DNA of 63,851 nt, counting the filler, from Olpidium bornovanus S191 (lineage: Eukaryota > Fungi > Olpidiomycota): the NCBI GenBank assembly GCA_017911155.1. It is 27 parts of 27 records of this genome, joined end to end, with 100 filler letters (N's around TTAATTAATTAA, not from the genome) between each part and the next. Parts side by side here need not be neighbours in the genome. Positions count along the whole stretch, not along the records: positions 18,041 to 20,693 come from JAEFCI010009937.1; 26 more parts are not named here. The stretch is one strand, 5' to 3'. A program made the position numbers and the translations under genes. A model generated the notes under the pieces. It ran no database searches and was not told where the DNA came from. It was given only the letters and a program-made list of their open reading frames with translations. Each line of letters starts with the position of its first letter. The first letter of the stretch is position 1. This document shows, in pieces, positions 1-63,851 of this stretch.

Positions 1-452
1 CATGAAGTATAGTGTATATTATAGTGCATTATAAAATGCTTTCCCCTAAAGTATAATAAAACCGCGTTACTTCTGGCAGCAGGCATCCTGCTCTTGGCGG
101 AGTCTTCTGCTTCTCGTAGACCAGTCTTGCCGGGAGCCTCCCTCCGGTCGTGGGCGCTTCTTGTTCTCCCGTGCCGCGGGATGAGCCGCGGCTTTGCCCC
201 CGTGCCCGCCGGTTCGCCTGGATGGACGGCTGCTTCGGCGCCGATGCCCGTTGGCTCGGTTGGAGACGGCACTTCGTCGCCGGCGCAACGGGCGGGATGG
301 GCCGCGGCGTTTCCGGGTTCGGCTGGACCTAACCCCGCCCGTTTCCTTTGAAGAGCCGCCTCCGTTGGGAGTCGCGAACGCCTGCCGGCCCTTCCTTATT
401 AATGAAAAGCCGACTTTTTGCCTGCCGCGGTCGTGTCTCGGCCTCTTGTCTC

Positions 453-951
453 ACGTGAAGGTATTGCTCAGCCACAGCAGCCTCGGCCGCGCGGGGCGCG
501 AGCACGGCTTTGGTTTCGTTGACGGAAAACCAGGGGTCTCGGGCTCTTCGTAATATAGCTTTATATGCATCGATCTCGTCGACGACGTCCGAGATCTCGT
601 CCTTCTTGCGGACGTACGTGAGTTGCTCAAGGAAACCGCAAACAACGCGGCCTAGGCCTCTGCAGTGTCGCCGGCGCGCAAACGAGACTGCTTCGGGCCG
701 GACGCAAGTGTCTCGGCCGCCAAGTCGACGGCACCTTCGTGGATGGAGAGCCCCCCAAACAATTGCTCCACGGCGGCCATTCGTTCATCCAGCTGATCAG
801 GGCCGGAAGTCGTTGTCAGGGTTTTTGCTGGGGCCAAAGACGCAAAGTATCCTCCAACTGCCGCACTTACGTTGGGGTCAGCCTTGCAGATGTTGGGACG
901 GCGCCCTCTCCGGCCGGCTCGTTCGCTTTGTGATGGGAACGCGATTTCCAT
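453..951 (-). CDS. Hypothetical spliced protein fragment
   Basis: Coding-like exon GFLEQLTYVRKKDEISDVVDEIDAYKAILRRARDPWFSVNETKAVLAPRAAEAAVAEQYLH ends at a GTGAGA donor and follows ORF 652..951. No family recognised. Confidence 0.3.
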
Positions 952-1648
952 TTAAATACCAGGCGGGCTTTTCCCGAGGCTGCAAAAAAAGCGTCCTGTT
1001 CCTACCGATCTGGAAAAAGAAGCGCGCGGGGTGGTGAAGGGGGGGGGGACGGCGTTGTCGCCTTGTCTTTACCTTATTTTTTGCGGTCCGGCGACGAGAC
1101 GCTCGGTTTCGTGGCCGGACGTTCCTGAACGCGGGCGGCGCGGGGAAAGGCTGCGGGCGTAGCGCAACTGCGAAGCGGGAGGGGAGAACGGGTTGCGCGT
1201 TTGGGAGCCTGAATGCAATCACAGAAACGTCAAATCGCATTGCAAACGTCTCCGCTTTTGATTTGATCATTTGGCCGGTCAAAGGACTTTGTCAACCACG
1301 GTTGCCCTCAATTTAGCATTAATTCCGCCTGTCGATGCAACTGGTCACAAGTGGCAAGTGAGACTTGGTGAAATAATTAACAAAAAAGAACATCGAATGG
1401 CCGTCCGCGTAATCTGATCCTCTGGGTCATATGACTAACACCAGAACCCTGTATCTTTAATTTAGTCTTCCCGCGCCGCGTTGTTACCCCCTTTCGCTCT
1501 TACAAACCGTCAAACCTCTCCGCCTTTGACCGTTAAGCCTCTCCGCCCACACTCAACTACGCCATAAGCGTCGAAGCTATGCGTGATCATTGCCCGGGAA
1601 GCAAGTGCGATGCCTTCTGCAGCTACTTGCTCGACCTTCGGATCATGC

Positions 1649-1748
1649 NNNNNNNNNNNNNNNNNNNNNNNNNNNNNNNNNNNNNNNNNNNNTTAATTAA
1701 TTAANNNNNNNNNNNNNNNNNNNNNNNNNNNNNNNNNNNNNNNNNNNN
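1649..1748. other. Artificial contig-joining spacer (first of 26)
   Basis: 44 N + TTAATTAATTAA (stops in all six frames) + 44 N. Identical spacers start at 3837, 7969, 9602, 12497, 14115, 16127, 17941, 20694, 24279, 26481, 29502, 31092, 33637, 35125, 37775, 39409, 42383, 43941, 46003, 49892, 52408, 56005, 57628, 58904 and 62480. Confidence 0.99.
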
Positions 1749-1813
<65 letters not shown>

Positions 1814-2369
1814 CGCGAGCGAGCGCCAAAACAACAAAACGCCCGCCAAGTTCCCACTCCGCCCGCCCTCCCCACTCCGGAAAACGAAGAAGAAGAAAGA
1901 AAAACCCCCCCCCCGCCGGCTTGCGTAGCACTGTACCGCTGCAAAAAAGGTGCGAAAATGCCCGCCGTTCCCCCCGCCCCCCGCCCGGCACGGCCAGACA
2001 GACGGCGCGCACGCGCGCGCGCTCGCCCCGCGGCAGTGCGGAAGTTTCCGCTTGCCCCATTTGCTTCCCCCCCCCGCCACCTCCGCGCAGCGTCCGCCTG
2101 TGGATGGCTCGAAGGAGTGAAATAAAAAACAGAGTTATGCGGCGGACGGGCCGAGCCGTGAAGAGGCTATGCCGCTCGCAACCTGTTCCGGGTTTCGTCC
2201 TCGGGTGCTCCAGTTGACATCCCCCCCCCCCCGCCCCCACACACCCCCCGCGCGCGTCTTCCTCTGCCTCTCTTTGTTTCTGCGGCGCGCCCCGAATTGC
2301 GTGCCCAGGGCCCGCCTTGTACTCCCATTGACACATCCCCATTTAATTGTTTCCTGCATCAAGGCCATT

Positions 2370-3388
2370 ATGAGCAGACTCTACGTTGGAGGCCTCGCGT
2401 GGGCTGTGGACAGCGCCCAGCTTCGCGCCGAGTTTGAACCATACGGGCAAGTCGAAGAGGCAGAGGTCGTCCCTGACCGGGCGACAGGGCGCTCTCGCGG
2501 CTTCGGTTTCGTGAGGTTCGCCAACGAGGAAGACTCCAAGAAGGCTATGGCCGAGCTTGATGGCAAGGAGCTTGAGGGTCGGAGCATGCGCATCGCAGTC
2601 GCGTCCGAGCGGACCGGCGGCGGAGGCGGCGGCGGTTACGGCGGCGGTTACAGCGGCGGTGAGTGAGACGTCTACGCGCGCCGCTATTTACGGGTCACAT
2701 TTCATGTTCCCCCCCCCGCGTTTGATTTGGCGGCTCGTTTGCGGGTTTGTAGTTCGGCTTGGGAGCAGTGGGGTGTTCGTTATTGTTTCAAAATGTGCTC
2801 ACCGCTTGTTCGATACAGGCGGTTACGGCGGTGGAGGCTATGGCGGCGGCGGCGGTGAAGGGAATTATGGTGCTGGGGGATATGGCGGCGGTGGCGGCTA
2901 CAGTGGAGGCGGCAGTGGTATGTTCGGATGTCTGGGCCGCGAGAGCGTCATTTGCGTCTCGAAGTTGCATTGTCGTGGAATTCGTTGTTCCTACGTCACT
3001 TGTTGACAGTCAGGTGGTTCCTGCAGGTTTCGGCGGTGACCGCTCCTGTTACAACTGCGGCCAAGCAGGCCACATGGCCCGCGATTGCTCTGAGCCCCGC
3101 AGAGGTGGCGGCGGCGGCGGCGGCGGGGGCAGCTGTTACAATTGCGGTATGGCCGGCCATATGTCTCGGGACTGCACTGAGCCCCGCCAGGGAGGCGGCG
3201 GCGGCCGTGGCAATAGCAACTGCTACAACTGCGGTCAGCAGGGGCATATGTCCAGGGACTGCACCGAGCCACGCCAGGGCGGCGGTCGCGGTGGAAACTG
3301 CTACAACTGCGGCGAACCGGGACATTTGGCGCGCGACTGCTCCGTCAATTCCGGCGGAGGCCAGGACACCGGCAACTCTAAGTGGTGA
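2370..3388 (+). CDS. Glycine-rich RNA-binding protein: N-terminal RRM + four CCHC zinc knuckles (249 aa, 3 exons, complete)
   Basis: Exons 2370-2658, 2819-2917 and 3027-3388 join in frame (750 nt) through GTGAGT..AG and GTATGT..AG introns. RNP2 LYVGGL, RNP1 [11 protein letters not shown] repeats and four CX2CX4HX4C knuckles (e.g. [14 protein letters not shown]). Confidence 0.95.
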
Positions 3389-3642
3389 CGTGCCCAACGC
3401 TTGGACGACACCGGAGAAGAGTGATGACAATTCCGCATTACCTGCTCGACAAAATGCAGAGTTGAACGCCGACGTTTTCAAAATCTTTTTGTTTTTTCTT
3501 CTTCCCGTCCTGCTTACATCTTTTGGTGTCCGTTTTCACGCTGCCGTCAACCTTTCGAAATCGGTTCCTTTGTTTGTTTTCAACAGCGCGTCCTACCATT
3601 AGCCTCCGACTTTGTTCCTCCTCGCCCTCCACCTCGCCCTCC

Positions 3643-3673
<31 letters not shown>

Positions 3674-4439
3674 CCTCCCCCTCCTTCCGCCGTCCCAAAT
3701 TTACCCAGCTTTCCTTCTCTTCTTCCGGCGAAATTCTCTTTGTTCGAAGCCTTCCCTGCCGCACGTTGTACCGGTCCGCATATTAGAGGCATAGTAGTCG
3801 CTGTGAGGGATCGTAATGAATATAATGGCCAACATGNNNNNNNNNNNNNNNNNNNNNNNNNNNNNNNNNNNNNNNNNNNNTTAATTAATTAANNNNNNNN
3901 NNNNNNNNNNNNNNNNNNNNNNNNNNNNNNNNNNNNAATCTTTTCGCTGAAAATCTGCTCCCCGATTTTTGTACTCGAATTTAGGCGCTTAACCGAAACT
4001 CGTTAAATTGAACTTTGCCGCTACTAGCTAGTACAAGTCGCGAAATGATAAACATGGTCGCGAAATGCTAAACATGAGCGCGATACTTGAAGCATAGTGC
4101 GCACGAAAAAGAATGCAAATGCAATTTTTATGAAAAACGGCATGTCGAGCCGCATTGCAAAATCACCGTCTGGTTGGCTCAATCGTAAATGAGCGGTTCA
4201 AGCGGGCCGATGTAAAGCAGACGATTCGGGGTTTCGATTGGCAGCCCCTCAACGACGCCCTCAGTAGCCCGGCGGAGAAGGATGTCCTTGAGATCCGCGG
4301 GGTTAGGAATGTAATCCGTCTTATAGAGGGAAAGCATATATGCCATAGCCTTCGGCGGATACGGTTGGGAGGGTTATCGAACGGTCAGATAAAACGAAGA
4401 GTACGAAGGTGCATCTCGGAAGCGGAAAAAGCGAAAATG

Positions 4440-6103
4440 GAAGTGACCCACCCCGGCCACGTGCGGCCCAGCCATCGAAGTGCCACTCCAGGGTATTGGT
4501 CGCGATATGCGAGCCTACCCATTCCGAAGGTATGTCTTTGCCGGGCGCTATGATATCGACGCAACTGCCGTGGTTAGAAAAGGACGCTCGCTCGTCGGCG
4601 ATGGTCGATGCGGCGACCGTGGCAGCAAGTTCAGCGGCGGCGGGCGAGTTGTCGCAGGCCTTGCCACCGTCGTTGCCCGCCGCAACCGCAAAGTGGATAC
4701 CCGCCGCCACCGGCTGTTTTGATTCACGGCCGCGTATGAAGCAAAGACGACTGGTAACGGCATCAGAATAGTTAGAAGGACCTGCCATGTTGCCCGCGTC
4801 GCAACTGCTTGCTGCCGCCCGACTCACCGCGTTCACAGCATGGTCCAGCGCCCTGGACGGAGGCACAACCAGGCTCAGATTCGCCACGGAGCCCCTGAAC
4901 TTTTCTCCCCGCACCTTAGCAACGGCGCTGGCCAGGTGGTGCTCCGAGGTGACAAAGTCTATACCCTTGAGGACATCTGACATAATTCCGGAGCCATCGG
5001 AACGTAGAACTTTCACCGCGACAACGCTTGCGTTCTTGGAAACGCCGTACCGGCTGCCGGCGATCACGCCCACAGTCGGTGCCTGCGTTCACAAACCCGT
5101 TTTGAATCGCCGCTTTGGCGCGGGTAACAAGGCTTCAGGCGAGCGAACGGGTGCGATGGACCTACCGTACCCGCTAAGGTACCTGCTCTCGTCCCCCACA
5201 CGTATCGTGGCGCCCCACCGGGCGCGACCCTCGAAGTCGACGTGGTCGACTTTGATGCCCGTGTCTAGGACGTGAACCGTCACGCCCTCGCCGCCCGACG
5301 GCGCATGGTGAAATTGTTCGTACGAGCCAAAGCCGATCAAGCGGTGAGCGGTCCTCGCCAAACCCCAAGGCGCGTCGCGCTGCATGGTAAACCCGGTGAC
5401 GTTGAAGGTGGGCTCAACCGCGACGTTCCGTTCTCCCGCGTCCGGGAGAACCGCAGCAAAGGCCGACTGGCGTGACCTGTGCCCGCTGAGGTAGACCTTC
5501 CGGTCGCGTTCCACGAAGTCGACCTGGGATGTCGGCGATCACCGGGGCGGGGAGCAGCGGGGTCAGCGAAAAGGCGGAAGTACTGGCAATGTGCGTTTCA
5601 CGATAAGGCGCTAAACGCCAGCTTGGTCGCAGGGGCGAACGCCGTTCAACTCGTTGCTCTCCCGTATTCGCTTGAGCACGGACTCGTCGAAGTGCCCGGA
5701 GTAGCCCTTGAACGCCTTCGTGTAAATGTGACGGACGGTGTTTCACCGGGACACCGTTCCGCTCGATGCCGGCGTTGACCGCGGCGGACGCCGGCGCGTC
5801 GTCGCCTTTGCCCGCCGCCTCCGAGTGCTCCCTGACTCCCAGAGATTTAACCCACATGCGGTGCTTTTCGTGCTCGACGTGCAGTGTCACCGAGACGATG
5901 TACGAGTCAGGCAAGGCGTCGTCCGCCTCTGCCGGTTCCAGGAGCGGCGCCGCATCAAGCGCTGATGTCGCAGGCGGGAACACCCTCGCTTGCGGTGGTG
6001 GCCACCCCTTCATGGCGGCAGCGCACCAGACTGACATTACAGCGAGCAGCGCCGTAACAAGAAGCACTCGCAGAGGGCAGTATGGGCGCCGTGAGCTGGC
6101 CAT
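4440..6103 (-). pseudogene. Proteinase K/cerevisin-type subtilase (S8A) with signal peptide and I9 propeptide, apparently disrupted
   Basis: Signal peptide MASSRR..LLVTALLAVMSVW; I9-like FKGYSGHFDESV and VDFVERD; APWGLAR; catalytic Asp VLDTG; AAGND. The His motif reads SGYG|TDC- (Tyr at 5167-5169 in place of His, then a 2-nt deletion). SGTSMAGPHVAG is reached only by a +1 frameshift near 4488, and another +1 shift lies near 5742. Confidence 0.8.
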
Positions 6104-6779
6104 GTTGTCCTGCCGGGAACTGCGCCGCCTCGGGGAGGAAATCCTTGCCAAAAGCCCGCGAACGATCGTTCTCTCCCAGTTTTTTGCGGTGACAGTCTTA
6201 GAACAGTCTGTTTTCAGCCCGCCTAAACATTCGGCGACAATCTCGAATTTGGGTCGAAGACGGCTGTTTTGGGTTCGGTCATACATTCGATGACAGTCTC
6301 AAATACGGAAAGTCTCTGTCCGAAATGAGACCCAAATTCGAGATTGTCACCAAACGCTTATGCGGTCGAAAACAGGGGGTTTTAAGACTGTCACCGAATG
6401 TATGGCCGAACCCAAAACAGCCGTCTTCAACACAAATTCGAGATTGTCTCCAAATGCTTAGGCGGGTCGAAAACAGGCTGCTTTGGGTCCGGCCAGACAT
6501 TCTGCTGAATTTCCAAATTTGGATCAAAATTGGACCTCATGGGAAGTGTTTGATTCTTGTTCTTGTGATCCTACAAGATGCGTGAGACTCAAAATTGGGG
6601 TCCCAGGGAGTGTCTGAGAACACAAATGCACGTATCTAGAGGGACCCGCGGTTGAACCGCTGGCCCTTTGGGCGCGCCAGCGCAAATCCCAGTAGTATTT
6701 GCGCCCACCCCCCCAAAAAAAAAAAAAAAAAAAAAAGACTGGATGGAAACGGAAAAAAAAAGATAAAAAGAAGGAACGT

Positions 6780-7904
6780 TCGACGTTCCGTTCGGCGCCT
6801 GGAACGACCACCGACGCAGCACCGTCAATTGTAGGCGCGACGGCAACCGCCACCGCCGGGGCTGCCAGTGATGCCGGCCCGCCCTCGTGGCCGGGGCCGG
6901 CGGGCGCGTTTTCGGCGCTTGAGGACAAGTCCGCCTTCGACCACTACGCGCTGTCCGCCAAACTGAACGCGTTCACGGCCCGGCTCGACGTGTTCCTCAG
7001 GGACACCTGGGAGGGCCTAGTCCGCTCCAAGAGTGTTTTTGCGCGCTCTTTAGTCCGGGAACACGGTGAGGACACGCATGGCGCCGAGGCCGTCGGGGCA
7101 CGAGCGCTCGCTATTCCCCGGTCCAGACCAGGAGCGTCCGGCGGATCGGAGAAACCCAGAAGCTTTGCTCCGCCGTTCACGGAGGGGTGACGTCTTCTCT
7201 CGTTCGCACAGAGAAAATCAACGAGGCGAAGAAGCAGATCAACAGCCTTGAGGCCAAGCGAGAACAGGTTCTGCGCAGTGCGTGTTTCCAGCGCGTTGGC
7301 GCCCACGGTCGCCGCCAACCCGTGATGCGCACCTCCGCCGGAACCTGACTCTATTCCACCTACATATGCTATAGTCCTCGAGAAAGAACGGGAACAAGTT
7401 GAACTCGTTGAGTCGTGCATCTCTGACATTAACGCCCGCAAATCACAATTCGAATCAAGGAAAGTGGAACTCACGCGGCTTGTGGCGCAAGCGCGGGAAA
7501 CCTTAAACAAGAACAAAGAAGGTTGGGATTTCCGACCTCTCAAATGGTGGGCCGGTAGATTTTTTGCGAGGAGGTGCTGACGCCCCTTGTCCGCTGGTAA
7601 TAGCGAAAGCGCTTCGAGACCAGGAGATGGCCGTCGAAGCCGCAAGGAACGGACCTGAGCTTCGCGCTTGGGAGGAACTCCTGGGAATGTCGATAAACGG
7701 AGTTGGAGGTGATCGTCCCGCCGTATTTGCTCCGTTGTGTCCGTGTGCGTGCCAACGACGCGTGCGTGCCAACGACAATTACCTGACTTTTTTCTTTTTC
7801 GGTACCTGGAGGCGAACAAATATCTTTCAAGTTCACACATGTCGACGACATGGATTGGAACGCCGAATACACGTTTACCATCCAGGTCAACGATGAATAC
7901 CAAG
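6780..7904 (+). CDS. SPC25: Kinetochore Ndc80-complex subunit Spc25 (multi-exon, ends uncertain)
   Basis: Coiled-coil exons (EKINEAKKQINSLEAKREQ; VLEKEREQVELVESCISDIN) followed by ELRAWEELLGMSINGVG / EQISFKFTHVDDMDWNAEYTFTIQVNDEY, matching the Spindle_Spc25 RWD-like domain pattern. Confidence 0.85.
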
Positions 7905-9969
7905 GTACAGCAGATTCTGGTGCCCGGGAAGTCATTTGATGTACGGGCTTTTGTGCATAACCATCCGANNNNNNNNNNNNNNNNNNNNNNNNNNNNNNNN
8001 NNNNNNNNNNNNTTAATTAATTAANNNNNNNNNNNNNNNNNNNNNNNNNNNNNNNNNNNNNNNNNNNNAAGGAACCATAACAAACCATAACAGTGTAACC
8101 TCCCAAATCTGTGAGATATATCTGCTGTTTGGTAGCTGCGTGCACACGGACAGCGGCCGGTTTGGGCGACCGGTGCCCAAAGGGGCATGGTGGCCTCCGC
8201 TCGGCTTGCAATTCTGAGGCTTTGTAAGCTCAGCGGAGACATCGCTAACAAGCGACGCAGCAGCAAGTGGATTCGGACTAGTGCAAGCGGGTTGCAAAAT
8301 CCGCGCATAAACGGGGTGACTTAGGATGCGCCGCCAGCGTGAAATGGACAAGCAACGAGGAAGGCGTAATGAAATTCAACCTATCCGACGGCGACGACGA
8401 CAACGATTATCGCATGGCTCTTTTTCGGGACAGTGGGATACTCAACTGCCCCGGTCTTCCGAGCGCGTCGCGGACGCATCACGGGCTGCGGAGATGACGA
8501 GGACGCTCTTCGCGCGCAGCCGAAGGACCAGGGCGGAATGGGCCGGGCAACACCTGGGACGCCGAAACTGGCACCTGCTAGCGGATCAACAACGAGAAGA
8601 AGAACCGTCACCGACTTCTACTCCTGCCGGACTCCGAGGGCGGCGCGGGCCCGTCTCCGACGACAAATTTTGCGAATATCGGCTGAAGTAAAATTTGGAG
8701 GCTTAGTCCGCCCGAGAGCAAGACGGCAAGAGACGGCATCGAGCTCGGAAAGACAAGGAAGGCCAAACGAGAAAAAAGAGAAGTTTTTTTTTTTTTTTTT
8801 TTCGAACGAGCTAAAAGTTTGGGGGAAAAACGGGAGTGCTGGACTAGCCGACGGCCACGGGCAGATTTGGACTTCACTTTTTTTTTTTTTGCTCAAGGCG
8901 AGCCCGAGCACGCTCGACGCAGGCTCCCCCCCCCCCCCCCCCCCCCCCGACCCCCCCCCCCTTTCCCCCCCCCCCCCTTTTCCCGTTCGCGGCCCCCTCG
9001 CGCCCTTCCCGCGAAACCAAACCCTCGCGGAAAGGAACCGACTTGTCGGCGTGGGGCCCAAATTTGCGTGCGGCGCGAGTGCTTCGACGGACGCGGCAGG
9101 CCGCCCGCAGATATCGTCCCTTAACCCACCTCACCCACCCCTCCCCACAGACACACACACACACACACACCCCTCCCCTTTCGCTCATGGGGGGGGGGGA
9201 GGGGAGAAAAGGGACGCTGCGCCTATTCTTTTTTTTTCCCCTCCTTTTTCTTATTTTTAACGCGACTTTCGGGGGGGGGGAAAGGGGGGAAAAGAGGTAA
9301 GACGAAAAGAAGCGGCCTAGTTCGTCCCCAAGTAGAACTGGTTGTCGCCCAGGTATTCCGAAACGTTGTTGTAGGCTGCGTCGGAGGGTCGAAGAGAAAA
9401 CGAACAAGTCAGGAACGGACGGGCGGGAGGGGGGGGGAGGGGGGGGGGGGAGGGGGAGGGGGGGGGGAGGGGGGAGGGGGGGGGGGGGGGGGGGCGGGGA
9501 GCAAATTAAATGTGTGCAGAATAAATTTACTGACACTCAAATCTGAACTGTGTGTCGTGGGCTCCCGGCCGGCCATCCGTCTGAGGGGTCCTGCAGATGC
9601 GNNNNNNNNNNNNNNNNNNNNNNNNNNNNNNNNNNNNNNNNNNNNTTAATTAATTAANNNNNNNNNNNNNNNNNNNNNNNNNNNNNNNNNNNNNNNNNNN
9701 NACCAAAAATTCCCCTCACCCCGTCTCCTGTTGGCTTGCCAGTCTTGAACGACGTTCTTGATGCCGTAGTTGTTGGTGAGCGTCGTGGAGGGGCGGCACG
9801 CAAGGTTTCCATTTCTTCCATGGGCGACTTGGGAGCCGTTGCAAGGGCATCACCATGCAAGATTCCTCCTGACCGGTTTGAGAAGATGGCGCCTCGCTCG
9901 GGTCGACTTGCAGAAGCAGGGTCTTGTTGTTCGTCAAAACGCATGTGTTAGTAACGCGTCGGACTTTTG

Positions 9970-10215
9970 TGTGTTGGCTGCGGTTCGTCGACGACGAACG
10001 ACGATTGTAGCAGCTGAATGTTGGCTGCGATTCAAAGGTGCAGTGGCGGCGACATGTGGCGGAGAGCAGCTGCGGGTTGGCTGCGGCTCATCGACGACGA
10101 CGACGATCGTAGCAGCTGAGTGTTGGCTGCAGCAACGAAGGTGCAGTGGCGGCGACGTTTGACAGGGAGCAGCTGGGTGTTGGCTGCGGCTTGTCGACGA
10201 CGACGACGATGATGG
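9970..10215. repeat. Diverged tandem repeat, about 104-bp period, 2+ copies
   Basis: TCGACGACGA..CGA..GTAGCAGCTGA.TGTTGGCTGC....AAGGTGCAGTGGCGGCGAC recurs near 9988 and 10091, with a partial copy near 10195. Confidence 0.75.
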
Positions 10216-11205
10216 GAGGACGTCATCAGTCCTTTGGGCTCATAACCTGTTTGGTTTGGTTGGTTTCCGCCGCGATGAGATTCAAACGTAAAAAGGAAGT
10301 AATTCTAACTTCAACACTGCGCCAATAGATCAGACTGCCAAAAAATGTGGTTATGAGCGCGCCTTGCCCCGAAGAAGGGGAAGAGGGGTGGGGGGGGAGA
10401 AACTTTCTAGGCAGCGCCAAGGGAACGTCGGACCGCTGAAATCCACCAAGGGTAATGCGCGACGCATATTCCGACATCTCATTCGCTACCAGCCATTGGT
10501 TCGACGCGGACACCGACCGATTAAACAAAACGACCTCCCACCGTGGTTGGGGAAGGAGGGAAAGAGAGGGAAAAAGGGGGAGGGGGGGAGGTCAGAGAAG
10601 GCCTGGAGCCTTCGGGTGCCCGTTACAGTTTGCACGCAGTCCGGCTCCAAACGTAAGACGCCCAGAAATAAGCGGGAAGCACTAAGGGTAGACTTTTTTA
10701 GTTTCTTTTCCCCTGCAGTGGGTACAAAAAGGAGATGGAGGCAGAGGCTCCCTGGGTTCTCTCGTTGACCAAAGGCGTGTCTTCTTAACACGTCAAATCG
10801 GCGCGCCCTTCCTAAACTTTCGAAATTCTTGAACGGCTTCTTCATTATCCCCCCCCTCTTTTTTGGCGCCTGCGTGAGAACGGCGAGGATTTCGTAAAAA
10901 CAGTAAAGGAGAAAAAAAGTGCTTAACACTTTAATATTTTTTGTGCGCAACGCGATATTATTATTTTTTTTTGGCCGGTACTCCCGGCGCAAGATAAAAA
11001 CAAAGCCAGACACTCAACAAGAAACGCGGCGCTTTGCTCCCGGGGTCAAATGCGCGTTGGCGGGGGACGTGGCGACGGTCAGAAGAAAACCGGTTCCCCT
11101 CTCCCCCACTCGCTCGCGGTCCCGTTTTCCGTCGAATATATGCCGCACACGAGGGGTTGTCGGCCGAGAAGAGCGGGGGAGGGGAAGGGAAAAGGGGTTT
11201 TCGTA

Positions 11206-11886
11206 TCAAGCTCTCGCGCCGGTCACCGCAGTCCGGGGCGAAGCGGTTGCGACAGCCGGCGCCGCCTCCGCCTCCTCCGCCTCCTCTTCTTCTTCTTCCT
11301 CCCACCTCTCGCCTTCCTCCTCCTCCTCCCCCCCGTCCGCGACGGCCGTGGCGTAAACGGCGACGCTGATCAGGAGATATAGGCCGGCGTCGGCGGTCTG
11401 GCTGACGAGAATCGCCAGCACCCCGACGGCGGCGTAGAAGAGCAGGCGGAGCCTGCGGGTTTTGGAGGTCGCCCCGAAGGTCCAGTCGACAGCGCGAGGG
11501 AAGAGTGGACACTCGACAGCGAGGACGAGGGCGCCGGACAGGCTGGCAGATAAGCCGGGGGGGGGGGGCGTGTTCAAACGCTGTCAGCCCACAGAGCTCG
11601 CTCGGCGAAAAACAAAGAAAAAAAGCCGGCGTCTTTCCCGCAGCAGCCTTTTTCTTCTTTCTCTCTTTCTCTCTCTCTCTCTCTTTCCCTCTCTCTATCT
11701 CTTTTTCTCGCACACGAGGGCGGCCTGGAGGATCGGGGCGGGTGCGAGGGCGCGGGCGAGCAGGGGCTCGAGAGGCGGGAAGGTCCCGAGCGGGTAGAAG
11801 GCGGCCTCCAGGCCCAGGGCGACCAGAAGGACGCCGGCGGCGATTGCGACGTGGTTTGCCCAGAGCGTCCAGATGGTTTTGCCCAT
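11206..11886 (-). CDS. p22phox (cytochrome b-245 light chain)/NoxD-like membrane protein, 169 aa, 2 exons
   Basis: Exons 11886-11714 and 11542-11206 join in frame (510 nt). The N-terminus MGKTIWTLWANHVAIAAGVLLVALG parallels human p22phox [25 protein letters not shown] (recalled). SGALVLAVECP parallels AGVFVCLLEYP, and FGA..RRLRLLFY parallels FGP..NYYVRAVLH. Confidence 0.75.
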
Positions 11887-11912
11887 GTTCTTGCCCCGTC
11901 TCTTTTTTCTTT

Positions 11913-11946
<34 letters not shown>

Positions 11947-11993
11947 CGTTGTCGTTGTCGTTGTCGTCGTCGTCGTCGTTGTTGTTGTTGTTG
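11913..11993. repeat. Compound (TTG)n/(GTC)n microsatellite just upstream of the p22phox-like ATG
   Basis: Directly visible trinucleotide run. Confidence 0.95.
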
Positions 11994-12597
11994 CCGCGCG
12001 CTGCCCGCGGGCGAGAGAGGCGGTTGGGGCGGCGGTTTGGCCATGACGGCCGGCGCAGGAGCGGGGCGAAACCTGGCCCCGCCCGCTTCCCTCCAGCCTG
12101 CTCGCCGGATACGAAATGAGCACATGCGCTATGTGAACGGACGCACCCGAAAGGGTCACTTCCAGATGGAAACACGGGCCGACCTTCGTCGCCTCGCCCC
12201 TGACTACAGTTGGGCGGTGTCGGTCGACATCTCTGCACAGGACTCTGGGGACCGCAACATGGTGGCGCTCCAGATTCTCGAGAAGATCTACCCAATGCAA
12301 CGCGATGATGTCGGGATTAACCGGCGCACCGCGCATTTTGACAAAAACCGCTAAAGTTCCCCGCAACGTGGTCGTCATGCTCATTTCTATCGACGGCATC
12401 CGGAACCACCCCCCGGACAAGCGGAGGAGTGCGCAATCAGTGCGACCCGGACAATTCAGCTGCTACAAGCCCCGGGCTTTGTCATCAAAACGGAAANNNN
12501 NNNNNNNNNNNNNNNNNNNNNNNNNNNNNNNNNNNNNNNNTTAATTAATTAANNNNNNNNNNNNNNNNNNNNNNNNNNNNNNNNNNNNNNNNNNNNC

Positions 12598-13569
12598 ATG
12601 ACGGGACTGCAGGCGGTTGTCGACAGCCTGGGAAAGGAGAGAGACGAACTGCGGCTGAAGAACCGGGACCTGGAACAGGAGAACGACGACCTCCAGAGAC
12701 GTCACCGGTGCGAGCGCGCGCTCTCTCTTCGCCCGGTCGTTCCGCGGCCGTCCCCCCCCCTCCCCCCCCGCGTTTCCCTGTCCGCCGGTTCCTCGCTCTG
12801 ACTTGCTGCTGCCGTTTTTCCGCTCGTGCCGCCGTCGCCGCTTGCTCACAAGGGAAATCTCCACTTCGCTGCGCGACGCGGAGGAAAAGCTGTCGGCCGC
12901 GATAGAGCGGAACGCGATGCTGCAGCTGGAGCTGGAGTCCGGCGCCGGGCTGAAGGAGGAGATCCAGCGGCTGCGCGACGAGCTGCGCGACCAGTCCGAC
13001 GAGCTGGCGGTGCGGCGCGACCGCGAGCAGCATCAGCGGCAGCAACCCGGCGGCGGCAGGGAGGCTCCGGCCCGGAGACGCAGCAGCGCGGGCAACGGGT
13101 TTCCGGCGCCGCCGCCGTCGTCCACGGCGGGAGGCGCGCCGCTCGCGTTCCCGGCCACCTCCAAGTCCACCGCGGCGGTCACGCCCACCACGGGCTTCGG
13201 GGCCCTCAACACTCCCGCCCGGGAACCCGGCCCCGTCGGGCCCGTCGGCAGCGCAAACGTGAATCCGGTCCGCATGATTAGCGATGTGCTTGGCAGGGTC
13301 AAGGTAACGCGGGATGGACACATCCCGGGGCCTTGATCTTTTGCTTTTTTTTTCTTTTTTGCTTTTTTCGCGCGCGGGCGAGTTGCGGGATGCCTCGCCG
13401 CGTGACAAGGTTCAAACCTCGTCCCCCCCCCCCCCCCCCCCCCCCTCTCCCCCCCCTTTTTTTTTTTTTTTTGGGCCCCCCCTTTTTTTTTTTTTTTCGG
13501 GGCCCCCCTTTTTTTTTTTTTTTTTTTCCGTTTAAGCAGCGGCAGAAGTTGGCGTCGCGCTGGGTCTGA
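12598..13569 (+). CDS. nudE: NudE/NDEL1 dynein regulator, 5'-truncated
   Basis: RDLEQENDDLQRRHR|EISTSLRDAEEKLSAAIERNAMLQLEL...EEIQRLRDELRD..ELAVR matches the NudE coiled coil (RELEQANDDLER..AIERNAFLESEL..QRLKDE). The C-terminal VRMISDVLGRVK..KLAS resembles NUDE_C. Confidence 0.9.
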
Positions 13570-13626
13570 CCGGGTTTGCCCTATTAAAAGGTATGGAGGA
13601 AAGTGGAAGTGCTTAGCTGCTGACCG

Positions 13627-13643
13627 GTTTCCAACACCTTTCT

Positions 13644-13690
<47 letters not shown>

Positions 13691-13975
13691 GTCCGTCTCT
13701 CCATCTATCTCCTCCCTTCCTCGTATTCGGATATTCCGTGCATGGGCCCTTGGCGATGGGGGCGGAGACAGGGAAAGAGAATAAAAACAGAGAGAGAGAA
13801 AAAAGAGAAACAGAAAAAAAGATTGAGAGAAAAAGAGAAAGAGAAAAAAAGAGAGAGAGAGAAAAAGAGAAAGAGAAAAAAAAGAAAGAGAGAAAAAGAT
13901 AAAGAGGAAAAAAGAAAGAGAGAGAAAAAAAGAGAAAGGGAAAAAGGAGAGGGAGGGAGAAAAAGAGAAATAGTG
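13627..13975. repeat. (TC)n and AG-rich low-complexity tract
   Basis: Visible microsatellite and purine run. The F/L/S-rich ORFs here are artefacts. Confidence 0.9.
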
Positions 13976-14768
13976 AAAGCACTTCCCCTTTCCTTCCATG
14001 TAGTCACTCCAGACAGCGGGTAGGTAAATGCACAAGAAGACAGCCACACTTCTAGACACACGTGGGCTTCCGGTTAACGTGCGATCTAAGATTTAGCTTC
14101 TTTCCAATTGCACANNNNNNNNNNNNNNNNNNNNNNNNNNNNNNNNNNNNNNNNNNNNTTAATTAATTAANNNNNNNNNNNNNNNNNNNNNNNNNNNNNN
14201 NNNNNNNNNNNNNNCATGTCGCGGCTCTAGAGCTCTAATGCAGCCAATCCCTCCCCCTCCACCTCTTCCCTAAGAGGCCTTTCCGGTGTGCAGTGGGCGG
14301 TTATATGCCCGGGAACGTGATCGGCACAACCTGCCGCCGGCCACATACGAGACGACTGTGGAGCCGGCCGGCCCGTGCCCTGCAGAGGCGACAACGCGTT
14401 CCATAGCACTCGTGGCTTAGCCACTAACGCGATCCGAACACATGGCGGGTAGGAAGCATTCCGGCTGCTGTAGACGTGATCAAAAATTTATTGCAGCTTT
14501 TGTGGAGATGATTATGCTGCTGGTGGCAGGCGAACTTGCCCTTGGTGTGGACGCGGGGCACCGTGACGTTGTTTTCTTTGCACTCAAAGGACTGATTTCC
14601 CCCCCCCCCCCCCCCCCCCCCCTCCCCCCCCCCCCCCCGTCCCCCTTCCCCCCCCCGCGGGTTCGCGCCAAGACGGGGGGGGGGAGGGGAAGGAGTGAGC
14701 AGAGAGAGAGCGGGACGCGCGCGCGCGCGCGCTTGAGTTCGATAGGAGAAGAACTAAAACAAAAAAAA

Positions 14769-15662
14769 ATGATCTCGCAAGGGCCCGCGTTTCCACCCGC
14801 GCTGACCGCGCTGCTGCTGCCGCCGCTGCTGCTCGCCGTGCTCTGCTCGCCGATCAGCGCGCCCGGCGGCGTCGAGGCGGCTTTTTTCGCGTGGCCCTCC
14901 GGCGGCCGGGGGGCGTCCGCGCTGCCGCCGGCCGGCGTCCTCGCCGGCGGGCAAGAGCTGAAAGCGCCGTCCGCGGTCGGCCTGCGCGGAGCCCGGGCGG
15001 CCCTCTCGGCGCCCGGCGCCATCACGGGCGGCAGCGGCGGCGGGCCGGCGCCTTCTCCTCGGACCGGCGAACCCCGGCAGCAGCACCACCTGGGCGCGGG
15101 CCGGCCCCCGCGCCCCCGCGATCACGCCCGTTTCGACCGCGACGGCGGCGGAGGCGGCGGGGAGGCCGCCGGGCCCGGCCGCGCCGGCGGCGCGGACGCC
15201 GGCGCCGCGCCTTCCGGCCCCGTTCCGCTCGGGACCTGGCGGCGCGTCTACGTCGCCTCGCTCCACACCAAACCCGACCAGCAGGGCCGCGCGTTCCAGC
15301 TCACCCTGCCGGACCCGTGGGCGACCGGCTGCTACGCCGTCGACGTCGGCGCGGCGAGTTTCAGCGAGTTGCACCGCGACTTCCGCCTGGAGCTGTTCGC
15401 CGCGGAGGAGTGCCAGGGCGGCGCGGGGTGGGGGGGAGGAGGAGGAGGAGGAGGAGGAGTAGGAGGAGCGCCCGCGGTGTCGCTGCCGCCTCCGCCGCCG
15501 GCGCGGTCCGGCCCCGCTTCCCTCCAGACCGCCCTCGGCCCCGGCGGAGCGCCCGACGAAGGAGACCTGTACGCCCACGGCGGGAGGGCGGCGGACCGAA
15601 CCCGAGGCAACTTCCCGGGGCCTTTGCGCGTCCGCTCCGTCCGGTTCCAGCGGCTGCCGTGA
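14769..15662 (+). CDS. Putative secreted low-complexity protein with a small two-Cys C-terminal domain
   Basis: ATG at 14769 followed by a hydrophobic signal-like stretch (ALTALLLPPLLLAVLCSP), a Gly/Ala/Pro-rich linker, then WRRVYVASLH..GCYAVDV..LELFAAEECQG..VRSVRF*. Intronless with GC3-rich codons. Confidence 0.6.
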   Translation: MISQGPAFPPALTALLLPPLLLAVLCSPISAPGGVEAAFFAWPSGGRGASALPPAGVLAGGQELKAPSAVGLRGARAALSAPGAITGGSGGGPAPSPRTGEPRQQHHLGAGRPPRPRDHARFDRDGGGGGGEAAGPGRAGGADAGAAPSGPVPLGTWRRVYVASLHTKPDQQGRAFQLTLPDPWATGCYAVDVGAASFSELHRDFRLELFAAEECQGGAGWGGGGGGGGGVGGAPAVSLPPPPPARSGPASLQTALGPGGAPDEGDLYAHGGRAADRTRGNFPGPLRVRSVRFQRLP

Positions 15663-16326
15663 AGCCGGAGCGAGGGGCGCGATCGCCGGCAGACGCCGGC
15701 GTACGCCGTCAGTTCGGAGCGGAGGAAAAACCTAGACAAAGTCGCTCCTCATAGAGGGACTAGATCTAGACTGCTACATATGAGCCACCCCGGGTCTCTT
15801 CCACACAGACGAGGTAGACTGGGACCGAGACACACACAAGCCCGAAGAAGAAAAAGACAAAAAAAAAGTAAATTAGGTACTCTCACCTGCGAAACACTGG
15901 GGAGTACTCACACGGCGAAACACCAGATACATACCTACTTCGTAATCCCTTGCTACATAGTCCGAATTCCATTCGTGCCGATGAGCCCGCGTCCTACGCA
16001 GCTCCTGGAGTCCGTCCTCCTTCCGGCACATAACCTAATGGCGTGGTCCTCAAACCCCCATCACCCCCCCCCCCCCCCCCCCCGGGGGGGGGGGTTTTTT
16101 TTTTTTTTTTTTTTTTCCCCCTTCTCNNNNNNNNNNNNNNNNNNNNNNNNNNNNNNNNNNNNNNNNNNNNTTAATTAATTAANNNNNNNNNNNNNNNNNN
16201 NNNNNNNNNNNNNNNNNNNNNNNNNNAGGCGAAAAAAAACAATAAATTGGTCGGCCGTTGGGGGTGCGGGAGAAGGGGAAGGGGAGGTAGAATGCGTCTG
16301 TGAGGAAAGGGGGGGGGGGGGGGCGG

Positions 16327-16384
<58 letters not shown>

Positions 16385-16473
16385 CGATTTCCTCGCAAAC
16401 CGCGCAGATTTTTTTACTTTTTTTTTATTTGTTTTCCTGACGCCCACCACCCGCACCAATTTCTAATTCCAGA

Positions 16474-17832
16474 ATGCTGAACCGAACTTTCGCGCTGACG
16501 ACGACCGGACAAGAAAAGACGCGGGAGGCCAAAAACCCGTTGCTGCCCGCGTGCGTCAAGTTCTTCTGGACGCTGTACGATCTGAAGTTGTGGCCCAAAT
16601 CTTCCGGCTGCCTCGACTGGCTCGAGTGGCACCACTTCGACGCGACAGTGCGCGCGCTGCGGGCATCGGCCGCCGGCGGCCTCCCGCCGCGCGCGCTCCA
16701 AAAGATGCTTCAGTCGGTCGTGTACGGCGCGGACGTGTTCGACCCGTACGACGCGCAGTGGCTGGCGGCGCTCGTCCGCCGGCACCTCAAGTTCGGCAAG
16801 GAGAAGCAGCAGAAGAAGCCGTCGCTCGCGTTCGACGCGGACGCGGAGTCGCTGGAGGCAGAAGAGGCGACCGCGAGCAGGTTCTCGGCGGTCGAGCGTT
16901 CCGTCGTCTCGCCGTGCTCTGAACAGGAGGCGGCCCGGCGGGAAGAGGTGGAATCGGCCGTGGCCCGCTACCTCGCGTTCCGGAGGGATTCCTCCATGGT
17001 CCTCCGCGGTCCGGACGCGGGCGCCGCGCTTTCGCTCGCCCGCGACGCGCTGGACGAGGCGACCGGGGCGGCCTCCGGGCTGGACGTCCCGACGGGCGCG
17101 CATTTCGAGGACCGGATACTTGCGCAGGAGATCGCGTGCGCGCGGGGCCTGCTCGGGACCCTCGCGGAGAACCTGAAAGCGGCCCTCCGAGAAACGCGCG
17201 GCGGGGAGAACGCCTCGAGCGCGGGTTTCGCCGAAAGCCGGGCGGCGGAGGAGGAGCGCGCCCGCGGACCCCGGCGGTGGTTCGACCACCTCGAGCTCGC
17301 GCCCGCGGCCGTGCTGCGGGCAGCACGGGACGCGGCCGACCGGGTGGCCTATCTGAGTTCGTGGCAGGAACTGGGGTACCCGCCCGGCGGGATCGTCAAC
17401 GTGGCGAGGCTGGGGCTCCCCGGCTTTCTTTTCACCTGCCTGAGGTTCACGTACGGGAGCGCGTGCGGCCGGTCGCCGGAAAAAGTCTTCATGCTTTTGA
17501 CGGAGCCCGCGCAGAAGCGGAGGGCCGGCGATCACGAGTATTTTCTCGACGGGCTGCACGTGACGGCCGCCGTGATGGGACCGGGGGGTCTCGTCGAGAA
17601 CAACACGTCCGGGCGCGTCTGTTGGCCGCTGCCGGTCATGCTCTTATCGTTCGCGGACACGGCGCCGGAACCGCCGCTCGTGGAATGCCCGCTGTACGGC
17701 GCGGCCACAAAGTCTTCCGTCTTGCTGCGGCCGGGCGAATACATAGGAGCCGCGTACCTGCCGAGCACCCTGCCGGTCGAGCGCGTGCGAGAACTGAACG
17801 TTGCCGTATCGTGCCGCCCCTTTACGTTCTAA
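16474..17832 (+). CDS. Highly divergent dynein heavy-chain C-terminal region (AAA lid + C-terminal domain), last exon
   Basis: 452-aa ORF. LQSVVYGADVFDPYDAQWL resembles GE.NYGGRVTD.WDRRLL. EYFLDGLHVTAA..PLPVMLL..ECPLY..AYLPST..VAVSC resembles GVYI.GLFLEGA..PMPVI..Y.CP.Y..DLPT..GVAL.C. Confidence 0.7.
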   Translation: MLNRTFALTTTGQEKTREAKNPLLPACVKFFWTLYDLKLWPKSSGCLDWLEWHHFDATVRALRASAAGGLPPRALQKMLQSVVYGADVFDPYDAQWLAALVRRHLKFGKEKQQKKPSLAFDADAESLEAEEATASRFSAVERSVVSPCSEQEAARREEVESAVARYLAFRRDSSMVLRGPDAGAALSLARDALDEATGAASGLDVPTGAHFEDRILAQEIACARGLLGTLAENLKAALRETRGGENASSAGFAESRAAEEERARGPRRWFDHLELAPAAVLRAARDAADRVAYLSSWQELGYPPGGIVNVARLGLPGFLFTCLRFTYGSACGRSPEKVFMLLTEPAQKRRAGDHEYFLDGLHVTAAVMGPGGLVENNTSGRVCWPLPVMLLSFADTAPEPPLVECPLYGAATKSSVLLRPGEYIGAAYLPSTLPVERVRELNVAVSCRPFTF

Positions 17833-17876
17833 GCCTTCCCTGTAATTTTTTCGCGACGGCCGTGCGAACCGCACCG

Positions 17877-17922
<46 letters not shown>

Positions 17923-18590
17923 CCCCCCCCCCCCAACCCCNNNNNNNNNNNNNNNNNNNNNNNNNNNNNNNNNNNNNNNNNNNNTTAATTAATTAANNNN
18001 NNNNNNNNNNNNNNNNNNNNNNNNNNNNNNNNNNNNNNNNCATGCGCGCTCGTTTTGTCGCGGGCCAGCTCCTCGAGAGGAGAGATTTATTTGAAGAAAG
18101 AATTTCCGTTTCTGTATTGTTCAGAATGACGGGATGAGGGTTCGAGTACCAGAGGAACAGACGGAGACCGCGGGGAGGGGTCGGGAGTGTGGGTTGGGGG
18201 GAAGAGAGGGGGGGTTGTGGCTGAAATAAGGAGAAAAAGTGACCTCGGCCTTCAGACCAGATACACTTGCGCTTTTTTTTGAAGGGGTTCTCGCAGAGTT
18301 GCTTACCTGCCTGACTTACTCTCTAGTCTGTGGTCCCCTTGGGGTTGGCCAGGTTCAATGATTCCAGTGTGGAATCAAAGAAGGCTTACTTGGTTTTCGG
18401 GTTTAGGGGTTTTCCGGTTTTCGGGTTTTCGGCGCCGGTTTTCTGTGCGGCCGGCAGGGAGGGGGAGCTCTAGGCGAGGAGCCCACCACCCGCACTCCCC
18501 CCCCCTCTCTCCCCGTCCCCACGCCACACTCTCTGCCACCCACGCCACACTCTCTGCCACCCACGTTGTGCGGCTATTAGTATTCACGCA

Positions 18591-18822
18591 TCCCAGACCC
18601 TGATCTTACCACCAGCAGGAAAGACCAAAGCTGAAAATTTTGACTCGACGAAGGCTTTTGAACGAGCCTAAGATCAGCCAGATCCGATGATGGAGTCCCG
18701 ATGAACGGTGCACTTAAACGTGACCACCAGAAAAGTGAAAATGGTTCTTTCAGTTTTCACTGTACCCCCAGTATCTGATCTTACCACCAGCAGGACAGAC
18801 CAGCGCGGAAAATTTTGAAACT
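18591..18822 (+). repeat. Pair of about 55-bp direct repeats (possible retroelement internal/LTR debris)
   Basis: CTGATCTTACCACCAGCAGGA.AGACCA..GC.GAAAATTTTGA occurs near 18600 and 18776. A 21-bp tandem duplication lies at about 18517-18564. Confidence 0.7.
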
Positions 18823-18929
18823 TAGCAGGCGTATTATACTGGTGGGCTCGAACGTCGGGGTTACGGTGGTTTTCTTTGTTTATTATTCTTCCAGCGGGTG
18901 GGCGGGAAGCAGCGCGGGCTATCGGCGTA

Positions 18930-19634
18930 GTCAAGTTGATGCTGCGGACTTACCTCGGGACAAGCGAAGGAGACTGGCTCGCCGCAATCCCACTCCTCGA
19001 GTTTGCCCATAACGTGACACGACACACGATAACAGGAGAATTCCCTCACATGTTGGCGCCAGGAACGGACCTCCGCGGACTAGATTGCGTCTGGAAAAAC
19101 ACGCCCTTGGCCTTTCTCTCTGCGACTTTGGAAAGAGCGCGGGCCGCTCTCGAAAAAGCGCAAAAACAACAAGAAAAGGCATACAATACCCGACGGAAGC
19201 TCGTGCGATTCGCAGTCAACGATCACGTTTTCCTCCGCCGAGAAGGCCTCCTGAGACACGAGGAAAAACTGCTTGCACGTAACTACTGTGCACCATTTAT
19301 TGGACCATTCCGCGTCCTGGCAGTCGATCAGGCACATGACAACTATATGCTAGACCTGCCCGCCCGCCTCCGCGTACATCCAGTCTTCCGCATCTCCCTC
19401 CTTTGCCCCTATCATGATTTGGACTGCAAAAAACGAGTTAATCGGCCAGAAGCAGACGAAGAAGGTGAATATGAAGTTGACAAGATCATCGGGATGCGTA
19501 CCCGCCACGGCAAGCGCCAGTTCCGCGTCCTTTGGCTCGGTTATGACAGATCGGAAGCCACGTGGGAGGATGAAGACAAACTGATAAACGCTCGAGAAGC
19601 CGTGGCGGAGTACCTCGACCGCACCCCCGAATAA
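18930..19634 (+). mobile_element. Ty3/Gypsy chromovirus remnant: integrase C-terminal half, GPY/F motif and chromodomain
   Basis: DWLAAIPLLEFAHN, RFAVNDHVFL, PFIGPFRV, LPARLRVHPVFRISLL, EYEVDKIIGMR..QFRVLWLGYDRSEATWEDEDKL. The DDE core upstream is missing. Confidence 0.95.
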
Positions 19635-19779
19635 CAAGCTCACCTTGGAAAGCGGCGATCACCCCAGTGTCGTAATCGCCAACCGGCGAGCCACGCGAGT
19701 CAAGACCCGATTCAACGTCTTTATTGCTAGCAGGCCCCGTGTCATCATCGCCCGAGGGCTCAGCGTGCCTGCAAAGTTC

Positions 19780-20640
19780 ATCATCGCCCAAAGGCTCAGA
19801 GCGCCGAGTATCCGGCGCAGATCCGAGGCCTTTGGCGGTGATGAAAGACCATAAGCGTGTCGGAATGGCATGCGCCATGGTGACACAGCCGGCGTGGCCC
19901 TCTGGGAAATCGATGACCTCAGTTCCGTGAGGCTCCATGTTGGCGAAGAAAAACAACATGTTGTCTTTCAGTGGAAAAAAGGCGCCGTGTCCCAACAAGA
20001 TGAACTCGCTGCCGACAATCCCGGAACGTTCCATGCAAACGGCCAGGCACAAATGATTGGCATCATGGTCTATGTGGACGCGCGGTTCAAAAACGAACAA
20101 AACAGCCGGAATCAGACAAGGCGAACAATGTGGACCCAGAAACGAACGATAAAGACACCGCTTACTTGGTAGTTGTGCATCGCCCGCATTGGCAAAGGCG
20201 CATCCGGAAAAGCGCTGTGGAAAGCCGCAACCTCGTCACTCAGGCAGGAGTTGTGAGCTTCCACGTGAGCCAGGAACTCCTTCGCCAGGCCATGCTGCGC
20301 CGAGCAATTGGCACGTGTCATCAGGCCCTCCGGCTCCTTCTGCAGCACCGGCTTCGCCAGATAGCTGTGCAGCTCACGCACGCCACGAGGGCTCGCCAGG
20401 CCGAACCCTGCCATGCATCCTCCTGTGCGCCCTCCCGTCAGATGCTGACGGTGCCGGTGCCGGCTCCGGCTCACCCCCATCTGGGGCTTCATCAAGACCA
20501 GGCACCTCTGAAGCCACCGGTTGGCCGTGGTCGCGGTGGCAAAGCCGCGACAGAAGCCGCCAACAACGGCCATCGTCTCTCGTCGAAGATCCAGCACTCG
20601 CACATCTGCCTCGTTGGGTCGACGTTCTGCAGGCACGAAA
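19780..20640 (-). pseudogene. Copy 1 of a dispersed degenerate coding family, candidate TET/JBP-like 2OG-Fe(II) dioxygenase
   Basis: Homologous to 53224-53943: FFFANMEPHGTEV vs SFFANLEPHDTGV (9/13 identical), and GCVTMAHAIPTRLWSFITAKGLGSAPDTRRSEP vs GRVTTGHTIPSRLWNFITAKGCGLAPDTRHFEP (23/33). HID at 20068-20076 and a distal His at 19927-19929. The repeat is observed; the function is inferred. Confidence 0.5.
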
Positions 20641-20793
20641 GGTCAATCAACTAGGATGAAGCAGGCGCAAGGGAGGAGCCCAAACTCGACATGNNNNNNN
20701 NNNNNNNNNNNNNNNNNNNNNNNNNNNNNNNNNNNNNTTAATTAATTAANNNNNNNNNNNNNNNNNNNNNNNNNNNNNNNNNNNNNNNNNNNN

Positions 20794-21760
20794 CATGGAA
20801 GGCCGGTACCGGCCGAACGCCCGGGCATTTCTCTGCAGGAGCCGCGGCAGCAAGCTCTGCGGAAAACGAGTATTTCGCCGCGGACGGAAGCGTAGTCCGC
20901 GAGGGATAGGAGTTCAGCATCTGACTGAGTTCAACGGCGTCGATGTTTTCCGAAAAGAAGGGGACCGGCGTTCGCGGCCTCATAGTCCCCGATCTGCCGA
21001 TCGATAATGACCGCAGAGTGGCATCCGAGACCGGCCCCTGCGCAGCCGAAGCAGCGGAGCAGTCTCTCGCAAAAGACTCGCGCTCCGCGGCAGCGGTTTC
21101 GTCTTTCCCGGACTTTCTCTCGCGACTCGTGCTACGTGCCGGCGCAACGACGCCAGGTTCCCTTTTGCGCGCGGCTCTTCCTCGGCTTGAATGGCGGCTC
21201 GCCGACAAGTTTTTCAACGCGGAAGGTGCCCCAGCGTGGTCCAGGATGAAAGTCGCCGTCGCCGATTCCTGCGCGACGGTCGCGCTCGCGTTCGCCACGG
21301 CGCGCTCGGCCTCGACGTGCGAACGGGCGCCGGCGCCCGGCATCCGCAGTCCTAACCGCTGGCATCGCGCGCCGTTTAAGAGTTGCAGCGCGGCAAATTT
21401 CGCAACAGCGCCACACACGTGCACACACACACACACACAAAAAAAAGAAGAGAAAAAAAATAGAAAAAACCGGGTTCGGCGTTTTTTCTGTTACCGCGGC
21501 GACCTCGTTCAGCCTCGGCCACCACCCCTCGGTGCTCCGGAGCAACGACAGCCGCAGGAGGGCCCTGTAATACACGGTGTCGGCCTCGGGATCCAGTCCG
21601 ATCCCGCGAAGGACGGTCTCGTACGCGCGCAGAACGGCGAAGAAGGGCGGATCGCCGTCGTCTCGGCGGGAGGCCTTCCACTCGGTAAAGGCCTCCGCGA
21701 CGATCGCGACGAGGACGTTCAGGTCGCCCTGGCCCAGCCGGACGCCGTCTGGAAAAAGAC
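20794..21760 (-). CDS. Sfi1-like spindle pole body/centrosome protein, N-terminal part
   Basis: PPFFAVLRAYETVLRGIGLDPEADTVYYRALLRLS..WW resembles the fungal Sfi1 N-terminal block (PFL..F.AY..IL..RG.DP..E.VYY..LLKL, recalled). W-repeats are not visible. Confidence 0.4.
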
Positions 21761-22112
21761 CGGGGGGGAAGAGGGGGGTGAGCCCCAGGAGGAAAGGCGG
21801 GAGGAACGCGTCTTTTTCGGTCGCACCGCGACCGGCGTCGCGGGCCTCGGGCAAGGTCGGCAGGCGCGTTTCCTTTTCATTCAAACAAATTTTTTTTTTC
21901 AGAGTCGGCGAGAGGCTCACCGGCGCCGGCGCACCGCCGCTCGGGCGCGGGGCGCAGGTTCTTCGGGCGCGGCCGGCGCTCCTCCCTGCCGTCGCGAGGC
22001 GGGCCGTGCCGCGCGGCGGGGGGGCTCATCGTCGCGGTCGCTGCTTTCTCCTCTCCTCGCCGTCGTCCCTCGTCGCAGCTCGCGGCCGTGCGGGCGGGGG
22101 GGGGGGGGGGGG

Positions 22113-22156
<44 letters not shown>

Positions 22157-22592
22157 GAACACCGCAAAGAAGAGAGAGAGAGAGAGAGACCACGGCGAAA
22201 AGAGTGCTGAGATCAACGAAGAAGAAGACAGCCCACCCTTCCCGCTTCGCCGGCGCACGCTCCGAGTCACCCACCCCGAGGCAACCTCTGCATCTTCTTA
22301 TTCTTCGTCTTCTTCTTCTTCCAAAGCCCACCCAACCTCCTCTCGTCATCTGGGCGGAGGGGGGGGGGCAGAGAGTTTCGGCGCCGGCGAGAGCGAGAGA
22401 GAGCGGGTTGGTTTCCGTGTCCGTCCGCCGAGGGGGGGGGGGGGGGGGGGAGGCGGGGGGGGGGGGGGGGGGCGAAAGCAGAGAGGCGTCGGCTGTGTTT
22501 TTCGCCTCTCACCCGCCCCCGCCGACGCCGGCACACGCCGCAGACGACCGCGCGCGCGCACGCGACCGGACCCGCACTCACGGCGTCGTTCC

Positions 22593-22840
22593 ATGAGGGC
22601 CGCGCCGCAGTTCTCCGCGGCCCGGACGCTCCCCACGCGCCGCCGCGCCCGGCTCCTGCTCGCCGTCCCCTGCGCCTGCTGCCTCGCTGCAGCCCCCCTG
22701 CTGCTGCTGCTGTTGTTCGCCGGCGGCCGCGTCCCGACCGCCGCCCCATCCTCCGCCGCCGCCGCCGCCGACGCCGCCGCCCGCTTCCCGGTGACGCCCG
22801 CGCCCGTCCAACTGCTGGCGAACCGGCCGGCCGCTGCCGA

Positions 22841-22871
<31 letters not shown>

Positions 22872-24278
22872 CCCGCCGCCGACACGCTGCTGGTGTACGT
22901 GTACTACGACGGCGTCTTCACCTGGAGAGATGCCCTGATGAAGCCGACAATATGGCCCGCCGAACCTGTCCACGTGAGGAAAACATGTTAAAACGGCCGA
23001 AACGGAAACGCCCGTTTGCAGCAGCCGTCGTCGCGCCGTACGGGCGGAGGAGGAGGGGGGAGGGGTGGGCCGGGTGGCGGAGTGAGGGTCGCATCGCAAA
23101 AACCGGTGAATTTACATTACGCCCGCGCCTCTTCCGATTTAAACGACTCGACAGCCGGAAAATCTGAGGGTACGGCCGCTCGCCCCGTTTCGTTCCGCCC
23201 CGTCGTCTTCCTCCGTTCTGACGGTCGCGAAGCGCGGGTGGTCTTTTGACTACGTCCACAGTTTTTCCTGCGGCAAGGCTTGGATTCCAGGTACGATTTC
23301 CTGCTGATATTACATAGCGACCTGCCGGATATTGCCCAGGTGCCCGAACGGGAAAACGTTTTTGTTTGGAGAAGAGAGAACAGGTGAGGAGGGGAGGGGG
23401 CGAGGAAGGGGGGGAGGGAGATATATTTATATATATCAGAGTAATACGAGCCGGCGTATCTTAGGCTGGTCCTGCCCTTGCGGCGGCTTCCGGCCGTGGC
23501 GAACTGACGTCCGGTCTGTTTGTTCGATGCCTATGCGCACACGGGGAAAAACTTCAGCTGCTACGACATAGGCGCGTTCCGGCAGGGCGTGGACAAGATG
23601 GAGGAAGTCCACGGGCGTTCGTATCGGCGGTACATCCTCATCAATTCATCGGTGCGCGGGCCTTTCCTGCCCCCGTACCTGCGGGACACCTGCTGGACCG
23701 ACCTGGTGCTGGGCATGCTCGTGGGTAACACGAGGTTGGTCGGCACGACGGTGAACTGCGCGCGGGGCCTGGACCCGCACCTGCAGAGCATGGTCCTGGC
23801 CATGGACCGGCGGGCGTTCGAGGCCGCCCTCCCGGCGATGGGGTGCCCGCGCGACCTGTCCGACGCGGTGCACAAGGGGGAGATCCCGTTCACCTCGCTT
23901 GTCCTCAAGGCCGGCTACGGCGTCAAGGCCATCGCGACCGCCTTCGCGGGTCTTCCGGACTCGCTCGAGGGCTGCGCGACGGGTGACCCGAACTTGCCCC
24001 GAAACTACTTTGGTGCGTGCGCGGGCGCGCGCGGTGCGGGTGTCTCTGTGTGCGTCCGTGTGCGTGCGTGTGCGTGCGTGCGTGTGCGTGCGTGCGTTTA
24101 TGTGTGTTTGTGTGTGTGCGTGTGGGTGGGAGGATGATCGGTGCCCCTCAATTTTTTTCTTTTTTTCGGTTGCGTCAATTTTTGTTTTTTATTTTTTATT
24201 TTTTATTTTTTATTTTTTATTTTTTTTTTTGGTTTTATTTTATTTATGAGCGAGCGGGCGTGCGAAACCCGTTCATGA
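22593..24278 (+). CDS. Type II membrane protein with a 'CYD.G..NSSVRGPF' domain (RgpF-like putative glycosyltransferase), multi-exon, 3'-truncated
   Basis: N-terminal TM segment LLLAVPCACCLAAAPLLLLLLF; motifs CYDIGAF, YILINSSVRGPFLPPY, W, LVGTTVNC, HLQSM and GEIPFT..GY. Confidence 0.6.
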
Positions 24279-25134
24279 NNNNNNNNNNNNNNNNNNNNNN
24301 NNNNNNNNNNNNNNNNNNNNNNTTAATTAATTAANNNNNNNNNNNNNNNNNNNNNNNNNNNNNNNNNNNNNNNNNNNNGCCACCGGGGGACATCCCTCCA
24401 CTCCCGCCCGGCGGTGTGCTTGACAAGTGAATTCGTGCTGCACCCTCACCAAAGCAAAACAAACCTACGCTCCGTTTTCCCCGCCGACGACTACCATGGC
24501 GTCTCACCCGATCCTCCAACCGCGTCAGAGCAGCAGCGTCCGGTGCTTCCAGAAAATCGGCCCGAAGCGGCATTGCACTGTACACGAATTCGATGAAATC
24601 CACTGCAATGCAAACACCCCCCAAAGGCACCGCACTCACTGAAGTGCAGGCCATTCTGAAGCTAGGGGTCAGAAAGTCAGGTTTGTACTTTTTATCTACT
24701 GTGCGCCAGGCGCGTATTTAGCGCGTGGGCTTGCCATATCCGTAGATTGACTCATCGGTCCAAATGATGCATTTCCAAGAGTTTAGTGCTTGTGTGCCTT
24801 GCCAAAATCGAGCCTCTTGCGATGTGCCCAGGGTTCAAGAAAACCATACTGCACCAAATTCGAGCACGGATTGTGCCGCAAAACATATCGAAAGAGCAGA
24901 TTGCGCAGCAAGATCACCCAGCCACCAGAAACCCTTCCAAACAAAGGAAGAAAAAAAAGGAAAAAAAGAAAAACATACGATAAAAAAGAAGAAAAATATG
25001 ATAAAAGAAAGAAAATATGAACAAAAACAAAAAAGGAAAAAAAAGAAGGGAAAGGAAAAAAAACAAAAAAGGAAAAAAAAAGAAGAGAAAGAAAAAAAAC
25101 AGAAAAACAAAAAAAATAAAAAAAAGAGTAAAAG

Positions 25135-25206
25135 TGGAGGCGCCGGGGATTGAACCCGGGGCTTATTGCATGCGAAGCAATCACTCTACCACTGAGTTAC
25201 GCCCCG
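25135..25206 (-). tRNA. tRNA-Ala (anticodon CGC)
   Basis: Cloverleaf with D-stem ACTC/GAGT, anticodon stem ATTGC/GCAAT around TTCGCAT, T-arm CCGGG-TTCAATC-CCCGG and a G3:U70 alanine identity pair. Downstream oligo-T terminator. The 1-72 pair is C-C. Confidence 0.93.
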
Positions 25207-26164
25207 TAGTGACGAGTTGTTCAAAAGGTGTGACGTATTTTATTTAGTACTGTCTACGAACCCTCGGTGCGCAACGCGCCGCCGACCGGGCGGAAAAACA
25301 CGCCGCGGTTCCCTCCCCGGCACCGCAAACGGATGACTTGGCGCACGGTCCAACAGTTTCCGCCGACTTTTCTTTTTGTGGTTGACGTCGCGAACCGGCC
25401 CCGCACTGCTACGTGCCCGCTGAGAACGCGCGCTTCATCACCCGAGTGTCCCCCAACAAAAAACGGTTTAACTACCATTGCGGACGCTTGCAGCCTTAGT
25501 TACCCGGAACACCGCTGACAGTCTGCGGATGCGCGGAATGACGATGCAGCGCTTTCACGCCGATGCTCGTGGAACACACACATTACGAATTAGAGCAAAA
25601 GATGGTAACTGGTCAATACCTGTCCGAGTCTCCACCATCCCAGTCCGCTGGATGGGAGCTTCCGAGGCCTCAGTCAATACCCCAAGAAGAATCTAATGAA
25701 TTCTACGAGTAACCAGGGAAAACGACGGCAATACGCGCGCTCGCAGTTTCGTTTCACTGGCTGAAAAAGAGATGCGACACGAGACCGAACTTAGTTGGAT
25801 TCCCGACAGACATCCGGTGAACACTGGCAGCGCAACGCCGACTGGGGCATTTGCCCGGCATGAACCTCTGTAGAATTAAGAGTTTGACCCGATTTTCCAA
25901 ATACGTATCCCTCGCCAGAGGGTCGGTGACCTCCATCGGACAAGGGCCGACTTCAGTCACATCAAGACGGCGTCCGGGAATACGCATGCATCCGGGAATA
26001 CGCGTGCATCCCGCTAAACATGGTATCAGTCACTACGCCAAACAGAATGGCGGAAGATGACGGTTTACACGGGGGATGACAGCCGCAATGACGACACAAA
26101 TACAATTCCAGTCGCATCGGCCAGGCTTCGGCAAACCATCGCCGGCTCGCACACCCTCCCTTTC

Positions 26165-26431
26165 TCATTCATTCCAGCTCCCGTAAAATTTGTGGTCCTT
26201 CATGTAGTCCTGGCCGAGCTCGTCGTACTCGCGCCGCGTCACCGCTGACCGTCTAAACACATCCTCTTCCCTCCGCGTCCACAATGCAGCCCCTCTCCAT
26301 GGATCAGTCTCCGGTTCCTTGGCTCGGTACACCCTTAAAGGCGCTCCGGGAGGCAGGATCATGCGGAGGTCGCGGGCAATCCGCTCGTCGAACGACGGGA
26401 TACGCGAGGGCCCGCCGGCGAGGAAAACGTT
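26165..26431 (-). CDS. ARP5: Actin-related protein Arp5 (INO80), last exon
   Basis: NVFLAGGPSRIPSFDERIARDLRMILP..DPWRGAALW..VTRREYDELGQDYMKDH: an actin-fold C-terminus with the Arp5-like EY.E.G..Y.K[DE]H tail. Confidence 0.85.
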   Translation of the reverse strand, partial: NVFLAGGPSRIPSFDERIARDLRMILPPGAPLRVYRAKEPETDPWRGAALWTRREEDVFRRSAVTRREYDELGQDYMKDHKFYGSWNE

Positions 26432-26580
26432 CTGCCGAGGAAAAAACGAGGGAACAAAAGAAGCGGAAGAAGTTTACGAANNNNNNNNNNNNNNNNNNNN
26501 NNNNNNNNNNNNNNNNNNNNNNNNTTAATTAATTAANNNNNNNNNNNNNNNNNNNNNNNNNNNNNNNNNNNNNNNNNNNN

Positions 26581-26856
26581 CATGGCAGAGCAAGTGTTCG
26601 AGACCCTTTGCCCGAGGATGTCACCGGGAGGGATCCAGTTGATGATGGATGTACGACACTTACCGCTGATTGTTCTTTACGTTTCGTTTGGATATCCGTT
26701 CCAAGACCCTTGTGGATTTTGGCTGACCTCGCGTTGATGACGTGTTCAGGTGCTCAAGGCGAAGGACGGTGTTGAGGGCGAGGCGGAGCTTTTCGACGAG
26801 GAGGAATTGGAGGACGGAAGCGATGACGACCTGGGCGACGAGGACGAGGACGAGGT

Positions 26857-26887
<31 letters not shown>

Positions 26888-28357
26888 ACGCCGCCGAAAG
26901 ACGCTGAGAAGCAATCTCGCGGAAACAGCGGGAATAAACGCACTGCCGACGAAGCACTCAATCAGGACCTTGACAAGCACCTCTTCGCGCCAAACGTCAG
27001 AGCGGCGGCGAAAAAGGAGACAGAAACCGAGGTCGAGAGCGAGGAGGAGGAACTCCTGGGTGACGAGGAAATGCGCAAGTTTGACGGGAAGATCGCCGAA
27101 GTCATCCGGCAAATGAAGTTGGAGAAATCCCGGAAGAGGGGTACTGGTCGCTCTCTCTTTTTTTTTTTTTTTTTTTTTGCTTTTTTGTATTTGTTGTTGA
27201 CTGGCCGGCTTTCCCTCAGACGCGAAACAAAACATCAGAGACTTCAAGAACCGAGTGCTGAACCTTTTTGACATCTTAATCCGGCGCCAGTCGCACAATC
27301 CGATACTCGTAAACCTCGCCGTCCCCCTAGTCCGCTACGCGATTCTCGCGGCCGGGAACAAGGATTCCAAACAACTCTCTGGGCGGGCATCCGTCCTGGC
27401 GAAGAAGCTGTGCAAAACGCACCCGGCGGGCGTCGACCCTGCGGAAGCGTGGGCTGCGCTGGAGGAGGCCCACAAGCTCGCGCGGAAGGCGCCGAACGTG
27501 GAAGCCGTCAGCCTGCTGAGCGCGGTGAGCCTGTTCGCGTGCAAGGTCCTGCTGCGGGGGTCGGAGCAAAGGAAGGCGGACGAAGTTGTCCTCACCGCCG
27601 TGGAAGAGAGGATCGCGTCTGTGTACGGCGAGTCCGTGGACGACTTTCTCGGCCGCAAGGCCAGCAAGCTCCACGCGGCGCCGGTGTTTTCGGAGCTGGC
27701 CAGCCGGTACCCGCGCGTGGCGTGGGCGGTGCTGGTGCCCCGCCTGGTCGGCCGCGTCTCGGCCGCCGCGACCCGGGATTCGGCTCCCGCGGTCCGCGCC
27801 CGGGGCGATGTGACGCACGCCTACCGCCTCACGCAGGCCTTCGACGCGGTCAGGCCCCTGGTTTCCGCAAAAAAGGACGCCGCGGACGACCGGCTGTTCG
27901 CCCAGAGCGTCGAGGGCTTGCGGACGGCTGTCGTGAAGACCCTCGAATGCGTGCCCAACCGCACGGTCCCCGGCCTCAACGCTCTCAGGGTCCGCGAGGT
28001 CTTGAAAGTCGGGCTGCTCGCGCTGAACCGGAGCAGGAACGTGTTGGACAAGGAGGAGGTGCGTCGCGTGTGTTTGGGGCGGAAGTGGAAGGGGGGGGGG
28101 GGGGGGGGTCACCCTTTCCTGCTTCGTTTTTCCTTTTTGTTCGGACTTTCTCGGTCCCTGCGTTCGATTCACGCGCCGACGAAACTTTTTTTTTTTTTTT
28201 TTTTTTTTGCCAGTTCGACCGGGTGTGGCGGGCGTCCGAACTCCGGCGGGCCGTAGAGATTCTCACAAACGAGAACGGGTTCAATAGTCCCGCTCTTGCG
28301 CAGCTCGCGAAAGAGTACATGGCGCTTTTTCCGGAGTCCAGGACGACGGACGAGTGA
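26581..28357 (+). CDS. POL5: Nucleolar Pol5/MYBBP1A ('DNA polymerase phi') C-terminal part
   Basis: EQVFETLCPRMSPGGIQLMMD, an acidic tract, DEEMRKFDGKIAEVIRQMK and KQNIRDFKNRVLNLFDILIRRQSHNP..LAVPL. Spliced, with the stop at 28357. Confidence 0.88.
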
Positions 28358-28757
28358 CGGGGGTACGGTGGGGCGGGTGCGGCGCGGTTCGGGGGTGCAA
28401 TAGATTCAAAAAAAAAACGTTTGCTTTTTTTTTTTAAAAAAAAAAAACACAAGATAAAAAATACAACCACCTTATCGCCACTTAGATATCTGTACATGAC
28501 TTTTCGTGCGCGCGTCCTACCTGTTTTTGATTTTCGCTGGTGAGGACGCTCCCGTTTGATCGCGAGGGGCGGGCCGGTGGGGGGGAGGGGGAGGGGGGAA
28601 CGGGGAGGAGAAGAGGGGCAAGGGAGGAATAGGTCGTGCCGTTGGCGGTGATTATTGCTAGGACTACAGTTATTGTAAAGCCCTACTTGAGCAAACGAAA
28701 AAGTACGTGGAATCTGCAAATTTAGGGTGCTGTACAAACGCGTTGGCCGGGGTTCGG

Positions 28758-28867
28758 TCACCTGCTGACGTCGGGGATTCCGACCACTTCGCAGCTCGCG
28801 CTCCAAAGTTCTTTCTCCTGCCAAAATATGTGCCCGGGTCGACCAGGAAAAATGGACAACAGCGGGT

Positions 28868-28907
<40 letters not shown>

Positions 28908-29375
28908 AGGACGGCCGGTCAGGTTCGCGGACGGAGACGAGCCAAGGGACGATTGATGAACGGAAGGCAGGCGAAAGAAGGCGCGCCCCACCGCTTCGGG
29001 GTCCGCGCCCCAGTCCTCGATCCACGCGCCGTCCTCGTTGTAACCCCCGTTGACGAAATCGCCGCCCTCCGCGACCGCGACGCAGAGGACGGCGTCCGCG
29101 CCCTGTTCCGGGCTCCTGACCCGGCGGCGCGCGAGGATGGGCGCCGCGTAGGTCATCGCGAGCCTGACGAGCAGGTTGAAGTTCCGCCCCAGGCCCGTGG
29201 CGGGCATGAACCCCGGGCTGACCGACGCGGCCGTCACGCCGCCCTGCGGCAGCACCCGCGACGCGAGGTCGTGCGCGACGAGGGAGTTGAAGCGCTTCGA
29301 CAGGCTGTACTGGTCCGGGAAGCCGCGGAAGCCCGCGCGGCCCTCCCGGTCGGGCATCCTGGTGGTCAAACGGCG
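28758..29375 (-). CDS. Short-chain dehydrogenase/reductase (retinol-DH/POR-like), 3' part
   Basis: Catalytic YSLSK (YxxxK), SVSPGFMPATGLGR, RSPEQGA and a terminal ELWSASCEVVGI after an intron. Confidence 0.85.
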
Positions 29376-29458
29376 GATGCTGCGGCAGACGCTTTCTTTT
29401 TTTTTTTTTTTTTTTTTTTTTTTGGGGCGGGGGGGGAAAACCCGGAGACCGGGTGGGG

Positions 29459-29500
<42 letters not shown>

Positions 29501-31317
29501 CNNNNNNNNNNNNNNNNNNNNNNNNNNNNNNNNNNNNNNNNNNNNTTAATTAATTAANNNNNNNNNNNNNNNNNNNNNNNNNNNNNNNNNNNNNNNNNNN
29601 NATACATCTGCCAAAACCAAACCTCGGTTGCCAGCTAGGAATCCACATTTCTGGCACCTAGGTCTGCAATGCCATTGTGACCGTCGTTGAGGTTTTCATC
29701 TTTTTGAGCCAAGGCGCATGTGATCTATCCCTATTCATGACCGTCCTTTTGCTGTGATGTACGAGATCAATAATTTGGCGTCCCCTGCGTTCAATCACTC
29801 GGTCGAGATTGCCAAGGAATACTCTGTGGCAGATCGCTCCCCTGCGCCGATCACGCCAGAAAGTTAACTCGATAATTTCGGGTGTGGCCAAATCGTCATG
29901 GCCGCTGCAGGCTCGCGCCAGGTCTACCTCAGGGCAACCTGGGGAAAGGGGATTGACACGCAGATCAGCGGGAGAAGCGGTCTCAGGGAAGGAATGCCAG
30001 CGGGCGTCAGCAGCAGCGGGAAAGCTGACAACAAAGGCGGGGGAAGCGTGGCGATGTTGCAGGGTTGCGTCGCACGGGGGTGGGTAGCAGTGGAAAAACG
30101 CGGCGATGTCTGTGGAGGCTGCTGCGGGAAGCATCGCTGGGTGTCGCACGTCGGCGGGAAGCAGCGGGGAAAGCGAGGCGCAGCGAAGGCGAATGGGAAG
30201 CATTGGCTGCGGAAGTCTGCAAAGCGCTCGGCGAAGTCTGCCCCTGGCTCTGCGGCGTGTCACACGTTGCTGCGGATGTCGGTAGGAGCAACATGAAAAC
30301 ACAATATCGTTGGTGGCGACGTTGGTGGGCGAGGTTGTTGCACGTCCACGCGTTGCTGCGAGTCGTACGTCGGCGGGGAGCAGCGGGAAACGCGGAGCAG
30401 CGGGAAAGCGCTAGGAGGCCACGTTGAGGGGGGCTGGTTGCGCGGGCGAAGCATGGCGAAGCCGGTTAAGTCTTGCACGCATGTCCTTTCATTTATTCAC
30501 GGGAATGGGCCCTCACGTGTAATTATTTCGCGAATTGGGCCTGAATCCCCATTTCTCTGGGCAGCGGCAGATAGCGAAGCTTTTGCGCGTTTAACGGAAA
30601 AAAAGAGAGAGGGCTCTCGTGCACGGGCGGGCTTTAACCCGTGCAAATCAAGGGTTCTCGCGCGCGAACGAAAGGACCGAAAACGGAAGGGAAAAGGTAA
30701 TTGTGAGGTTAAGCCTTCCGCGGGCGTTTTTTTATTTTTTTTTGTGGGGCGTCCAGTGCACTTTTGAAGTAATTTATGAAATGGATTTGAAGACACGGAT
30801 ATAAACCATTGAATTTTGCGTAACGTCCCACGATCGAGGTGATTGCCGTGGCCTCGCGGTCGGCGATACGCGTTTGGCTCCACCAAAAGTTCCATGTGGG
30901 AGATTTTACAGGCCGGCGGCCGGACTCGTCCGCCCGCGCGGGACGTGGCCTTATTTTTTTTTTATGTTCTTTGCCGTGAAGGTGGGAAGTGTTGCGTTTA
31001 GACATTTCCATGCGCTGCTGCACACCATAGCGCATTCTTTGGGGGCCCTGGGATGCTCTGGGTCTCATTTGGTTCACTTTGGGTGACGTGGNNNNNNNNN
31101 NNNNNNNNNNNNNNNNNNNNNNNNNNNNNNNNNNNTTAATTAATTAANNNNNNNNNNNNNNNNNNNNNNNNNNNNNNNNNNNNNNNNNNNNCCATGGCCA
31201 GGTCGTCGAATCTGCCAACGCCGAGAGAGAGCGGAAGGAAACGCGGACAGCAAAAGTAGGTTTAGATTTCCGGTAAGAGAACAGAAGCACAGCCGGGTTT
31301 CTCCCGGAATTCTCTCC

Positions 31318-31760
31318 TTATTTCTCTCCCGCTATCTTTTCCTCTCTCCGTCTTTCGTTCTTTTTCTCTCTCGCTCTTTCGCTCTCCCCCTCATCTCTTT
31401 TCTTCTCTCCCCCTCCTTCTCTTCTCTTTTCTTCTTTCTTTCCCTCCTTCTCTTTCATTCCTTCCTTCCCTCTCTCAATATCTCTGTTTCTTGACTCTCC
31501 CTCCTCCTCCTCCTCCTCCTCCTCTCACTCTCCTTCCTCCTCCTCCTCTCCCTCTCCTTCCTCCTCCTCCTCTCACTCTCCTTCCTCCTCCTCCTCCTCT
31601 CACTCTCCCCCCTCCTCCTCCTCCTCTCCCTCCTCCTCCTCCTCCTCTCACTCTCCCTCCTCCTCCTCCTCCTCTCACTCTCCCTCGCTCTCTGTCGCTC
31701 TTGATCTCTCTCTTACTCTCTCTCCCTCCTTCGCTCTCCCACCCTCTATTTTTTCCTCTC
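31318..31760. repeat. CT-rich/(CCT)n intronic low-complexity tract
   Basis: Visible pyrimidine repeats. The poly-Pro and poly-Gly ORFs here are artefacts. Confidence 0.9.
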
Positions 31761-31794
31761 GCTCAGTCGGTCTGTCTGTTTTGTCAACGCATAC

Positions 31795-33081
31795 CTCGCA
31801 GGACGCGCTCAGAGGAGTCGTGGACGGCGTCGGACTGAGAGGGCGGGCACCACCGGGCTGCGTTGGCGGAACCAGTTGTCGGGAAGGCAGGTTCAGGTCC
31901 TCGTCCCAGTCCCGGGCGTTGGGCCGGTTGGGCGGCACTTCGAGCTGCTGCTGTTGCTTCTGCGAGTCCGCGACCCCGTCGGGGTCCACGGCGGTCTCGG
32001 GATCCAGCCCGCTGTCGTCCCCCTCGATGCCGTCCTCGTCCGCCGTTTCGTCGTCGTCGTCGTCGTCGTCGTCCTCGTCGTCGTCGTCGTCGTCCTCGTC
32101 GTCGTCGTCGTCGTCGTCCTCGTCGTCATCCTCCTCATAATCATCCCCCCGCGGGGCGCCCAGCTCCTGGTGCGACTGGTACTCCTGCCACGCGCGCTTC
32201 GCCCGCGCCACGTCCGGCGGGAACTCGTGCTCTCCGGGCGGGAGGTGGTGGTTCTTGAGGCGGACGAACTTGTTGCGCAGGGTCTCCCAGTCCCGGAGCT
32301 CGAAGGGCGCCAGGCCGCGGTTGTACCTCAACGCGAGGCGATCCCACTGCATCATCCCCGTGGGGTGAAGCATTTCAACCAGGGTGAGCAGCCCTGGGGT
32401 AGATAGAAAAAAAAATAAAATGAGGTTAAAAATACGAGCGTTGGCGCTCCTGATCAGTCGGCTGGATCAGATCCGGCGCGCCGAAGCGCGATGCGGGTTG
32501 ACCGTCAAGGCGCGGCGTTTTTTTTTCAACCACCGTTTCCGCGGGACCTTCCCTTTTTGAAGGGGCACCGCGCGGGGCACGTTCGGGAGGTGAAGCGGGC
32601 GAGGTTGCGGGAATATCCAGCACTCACTATCGATCTCTCCGGGGGTGAAATTCTTGCCTCTGGTTCGTGTGGCCCTCTTCCCTCGCCGCGACGCCGCGGA
32701 CCGCAAGCCCTGCCGCGGTTGCGGGGTGACATCGGCGGCAGCGTCTGCGGGCGCGCTTTGAAGCGGGGTGGCGGGGGCGGAGGCGGGCACCTGGGGCTGG
32801 GCGGACGCCGCAGGGAGGGCGGGCGGCGGGAAGGGGGACCCGGGGCCCGCCCCTCGCCCCGTTGGCCGCCCCTGCCCCTGCTGCTGCTGCCCCTGTCCCT
32901 GCTGCTGCTGGCCCTGCGCCTTCTCCTGGGCCTGGTGGCCCTGGCCCTGCTGCTGGGGCTGCTGCTGGGGCTGCTGCTGGGGCTGCTGCTTGGGCTGCTG
33001 CTGGCCCTGCGGCGGCTGCAGCAGCTGCTGGCGCGGGGTGAGCTGGCGGAGGAGCTGGTGGTGATTGTCGGGGTGTGTCAT
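31795..33081 (-). CDS. PolyQ-rich protein with Myb/SANT-like (DUF6818-type) domain and poly-Asp tract
   Basis: ATG at 33081 and a Q-rich N-terminus. The spliced RGKNFTPGEID|RLLTLVEMLHPTGMMQWDRLALRYN..RDWETLRNKFVRLK..PPGEHEFPPDVARAK follows the P.G...W..VA..YN..R...L..KF..L..P.G...P..V.RA pattern. Confidence 0.7.
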
Positions 33082-33163
33082 CAGCAGGAAGAGGAAGGGG
33101 GGAGGAAGAGCAGAGAGGCAGAGGGAGCGGAGACGGAGCGCAGAGCAGAGAGGGTGAGAGCGA

Positions 33164-33198
<35 letters not shown>

Positions 33199-33555
33199 AG
33201 AGAGAGAGCAGAGAGAGAGCAGAGAGAGCAGAGGGAGAGAGAGAGCGGCAGAGGATGAGAAAGGAAGGAGGACGAGGAGGACGAGGACGAGAGGCGCCGG
33301 CGTGGGTGGGCGTGCGCGCGCGTTTTGCGTGCGTGCTCTACCAAAAAAAAAAAAAAAAAAAAAAATAAAAAACAAAATAAAAGAAAACAAAATAAAATAA
33401 AATAAAAAAAGGCAAAATAGACTTTCCTCCTCGCCCCGTCCTTTTTTTTCTCTCTCTCGCTTTCTTTTCTCTTTTCTCTCGCAAACCAAATCGAATTCAA
33501 ATAATAAAAAAAGAAAAGAAAAAAAAAAAAAAAAAAAAAGGAGGCGCGACTAGGG

Positions 33556-33594
<39 letters not shown>

Positions 33595-33736
33595 CCCCCA
33601 CCCCCCCCCCCCCCCCCCCACCCCCCCCCCGCCGCCNNNNNNNNNNNNNNNNNNNNNNNNNNNNNNNNNNNNNNNNNNNNTTAATTAATTAANNNNNNNN
33701 NNNNNNNNNNNNNNNNNNNNNNNNNNNNNNNNNNNN

Positions 33737-34287
33737 GTGTGGGGGGGGGGGTGGGGGGGGGGGGGGGGGGGGGGTGCTGCGGCGGAGCGAGAGAGTCCTG
33801 GCGCGGAGGGGCGGGGCGAGGTGGGCCTCTTCTTCTTGAAGGGGGAGTGAAACGGGGAGCGCGCGTGCGGGAGGTTCGGGGGAAGGCGGGAGCGCCCTTT
33901 TATACGCCGGGCGGGGGAGCTGCGGGAGAGGAGAGGGGGGGGGGGGGGGGCGCGGGGGGGGGGGGGGGGGGGGGGTTTTCTTCTTCTGTTTTTCTGTGGG
34001 TTTTTTTTTTTGTTTTTTTTCCCCTCCTCCTCCTCCTTCTCTCACGTGAGCCCCGCGGGCGGAGAGAAGAGAGAGGGGATTAAGGGGAAGAAATTAAGGG
34101 GGGAGGAAAAAGGTGTGTGTGTGTGTGTGTGTGCGTGCGTGTGCAGGAGGGCGTGGGGGAGTGACTGCGCGGGCCGGTGGGGGGGGAGGCCAGCACGCGC
34201 GGGCCGGCCCGGTTGTCGCGTTTTGGAAGCGGGAGGAAAACGAGAGAGCAAGAGACAGAGAGAGCGAAAGCGAGAGAGAAAGAGAGA

Positions 34288-34325
<38 letters not shown>

Positions 34326-34547
34326 CGGGGAGGGGAAAGGGAAGGGGACAGGGGAGGGGAAAGGGGAGGAAAATGGAGGAAAGGGAAAGGAAAGGGAAGG
34401 AAATGGGAAAGGAAGGGGAAAGGGAAAGGGAGGAGGACGGGAAGGACGAGGAACAAAACACGGAGACACCTTCACATGCATTTTCTCTCTCACTCTCTCT
34501 CTCGCTCGCTCTCTCTTGTCCGCGCGGAAGCGTCCCCCACCAGACAC

Positions 34548-34578
<31 letters not shown>

Positions 34579-34620
34579 ACCCCCCCCCCCCCCCCCCACC
34601 CTCTTGACCCATACGCCCCG
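33737..34620. repeat. G/C homopolymers, (GT)n, (GA)n and GGGAAA-type low-complexity region
   Basis: Directly visible. No credible CDS. Confidence 0.85.
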
Positions 34621-37600
34621 CGGGTCACTTTTGTTACTTTCTCTGCTCTCTTCTGCGACTTTGGACGTTTGCTCACTCGCCCAGGAAAGCTGTTATTTTG
34701 TTCGGCGGCGAATTCCTACGCCAGAGGGAAGGGCGGCGGGGGGTTCTTGATTTTGCCGTGATGCACTGTGCATTAGTTATGGAACGCCGTAAAACCCCCC
34801 TTACAGATACATTTGCCTTCAATGTAGAACTATTACATTTAATTCAATGTAGAATTATTACAGGGTTAGTTGCGGCATTTATTTTAAATAGGAACACTGC
34901 AAACGGAGTACGCAATATTAATATGCACTAGCTAATAAGTTTTAGTAATACCACCGAAGGTACGAGAAAGCGACGAAAAACGTAATTGGGGATATCAACG
35001 ACGCATGATGCGAGACTAAGCGTTTTTGCACAGAGTTTGGGTGCATATAAAGAAAATGTGAAGTAAGAGATAAAAAAAAGGAAATTATCTCGCAGGTTTC
35101 AGCAGTTGCTCAAGCCGGAGGTGANNNNNNNNNNNNNNNNNNNNNNNNNNNNNNNNNNNNNNNNNNNNTTAATTAATTAANNNNNNNNNNNNNNNNNNNN
35201 NNNNNNNNNNNNNNNNNNNNNNNNCATAAACAGAATCGAAAAATGGATTGGAATTCTGTACTGTAACGAGTAGGATCAATAATTCCGTTACTAATGTTTA
35301 TATAAGGTTCCAGCAACCGGGGGTGCACGGAAGGATAGTCCATGAGAAACAAAAGTAGGCCGGAGCCCCGCGTGAGGCGTGAAAAGCAATTCTGACAAAA
35401 CGTACACAATGCGTGCAGGGAGTATCATGATGTTACCTGAGTCAGGTACCAGCTAGCTCCGTTGGGTCATAGGTGACAAGCGGCCCTGCACCCCTTGCTC
35501 TGGGCGATCGCGTCCGGTCGACGGTCTAACCGACCAATAAAATCGCAATCGCGGCGAGGGGGGTGCGGTCGGGGCCCCCCCGGAAAAGGACGTCGGCACG
35601 CGCCTCGGTCTGCCGTTCGCCGCTCACTACGGCCCGCGACAACCCCGAATATGTGGGCATGTATTAATTTGTACTGTACCATTCATTATTAATTACCACT
35701 TACCGTGTGTCTAGTCTACTAGTAAAATGTTATGCGCGTCGGTCCCAGTGGCCAAGATGAAGCAGAAGCTGTTCAGGCGTCGGCGAAGCATGACGACGCG
35801 GGCCGAACGAATTCGAACACCACCTGCGTCGCGCGCGGAAGACGCGCAGGTCCCCGACTCGCTTGACGTTCCGCCGCGCTTTTCGCGGCAGTTCTGTTAC
35901 CGAGCCGTAAAGCACCCCGCACGCCACCGCTCGGGACAAAATCTTCGGATATTCGTGCTGGACAGCCTCAAAAGGAGAAGTCTGCTCCTTATGAATCACT
36001 TTATATCGACGCCTTTCCGGCGGGTGTACAATTAGGCGGGGGGGGTGGGCGGTGGGGGGTAGGAGGTGTGGGGAGGGGGGAAACTGCAACGAAAAGTGAA
36101 AAACGTTTCAGACACCGACGCGGAACTCGTAAACTTTTTTGGCGTAGTAACCGCCAGTTCCGGCGGCGGCGACGCCCAGGGTGAGCGGGACGGATTTCCT
36201 CGTCCGGAAGCCGCGCGGCAGAACGGCAGCCGAAAGAGCGAAGGAGGCGACCGCGGCGAGTTCCGCGCCGTAATCCTTGTTCGTTTGAATAAGGTATCTT
36301 TGCGGAGGTGACAGAAAACGGAATTTTAAGATCAGCCGTTCGTCAGCTTCCTACTTCTTCGACTGCGGGTGGCGCCGCAAGTTTGTTCAAATGTGACGAC
36401 GGGCGAAGTTGGCCTTTCCAAACAATACCCTGCTACGCCGTATATTGCTCCGAAGCCCAGCCCGGCAATGAGAGAGGGCGCGGAGCGCGATTTGGCGTAT
36501 CCCATGATTCCTCCCAGCGCAGCTGTTAAGATTTCGGTTAACGAGGCAACCGGGGAAGTTACAAATGCCCACGGCCACTCGCCGGACGAAGGGCCCGCGA
36601 TCGCTCCCAGGCCGTGGCGCGGCGTTGGTCATAGCGTCTCAACGGACACAGCCCAATCATGGCCACCGCGTTGCAACGAATCAGACTTACAGACGCCTGG
36701 TACGCAAAAGAACCGAAGGCAGGAAAGGCGTTGATTGCGCGGAAAAAGGGGTAAGAACAACGTAATAAAAACGAAGCATGCGTACTGCCCGCGAGCGCCG
36801 CGACCTATTTGCGGCACACGGAAGCATAACTTCGCCGGCTTTCTGCAAGCGCACTCCTCCCGGAGAGCCTCCGGGTTTCTTTCCCCGCGCCCGCCCAGCC
36901 TGCGGCTGCGTACCTGCCATGGTGTAGGCCACGTGGTGCGACATGGCTCGTTCCGGTCCTGTACACAAAACTGGTCCGGGGTGTTTTTCGATTGGCGTTT
37001 GCGCCACCGGAATTTGCTTTGCCGCGTTTGTTGTTGGCAGCGCCATCCGGCAGATCACGTGACGTCACTGGACCAGGGGCTCGATTAGGCCCGGCGGTCT
37101 GTACCCGCAAACGCGGACCGCTCCTTGGCCGTTAGCATGCTGCCTGATGTTTGATACCGCCGCATCGCATCACTTACATCAGCTCCGGCTGGCAGCTGCC
37201 GACACGCGGCAAAGGGTTGAAGGGAAACCACCGGACTGACGGCAAACGAAAGAAAAGTTTCTGTTGCCCTCGTCTCGGGGAGAAAAGGAGGGAAGGCGTT
37301 TTAAATATTGGATCCAGGCTGGCCGCCTTATTCTTGCGTGGCCTGCTGAATGAGATCCCAGACACCCTCTTCTGTGCCTCCCTCCACACTCGTCCCCGCC
37401 CCCCCCCCCTGCACTCCCCTACCCTCCCCCCCTAACGCTGATGCGGTCCAGGTCTGCCGTGAAGTCTGCCAAACACCATGATTCACAACGAGCACCACTG
37501 CGCCGGTAACTGTCCTAGAGCTCCCGCGTTTATCACGCCTCAAAGAGGGTGCGGTTTCGTAGTCGGTATGGGATCCGTGACGCTTGAATAACCCGACCTG

Positions 37601-38374
37601 CGTCAATTTGACTCAGCGCTGTCCGGACCTGCAACAGCAACTCGTTTATGAGACATGTAACCCGAGGTTGATTGGGGCCGACGTCGTCGCAGAGAGTGCA
37701 TTCGCGCCATTACCTGCAGACAGTACCGGCTTTCGCAGAAAATAGCGATCTCCCACGTTCCGTAATCCGGCAACNNNNNNNNNNNNNNNNNNNNNNNNNN
37801 NNNNNNNNNNNNNNNNNNTTAATTAATTAANNNNNNNNNNNNNNNNNNNNNNNNNNNNNNNNNNNNNNNNNNNNAAGACGCTGTTCAGGAAGAACGGTCA
37901 CCGCACCGCCAGCGAGCTCGGGGCGACCGGCTCTTTGTCCGCCCAAGTCGCCAGTTGGATGGCCAGCATTATGACCGACAAGCAAAAAACGCATGACCCC
38001 GTCGAGATGGAGATCGCGCACGGGCCGGTGTTTCCGAGCGCCGACGACGGGTCGCCCGCGGTCTCCAAGTCGAGCCAGATGAGGCATTTCTCCGGCTCAC
38101 CCAGCGGGCCGCCGGCCGCGGAATCCGGCGGCTTCCTGATCGACCTCACGTCCGTGAACACGCAGAGAGCGACGCCGAGAATCTTTTTTTTTTTTTTTTT
38201 TTTTTTCGAGCGAAACGCCGGCTTCAGCAAAACAACTCCCACCCTTTACCCCTCCCCATTCCCTCCGGTCGCTTTTGGCGAAACCAGATATCGCCGGCGA
38301 AGGGACTGGAGTGCAAACAATTTGCGTTTTTCTTTTTTTTTTTTTTTTTTTTTTTTTACCTACGATGGTCAGCG

Positions 38375-38525
38375 CGAGGACTGCCGCGCTCCGGAACGGC
38401 GCGCCAATTTTCAGATGCTGGTCGTCGAAGTCCCCGGCCAGAGTGACGGGGAGATCCGTCAGCCTCTTGCCGGGGAGCGGCACGAGGTCGTTCCGGTCGA
38501 TCTCCGCGGCCGGATACAGCATCTG
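38375..38525 (-). CDS. Internal exon of an unidentified spliced gene
   Basis: CAG acceptor, then MLYPAAEIDRNDLVPLPGKRLTDLPVTLAGDFDDQHLKIGAPFRSAAVLALTI, then a GTAGGT donor. GC3-rich. Family not recognised. Confidence 0.45.
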
Positions 38526-39737
38526 GGTGTCGTGCGGGGTGAGTGTGTGTGTGTGAGAAAGGGTGGTTCGCGCGTCTTTTGACGAAAGGTGTCGATCCTT
38601 CCCTCCCCTCTTATACCCTCCGTACCCCAGAGGAAAAAGCAGGCCGGGCGCTTTGCCGGGTTCAAACTTTTTTTTTTTCCTCTTTGCCGCGTTTCGAAAA
38701 GCCGGCGCGGAAAGTTTTCTGCAGGCCCCCGTTTCGGGGAAAAAAAAAAAAAAAAAAAAGGCCCGACAGACCGTTGCCATGGAGGCCCCCGCGCTCAGAA
38801 TCATGAGACCCGACTCCCCCTCGCGACGGCCGGTTTTCGCAGGTCCTGCTCACGGCCCGCCGGCAACCCTTGCCCCCCCCCCCCCCCCGCCTTGCGCGCT
38901 TGGCCGCGCCCGGCACGCAGACGCCGGCGGGGAGCCCGCTGCGGGTATGACGTTGGCTTTTTTTGGCCCGTGCGTGTGGGTCCGTGGAAAAGGCGTTTGG
39001 AGGCTCCCGGCATCTGTTGCGTCTCACGGTTTGGTGTGCTCACTGCCGCCGTCGACCAACTCGCTGACCGCCGACTGGTGGGGGCGGCTGAAAACGAGCT
39101 GAACGGCGCGCCTGGCTGAAAGCCACAAGAGTGTATCGACGATCCAAGGATACTATAAACGTTTTTGCACGGAATGCCGAGAAAGCTATTTTTTGTGCCG
39201 CCGCCGGTGACAAGAGATCGTGGCGACAGTTCCGCGGCTGAGGCCGAACAGGATGCATATTCGCGGAGTCGACCAAGTGTCCTCTGTATAAACCTTTTTC
39301 GGACTGCGTCCTGCAGAATGTAAATTCCGCCACCGTGTAGCATCCTTGGCAAGTTCGTGTTTCGGCTAGCAACGTTTTTCCCGCAAACGCTTTGTGCTGT
39401 TGTGCATGNNNNNNNNNNNNNNNNNNNNNNNNNNNNNNNNNNNNNNNNNNNNTTAATTAATTAANNNNNNNNNNNNNNNNNNNNNNNNNNNNNNNNNNNN
39501 NNNNNNNNACTTTCCCACCCCCACCCCCCCCCCCCCCCGCCCCCCCCCGCCCCCTCCCGCGCGGCCCCGCCGCCACTGCCAAGTTGAAACGGGGCCGGTT
39601 AGCCCCGCGGGAAGTGCGGGAAGGGGCGGGTGGGCGGGAGGCCGAGCTCCGGCAGGAAAGGCCGCGCGCTGCCGCCGCCGGAGAGCAGAAAACGCATGTG
39701 AAAGAATCCGGGATAACGGCGGGGGGGAAAAAAGGGG

Positions 39738-40364
39738 GGGAAATGTACATATAAAAGGCACAAATGAGAAAATATCTACCCACAGGGGCACAATGGAAAG
39801 ATATTTTACCTAGAAGGGCACAGATGAGGAAAATGTTACGAGGAAGGGCATTGTTGAGATGTAAACTTAACGGCGCTGGCGGCGATCACATGTCACCTTG
39901 TTGTGGCCCTTCTCACCGCACTATCCACAGCTGATCTGGCTCTCCACATCAGCTTCGCCGCGGCTTCGCAGCCGACTTTTGGGGGGGCGTCCGGCCTCCT
40001 TTATAGCAGCTGGAGGACGGGTTGTGCCGTCTGCCTCTGTCGCAGCCACGTCAACAAGAATTCCTCATAAACTTTGCGTAGAGCTTGAACGGAGTAGCTG
40101 AGGTGAGCAAACTCGCTGATGTCGCGACCAGTCCGCAGAGCCCCGGCGCAAGCGTGCACGCAAGGCAGCTGCTCTTGCTGGTAAGCTCCGCAAGAACATG
40201 AATGGTTCTGGAAAGGATGAGCCCCGGGGGGTGGTTCAGGATGGGGCGGGACGGGACGGGATGGGAAGAGTCCTGTGCCGGGGGAACGTTCGGGGAATCG
40301 GGAGTTTTGTGTGGCCCTCTCGGTAGTTATTTTCTCATGTGATGCCCTCATAAGTAAATTTTCC
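39738..40364 (-). mobile_element. Non-autonomous Mutator-like (MULE) derivative: imperfect TIRs around a SWIM-finger fragment
   Basis: Internal CSCGAYQQEQLPCVHAC (CxC..CxH SWIM) followed by YSVQALRKVY. The left arm 39738-39792 (GGGAAATGTACATATAAAAGGCACAAATGAGAAAATATCTACC..) matches the reverse complement of 40310-40364 (GGAAAATTTACTTATGAGGGCATCACATGAGAAAATAACTACC..). Confidence 0.75.
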
Positions 40365-41093
40365 AGCCCCAAAAAACTAAAAAAAAAAAAAAACCAGAAG
40401 AATATCTTCCGCGCCGCCCGCCCGGCGCGCGCGTCTCGGCTCCGCCGCGTAAACAAAAAAGCGGCGACGGACTCGCGGCAGCCCAGCACGCGGAAAAAAT
40501 AGTAGGGAAAACGGAGAAGGCTGACACCCCCCCCTCCCCCGCACTGGCAGGCGACGCCCTTGCGCCGCGGCACAATTTTTTCGGGCGAATACGATACACT
40601 TGCGAATTGTGCCAGGTGGAGGCGGTTTGGGGTGGGTGAGGGGCGGGGCTCTGTTTTTGAACTCTTCACTTTTTCTCTCCGACGGCGGCCACAGGGCTGC
40701 TGCGGCGCGCACCCGAGAGACGCGCGCACGCGAACACGCTTGTCCTTCCGACGCGGGCGAGGACGGGCCCAAGCGACAATAAAAAATTGCGTCGCAGCCA
40801 TCACAGGTCGGTCGACCGGGCGCAGCTCCCGTCCGGCATTCCTTTGGGTTCGGAAAGGACAGCGGCCACGTGTTCCGGAGGCCCCTCCTCGGTCTCGCCG
40901 CCGTAACGCCGGTGGAACGCTTCGATCGGCCGGTCCTGTTTGTTTGCGCACGGGGAAGAGGGGAGAGGGGAAAAACGAACGGGGAGCGGGGAAGGGGAGG
41001 GGGGATTAGGAAGACAATTGAGTCGCCAGGACAATAGAGGCCGAGAGGTTTGGTTTCCCGCTCTTCGAAAACACCGGAAACTTTAAACCTTCT

Positions 41094-41143
<50 letters not shown>

Positions 41144-41159
41144 ACCCCCCCTTCCCGGT

Positions 41160-42150
41160 GTTCACCTTCTGAACAGGCCGCCCGGCCGGCTTGGCCGAGG
41201 CCGGCACGAATTCCGCGTAGTACCGGTAGTGGAGACGCTCGTGCTCCGGGCGCAAGCAGGTGACCTTGTCGGGCACGGCGTCGTCAACGTCGAGGCGTCT
41301 GCTGCGAGCGCCGTTCGGCCGGTGCGTGATCGGATTGTCGTTGCACTGGAGTGTTTGTCAGGGCGAAACGCGGGGGTGGGAGGCGGCGCGGGCGCGTTCC
41401 GTGTCAGCCCGGGTGCGAGGCGGCGGGGGCCCGTTTCCCCCCTTTCCCCTCATACCCTCCCCCCCTCCCCCCCCTCCCCTCTTCCCCGCAATCTAGCGGG
41501 GGCGACTGCTCGAAGGACCTCGCGAATTCCGCTCTTTGATATCTCTCTCTCTCTCGCGCTCTCTCACTGTCGCTCTCTCGCATATGTACCATCCGGTTCG
41601 GCAGGCCCGCCGGCCTGACCCCCCCCGCGTCATTCTCGTGGTGCCGCCGCCGCAAAGCACCCGCCTCCTGCGCCTCCTCCTGCTCCCCTTCCTTCGGGTG
41701 CGGGATCCTGTCGCCGATGTCGGACGAGTCGCAAGGTTGCCCGAGGAGCTTTCCCTGCGGAAAACCGGGGGGGGAAGGAAAAACACACCGCTGCCCGTCA
41801 TTGTCCACCGTCTCCTCACCCCTCTCGTCCTTTCCGGGCCGCCCGCCTCCGGAACCTTTCCGGCAAACGTCTGTTTTTTTTTTTTTTTTTTTTTCCAAAC
41901 CCCCCAAAGCTTTTAAAGGGGGCTTCGACGCGCTCACCTCGTCCGGGCGGCCGTCGCCTTCCAAGACGCCCTCCGGAAACGGGACCTTGACGATCGTGAC
42001 CGGGTCGGCGTTTGCGCCCGGGTGGTGGAGCATCAGGACCTCCTTGGCCCCGGTCGCCCGCCGCGGCTCGGCCACCCGCGTGACCTTCTCGACCTTAACG
42101 CAGCAGCCTTCGGCTGCCAGGGCGGAGACGGGGAATCGGGGCTGCACCGA
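41160..42150 (-). CDS. Unidentified multi-exon protein fragment
   Basis: Coding-like exons such as CNDNPITHRPNG..DKVTCLRPEHERLHYRYYAEF and EKVTRVAEPRR..VTIVKVPFPEG, with canonical splice signals. Family not recognised. Confidence 0.45.
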
Positions 42151-43349
42151 TCGACGGGACCTTCTTGAGGAATTTTATTTTTTGTCGTCGGCGGCGGCGA
42201 CGGGAAGCCCCGCGCCCCCCGCGGCGCGCGACCGAGCGGGCGATCGGGAGGGGGAGGTGGGGACGGCCGGTGGTTGGAGAACGCGGTCAAACTCACCCCC
42301 GCGCAGATTTCAAAAAATAAAAATAAAATAAAAATAAAAGAAAAACCCCGTCTAGCCAGCAAAGGGACGCGCGCGGGGCGCGNNNNNNNNNNNNNNNNNN
42401 NNNNNNNNNNNNNNNNNNNNNNNNNNTTAATTAATTAANNNNNNNNNNNNNNNNNNNNNNNNNNNNNNNNNNNNNNNNNNNNAACTAGCGGCTTCTGGCG
42501 TGGCACGTCTTACAGACCGCGTCGCTCTGAACAAAGGAAAACGCTAAAAGGAAAAGTAAAGGAAATCAACAAAGCAAGCGTCTTATCTGCCTTCCCGTAC
42601 ATGTATACGGCAGCTTATCCGTGGCCGGGAGAATGCATAAGAAAGAAAGGTATACTTCACCTCAAGCCGTAACGTCAGCGCACCGCGGAAGCCGTCTTCC
42701 CGGCGCTTGACAAGGGAGATCGCCGGCCGGCCTCCTCCGCGGCCTCCGCCCTACTCCCTCCGCCCCGGACGCGGACGGGTCTCCAATCTTGTGGGGCTGA
42801 AGGGAAAAAGAGGGAGTGAATGAGAGAGCGAAAAGCGCGATTCAAGCGCTCTGCTGCACTGCGGCCGGGCGGATCGGACGCGAAAACGAGCTGCTCCGGG
42901 TCGCGCCGGAGGGCTGGGCCCCCGAAATCGCCATCGTTACGCCAGTTTTTTTTTTATTTAGAACGTCGGCCCCGGCTCCGCCCCCGCGCCCCCTACCTGG
43001 GGCGACTTTAATATCTGGGGCAGTAGCCGCCGTATCGATCAGCACACGAGCGGGATGGCGGGCTAAGCGCTTTTTTTTGGCTTCGCTGCGCGCGCGGGGG
43101 GGGGGAAGGAAGGGGGCCAGACGGGCGGTCGGTCCGCCCGCGGAGGAGCGCGCGGGAAAAGAATTTCTCTCGCCGCGTCGCGCGCCCAGAAAACCAAATC
43201 GCCCGTTTCGCTCGGCGGCCGCCCTCGCTCTCTCACCCACCCGCCTTCCCCTCCCAAAAAGGAAAAAAAAAATCGCGCGAGCCAAAAAGAGGATCAGAAG
43301 CTCGCTTGCCCGCCGCCCGTCCGCCGCCCACGCCGCGCTTCCCCCTTCC

Positions 43350-43665
43350 CCCTTCCCCTCAGCCTCAATCCTTCACCCTCGCAGCAGAAGCGGCAGCAGC
43401 CTCCCCTCCCTCCTCCGCCGTTCCCGCCGCGCCCCCGCAGGACGACGAATTCGCAATGTACGACGACAACGGCAACGTCCGCAGTGCCGCCCGGGAAGCC
43501 GCCGGAACGGTTGCTGAGAAGGCCCGCGGAGTGGAGACCGCCGTGATAAGTAGCGCCCCTTCCAATTGGATCCGCACAGCCTGGGGTGTGGCGTCAGACG
43601 TCATGGGCGCCGTCTGGAACCGCGGCTCAGACTTTCTGCAGAGACACCCGCAAATCAATGTTCGT
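43350..43665 (+). CDS. Hypothetical protein exon
   Basis: DDEFAMYDDNGNVRSAAREAAG..NWIRTAWGVASDVMGAVWNRG lies in a GC3-rich frame flanked by pyrimidine tracts. Confidence 0.35.
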
Positions 43666-45227
43666 GGTATTTTCCGCGCGCGTGCGCGCCCGTCCATATC
43701 ATGACTTGGTTGGCATTGGAAGAGGAGGGGGGAGCCTGGGGGAAGAGGGCGGGAAAAAAATGCGGTGGAAAGGATAGGGAAGGAGAGAGGAAGAGGGGGG
43801 GGGGAGAGCAGGAAAGAGGGGGTTCGCATTGGCTGGCCGTCCCGTTCCAAAGGCGCAAAAAAGCAAAGCCGGATATTGCGGCCCGCCGACTGTTGTGAGC
43901 ATCTTTCAAAAACTTCTTTGTGGCAGACGAGCGTCTCACTNNNNNNNNNNNNNNNNNNNNNNNNNNNNNNNNNNNNNNNNNNNNTTAATTAATTAANNNN
44001 NNNNNNNNNNNNNNNNNNNNNNNNNNNNNNNNNNNNNNNNCATGATCTGCTCCTTGGCCCCCGTGCTGCGGCCTCTTGCGCTTGGACGGTCGTTTCGGCA
44101 TATATATCATCCCGCTCCAACCCCACCGGATCGCAAAGCCGGATTTTTGGGCATTGAATTTCGCCCGTTCCGAACGGCTCTGACACCTAGGCACACCCAA
44201 ACTGTCTGAAAGTATTCCTGCTCAGCCACGCGGCGGTTTGCAGGAAGTCCCGACGTTGGAATTGCTTCCTCCTCCCGCCCTCACCATACAAACTCCAATG
44301 CTAGCTACAACACCCGATTATCCTTGGCCGACCAGATAAGCAGCTAGAACGGCTGCTTGCGTTTGATCTCCGTTTCAAGAGTCCGAGGTCGTCGGGAGAT
44401 TTGACCGAGAAACTCCCGCCTCGGTTGGGCGGGTGGCGAAGGGGGGTTGGATGGGTGGTGTGCGCGAGGCAATCCCCTGCGCGGCGCACCCGCCCGTTTC
44501 CCCTTTTCCCAAAGAGATCCTTAAAAAGGCCGGAGAGATTTTGCGGCGCGCCGGCAACAATCTGTCATCTCTCACAGAGGGGTAGAGGGGGGGGGGGGAG
44601 GAGACGGCCTTGCGCGAAAGCGTGGGTCCCGGTTTCGCGACGATTCGGTAGCGCAGCGCTATTTATTCCAAACGGCCGTAGAGTGCGGGCAGGGCTGGGA
44701 GGGCGCGGCGAATTTATTACGATTTCGGCAAACGTCTTGAATGGCTTTCCGGAGAGCAAAAAAAAAAAAAAAAAAAAAAAAAGGAAATGCATCGGCAACC
44801 TGAATTCTCGCCGGGGCGCGCGGGAGCTCTATCCGGGTTTCGTGGCAAAAAAGCGGTAATATTATCTCTGACTCTTGCATTTCTCCAAATGGCCGCCGGG
44901 TATCCGGCCTTGCGAATGAGAAAGCTGCCATCCGGGCTGCTTTTAAAATCCTTGTATGCACGCGTGACGACGTCGAAATGCCTTTTCCAAAAGGAGATGA
45001 GGCGTCGCTGTCCTGGTTAAACCATGCTTTAAAATTAAAACACCTAGCCCACCACGACTGTTTCTCGCGTGATCTTCGAAACCGAACTCTACGTTACATT
45101 GCCTTGTGCAGCTTGGATTTCGGATGCGAAACTAGAAGTCCTGTTCTGGCCAACCGTTAATCTTCTCATGGCGGTCAGCGTGCTTTTTGCGGAGTTCGAG
45201 AACCTGGATAACGCCGCGAAATGGGGT

Positions 45228-45781
45228 TTAGCACTGGCGACCCGCAAGTGCGCGGACAAAAGTAAAAGTTACTTTTCTCTTGACACCGGCTGCCGGCCTG
45301 CCGGGGAGCAGATCCAACAATTCCACCCAGCTGGACGCCTCCCTTTTCTCTTCAAAATATCTGAAAAGCGTCTGAACCTCAATCTGGGTCCATTTCTTTC
45401 TCTCCTGGTAAACGCTTCTGTCCTCCCCGACGGTTGGAACACGAATTGGCGCGGCACATCCCTGTTTCTGAAGTGCACAATACTTTGAAATCGTCTGAAT
45501 ATGGTCTTTGCTGGAACCAACGGCGAATTCCTGAAATAAGTAACTGCGCAAACCTTCGTTTCGCATGCTCCTGGAGCGCGTCCAAGAGACTTGCTGATGC
45601 GTATCCAATCAACAACCATATGCTCAGAACGGCAAAGAGCGAGTTGTTTCATGTCCTCTTGGCTCCACCTCTTTTTATGGTTAACAGGGAGCGGATCTGA
45701 ATAGTTTTGTGGCCGTGTAGCCTGCCCAACATCTAAAGGCTCTTTCAAATGAAATGGGTTCTTGCTTAAAATAGCATGCAT
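45228..45781 (-). CDS. Myb-repeat DNA-binding protein fragment (possibly decayed)
   Basis: Two Myb-like repeats in different frames: KRWSQEDMKQL..DWIRISKSLGRAPGACETK and KKWTQIEVQTL..SWVELLDLLPGRPAAGVKRK. Base composition is lower in GC than the host genes. Confidence 0.55.
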
Positions 45782-46102
45782 AGCTATTGATGCATTTTGT
45801 TAAAGACTGTATTTGCCGCTATAGTCGGGCAAAAAAATTAGGTTTCTTACCTTTGTTAGATGCGTAACTATGCTTCACCAGCATGCCGGAAATCGTTTGC
45901 AAGTTTGATTGTTTCGCTGTTAGGTTCCAATGCAGATTTGTCTCTTCTTTAGACCATTTACTATAAACTCTGCAACGGACACCCGGCATCTTCTTGTGGA
46001 ACNNNNNNNNNNNNNNNNNNNNNNNNNNNNNNNNNNNNNNNNNNNNTTAATTAATTAANNNNNNNNNNNNNNNNNNNNNNNNNNNNNNNNNNNNNNNNNN
46101 NN

Positions 46103-49100
46103 CATGCAGGACGTGAGCTTCCAAGTTTTCGTCGCCCTCCAGTATCTCGCGCTCGCCCATTGCGCCGATGGTGGCGAGTACGTCAGTTATGGACTTGTAC
46201 ACGTGCGTCTTCAGCGACGGGTGGTGCCGGATCAGCTCGTCAACAGCACTGCCGATCATCGAAGCGACTTCCGTCTCTTGCAGAGCACGTAGGTGCTTCT
46301 GGGAATAGAATATGGAGAAGTACCGGTCGAGGGGGTTTGCCGCCAGAAAGGCTTCCAGGCCGGCGGCGTTCAGGCAAACGGCGCCAAAGGCATTCGGTAT
46401 CGCAGAAATGACCTGGCAATTATCAACCGGTACGTCGAGCGTAAGACACGAAACGCCGGATGCTCATCCACAGCAGCGCGGGAAGTAAGCGTACATCAAC
46501 AGATGCGGGTATATTGCCAGACACCGAATTTAGGAACGCTTCCGGCAACTTCGCCTCCTGCAAAATGGCCAACGACGTCGGTTCGTTGTGGATGAAAGTT
46601 GTCATGACGTTGAGGGCTAATTAATTATTATTTGGGAGCGGTGAGCAAAGGGTCTAAAAAAAAGGTATCGCGGATGTCCGACGCCTTTGCCACCTATTAG
46701 CTCACCTTGCACGTAAACGCCTGCACCGAACACGTCCAGGGACTGCAAGATGCTCTTGATAGACTTCGGTATCGACAAATCAATGATGCTCCGAACGCTG
46801 TTGCGCGCGTTCGTTTGCATCATGTGCAACACAAACTTCAGCAAGGCCTTCAAGAGCCCCAGTCTCTCGTGAGGCACAAGCGCGATCTCGCTGGCATCTG
46901 AGAACGGAATTATTACACCGGGCAGGAGGCCCGATTAGAGTCTAAATTTCAAGGACAGACCGCAGGGCCAGCCAGAAATTTTCAACCGGCAAACCTGCTG
47001 TGACGAAGGACGTCGCCGGGAACTCGGGTTCGGTTGCACCGACCGAATTGGTCATCGCGTTCAGGAGCTGCCGCTGCCTCTCCGCGCCGGCCAGCGACTC
47101 TTCGACCTCCGAACGGATGCGCTCCACCAGCATGTCCACGCCGCGGGCCTCTGCGAAGTGGGCGAACGAGTTCGTGAAGCCGTAAACGACGGCATCTAGC
47201 AGGGACGCCGCCTTTGTTACGACCTTCAGCAGGTGCGGGCGCTCGTTCTCGAGCAGAGGAGCAAGCACCGCAAAAATTCCGGCGGAGATGACCATGTTGC
47301 CTCCGGTCTGGGTGCCGACGATCCAGGTGAGAACGGCGAAGAAGGCCTCCAGGAAGTCGTACGAATACGTCTTGTCAGAAGCCAGCTCCGTCACGATCAT
47401 CCGCGCGGCATACAGAAGAGGCCCGTGGTTCGCGGAAGCGTACAGCGCGTTGAGGACCTCGGTCATTTTGCCGCGATAACGGGCCACACCGTCAATGGCG
47501 TAAAGCGCGGCGGTCCGAATGTCCTGGCGGAAACGCGGTTTTAGCTGGGCGGCCGGACAAGCCCGGAGATCGAAAACAGCACGCGTTTTCAGGGAGACAC
47601 CGCTCACATATGGCATTCCTGTATCGGGGTGGATCAGCTCCACGATCTGATTGATCAGGTCCGGGTTGTAGATGAAAACCTGGGAGTTCGCTTTGCTCTC
47701 AGGGACGTAATGCGCTGCGAGCGCGACCGAGTCAGCGCTTCGTTCGTCAACGGATGGTGACGATACGGGAGCCGGACCCTTCGGGGGCCCCACATACCCA
47801 TTACTGCTATCGCAAGCAGCCTTATATTTACAAGTTTCCGCCGCTGGGTCTCGTCTTGAAGGCAAAAGAACGCCCGCAGCTTGCAATAGAGCGGAAAACA
47901 GTACGCGGACGGTACCTGATACTGCTGAACGAGGTCCTCGAAAACCTCCTGCAACGACCGGCCCCTCAGTGCCTGGGGCGCGACGGTGATGGTGGTCAAA
48001 CCTTCCGCGGGTTTTATTCCGCCGGACAGCCCTTGGGCACACCGCGCCGGGAGCGCAGGGTTGGAGGATGACCTGCTCCGCTGTACCGGGACCGCCGACT
48101 GACCAGGCGCCGAAGCGCCGGCCGGCGGGTTTGGTAGCGCCGGCAAGCTGGACGCCGCGGCGGGCTTGTCCGCGTCGGCCTTCGCCGTCCGGAAAAACTT
48201 GAACTGCATCGCGGACGAGGCCGCAGCCTCCCGGTCCTGCCAGCTGCTCTGGTTAACGGCCTGGGCAAAACTGGGGCCGTGCTCCCCGCCTATCCACGTC
48301 TGCGCCAGCGTGAGGATGGTGTCCTTCGACACCGAGAACTGCGCCCGAACCGTTCGTTGCGCGTTGAGTCTCTGCGCAGGCCGCAACAGCAAGCGGAGAG
48401 TAGCTTCCACAACGTTCACGTCCGCCGCCATCATCAGGTTGTCCAGATGCTGCGTCGAAGGGCGCGCGATAAGAACGAACAGGCGCGAGTATTAGCGCGT
48501 CGAAAACGCAGACGCAGTCAGCTGCGTAGGTTCGTCAGGGCGTCGGCACCGTTCTGACATCCAGCGGGTACCGCGCAGCACCAACCCGGGCGCGGCCGAC
48601 GAGACAGTGACGCTCACCTCGTACGAGCTGTACACGTTGCGGTTGGTGCAGTTCTCCAGCAGCAACCTCTCAAAGGTGAGTATGGCGAGGAGGACGTCCT
48701 TGTCGGCCGGGCTAATCATTTGTTTTCCCAGGTCGGCCGTACCAGTTATCTTCGATCTGGCACATATGGCAGCCACGATGGAGTCAAACCGGTTTAGGAC
48801 CGGCACGTAATGAAAGAGGTCCCCGCGCGGGAACGGCCACTCTGTCCCGAATTCGGACAGCGTGGCCGCGAGCGCCTTTTCCGGACACTCGACGAGCGAG
48901 TTAATCACCGTCTGGACGACCGGGTGCTGCGCGGCCGCGGGCGGCGACGGTTTTGCGTGTGCAGAGTTAGGTTTTCGAGCCGCGAGACGAGGCGAGCGGA
49001 AAACCGCAGGAGGAGGGCGCGTTTGCACATCAAAATGGCGTCGACCGTCGTCTCAAAAGGGAAGAGCGAAAACCGCGAGGGTGCGGGAAGACCCCTCCGC

Positions 49101-49328
49101 AGTCGCCCGGAGAAGCGCGGCGCCGTGTCCAAGGAGGAGAGGGGGTGGGGGAGGCGAGGGCCGGGGCGCAGCAATAAGGCAAACGCACGGGGGTGGGGGC
49201 CCCCGAGCAAGGTGAAGGGGGGAACGGGAAGGCGCGGGGAAGGAACGGAGTGGGGTGCGTGGGCCTGCGGCAGGGAAACTACTCACCGGAGGCGCGAGCC
49301 TCTTCGACGGGCTCTTCTTTATCTTCAT
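46103..49328 (-). CDS. TOM1: HECT E3 ubiquitin ligase Tom1/HUWE1, N-terminal DUF908/DUF913 regions (3'-truncated)
   Basis: Start MKIKKSPSKR; WPFPRGDLFHYVPVLNRFD; LLLENCTNRNVYSSYE; HLDNLMMAADVNVVEATLRLL; SANHGPL; IPNAFGAICLNAAG; GSAVDELIRHHPSLK. Confidence 0.96.
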
Positions 49329-50413
49329 GGCCGCGGGCGGTGGCGCGGGGGGGAATAAGGTGGGGGTGGGGGATGTTGGGGCGGAGCGGGAACGGGCGGG
49401 CGCCTCGCCTTTTTGCTTCCCGGCAGTGCTGCGCGCACGTCTCGCCTCCACTTTTTTCCGCCGGGGGGCTCTACGGTTATTACGGCACGGAGGACGCTCC
49501 CGCCTGACAAATGTCCTTCCTTTTTTTTTTTTGGCCCCCGGTCGGGGCGGGAGAAAGCCCGCGTGTCAGCCGGGGGGCGTCTTTCCCGCGACCCTGCGGC
49601 CGCCCTTAAACGGTTTCCTTTTTCTTTCGTTCTTTCTTTTTTTTTTTTTTTTTTCCTTTCTTTTTTCTTTCTCTCTTTCTTTCTTTCCTTTTTGCGGGAA
49701 AGAAGAGCGGGAGAGCGCGGGTGAGCCGGGCGGAGGAGGCGGAGGAGGATGAGAGGGAGGGAGAGAGCGGAGGAGAGAGCGAGCGGAGGAGCACGAACGA
49801 GAGAGAGAGAGAGAGCAGAGAGAGAGCAGAGAGAGAGCAGAGAGAGCGGAACGGGGGCGGCGGCCGGGGAAAGAGAGAGAGAGAGAGAGAGNNNNNNNNN
49901 NNNNNNNNNNNNNNNNNNNNNNNNNNNNNNNNNNNTTAATTAATTAANNNNNNNNNNNNNNNNNNNNNNNNNNNNNNNNNNNNNNNNNNNNCGCGTCTTT
50001 AAATCGAGAGCAGACGTGTACTGCAATAAATCGTTGGCTCTTTGCCAGCCCTGGCCCTAACCGTAACCCCAAATCTCCTGCCCTGACTCTAAAGCCAACT
50101 TCCCCGCATGCATGGGCACAGGGTGCCGAGATGTTCGCGGTGAAAGGCCAAGCTTTTGAGAGCACCCGCTGCAGAATGAGGAACGGGAAAGACACAAGGT
50201 GGCCAGGACGTCAGTGACTTTGAATGGAGGTTGGGGTCAGAGTAATTTTCGCCATAAAAGATTCTAGCAGGGGCCACCCGAATTACAAGGCATCCAGTCA
50301 CAATAGTTACCGGACCTTTTTTTTTTTTTTTTTTTTTCCTTTTTTTTTCCACATTTTACGAAATTTTCACCGCCAGTCCCGGAAACCGCCCCTCCGCACC
50401 CCCTCCGTGGGCC

Positions 50414-52407
50414 ATGGACTACCACGCGTCTCCCTTCAAGGACTTCTCGTACTGCCTGACGCAGGACCTGCAGCTGCCGCTGACCCTGCGAATGTGAGTC
50501 TTTAGGACCGACCGCCCCCCCCCGGCTGCCCGGGCGCGGACAAAAAAAAACCGGGCCGGCCATCAGTCTGCCCCTCGCGGCCGAAGGCTGGAAAACCTTG
50601 TACCGCCGCCTCAGATCGTCTTTGGAGGGACGCCGGGAGAAGAGACCTTTGTCGGAGGTTCTCGACGACCGCTCGCTCAAGGTCACTGCGCTGCAGACGT
50701 CAAGGTGCGGTCGCCGCACTGGAGTGCGTTTTTCTTCTGAGCGCACGGGCGGCCCGGAAGACAAACCGCGCCGATGTCGACGAATACGACGTTCAACGCC
50801 ACCCCACGACCGCTTTCCCCAAATCTTCCAGTAACGGGGTCACGGATTGTTACGTGACGTGTCAGCTGTTTGCCGAGAACAAGCCGCTGACGGTGCCGGT
50901 CCGGACGTCGTATCGGCCTTTCAAGACTTCACACGTGTGAGCGAGCGATGTCCTCCCCTGCGACGCTGCCGTGCGTGTCCGACCCGCGACTCGAAACCTT
51001 TCCCCAACGTCGCGCTGGGAAAAAAACGCGGCGAAAGGTGCGGGAAACAGAACCTGTCCTGACCGGCCGGCTTGCGACCACAGTTGGAACGAATGGATAA
51101 TTATTCCGGTGAAGTACTGCCACTTGCCGGTGACCGCGCAACTCGCGTTTACCGTCTATGATGCACACGGGCCGCGACGCGTCGTGCCCGTCGGAGGCAC
51201 GACGTTTAGGCTTGTTGGGAAAAATAAGTTCGTATACGACTGATGCGCTGCGGAAAAAGGGAAGAGGGGTAGTGTTAAGATGGCCGTCTCTTTACCGCGG
51301 CTCCAATCCAGCACGTTACGGAAGGGAAAACATAAACTCTACTTGCATCCGGGCAGAGAAGCTGATGGCGGAGTTTCAAGCTCGACGCCGAGCAAACTTG
51401 CCGGCGTCGAGGACGAGATGGACCGATTAGAAAAGGCAGGTGAAGGTATACGGCGTCCGTTCCGAGAACTGGGGATCTCCAGTGCTCAGATCTCTCTTTA
51501 TCTGCAGCTAGTGAAAAAGCACGAGCGCGGCGACTTGACAAGGCTTGACTGGCTTGACAATCTCGCGTTCCGCGAAATCGAGAAGGTCAATCGGGTAAAG
51601 GCGCTTGTGGCTTTGTAGCGGCCCTGCATTTCGGAAGCCATACGGCTGACTGCAGAACCATGTCTGCTGCAGGGACAGTCGATGGACTCGAAAAGGCTCT
51701 TTTTGTACATTGATCTGCCAAAATTCGACTTCCCTTTGGTGTTTTCTGAACCCGTATGTTTGCCTCGCGCGATGGGCGATGGCCCAAACGTCACCCGGAA
51801 CTGGCGATCCTCAAAGAGTCGATTGTTGCACATTGCTGTCAGGAATACGACCTGCCCCGTCTGGCCCCGGAGATGGTATCGGAACCTACGATCGTTCACA
51901 TTCTGGACCCGGAAATTCTCCGCGAGAATCCGGTGGAAGCCAAGCACAGAAGGCTCGTCCGTGCGAACCGAAACACTCAGCTTGACCGTGACCTTAAACC
52001 GAACGCCAAGAACCGGGACGAGCTGGCCGTAAGACGCCGGGAAAATCATCTGCGCGCGCTTTTTGTTTTCGGGTCACTTACTTCCGACCCACCTAGGAAA
52101 TTCTCAAATATCCCCCGACGCAAGAGCTCGCCACGGAAGAAAAAGATCTCCTTTGGAAGTTCAGGTTTTACTTGACCCGCAATAAGAAGGTTTCGTTTTC
52201 CCAAAAAGCTGATTCTTTTTTATCCTTGTGGCTAAGTGAGATTTGTGCTGCGGAACAGGCCTTGACCAAGTTCCTCAAGTGCGTCACATGGTCGGACGCG
52301 ACGGAGGCGAAACAGGCCGTCGAACTGCTGTCACAGTGGGCGAACATTGATGTCGATGACGCTCTGGAGTTGCTCGGTCCCAATTTCCACAACCGTAGTG
52401 TGAGATC
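50414..52407 (+). CDS. VPS34: Class III PI3-kinase Vps34, C2 and helical (PIK) domains, many exons, 3'-truncated
   Basis: DFSYCLTQDLQLPL; VTCQLFAENKPLTVPVRTSY; WNEWII; VGGTT; EMDRLEK; DWLDNLAFREIE; ENPVEAKHRRLVR; DRDLKPNA; ALTKFLKCVTW; IDVDDALELL. Confidence 0.97.
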
Positions 52408-53223
52408 NNNNNNNNNNNNNNNNNNNNNNNNNNNNNNNNNNNNNNNNNNNNTTAATTAATTAANNNNNNNNNNNNNNNNNNNNNNNNNNNNNNNNNNNNN
52501 NNNNNNNCCGGGAGCCGGGCAGGAGTGCGCTTGTGTTTTCTGGACGGGAACACGGCGAGTCGACTTTGCTGTGGGTACTAATAACTAGATTATTAAACGC
52601 GCGACCTCGCGATACCCAGACATCATGTGTGAGCGTGCTCGGTTCCATTCTAAAGGAGAAAATTGGTCAGACACGGCGTCGACAGACTCCAGCAAGTCGG
52701 ATGCCAACTATGCCAAGGTGCTCCCGGAATTGCAGAGTGTGATGTACTGTGAGTTGAAAGTGACGTTTTGCGTTGGACGTCGTTGCAGAGTAGAAAGGAT
52801 TGTCGGCGTTGGCTTTGTGGTGTGATATGAACATGAACCTGAATTTTAACTATTGTTTTTTGTTTACCTTGACTCAGTCATGTGAAAATTCCGAGCGGGG
52901 CGATGCACGGTGACGTTTTGCTTCATTTTGGTCACTGCGGACTTGAATTTTGCAGGAATCACTTTGAAGATATCCCCGCCCCCTCTTTACGTCCAAAACT
53001 TCACTTTTGTTTCTTGTTTGGCGCATTGGAGTTTACGTCATTCGCTGCGCAGTTTTTCCGCTTTGATCCATCCTTCTTCACAGGAAATCTTTCGGCCCGA
53101 ACGATCCTTTCTTTAATCATATGGTGGATATTGCCATTTTGCTCACATACTTTCCCCTTTGCCTGAATGATGCCCTTGGACGTTTACACATATTTCAATC
53201 TCTCGTCATCCCTGTCCGTTGTT

Positions 53224-53943
53224 CTACCCTCTGAAAAAGTCTTCATTGTCCGAAGGCTCAAAATGCCGAGTATCCGGCGCTAATCCGCAGCCTTTTGCAG
53301 TTATAAAATTCCACAGACGCGACGGAATGGTATGCCCCGTGGTGACGCGCCCAGGATTCACCCCAGTGTCGTGGGGTTCCAGGTTCGCAAAGAAGGAAAA
53401 CACGCTTGTTCGCGATGCAGACGTGCGCCGCGACGGCGTTGAAGCCAGCGTTTTCAATTCGCTTTTGCCTCCTCGCCATTGTACAGAGGCATGCATGTTG
53501 GCGTGGTGTGGTGGGCGGGAGTCCGCGAGACGGTACTCGCCGGGGCAGAAGTACACCGCAGCGTTTATTACAAGGTCTGTGGTACGAAACGCCAAAATAT
53601 CGGCGCTGCTTCCAGGCATGCCAATGCGCATGGCTTTGACGCGGCGGCGGCAGGTATGCCAATGTGCACGGCTTTGACGCGGCGGCGTTTCTCGCAGGAC
53701 ATGCGGGTTGACAAAGTACCTGGCAACGGTGAACGCCATGCGCCAGTTGGTGAGATTCCCGCATCCGCTCCGCATCGGCTTGCCGCAGCACAGAACATGC
53801 CTGTATTTTTCGGTCAAAGTCCACCCCCTCCCCCTGTGCACCAGGTCGCCTGAAGAACGGAATGGTTGTTCCGTCCACCAGGCCCACAGCCAGCAAACCC
53901 CGTCTGCCGCGAACGCGGCCGAGGTGTGGGCCCTCTGCGGCAA
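53224..53943 (-). pseudogene. Copy 2 of the dispersed TET/JBP-like candidate family
   Basis: See copy 1. Retains EPH (His at 53371-53373) and GRVT (Arg at 53347-53349). Reads PPHHAN where the HxD is expected. Contains an internal duplication of about 39 bp near 53616-53690. Confidence 0.5.
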
Positions 53944-55629
53944 GGATGGCCACCGTTTTCACTCGCGGCACAAGATCCATTGGGGGCACTGATCACACTT
54001 GTCGGGTGAACAGGCCGACCGTCCCCTTGCCGAACGCCGGCCGCGCTCGTCAACGAGCCGGGCGAGGCGTTGTTTTAGCCGTACTTGCCAAATTGCTCCA
54101 GCGCGACGGCGGGCTTGGGAGGGCAAATTCTGGCCTGTGGACAAGTGGGGAAACCCGTTTCTGGAAAAACCGAGTTGGGTTTTTCCAACAGGCCGCGAGG
54201 TCTGCAGAAGGCGGGCTGCCCGCTGCAGCGCAGCGGAAAAAAGTCCTCGTCAGGGGCACCTGGAAAGGCCGGAGAAAGCAGATTCAGCCGCTGCCCGCCG
54301 CGCAGTTCCAAAGGGACTTTTAGGCCAGGACCCGGCGCGGCGCTCGAGGTGCCGCGTTTGCCGCCCTTTCGCGGACCGAAGTTGCCGCCGGCGGGCGATA
54401 AAAGGGCGGGGGGTGGACGCAGCGGGACGGAAAGGGGGGAAGCGTTTTCCAGCTTTCGCGATGAGGCGGCGTTGTGTGTTTTTCGACGACGACGCCTGAA
54501 GCGGCGAGGAGAGGCGGACGAGCTTTTGCTCCACCCGCCCGGGTAATGGGGGAAACCCGTCTCTCGCCGCCCCCCGCGCCGCGCACATAAAAAAAAAAAA
54601 AGCAAGAGGCGACCGGGGCGGGCTCGGCGCGGCGCGGGGGCAGATAGGGTCGGCGCCGAGGGCCAGAGGGCGGAAAAAAAAACAGCGATGACGCGACAAG
54701 GGGAGGTGGGGGGGAGGGGGGGGGGAAGAGTGTTGTAGTTCGAACGGCAGACGGGCGCCGCGCGCCAAGGAGACGAGCAGGCGTACGGGGAACGTTTCGT
54801 TGTTGTTTTTGTTTTGGGGCCATTAGCTACGTCATGCCTATTTTATATGGCGGTCTCCTAGGAACTGCACGGGCAAAAGAAAGGGGGGAAGGGTCGGTGC
54901 GCGTAGCGGCCTCCCTTTTTGCTACAAAGAGGCGGTGCGCGGCGTGGGTGCGGGTGGTGGCCGCGCAACCGCTCTTGGTACATTTTTTTTTTTTTTTTTT
55001 TTTTTTGTTTCGGTGTTCTCTCGCGTCAAACTCTCAACGGGACGCCGCCGGAACACCCCCGCGCGAGGCCCGCGCTCAGCTGACGGGGCGCGCGCGGGCG
55101 CGAGGGGATCGCGCGGGCAACGCGCGGCGCAAGGGCGCGCTTCTGCTTGGCCGCGGGTAAGACGAGGCCGAATGCGAAAAGCCCCGGTTCGGCTCTGAAT
55201 CACCCGCGCTGTTTGAAAAAAGAAAAAAAAAAAAGAAAGAACCCCGTCGTCACGGGCTGCCGACAGTTTCGAAAATGTTTTGGCATGGGCGGGATAATGG
55301 CCCCCCTGGGCCCCCCCCCCCCCCCCCCCCCGCGTGGCATTACGCGGTTTCAACACCATAGGCTTCCTTCCCATCGCGCCTGCCGCGTACTCTGGCCAAC
55401 AAAGTGCGTCTCTGCAATTCCCAGGCAAATTCGGCACGGCAATTGGATTCCTGAAACGCCACCAGAATCTTTATATCTTCCGATCAATTTTTATGCGTGG
55501 GCCAGCTCAGTGCCTGTCAGCTCTAAAGCCCAGATTCCGGCGGCATGCGCCCTCCAAAAGTGTCGGCACTGTTGCGTTGCACAACGCCGGGGCGTCCAGA
55601 CTAACTGGCATCGAGTGATCTGGCAAGCC

Positions 55630-56004
55630 CTGCGTATGTGCTCATGGGAGATCAGGACATACCGCTCATGATAATCGTTTACGTCAACAATTTACTGTCG
55701 ACAGGACTGGACGACGAAACCATCAAGCATTTTGGGTGGAACCTGGAATAGAAATTCAGAATGTCAGAAGGCGGGGATCTGTCCGTCATTTTGGGAATCA
55801 GAATGCAGATGAAGGGCGAGATACTCACAATGGACCAGCGTCGCTACGCGGCACAAATTGCTGAAAAAATTTGACAAATAGATGCAAACAAAGTAGGAAC
55901 CCGTATCTGGTGACGTTGGCCGCCGACCAACTGCGCAAGAACCAGACGCAGCAAGGAGCACTACGCAGAGGCCGTGGAATCAAATAACTGGTTGGCGACC
56001 ATGA
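55630..56004 (+). mobile_element. Decayed Ty1/Copia reverse transcriptase fragment
   Basis: IIVYVNNLL (YVDD motif mutated), KFRMSEGGDLSVILGI, MDQRRY and YAEAVES..WL, with stops and frameshifts. Confidence 0.9.
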
Positions 56005-56134
56005 NNNNNNNNNNNNNNNNNNNNNNNNNNNNNNNNNNNNNNNNNNNNTTAATTAATTAANNNNNNNNNNNNNNNNNNNNNNNNNNNNNNNNNNNNNNNN
56101 NNNNAAAAAACAACAAAAAGAAAAAAAAAAAAAA

Positions 56135-56201
<67 letters not shown>

Positions 56202-56690
56202 ATAAAGAGTCTCCCGGACAGCGGTGCGCGTGTGCGGGCGCGCGCCGCCGCGGAAACTTTGTGCGGGGGCTTCCCGGGCGTCTGGGAACTTCCGGGTGGC
56301 GCGGCTCGTTCAGAACTGCACTGCAGCGATTTGAAACGCCCGCCGCTTTACGGCATTTTTATTAGCGGCGCGCGCCGACGGGGGCGGAACGATCTCGCCG
56401 TGTGGGCGGCGCGGCTCAGAAGACACTCCCGTTTGCTTCCGCGCGGTTTGGTCTGGACTTTCTGGGCTACCGTTGTAAGCGCGCCTTCCCCCCCGAGGAG
56501 TCCTCGTTTCTGATCATGCGTCAGGCGCAGCCGCTGTGGCGCGCGCCGGCGAGATGCTCCCCACGGCGGCTTTCGAAACATGGGCCGGCTTGTTTTTGTC
56601 GAAGCGTTGCGAACGGCGCAGCCGCCCTGACCGACGGCCGTTCGACAATAGAGCGCGAACCAGGGCGTCAGGAACGCTGCTTTCGCCAGC

Positions 56691-57627
56691 ATGAGCGAAC
56701 GGGGCCGGCAAAGACGAAACAGACGGGGCCCCCGCTCCACGGGCGCCGCAGTGCTGTTCGCGCTGGGCACCCTCGGCGCGACGTACTCGGCAGACGCTTC
56801 AGATGAGATTTTTACAGAGGAACTCTTGAACAAACCGCTGGGCGACGGAAAGGTGTTCTCGTATTTCGAATTCAACGTGAGGAGGCCTACCGCCGCGTCA
56901 CGAAACGAAACCCAATGTACGGCGGTACGAGGGTGGGGGACGGATGAACTGGTGCGGGTCTCGGACTTCGGAAAGAGTACCACGCTCACGTAATGGCTTT
57001 GCTGACGCGGTTCCAAACTTCAGCCGGACATTACCATCTTTTCCCCCGCCTGATTGGACAGGTTATCGAATCGTCGCGCGTTCAGGAGCTTCACCTTTCG
57101 TTCACTCAGGGCAGGTGGTGGTACGAAGACTGGGGATACCCTGTCGCCCCTGGGGCTGGAACGGGCGTGGAGCTCTGGGCGTGGCTGGAGGGCGGTGACG
57201 AGTAAGTGTCTTTGTACTCGTTCGCTCACTGTGCAGCTCTCTGAATCAATTTGCGGTCCTTGCTCATCTCCTTTCAATCTCGCCGGGACGGCAGCGTAAA
57301 CGAGCGGTGGACAAAGCTGACGAACACGCTTGCCGGCCTGTTCTGCGTGTCCCTCAATTTTATCGGTGAAACTATCACCGTGGAGCCGCGGTTGAGTTTT
57401 GCGCCGGAAGGGATCTACAACGTACTCAGCGCAAACGGTGAGTGTGCGTCCAGCAGAAGCAGCCGCTTTTTTTTGAGCGGTGAGATGTTTCTGACCACGT
57501 CGCTACACGTCCGCATTACGGGGTGGGAGATAGCAACAAGTTTTAAAACCCAGCTCCGGCGCGGCTATCTTCCTCACGAAAACGTGTGCACTGAAAACTT
57601 GACCCCCTGGATCAAACTCCTGCCATG
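56691..57627 (+). CDS. GPI16: GPI transamidase subunit Gpi16/PIG-T, 5' part
   Basis: Signal peptide; FTEELL.KPL; HYHLFPRLIGQ; ELHLSFTQGRW; GTGVELWAW; LTNTLAGLFCVSLNF; LPHENVCTENLTPWIKLLP. Confidence 0.97.
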
Positions 57628-57727
57628 NNNNNNNNNNNNNNNNNNNNNNNNNNNNNNNNNNNNNNNNNNNNTTAATTAATTAANNNNNNNNNNNNNNNNN
57701 NNNNNNNNNNNNNNNNNNNNNNNNNNN

Positions 57728-58000
57728 CATGAAGAGGTTCTGGCGCTGCGAATCCGACAGCTGCAACGGCGAGAGGGCGCTGTGGACGAAGCCATCAAGA
57801 CGATGCGCATAGCGAAATGTCGAGAAAAGGCGCCAGTTGACGCGAGACGTCGCAGTTACCCGGAACCGTTTTGGCAGGCAACGTCTTCGGATAAGCGCAA
57901 TGTTCACGATAGATAAAGCGAAATTGTGCTTCTCTGCCGTGGAAGCCTCGAAAAGTCCTTTGTATTCGTCCATCTTAGGAGGACACCGCGTGCGAAATCC
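57728..58000 (+). mobile_element. Decayed Ty3/Gypsy integrase C-terminal fragment
   Basis: HEEVLALRIRQLQRREGAVDEA..EIVLLCRGSLEKSF resembles the fungal gypsy T.ELLA.RARQL.RR..GDLVL..SLE pattern. Contains an in-frame stop. Confidence 0.55.
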
Positions 58001-58306
58001 TGGCGGTTGCGCCAAACCACTTTCGCGCGACACCTGAGCCATTATAGAACTAAAAAGTTACAAGCGGGAGGTTGGGGGGGGGGGGGGGGGGGGGAGAAGG
58101 GGGCACTCAGGAAAAACACGCAAGGGAATCACAGACTACTTAGCATCTAGCGGCTCGAATTTAAACGACGCAAAACCGGTGGAAGCGGAGAAAAAAACTA
58201 CACGAAAGTCCGAAAGCAGGGTGAGCAGGGGGGGAGGCACCAAGTGAAAAAGCCCAAGACCATTTTTGCAACTATTTACAGCTTAGATTAGATATGGGGG
58301 GAGGAG

Positions 58307-58888
58307 TCAAAAGGGGGAAGAATAAACTTGTCGAACGCACCTGGCCTCCACGGCCGCTTGCTTCGATATCTTGCCGGCGCATTCTGCGTCACTGCCCTGC
58401 GCGGGGTCATCCGCGTGGGTGGAAATAACGAGCGTCCTCGGGTCTGTAACGAAGAGATTGGCGGGGACGGCAGTCCACTCGACTGCGGCAACCGGGGAAA
58501 CGTCCGTGGCTTGAGGCGGTGGCTGCTCCGCTTGCGAAAGTCGGGGTCGCCGAGACTGCGGTCCTGCGACAGCCGCCAATGCCGGGACAGAAGTAGCGGC
58601 TTCCCCAGGTTCCTCTGCCATTTGCCCGCGCTTCTTGCCCCTGCGCGGCAGGGACGTCGCAGAGACCTGCTCGGCGTGATAAGCATCTTCCACAGCGGAG
58701 GCTGGCAAAGCGTCGAAGCTGTAGTCGTCTTGCTGGTGGTGGCGCGCTTCCGGCGGATGCCCGGCGGAGAGCGCAATCTCCTGAGCATGCGAAAGCGGGG
58801 GGTACGGCGTGTGGATCGGCAACAGAGGTTCCGCCGGCCTCGAAGGGCCCGTCCGCCGCAAGCTGCCCAGCACTGTTTGATCGATCAC
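58307..58888 (-). CDS. Hypothetical low-complexity protein fragment
   Basis: 193-aa open frame running in from the contig edge. No motif recognised. Confidence 0.3.
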   Translation of the reverse strand: MIDQTVLGSLRRTGPSRPAEPLLPIHTPYPPLSHAQEIALSAGHPPEARHHQQDDYSFDALPASAVEDAYHAEQVSATSLPRRGKKRGQMAEEPGEAATSVPALAAVAGPQSRRPRLSQAEQPPPQATDVSPVAAVEWTAVPANLFVTDPRTLVISTHADDPAQGSDAECAGKISKQAAVEARCVRQVYSSPF

Positions 58889-59003
58889 CGGCTGCTGCCG
58901 CCGNNNNNNNNNNNNNNNNNNNNNNNNNNNNNNNNNNNNNNNNNNNNTTAATTAATTAANNNNNNNNNNNNNNNNNNNNNNNNNNNNNNNNNNNNNNNNN
59001 NNN

Positions 59004-59420
59004 GACTCCGACTGGGTTGGGGCTCCTGCCACCAGAAAAAAGCACCACCGGCTATGTGATTCGCCTGGGGAACGCCATCGTATCTTGGGGGAGCAGCCGC
59101 CGGGACTGTGTGGCGCTTTCATGCACAGAGGCAAAACAACAGCGGAAATGGAAACGTGCCGGGAACTCTTGTGGCTCCGTTAAGTCTATGTGGCTGCCAC
59201 TGGCAACCGCCACCCCAACTCTGCTGAAGATAGGCAACCAGGGCGCCTTAGCTATCACCTCCGACACTCGTCACATATCCAATCAATCCAAGCACATTGA
59301 GAATCATCATCTCTATAATCGCGAGTGCACTTAGGACGGCGAAGTTATGCCATCCTCGGTCCCGTCGGCAGACACTTTGCAGATGGCCTCACAAACGGTC
59401 TCCGCGGTCTCAACTTTTCC
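59004..59420 (+). mobile_element. Decayed Ty1/Copia RNase H fragment
   Basis: DSDW; STTGYVIRLGNAIVSW; VALSCTEA; GNQGALA; SKHIE; ADGLT. Confidence 0.93.
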
Positions 59421-59669
59421 GTCACTCTCTCGGCATTTGCTTTTGGCCTGGTTCATAGAGGCTTTCCTTTTATCCAGAAAAAATGCGTGAAGATGGGCAT
59501 CCCGTCAAGGTCAACGAGCTTGTGCAGGCAGGAACGACAAAATTTTTTCATTTTTCCTTCTTCACATTTATCCGCTTTCTTTCACTTCCTTGTGAAGTTG
59601 GCCAAATTATCTCACACTTTACACGACTTTCGTTCAATCTGTGCCCACTATCTATAGTCATTTTCGCTC

Positions 59670-59700
59670 GGGGAGGGGTGTTGGGAGATATGACCAACAT
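59670..59700 (+). promoter_or_regulatory. Putative polypurine tract and start of 3' LTR (TGTTG at 59679)
   Basis: GGGGAGGGG immediately followed by TGTTGGG, downstream of the copia RNase H. The LTR end was not located. Confidence 0.55.
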
Positions 59701-59910
59701 CTTTTTTCCCCTCCCTCGTTTTCATGCCCAAAGCAAATAAACCTCTCGAAACTCTTGTAACAGAACACTCATGATGGCATTGCTGAGTGCTTCAGCCGGA
59801 CAATTTCTAGACAGAGTTTGTGCCGTCTTTTATGATTCCGGCTTCCCTCATCTTTTGTGGGACAAGCTTTGAAACTCGTTGTCTTGCTCGATAACTATTC
59901 ACCCCAGTCT

Positions 59911-60210
59911 GCAATTGTCGGCAAGTTGCCGATGAGCACATACAAACTGTGAGAGTTGTAGAATCACGGAACGAATTTGGGGGACACCCTTTTCTTCGTC
60001 CTTGCCTTTCTTCCCTTCCTTTCTCTTCCCGGCAAACACACCAAAATAAAAGGCAACGGCGCAATTGTCGGCAAGTTGCCGATGAGCACATACAAACTGT
60101 GAGAGTTGTAGAATCACGGAACAAATTTGGGGGGCACCCCTTTCCCCGTCCTTGCCTTCCTTCCCTTCCTTTCTCTTCCCGGCAAACACACCAAAATAAA
60201 AGGCAACGGC
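59911..60210 (+). repeat. 150-bp tandem duplication (2 near-identical copies)
   Basis: GCAATTGTCGGCAAGTTGCCGATGAG... starts at 59911 and 60061, and both copies end ..AAAAGGCAACGGC. Confidence 0.95.
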
Positions 60211-60425
60211 AAGCTCCCGTCAGAAATCTCCCTTCCATACAAACCGGCTGCCATGCTCGCGTATTGTAAACTACATATAAATAGTAGTCAACGTAAATGT
60301 AATTTATAAAAAGGCTACTAATCATGTTGCTAATGCCGACATTGTAAGAACCGATTTCAATCCCTTACGCATTTTGGGTTTTAAGGTGTATTTGCACATT
60401 TCAAAAACTGATCGTCACACAAAAT

Positions 60426-60811
60426 TTGCCGAGGCTGCCCAGATCACGCATCTTGTTGGTTATTCCTAGTCTTCGAAAGGCTGTTGCCTCTGGGAACCGT
60501 AGCAAGGCACAGTCATTGAACGGTATGATGTCCGTTTTGACAATTGAAAACCGTGGGGAGACGATCCCAACTGTGCTGCCCCTGTCAAAGATTCAGTCAT
60601 ACAGGAACTCGACGAGGAAGGGAGCGAGGCCGACGATGGGAACATTTTGCAGTGAAAAAGATAATTGATCACCGCGGAGGCCCAGATGGAAATTTCAAAT
60701 TCCTACTTAAATGGAAAGGGGATTTAAGCTCATCCAACTTTTGCAGCCTCACCCGGCTTTTGGGAGCCCGTGGCAGATTTGAAAGGCACTCGTCTTCTGA
60801 AAGCCTACTTA
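60426..60811 (+). mobile_element. Second decayed chromovirus tail (integrase end + chromodomain)
   Basis: VLPLSKIQSY, then EHFAVKKIIDHRGG..FKFLLKWKG and, after a frameshift, WEPVADLKGTRLLKAYL. Confidence 0.75.
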
Positions 60812-62649
60812 CAGCGCCAGCAAATCCCAATTGCTCCAACTGCTTCGGCATCCGACTTCAGACGTCGCGTCCGAGTTCGGGAGCTGTCGGAATTCATCGG
60901 AAATCAGTTTGCATGTTTTCAAGATTAAAAGTGAGCGCAGTGGAATATGCTGATGGGAACGGTACATGAAACCGTGCCTGGGACACTCGCGGCAGCGCGT
61001 CAGCAGACCTTCGAGCTTGATGTTGCGGCGTGCAGCTTCGTTATGTTTTGATACCGGGCGCGAGGTAGACGGAGCGGACGGTCCTCCCAACCCCACCGCA
61101 ATCTCACCGCACTACTGAATTGATTGGCGGAATTCAACGACGACTTTGGCGTGCGAGCCAGTGCCGTATCGCAACGATGAGGCGAGATGCTGAGACGGAC
61201 GCAACACCAACAAACCACGCGACTCGGGGTGATACTATTGGACGGCGCGACTCAACGGGCGAAAAGATCGTAACGTGTGAAAGTCGAAAAAAAAATAGTA
61301 ACAAAAAAGAAAACTGGAAGGAAGGCGAAGATGGCAGGGAGATCGAAAAGCGCGCGCACTCTCGCACGCACACACGTGCGTCGCAGCTCACCAGCCTTTT
61401 CGAGCGACAAAAGGAGGCGTGCGTTGCAACCGAAAGGGCGCCGTAGACGGCAACAATAAACGCCGCATAGAAGAACTTTTTGGGGCCTGCCGCGTCCACC
61501 GCGCTCCACAGTGCGGAAAAAAAAAAGGTCACACCGTCGAGGGCGAGCAGACGGGCGGGCATTCCGAGAACGTGCAGTCACAGCGGTCCGCTCCATCGAC
61601 AAAAAGCTTGCGGCGTCGCGGCCTGCGGACGACCCGGCGGAATCTGCCGAAAGGAAGGCGCATTGTCGGTGATTAATCGGTTGCCACGGCGCGCGAGGAA
61701 TCGATGCGGGTGCCGGCTCTTTTTCCTTTCTGGATTGTGCGCGTGACGGGCTGCATTTGCGACGAGCTGCATTTGTGGCAGTGACGCGTGTTCCTATGCA
61801 TTGAATTTGTAGATGGTGCACACCGTCACTTTAAATCTCTCGATGCACTAAGGGGTGGAGCCGTCGCGCCGTCTCTGCGATCGACGGGCGCGCACCCTCT
61901 CATCCCCTCGAAATGAAAAGCAAACCGCCCTTCCTTCCCCCCCTCTCCCTTTCCCCCCCCCACCCAAGATCAAAATTGAACTCGACAAGCGTCGCACATC
62001 GCAATAGCCGTCGTGGCCCGCGTTCGCCAACGATCGGAAACCAAGGCGGTCATGGCGTCGGCTACCCCGCTGGGCGTCGTTCTCCGTCGTCGTTTTCGAT
62101 TCTATGTGAGCGGTAGTCGCCGCAGATCCGCTTCGCTTCGTCTTAACCGCAAGGGCGGAAACGACTTGATACGTTTCCCCGTTCGACAGATTACCCCCCG
62201 CTTTCGGTGAGTCGGTAACCGGCTTCTTCTGTCCCTCCGTCGCCTCGAATGCCCTGCGTCTCCGGAAATCGATAGCCGGCAGCGCCACGTTGCCTTTGTG
62301 AACAAGAAGCGTACACATGCGGAGTCGGCGGAAGGAAGGTGCGGTGGTCGCTGCTGACACATGCCCGGGATGCCGGGGATGGGTAGTGAGCTCGAAGGAC
62401 GCCGAGGGAACTTTGGAGGACGAGCTGCAGCATTGATGCTGATGTCGTGTTCGGACGGTTTTCGCCGTTTACCGTCCGCNNNNNNNNNNNNNNNNNNNNN
62501 NNNNNNNNNNNNNNNNNNNNNNNTTAATTAATTAANNNNNNNNNNNNNNNNNNNNNNNNNNNNNNNNNNNNNNNNNNNNCCCGTGCCAAAAAAAAAAAAA
62601 AAAAAACGCGCAAAGAATACACACTACAAACAAAAATTTACCCACCACA

Positions 62650-62690
<41 letters not shown>

Positions 62691-62710
62691 AAGGCCGAAC
62701 GGTGCGGTTA

Positions 62711-63851
62711 TCACGAGCTGTCCCACACGCGGCCGAACTGGTCGTCCGCGTGGTGGGCGAGGTGGTGGAAGTGGTTTGCGGACGACGACGGCGCGCCGGC
62801 CGGCGGCGTCGCGTAGTTGGCGGCGGCGCCGTACGGCTGCGGCACGTAAACGTGGGGGGCGTACGGCGGCCAGAGGACCTGGTGGGCGGCGCCGCCGTAC
62901 GGGTACGCGTACGGCGGGCACCAGCAGTGGGCCGCGTGCGGCTCGCAGTACCGCGGCTGGTAGTAGCCGTGCTGGGAGAAGGAGGAGGAGGAGTAGGAGG
63001 AGGGCGGCGGCGGCGGCGGTGGCGGCGACGGCGACGACGGCGCGGCGACGGCGGGGTAGTACATCACGGCCGGGGAGGGAAGGTACGTCGTCGTCATCCC
63101 AAGCGGGGTCGCCGTCGTCGCCGCCGCCGCCGGCGTCGGCTGGTGGTGGTGGGGGTGGGGTTGGTAGTTCGGCGCCGGTTCTCCGCCTCCCCAGCCGCCG
63201 AACTCCTCTGGGTAATACGCGTTTCGCGCCGGCAGCGCCGGAGCGGGGCCCGCCGCGGGAACGAACTCAGGCGGGCGGTGGTGGGGCGCGGGACCGCCGG
63301 CGGTCGCGAACGTTCCTCCGGCCGCCGCGGCCGAGGGCGCGGGCGCGGACGCGTGGGCCGGGCCCCAGGGCGACGGCGACGCCGCCCCCGCGCTGTAATT
63401 TCTATCCGCCCCGTCCTGCGCCGCCCTGCGTCGGTTCCGCCGCTGCCGCCTCCGATTCCGGCGGCGCCGCGGCCGCCCGTCGGGGTTGTGGGCCTGCGAC
63501 CGTGCGCCGGCGGCGCCGTCGGGCCGCGGCGGCGGCGGCCAGTCGTCGACCGCCTGCGGCATCGACATCTCGCTGTGCCCCCCTGCCGCCCCCCCGCCGT
63601 CGTCGTCCTCGCCGGCCGACGCGTCTTCGCCGTCGTCGTCCTCCTCCTCGACCGGCCCGACGACGCCGACGCCGCCGCCGCGGGCGGTGCTGACCTGCAG
63701 GGACATGGGCGGCAGGCGGGCGTTGACGGCCATGGCCAGCCGTGCCTCATCCCTCCTCCTCTGCAGGTACCTCTCCCCTCTCTCCCAGTACGTCGCGGCG
63801 TGCCACCCCGGGTGGAGGATCCTCCCGGGGCAGGACGCGCGCCGCTGCGGC
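62711..63851 (-). CDS. Low-complexity Pro/Ala/Tyr-rich protein, C-terminal exon
   Basis: The open frame continues beyond the window end (..HPGWHATYWERGERYLQRRDEARLA MAVNARL..) with an Arg-rich NLS-like patch and a PY-rich tail. Family not recognised. Confidence 0.5.
   Translation of the reverse strand, partial: PQRRASCPGRILHPGWHAATYWERGERYLQRRRDEARLAMAVNARLPPMSLQVSTARGGGVGVVGPVEEEDDDGEDASAGEDDDGGGAAGGHSEMSMPQAVDDWPPPPRPDGAAGARSQAHNPDGRPRRRRNRRRQRRNRRRAAQDGADRNYSAGAASPSPWGPAHASAPAPSAAAAGGTFATAGGPAPHHRPPEFVPAAGPAPALPARNAYYPEEFGGWGGGEPAPNYQPHPHHHQPTPAAAATTATPLGMTTTYLPSPAVMYYPAVAAPSSPSPPPPPPPPSSYSSSSFSQHGYYQPRYCEPHAAHCWCPPYAYPYGGAAHQVLWPPYAPHVYVPQPYGAAANYATPPAGAPSSSANHFHHLAHHADDQFGRVWDSS

What the first reader, a model, noticed from the sequence alone, without database searches (positions are those of the whole stretch)
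19780..20640. Dispersed TET/JBP-like 2OG-Fe(II) dioxygenase family, two degenerate copies among transposon debris
Seen: two unrelated contigs share a minus-strand coding block (23/33 and 9/13 identical residues in the best segments, weaker similarity over about 200 aa). Each copy keeps part of a dioxygenase facial triad. Copy 1 has HxD (HID unspliced). Removing a 96-nt GTAAGC..CATAG intron (20165-20070) instead gives LP-N-H-D-AN, which aligns to PP-H-H-AN in copy 2 and suggests an ancestral H-H-D. Both copies keep the distal His (EPHGT/EPHDT). Copy 2 has R-V-T, while copy 1 has C-V-T (TGT vs CGC). Established: 2OG-Fe(II) dioxygenases use HxD...H plus an RxS/T 2OG-binding motif. TET/JBP genes are expanded and travel with KDZ transposons in basidiomycetes such as Coprinopsis. 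Inference: this may be a mobile, multicopy DNA base-oxidase family in an early-diverging fungus, which I do not know to be described.
Basis: partly seen in the sequence, partly recalled or inferred. Interest (0 to 1): 0.8.

Follow-up and report, generated by a model that had tools for sequence, protein, structure and literature searches.

The report
Retrotransposon carrying a TET-like dioxygenase gene
The window holds a dead copy of a gene for a TET/JBP-like DNA-base oxidase that sits backwards, introns included, right behind the pol gene of a Ty3/gypsy retrotransposon in the fungus Olpidium, which matters because such genes were known only on DNA transposons.

Summary
The minus-strand coding block is real. 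It belongs to a small protein family: 21 hits among 1.84 billion representatives. At least five further copies lie on other contigs of the same Olpidium bornovanus assembly, and more occur in environmental assemblies.

Profile-profile comparison places the family in the TET/JBP dioxygenase superfamily, nearest the "PE type" of fungal DNA transposons (hhalign 93.6%, E 2e-7). HxD, the distal His and an Arg align in register.

Homologues show a conserved phase-0 intron at 20165-20086 (80 nt), so H-I-D is the true HxD.

The window copy is a pseudogene. It has an in-frame TAG, a 1-nt deletion, a lost 3' splice site (AA), Arg to Cys, and a lost stop codon.

The main new point concerns the neighbouring "debris". 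In eight loci the gene lies tail-to-tail with the chromodomain end of a Ty3/gypsy pol. In one locus the two stop codons share a CTAG, next to an intact 910-aa pol. The dioxygenase therefore appears to be an antisense passenger gene of an LTR retrotransposon, not of a KDZ DNA transposon.

LTRs were not recovered, the fold prediction failed, and activity is untested.

The parts
20166..20693 (-). Middle exon of the dioxygenase pseudogene, cut at its 5' side by the contig end. It carries an in-frame TAG (20653-20651) and a 1-nt deletion (about 20578-20574) relative to intact homologues. It ends ...MHNYQ at 20166.
   Evidence: Three-frame translations. tblastn with the L001 protein needs two frames here. 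Family alignment.
20086..20165 (-). Conserved phase-0 intron (80 nt) with donor GTAAGC at 20165-20160. The 3' splice site is mutated: AA at 20087-20086 instead of AG.
   Evidence: Intron at the identical position in L001 (87 nt), L006 (70 nt), L007 and L008 (146 nt, TACTAAC branch), all GT..AG. L010 is intronless and reads NYQPKTHQD across the junction.
19635..20085 (-). Last exon with the catalytic core: PRVHIDHDANH...GSEF...DNMLFFFANMEPHGT...GCVTMAHAIP, plus an acidic tail. HxD is 20076-20068, the distal His 19929-19927, and Cys in place of the family Arg 19887-19885. The duplicated acidic motif is encoded by the 28-nt direct repeat 19742-19769 / 19778-19805. The expected stop next to the pol stop is lost, and the frame stays open to TGA 19488-19486.
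   Evidence: CMD1 His345/Asp347/His397 align with these residues. hhalign to PE and PU TET types.
18906..19634 (+). 3' end of a Ty3/gypsy chromovirus pol: end of the integrase core, the SH3_Tf2-1 domain (about 19221-19415), the chromodomain (about 19470-19622), and stop TAA 19632-19634. It converges on the dioxygenase gene and is truncated at its 5' side near 18905.
   Evidence: Pfam Chromo 2.7e-13 and SH3_Tf2-1 8.9e-09. 54% identity to the C-terminus of the intact 910-aa pol of L008/L009. A colinear 1559-nt alignment with L006 spans both genes.
18041..18905 (.). Unrelated repeat debris that replaces the rest of pol. It holds a 21-nt x2 tandem (18518-18559), a 52-nt direct repeat (18592-18643 / 18767-18818) and a G-rich/C-rich inverted repeat. 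Bases 18841-18913 recur in L006 (2353-2431) in another context.
   Evidence: There is no pol homology upstream of about 18906.

Best explanation
The window holds a degenerate copy of a Ty3/gypsy chromovirus-type retrotransposon. Between pol and the presumed 3' LTR, on the opposite strand, this element carries a three-exon gene for a TET/JBP-superfamily Fe(II)-dependent dioxygenase.

Shown:
- The protein family exists and evolved under purifying selection.
- It is homologous to transposon-borne fungal TET/JBP dioxygenases, with HxD...H...R in register.
- It is physically linked tail-to-tail to pol in eight diverged loci, leaving no room for an LTR between the two genes.
- Its introns are conserved.
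- The window copy is dead: premature TAG, frameshift, lost splice acceptor, Arg to Cys, lost stop.

Inferred:
- The gene's introns lie on the antisense strand, so they are not spliced out of the sense genomic RNA and survive retrotransposition.
- The gene is transcribed from its own promoter near the 3' end of the element.
- The enzyme oxidises methylated bases (5mC, possibly 6mA or T) on element or nearby DNA, relieving methylation-based silencing. That would suit an element whose chromodomain integrase is expected to direct it into heterochromatin.
For: Family and selection:
- 21 hits in 1.84 billion representatives.
- At least five other Olpidium copies.
- dN/dS 0.07-0.35 with saturated synonymous sites.

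TET/JBP homology:
- hhalign versus PE type: 93.6%, E 2.2e-7, 191 columns. Versus PU type: 78.8%, E 1.7e-5, 189 columns. Reversed and 30 shuffled controls scored at most 22 against 58 and 45.
- Pfam hits only PF20515 (best 6e-5; consensus 4e-4) and PF12851.
- CMD1 (7cy4) is the top hit of all three PDB profile searches and the sole hit of one (E 0.003-0.02). CMD1 His345/Asp347/His397 align in two of the three alignments; the third starts after the HxD.

Linkage to pol:
- Seen in the window, L003, L006, L007, L008/L009, L011 and L012.
- L008 has an uninterrupted pol with RVT_1, RNase H, H2C2, rve, SH3_Tf2-1 and Chromo.
- Its stop and the dioxygenase stop share CTAG. In L011 the two stops abut.
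- A 1559-nt colinear alignment at 68% identity spans both genes between the window and L006.

Introns: conserved positions.

Against: - No LTR, PBS, PPT or target-site duplication was recovered, because all contigs are short. Residence of the gene inside the element is therefore deduced from the abutting stop codons and repeated linkage, not seen directly.
- All Pfam scores are below the gathering cut-offs.
- Two AlphaFold runs gave unfolded models (pLDDT 55 and 50), and Foldseek found nothing. The double-stranded beta-helix fold is not shown.
- Pairwise identities of dioxygenase and pol across loci did not correlate. The data were few and short, so this is uninformative.
- L010 shows a different layout.
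- The assembly is a binned metagenome, so assignment to Olpidium rests on that binning.
- Enzyme activity, substrate and expression are untested.
Confidence: 0.72

Rival explanations
1. The dioxygenase is an ordinary multicopy host gene family. The chromovirus merely inserts preferentially, or was once fixed, next to its 3' end, and the pair was later spread by segmental duplication.
For: No LTRs were found, so the boundaries of the element are unknown. Chromoviruses do have target preferences (established knowledge). Pairwise identities of the two genes do not visibly covary.
Against: An integrated element ends with a 3' LTR, yet in L008 and L011 the pol stop and the dioxygenase stop overlap or abut. 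The same junction occurs in eight loci whose genes are only 45-77% identical, from several samples. One locus has a fully open 910-aa pol. The Olpidium copies are degenerate and sit among other TE fragments, as TE copies do.
Confidence: 0.15
2. The protein is not a DNA-base oxidase. It is some other Fe(II) dioxygenase, for example a protein or RNA hydroxylase, or a non-enzymatic accessory protein that only resembles TET/JBP locally.
For: Pfam hits are below threshold and cover about 40 residues. No fold could be predicted. Residues that read the 5mC base in CMD1/TET2 (Asp350/Asn1387, Phe416/Tyr1902) have no clear counterparts in the alignment. The AG type gives no hhalign signal.
Against: Profile-profile matches to two published TET types span about 190 columns, including the N-terminal GG-x-M-x-x-G motif, NY-x-R-x-H-x-D/E, GG-x-F, the distal HGT and, against the PU type, the Arg segment. 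No other 2OG-oxygenase family of Pfam is hit. CMD1 is the top PDB hit each time; the only other hit, GreA/GreB, appears in two of the three searches.
Confidence: 0.1
3. The shared block is non-coding TE sequence, and the open frames and motifs are chance.
For: The window copy itself is broken in several places, and its database gene model (P0001) is mis-spliced.
Against: Amino-acid conservation holds across DNA that is 65-70% identical, with pS 0.64-0.77 against pN 0.13-0.41. Splice sites are conserved. Intact exons exist in L001, L007, L008 and L011.
Confidence: 0.01

Closest known systems
[quoted passage not shown]
   Same: This is the best profile-profile match: 93.6%, E 2.2e-7, 191 columns. 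NY-x-R-x-H-x-E/D, GG-H/E-F, N-T/M-L and W/x-HGT align. Both are carried by mobile elements and are multicopy, and both are presumed to counter silencing.
   Different: The carrier here is an LTR retrotransposon, not a DNA transposon. The gene is antisense to the element's own genes and keeps introns. The metal motif is HxD rather than HxE. The host is Olpidium, outside Dikarya. Sequence identity is only about 16%.
[quoted passage not shown]
   Same: hhalign 78.8%, E 1.7e-5 over 189 columns. Shared motifs are GG-x-M-W/V-x-x-G, H-x-D-x-D-A/x-N, the distal H-x-T and R-x-G/T-x-S/A.
   Different: The differences in carrier, orientation and host are the same as for the PE type. Identity is about 14%.
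CMD1 of Chlamydomonas reinhardtii (PDB 7cy4), a TET homologue that makes 5-glyceryl-methylcytosine
   Same: It is the top solved structure found by all three family profiles (E 0.003-0.02). The GGEFVLP and HGT motifs match in all three alignments, and the HxD matches in two. CMD1 His345, Asp347 and His397 are its iron ligands.
   Different: CMD1 uses ascorbate, and its Trp358 blocks 2OG. The family has a small residue at the aligned position and a conserved Arg 14 residues after the distal His, as in TET2. I therefore expect a 2OG user, but this inference rests on a weak alignment. CMD1 is a host gene.
Antisense accessory ORFs between pol and the 3' LTR of plant Ty3/gypsy elements (for example the Retand lineage, PMC11963269)
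   Same: The position (downstream of pol, opposite strand) and the logic are the same: an antisense gene can keep its own regulatory signals and introns through retrotransposition.
   Different: Those plant ORFs have no assigned enzymatic function and are unrelated in sequence. I know this comparison from the paper's title and abstract and general knowledge, and did not test it here.

Membership tests
TET/JBP superfamily of Fe(II)/2-oxoglutarate dioxygenases | Significant similarity to curated family models (Pfam PF12851 Tet_JBP, PF20515 Tet-like 2OG-FeII_Oxy_6) | tested here: inconclusive
   These are the only Pfam families hit, by 6 and 2 of 20 members. The best results are 6e-5 / 23.6 bits (P0020) and 4.2e-4 / 20.8 bits (consensus). 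All are below the gathering scores of 27 and 34.9 and cover only the last 40 or so profile positions. The window protein alone hits nothing.
TET/JBP superfamily of Fe(II)/2-oxoglutarate dioxygenases | Homology to accepted members over the whole catalytic domain | tested here: met
   hhalign family profile versus PE type: 93.6%, E 2.2e-7, 191 columns. Versus PU type: 78.8%, E 1.7e-5, 189 columns. Reversed and shuffled controls scored at most 22.3. Versus AG type: no signal. CMD1 is the top PDB hit.
TET/JBP superfamily of Fe(II)/2-oxoglutarate dioxygenases | HxD/E...H iron-binding triad in register with known members | tested here: met
   In the family the His of HxD is nearly invariant, the distal His lies 49 residues later, and these align with CMD1 H345/D347/H397 and the PU and PE invariants. 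The window keeps H-I-D and EPHGT. L003 has H-I-S and L004 has H-I-N.
TET/JBP superfamily of Fe(II)/2-oxoglutarate dioxygenases | Basic residue after the distal His that holds the 2OG C5 carboxylate (TET2 Arg1896, NgTet1 Arg289) | tested here: inconclusive
   Most members have Arg 14 residues after the distal His (G-R-L-T-M-A), and it aligns with T-R-x-G-x-S of the PU type. The window copy has Cys (TGT 19887-19885). Its role cannot be shown without a structure.
TET/JBP superfamily of Fe(II)/2-oxoglutarate dioxygenases | Double-stranded beta-helix fold | tested here: inconclusive
   Two AlphaFold2 runs on about 20-sequence alignments gave pLDDT 54.9 and 49.6, with the beta-rich half below 50. 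Foldseek versus PDB gave no match at E <= 0.001.
TET/JBP superfamily of Fe(II)/2-oxoglutarate dioxygenases | Oxidation of a methyl group on a DNA base (5mC, T, 6mA) | not testable with these tools
   This needs recombinant protein and LC-MS.
Ty3/gypsy chromovirus (LTR retrotransposon) | pol with RT, RNase H and integrase in that order, plus a C-terminal chromodomain | tested here: met
   The L008 910-aa ORF has RVT_1, RT_RNaseH, Integrase_H2C2, rve, SH3_Tf2-1 and Chromo. The window keeps only the integrase end, SH3_Tf2-1 and Chromo.
Ty3/gypsy chromovirus (LTR retrotransposon) | Long terminal repeats, PBS/PPT and target-site duplication enclosing the internal region, here including the dioxygenase gene | tested here: inconclusive
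   No LTR-like repeat pair was found in any locus. The contigs are 1-10 kb and end inside the element. Upstream regions of L001, L003 and L006 are not alignable outside the conserved upstream exon.
TET-carrying DNA transposons (KDZ, Plavaka, hAT and others) | DDE/CxC transposase or Helitron Rep next to the TET gene, with TIRs at the ends | tested here: not met
   Pfam on the window ORFs gives only Chromo and SH3_Tf2-1 at significant scores. Neighbouring called genes in L003 and L004 have no Pfam hit on record. No flanking inverted repeats were found. The neighbours that can be identified are retrotransposon pol genes.

The most novel reading that the evidence does not exclude
A lineage of LTR retrotransposons (Ty3/gypsy chromoviruses) in Olpidium and related uncultured organisms has captured and long maintained an antisense, intron-bearing TET/JBP-type dioxygenase gene as an anti-silencing weapon. 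This would be the first retrotransposon-borne TET/JBP gene and the first such transposon-TET association outside Dikarya. The family may also link the PE and PU types of fungal transposon TETs.
Probability: 0.6. Interest if true: 0.8.

Novelty: new variant of a known kind. Interest (0 to 1): 0.72.

Why it matters
Transposon-encoded TET/JBP dioxygenases are thought to let elements escape DNA-methylation silencing. So far they are documented only on DNA transposons of Dikarya, and a recent survey explicitly notes that no retrotransposon carries one and speculates on why (PMC12730594).

A chromovirus that carries such a gene would overturn that pattern. It would extend the TET-transposon arms race to an early-diverging fungal lineage. 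It would also give a natural example of an antisense, intron-containing passenger gene in a fungal retroelement.

The finding further predicts oxidised methyl-bases in Olpidium DNA. It supplies new, very divergent TET-like sequences for enzymology, including co-substrate choice and 5mC versus 6mA specificity.

Tried and rejected
Rejected. It keeps the exon-1 frame and hits a stop after 32 codons. Homologues fix the acceptor 16 nt upstream.
- **GTGTCT donor.** I briefly considered an 89-nt intron with this donor. I dropped it for the same reason.
- **Database gene model P0001.** Rejected as mis-spliced. It skips the HxD and reads the antisense of the chromodomain.
- **Pfam on the unspliced and spliced window protein.** Nothing.
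- **phmmer versus PDB with the L001 protein.** Nothing.
- **Word-indexed protein searches.** Only 2 and 5 hits. A search with a 69-aa CMD1 fragment returned nothing.
- **JGI metagenome scan.** The first alignment was too diverse. The second matched 600 patterns but found no relative.
- **AlphaFold2, twice.** pLDDT 55 and 50. Foldseek on the poor model gave noise.
- **PHROGs and NCBIfam.** Only weak hits that cannot be interpreted.
- **Co-divergence of dioxygenase and pol identities.** Too few and too short to say anything.
- **LTR search by self and cross BLAST.** No repeat pair.
- **KDZ/CxC transposase or TIRs.** None found.

Full report
**What the piece is.** Places 18041-20693 are the entire 2653-bp contig JAEFCI010009937.1 of the Olpidium bornovanus assembly GCA_017911155.1. 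That assembly is a tetranucleotide-binned metagenome from non-axenic zoospores (PMC7865070).

The plus strand from about 18906 to 19634 encodes the C-terminal end of a Ty3/gypsy pol. It comprises the last part of the integrase core, an SH3_Tf2-1 domain (8.9e-09) and a chromodomain (2.7e-13). Upstream of about 18905 the pol homology stops. It is replaced by unrelated repeats, part of which (18841-18913) recurs elsewhere in the assembly.

**Checking the observation.** The block is real and conserved.
- A first search found the annotated but mis-spliced model P0001 and a 64%-identical protein, P0002, on a Logan contig.
- A full HMMER scan of 1.84 billion representatives found only 21 hits.
- At least five of these lie on other contigs of the same Olpidium assembly: BJ554DRAFT_4510, _2109, _499 and _2733 besides _2439. 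The rest come from ENA and Logan assemblies.

The proposed 96-nt intron is wrong. It is a multiple of three, so it leaves exon 2 in the exon-1 frame, which stops after 32 codons.

Seven homologous loci have an intron exactly between ...[N/D]YQ and PR-x-H-x-D. L001, L006, L007 and L008 have canonical GT..AG, and L008 also has a TACTAAC branch site. L010 is intronless and reads NYQPKTHQD straight across.

In the window this intron is 20165-20086 (80 nt). Its donor GTAAGC is intact but its acceptor is AA. HID is therefore the genuine HxD, and there is no ancestral H-H-D.

**State of the window copy.** Compared with intact relatives it has five defects:
- an in-frame TAG (20653-20651);
- a 1-nt deletion near 20578-20574 that shifts the frame;
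- the lost splice acceptor;
- Arg to Cys at the conserved G-R-L-T-M-A motif;
- no stop where relatives stop, so the frame runs on into the antisense of the chromodomain until 19488-19486.

It is a pseudogene, and the contig end removes its 5' part.

Other Olpidium copies are damaged too:
- L003 has H-I-S and a GA donor.
- L004 has H-I-N and is truncated.
- L006 has a frameshift in the last exon.

By contrast, L001, L007 (last exon), L008 and L011 look intact over the parts their contigs cover.

**Is it a real protein family?** Yes. Between copies whose DNA is 65-72% identical, synonymous sites are saturated (pS 0.64-0.77) while non-synonymous differences are 0.13-0.41. This gives dN/dS of 0.07-0.35.

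The gene has at least three exons. A further upstream exon (...YW-x-V...GL-x-V/I-KLE|GT) is conserved in L001, L003 and L006.

**Is it TET/JBP-like?** Single-sequence tests are weak, but they all point the same way.
- Of 24,736 Pfam models, only PF20515 (Tet-like 2OG-FeII_Oxy_6; 6 of 20 members, best 6e-5; family consensus 4.2e-4) and PF12851 (Tet_JBP; 2 members) are hit repeatedly. Two other families are hit by a single member each, at E above 0.1. All scores are below the gathering cut-offs.
- Three versions of the family profile searched against all PDB sequences each return the Chlamydomonas TET homologue CMD1 (7cy4) as top hit (E 0.0096, 0.02, 0.003). The only other hit, GreA/GreB, appears in the first two searches.
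- Two of the three alignments put the family's HxD on CMD1 His345/Asp347, and all three put its HGT on His397. The structure paper names these three residues as the iron ligands.

The decisive test used the TET domain sequences printed in Table S1 of Kojima 2025.
- hhalign of the family profile against five PE-type sequences gives 93.6% probability, E 2.2e-7, over 191 columns.
- Against seven PU-type sequences it gives 78.8%, E 1.7e-5, over 189 columns.
- The motifs in register are GG-x-M-x-x-G, NY-x-R/P-x-H-x-D/E, GG-E/H-F, N-M/T-L and the distal HGT. Against the PU type the Arg segment also aligns.
- Reversed and 30 column-shuffled controls score 9-22, against 45 and 58 for the real comparisons.
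- The published types score lower against each other (PU-PE E 0.028). The AG type gives no signal.

Kojima reports that PE-type models superpose on CMD1, NgTET and CcTET.

I therefore accept membership of the TET/JBP superfamily, nearest the PE type. I note that the fold itself could not be shown here. Two AlphaFold runs stayed unfolded (pLDDT 55 and 50) and Foldseek found nothing.

**What the surroundings say.** The retrotransposon fragment is not incidental debris. The dioxygenase gene and the chromodomain end of pol converge in the window, L003, L006, L007, L008/L009, L011 and L012. In these loci the dioxygenases are 45-77% identical and the pol tails are mostly 52-61% identical.
- The window and L006 align colinearly over 1559 nt (68%) across both genes.
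- L008 carries an uninterrupted 910-aa pol with RVT_1, RNase H, H2C2, rve, SH3_Tf2-1 and Chromo.
- In L008 the pol stop and the dioxygenase stop share the palindrome CTAG.
- In L011 the two stops abut. In L007 the two genes overlap by 36 nt.

An independently integrated element would have a 3' LTR after pol, and there is no room for one. The simplest reading is that the gene lies inside the element, between pol and the 3' LTR, on the opposite strand.

This also explains the conserved introns. Introns of an antisense gene are not recognised in the sense genomic RNA, so they survive reverse transcription.

No DDE/CxC transposase, Helitron Rep or TIRs were seen.

**How it probably works (inference).**
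- The element is transcribed from its 5' LTR for replication.
- The dioxygenase is transcribed from the other strand, spliced and translated.
- As an Fe(II) enzyme with HxD...H and an Arg placed as in TET2, it probably uses 2OG.
- It would oxidise methylated bases on element or neighbouring DNA and so counteract methylation-dependent silencing. That would suit a chromodomain-bearing element, since chromodomain integrases are thought to target heterochromatin (established knowledge, not tested here).
- 5mC is the default guess for the substrate. 6mA is abundant in early-diverging fungi and is a substrate of CcTet, so it is an alternative. Both statements rest on my own knowledge and the abstract of PMC11040006.

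**Comparison with the known.** TET/JBP genes on fungal DNA transposons are well documented. [quoted passage not shown] A search for papers combining TET/JBP with LTR retrotransposon found none. The finding is therefore a new variant of a known kind.

**Limits.** These points remain open:
- the LTRs and the ends of the element;
- the organisms behind the environmental contigs;
- expression, fold and activity;
- the deviant layout of L010.

Noticed in passing
L001 1230-1349; L003 1002-1106; L006 8182-8072: A further upstream exon of the dioxygenase gene (...YW-x-V...GL-x-V/I-KLE followed by GT) is conserved in three loci. In L001 a roughly 430-nt intron follows it. The P0008/P0023 lineage seems to read through without this intron. 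The window lacks this part because it lies beyond the contig edge.
   Followed up: partly
L010 1203-2354 (Logan SRR31067991): This dioxygenase copy has no intron at the NYQ|P junction. It is followed on the same strand by an integrase H2C2 + rve ORF, unlike the tail-to-tail layout elsewhere. It may be a retro-copy of the spliced mRNA or a rearrangement.
   Followed up: partly
L008 755-758; L011 1283-1288: The stop codons of pol and of the dioxygenase share the palindrome CTAG in L008. In L011 they abut as CTA|TGA. This is an unusually tight convergent gene junction.
   Followed up: yes
window 19742-19769 and 19778-19805: A 28-nt direct repeat (86%) encodes a duplicated acidic tail motif (SEPLGDDE / AEPSGDDD). 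The same duplication is present in the L007 and L003 proteins, so it is old and part of the protein.
   Followed up: partly
window 18041-18905: The repeat-rich stretch replacing the 5' part of pol holds a 21-nt x2 tandem (18518-18559), a 52-nt direct repeat (18592-18643 / 18767-18818) and a G-rich/C-rich inverted repeat (18199-18214 / 18499-18514). Bases 18841-18913 are 75% identical to L006 2353-2431 in a different context, so they probably belong to another repeat family.
   Followed up: partly
L006 4892-5308, 8893-9876 and 833-1045: The 9.9-kb Olpidium contig also holds Ty1/copia-like fragments on the minus strand (an RNase H-like region and a gag CCHC knuckle) and a second short dioxygenase fragment. 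It is a nest of transposon remains.
   Followed up: no
hhalign comparisons: The Olpidium family matches both the PE and PU types of fungal transposon TETs better than those types match each other (PU-PE E 0.028). It might serve as a linking sequence for their phylogeny.
   Followed up: partly
window 19486-20636 (database model P0001, BJ554DRAFT_2439): The deposited gene model skips the HxD segment and adds about 100 residues that are the antisense reading of the pol chromodomain. P0003 (BJ554DRAFT_499) has the same artefact.
   Followed up: yes
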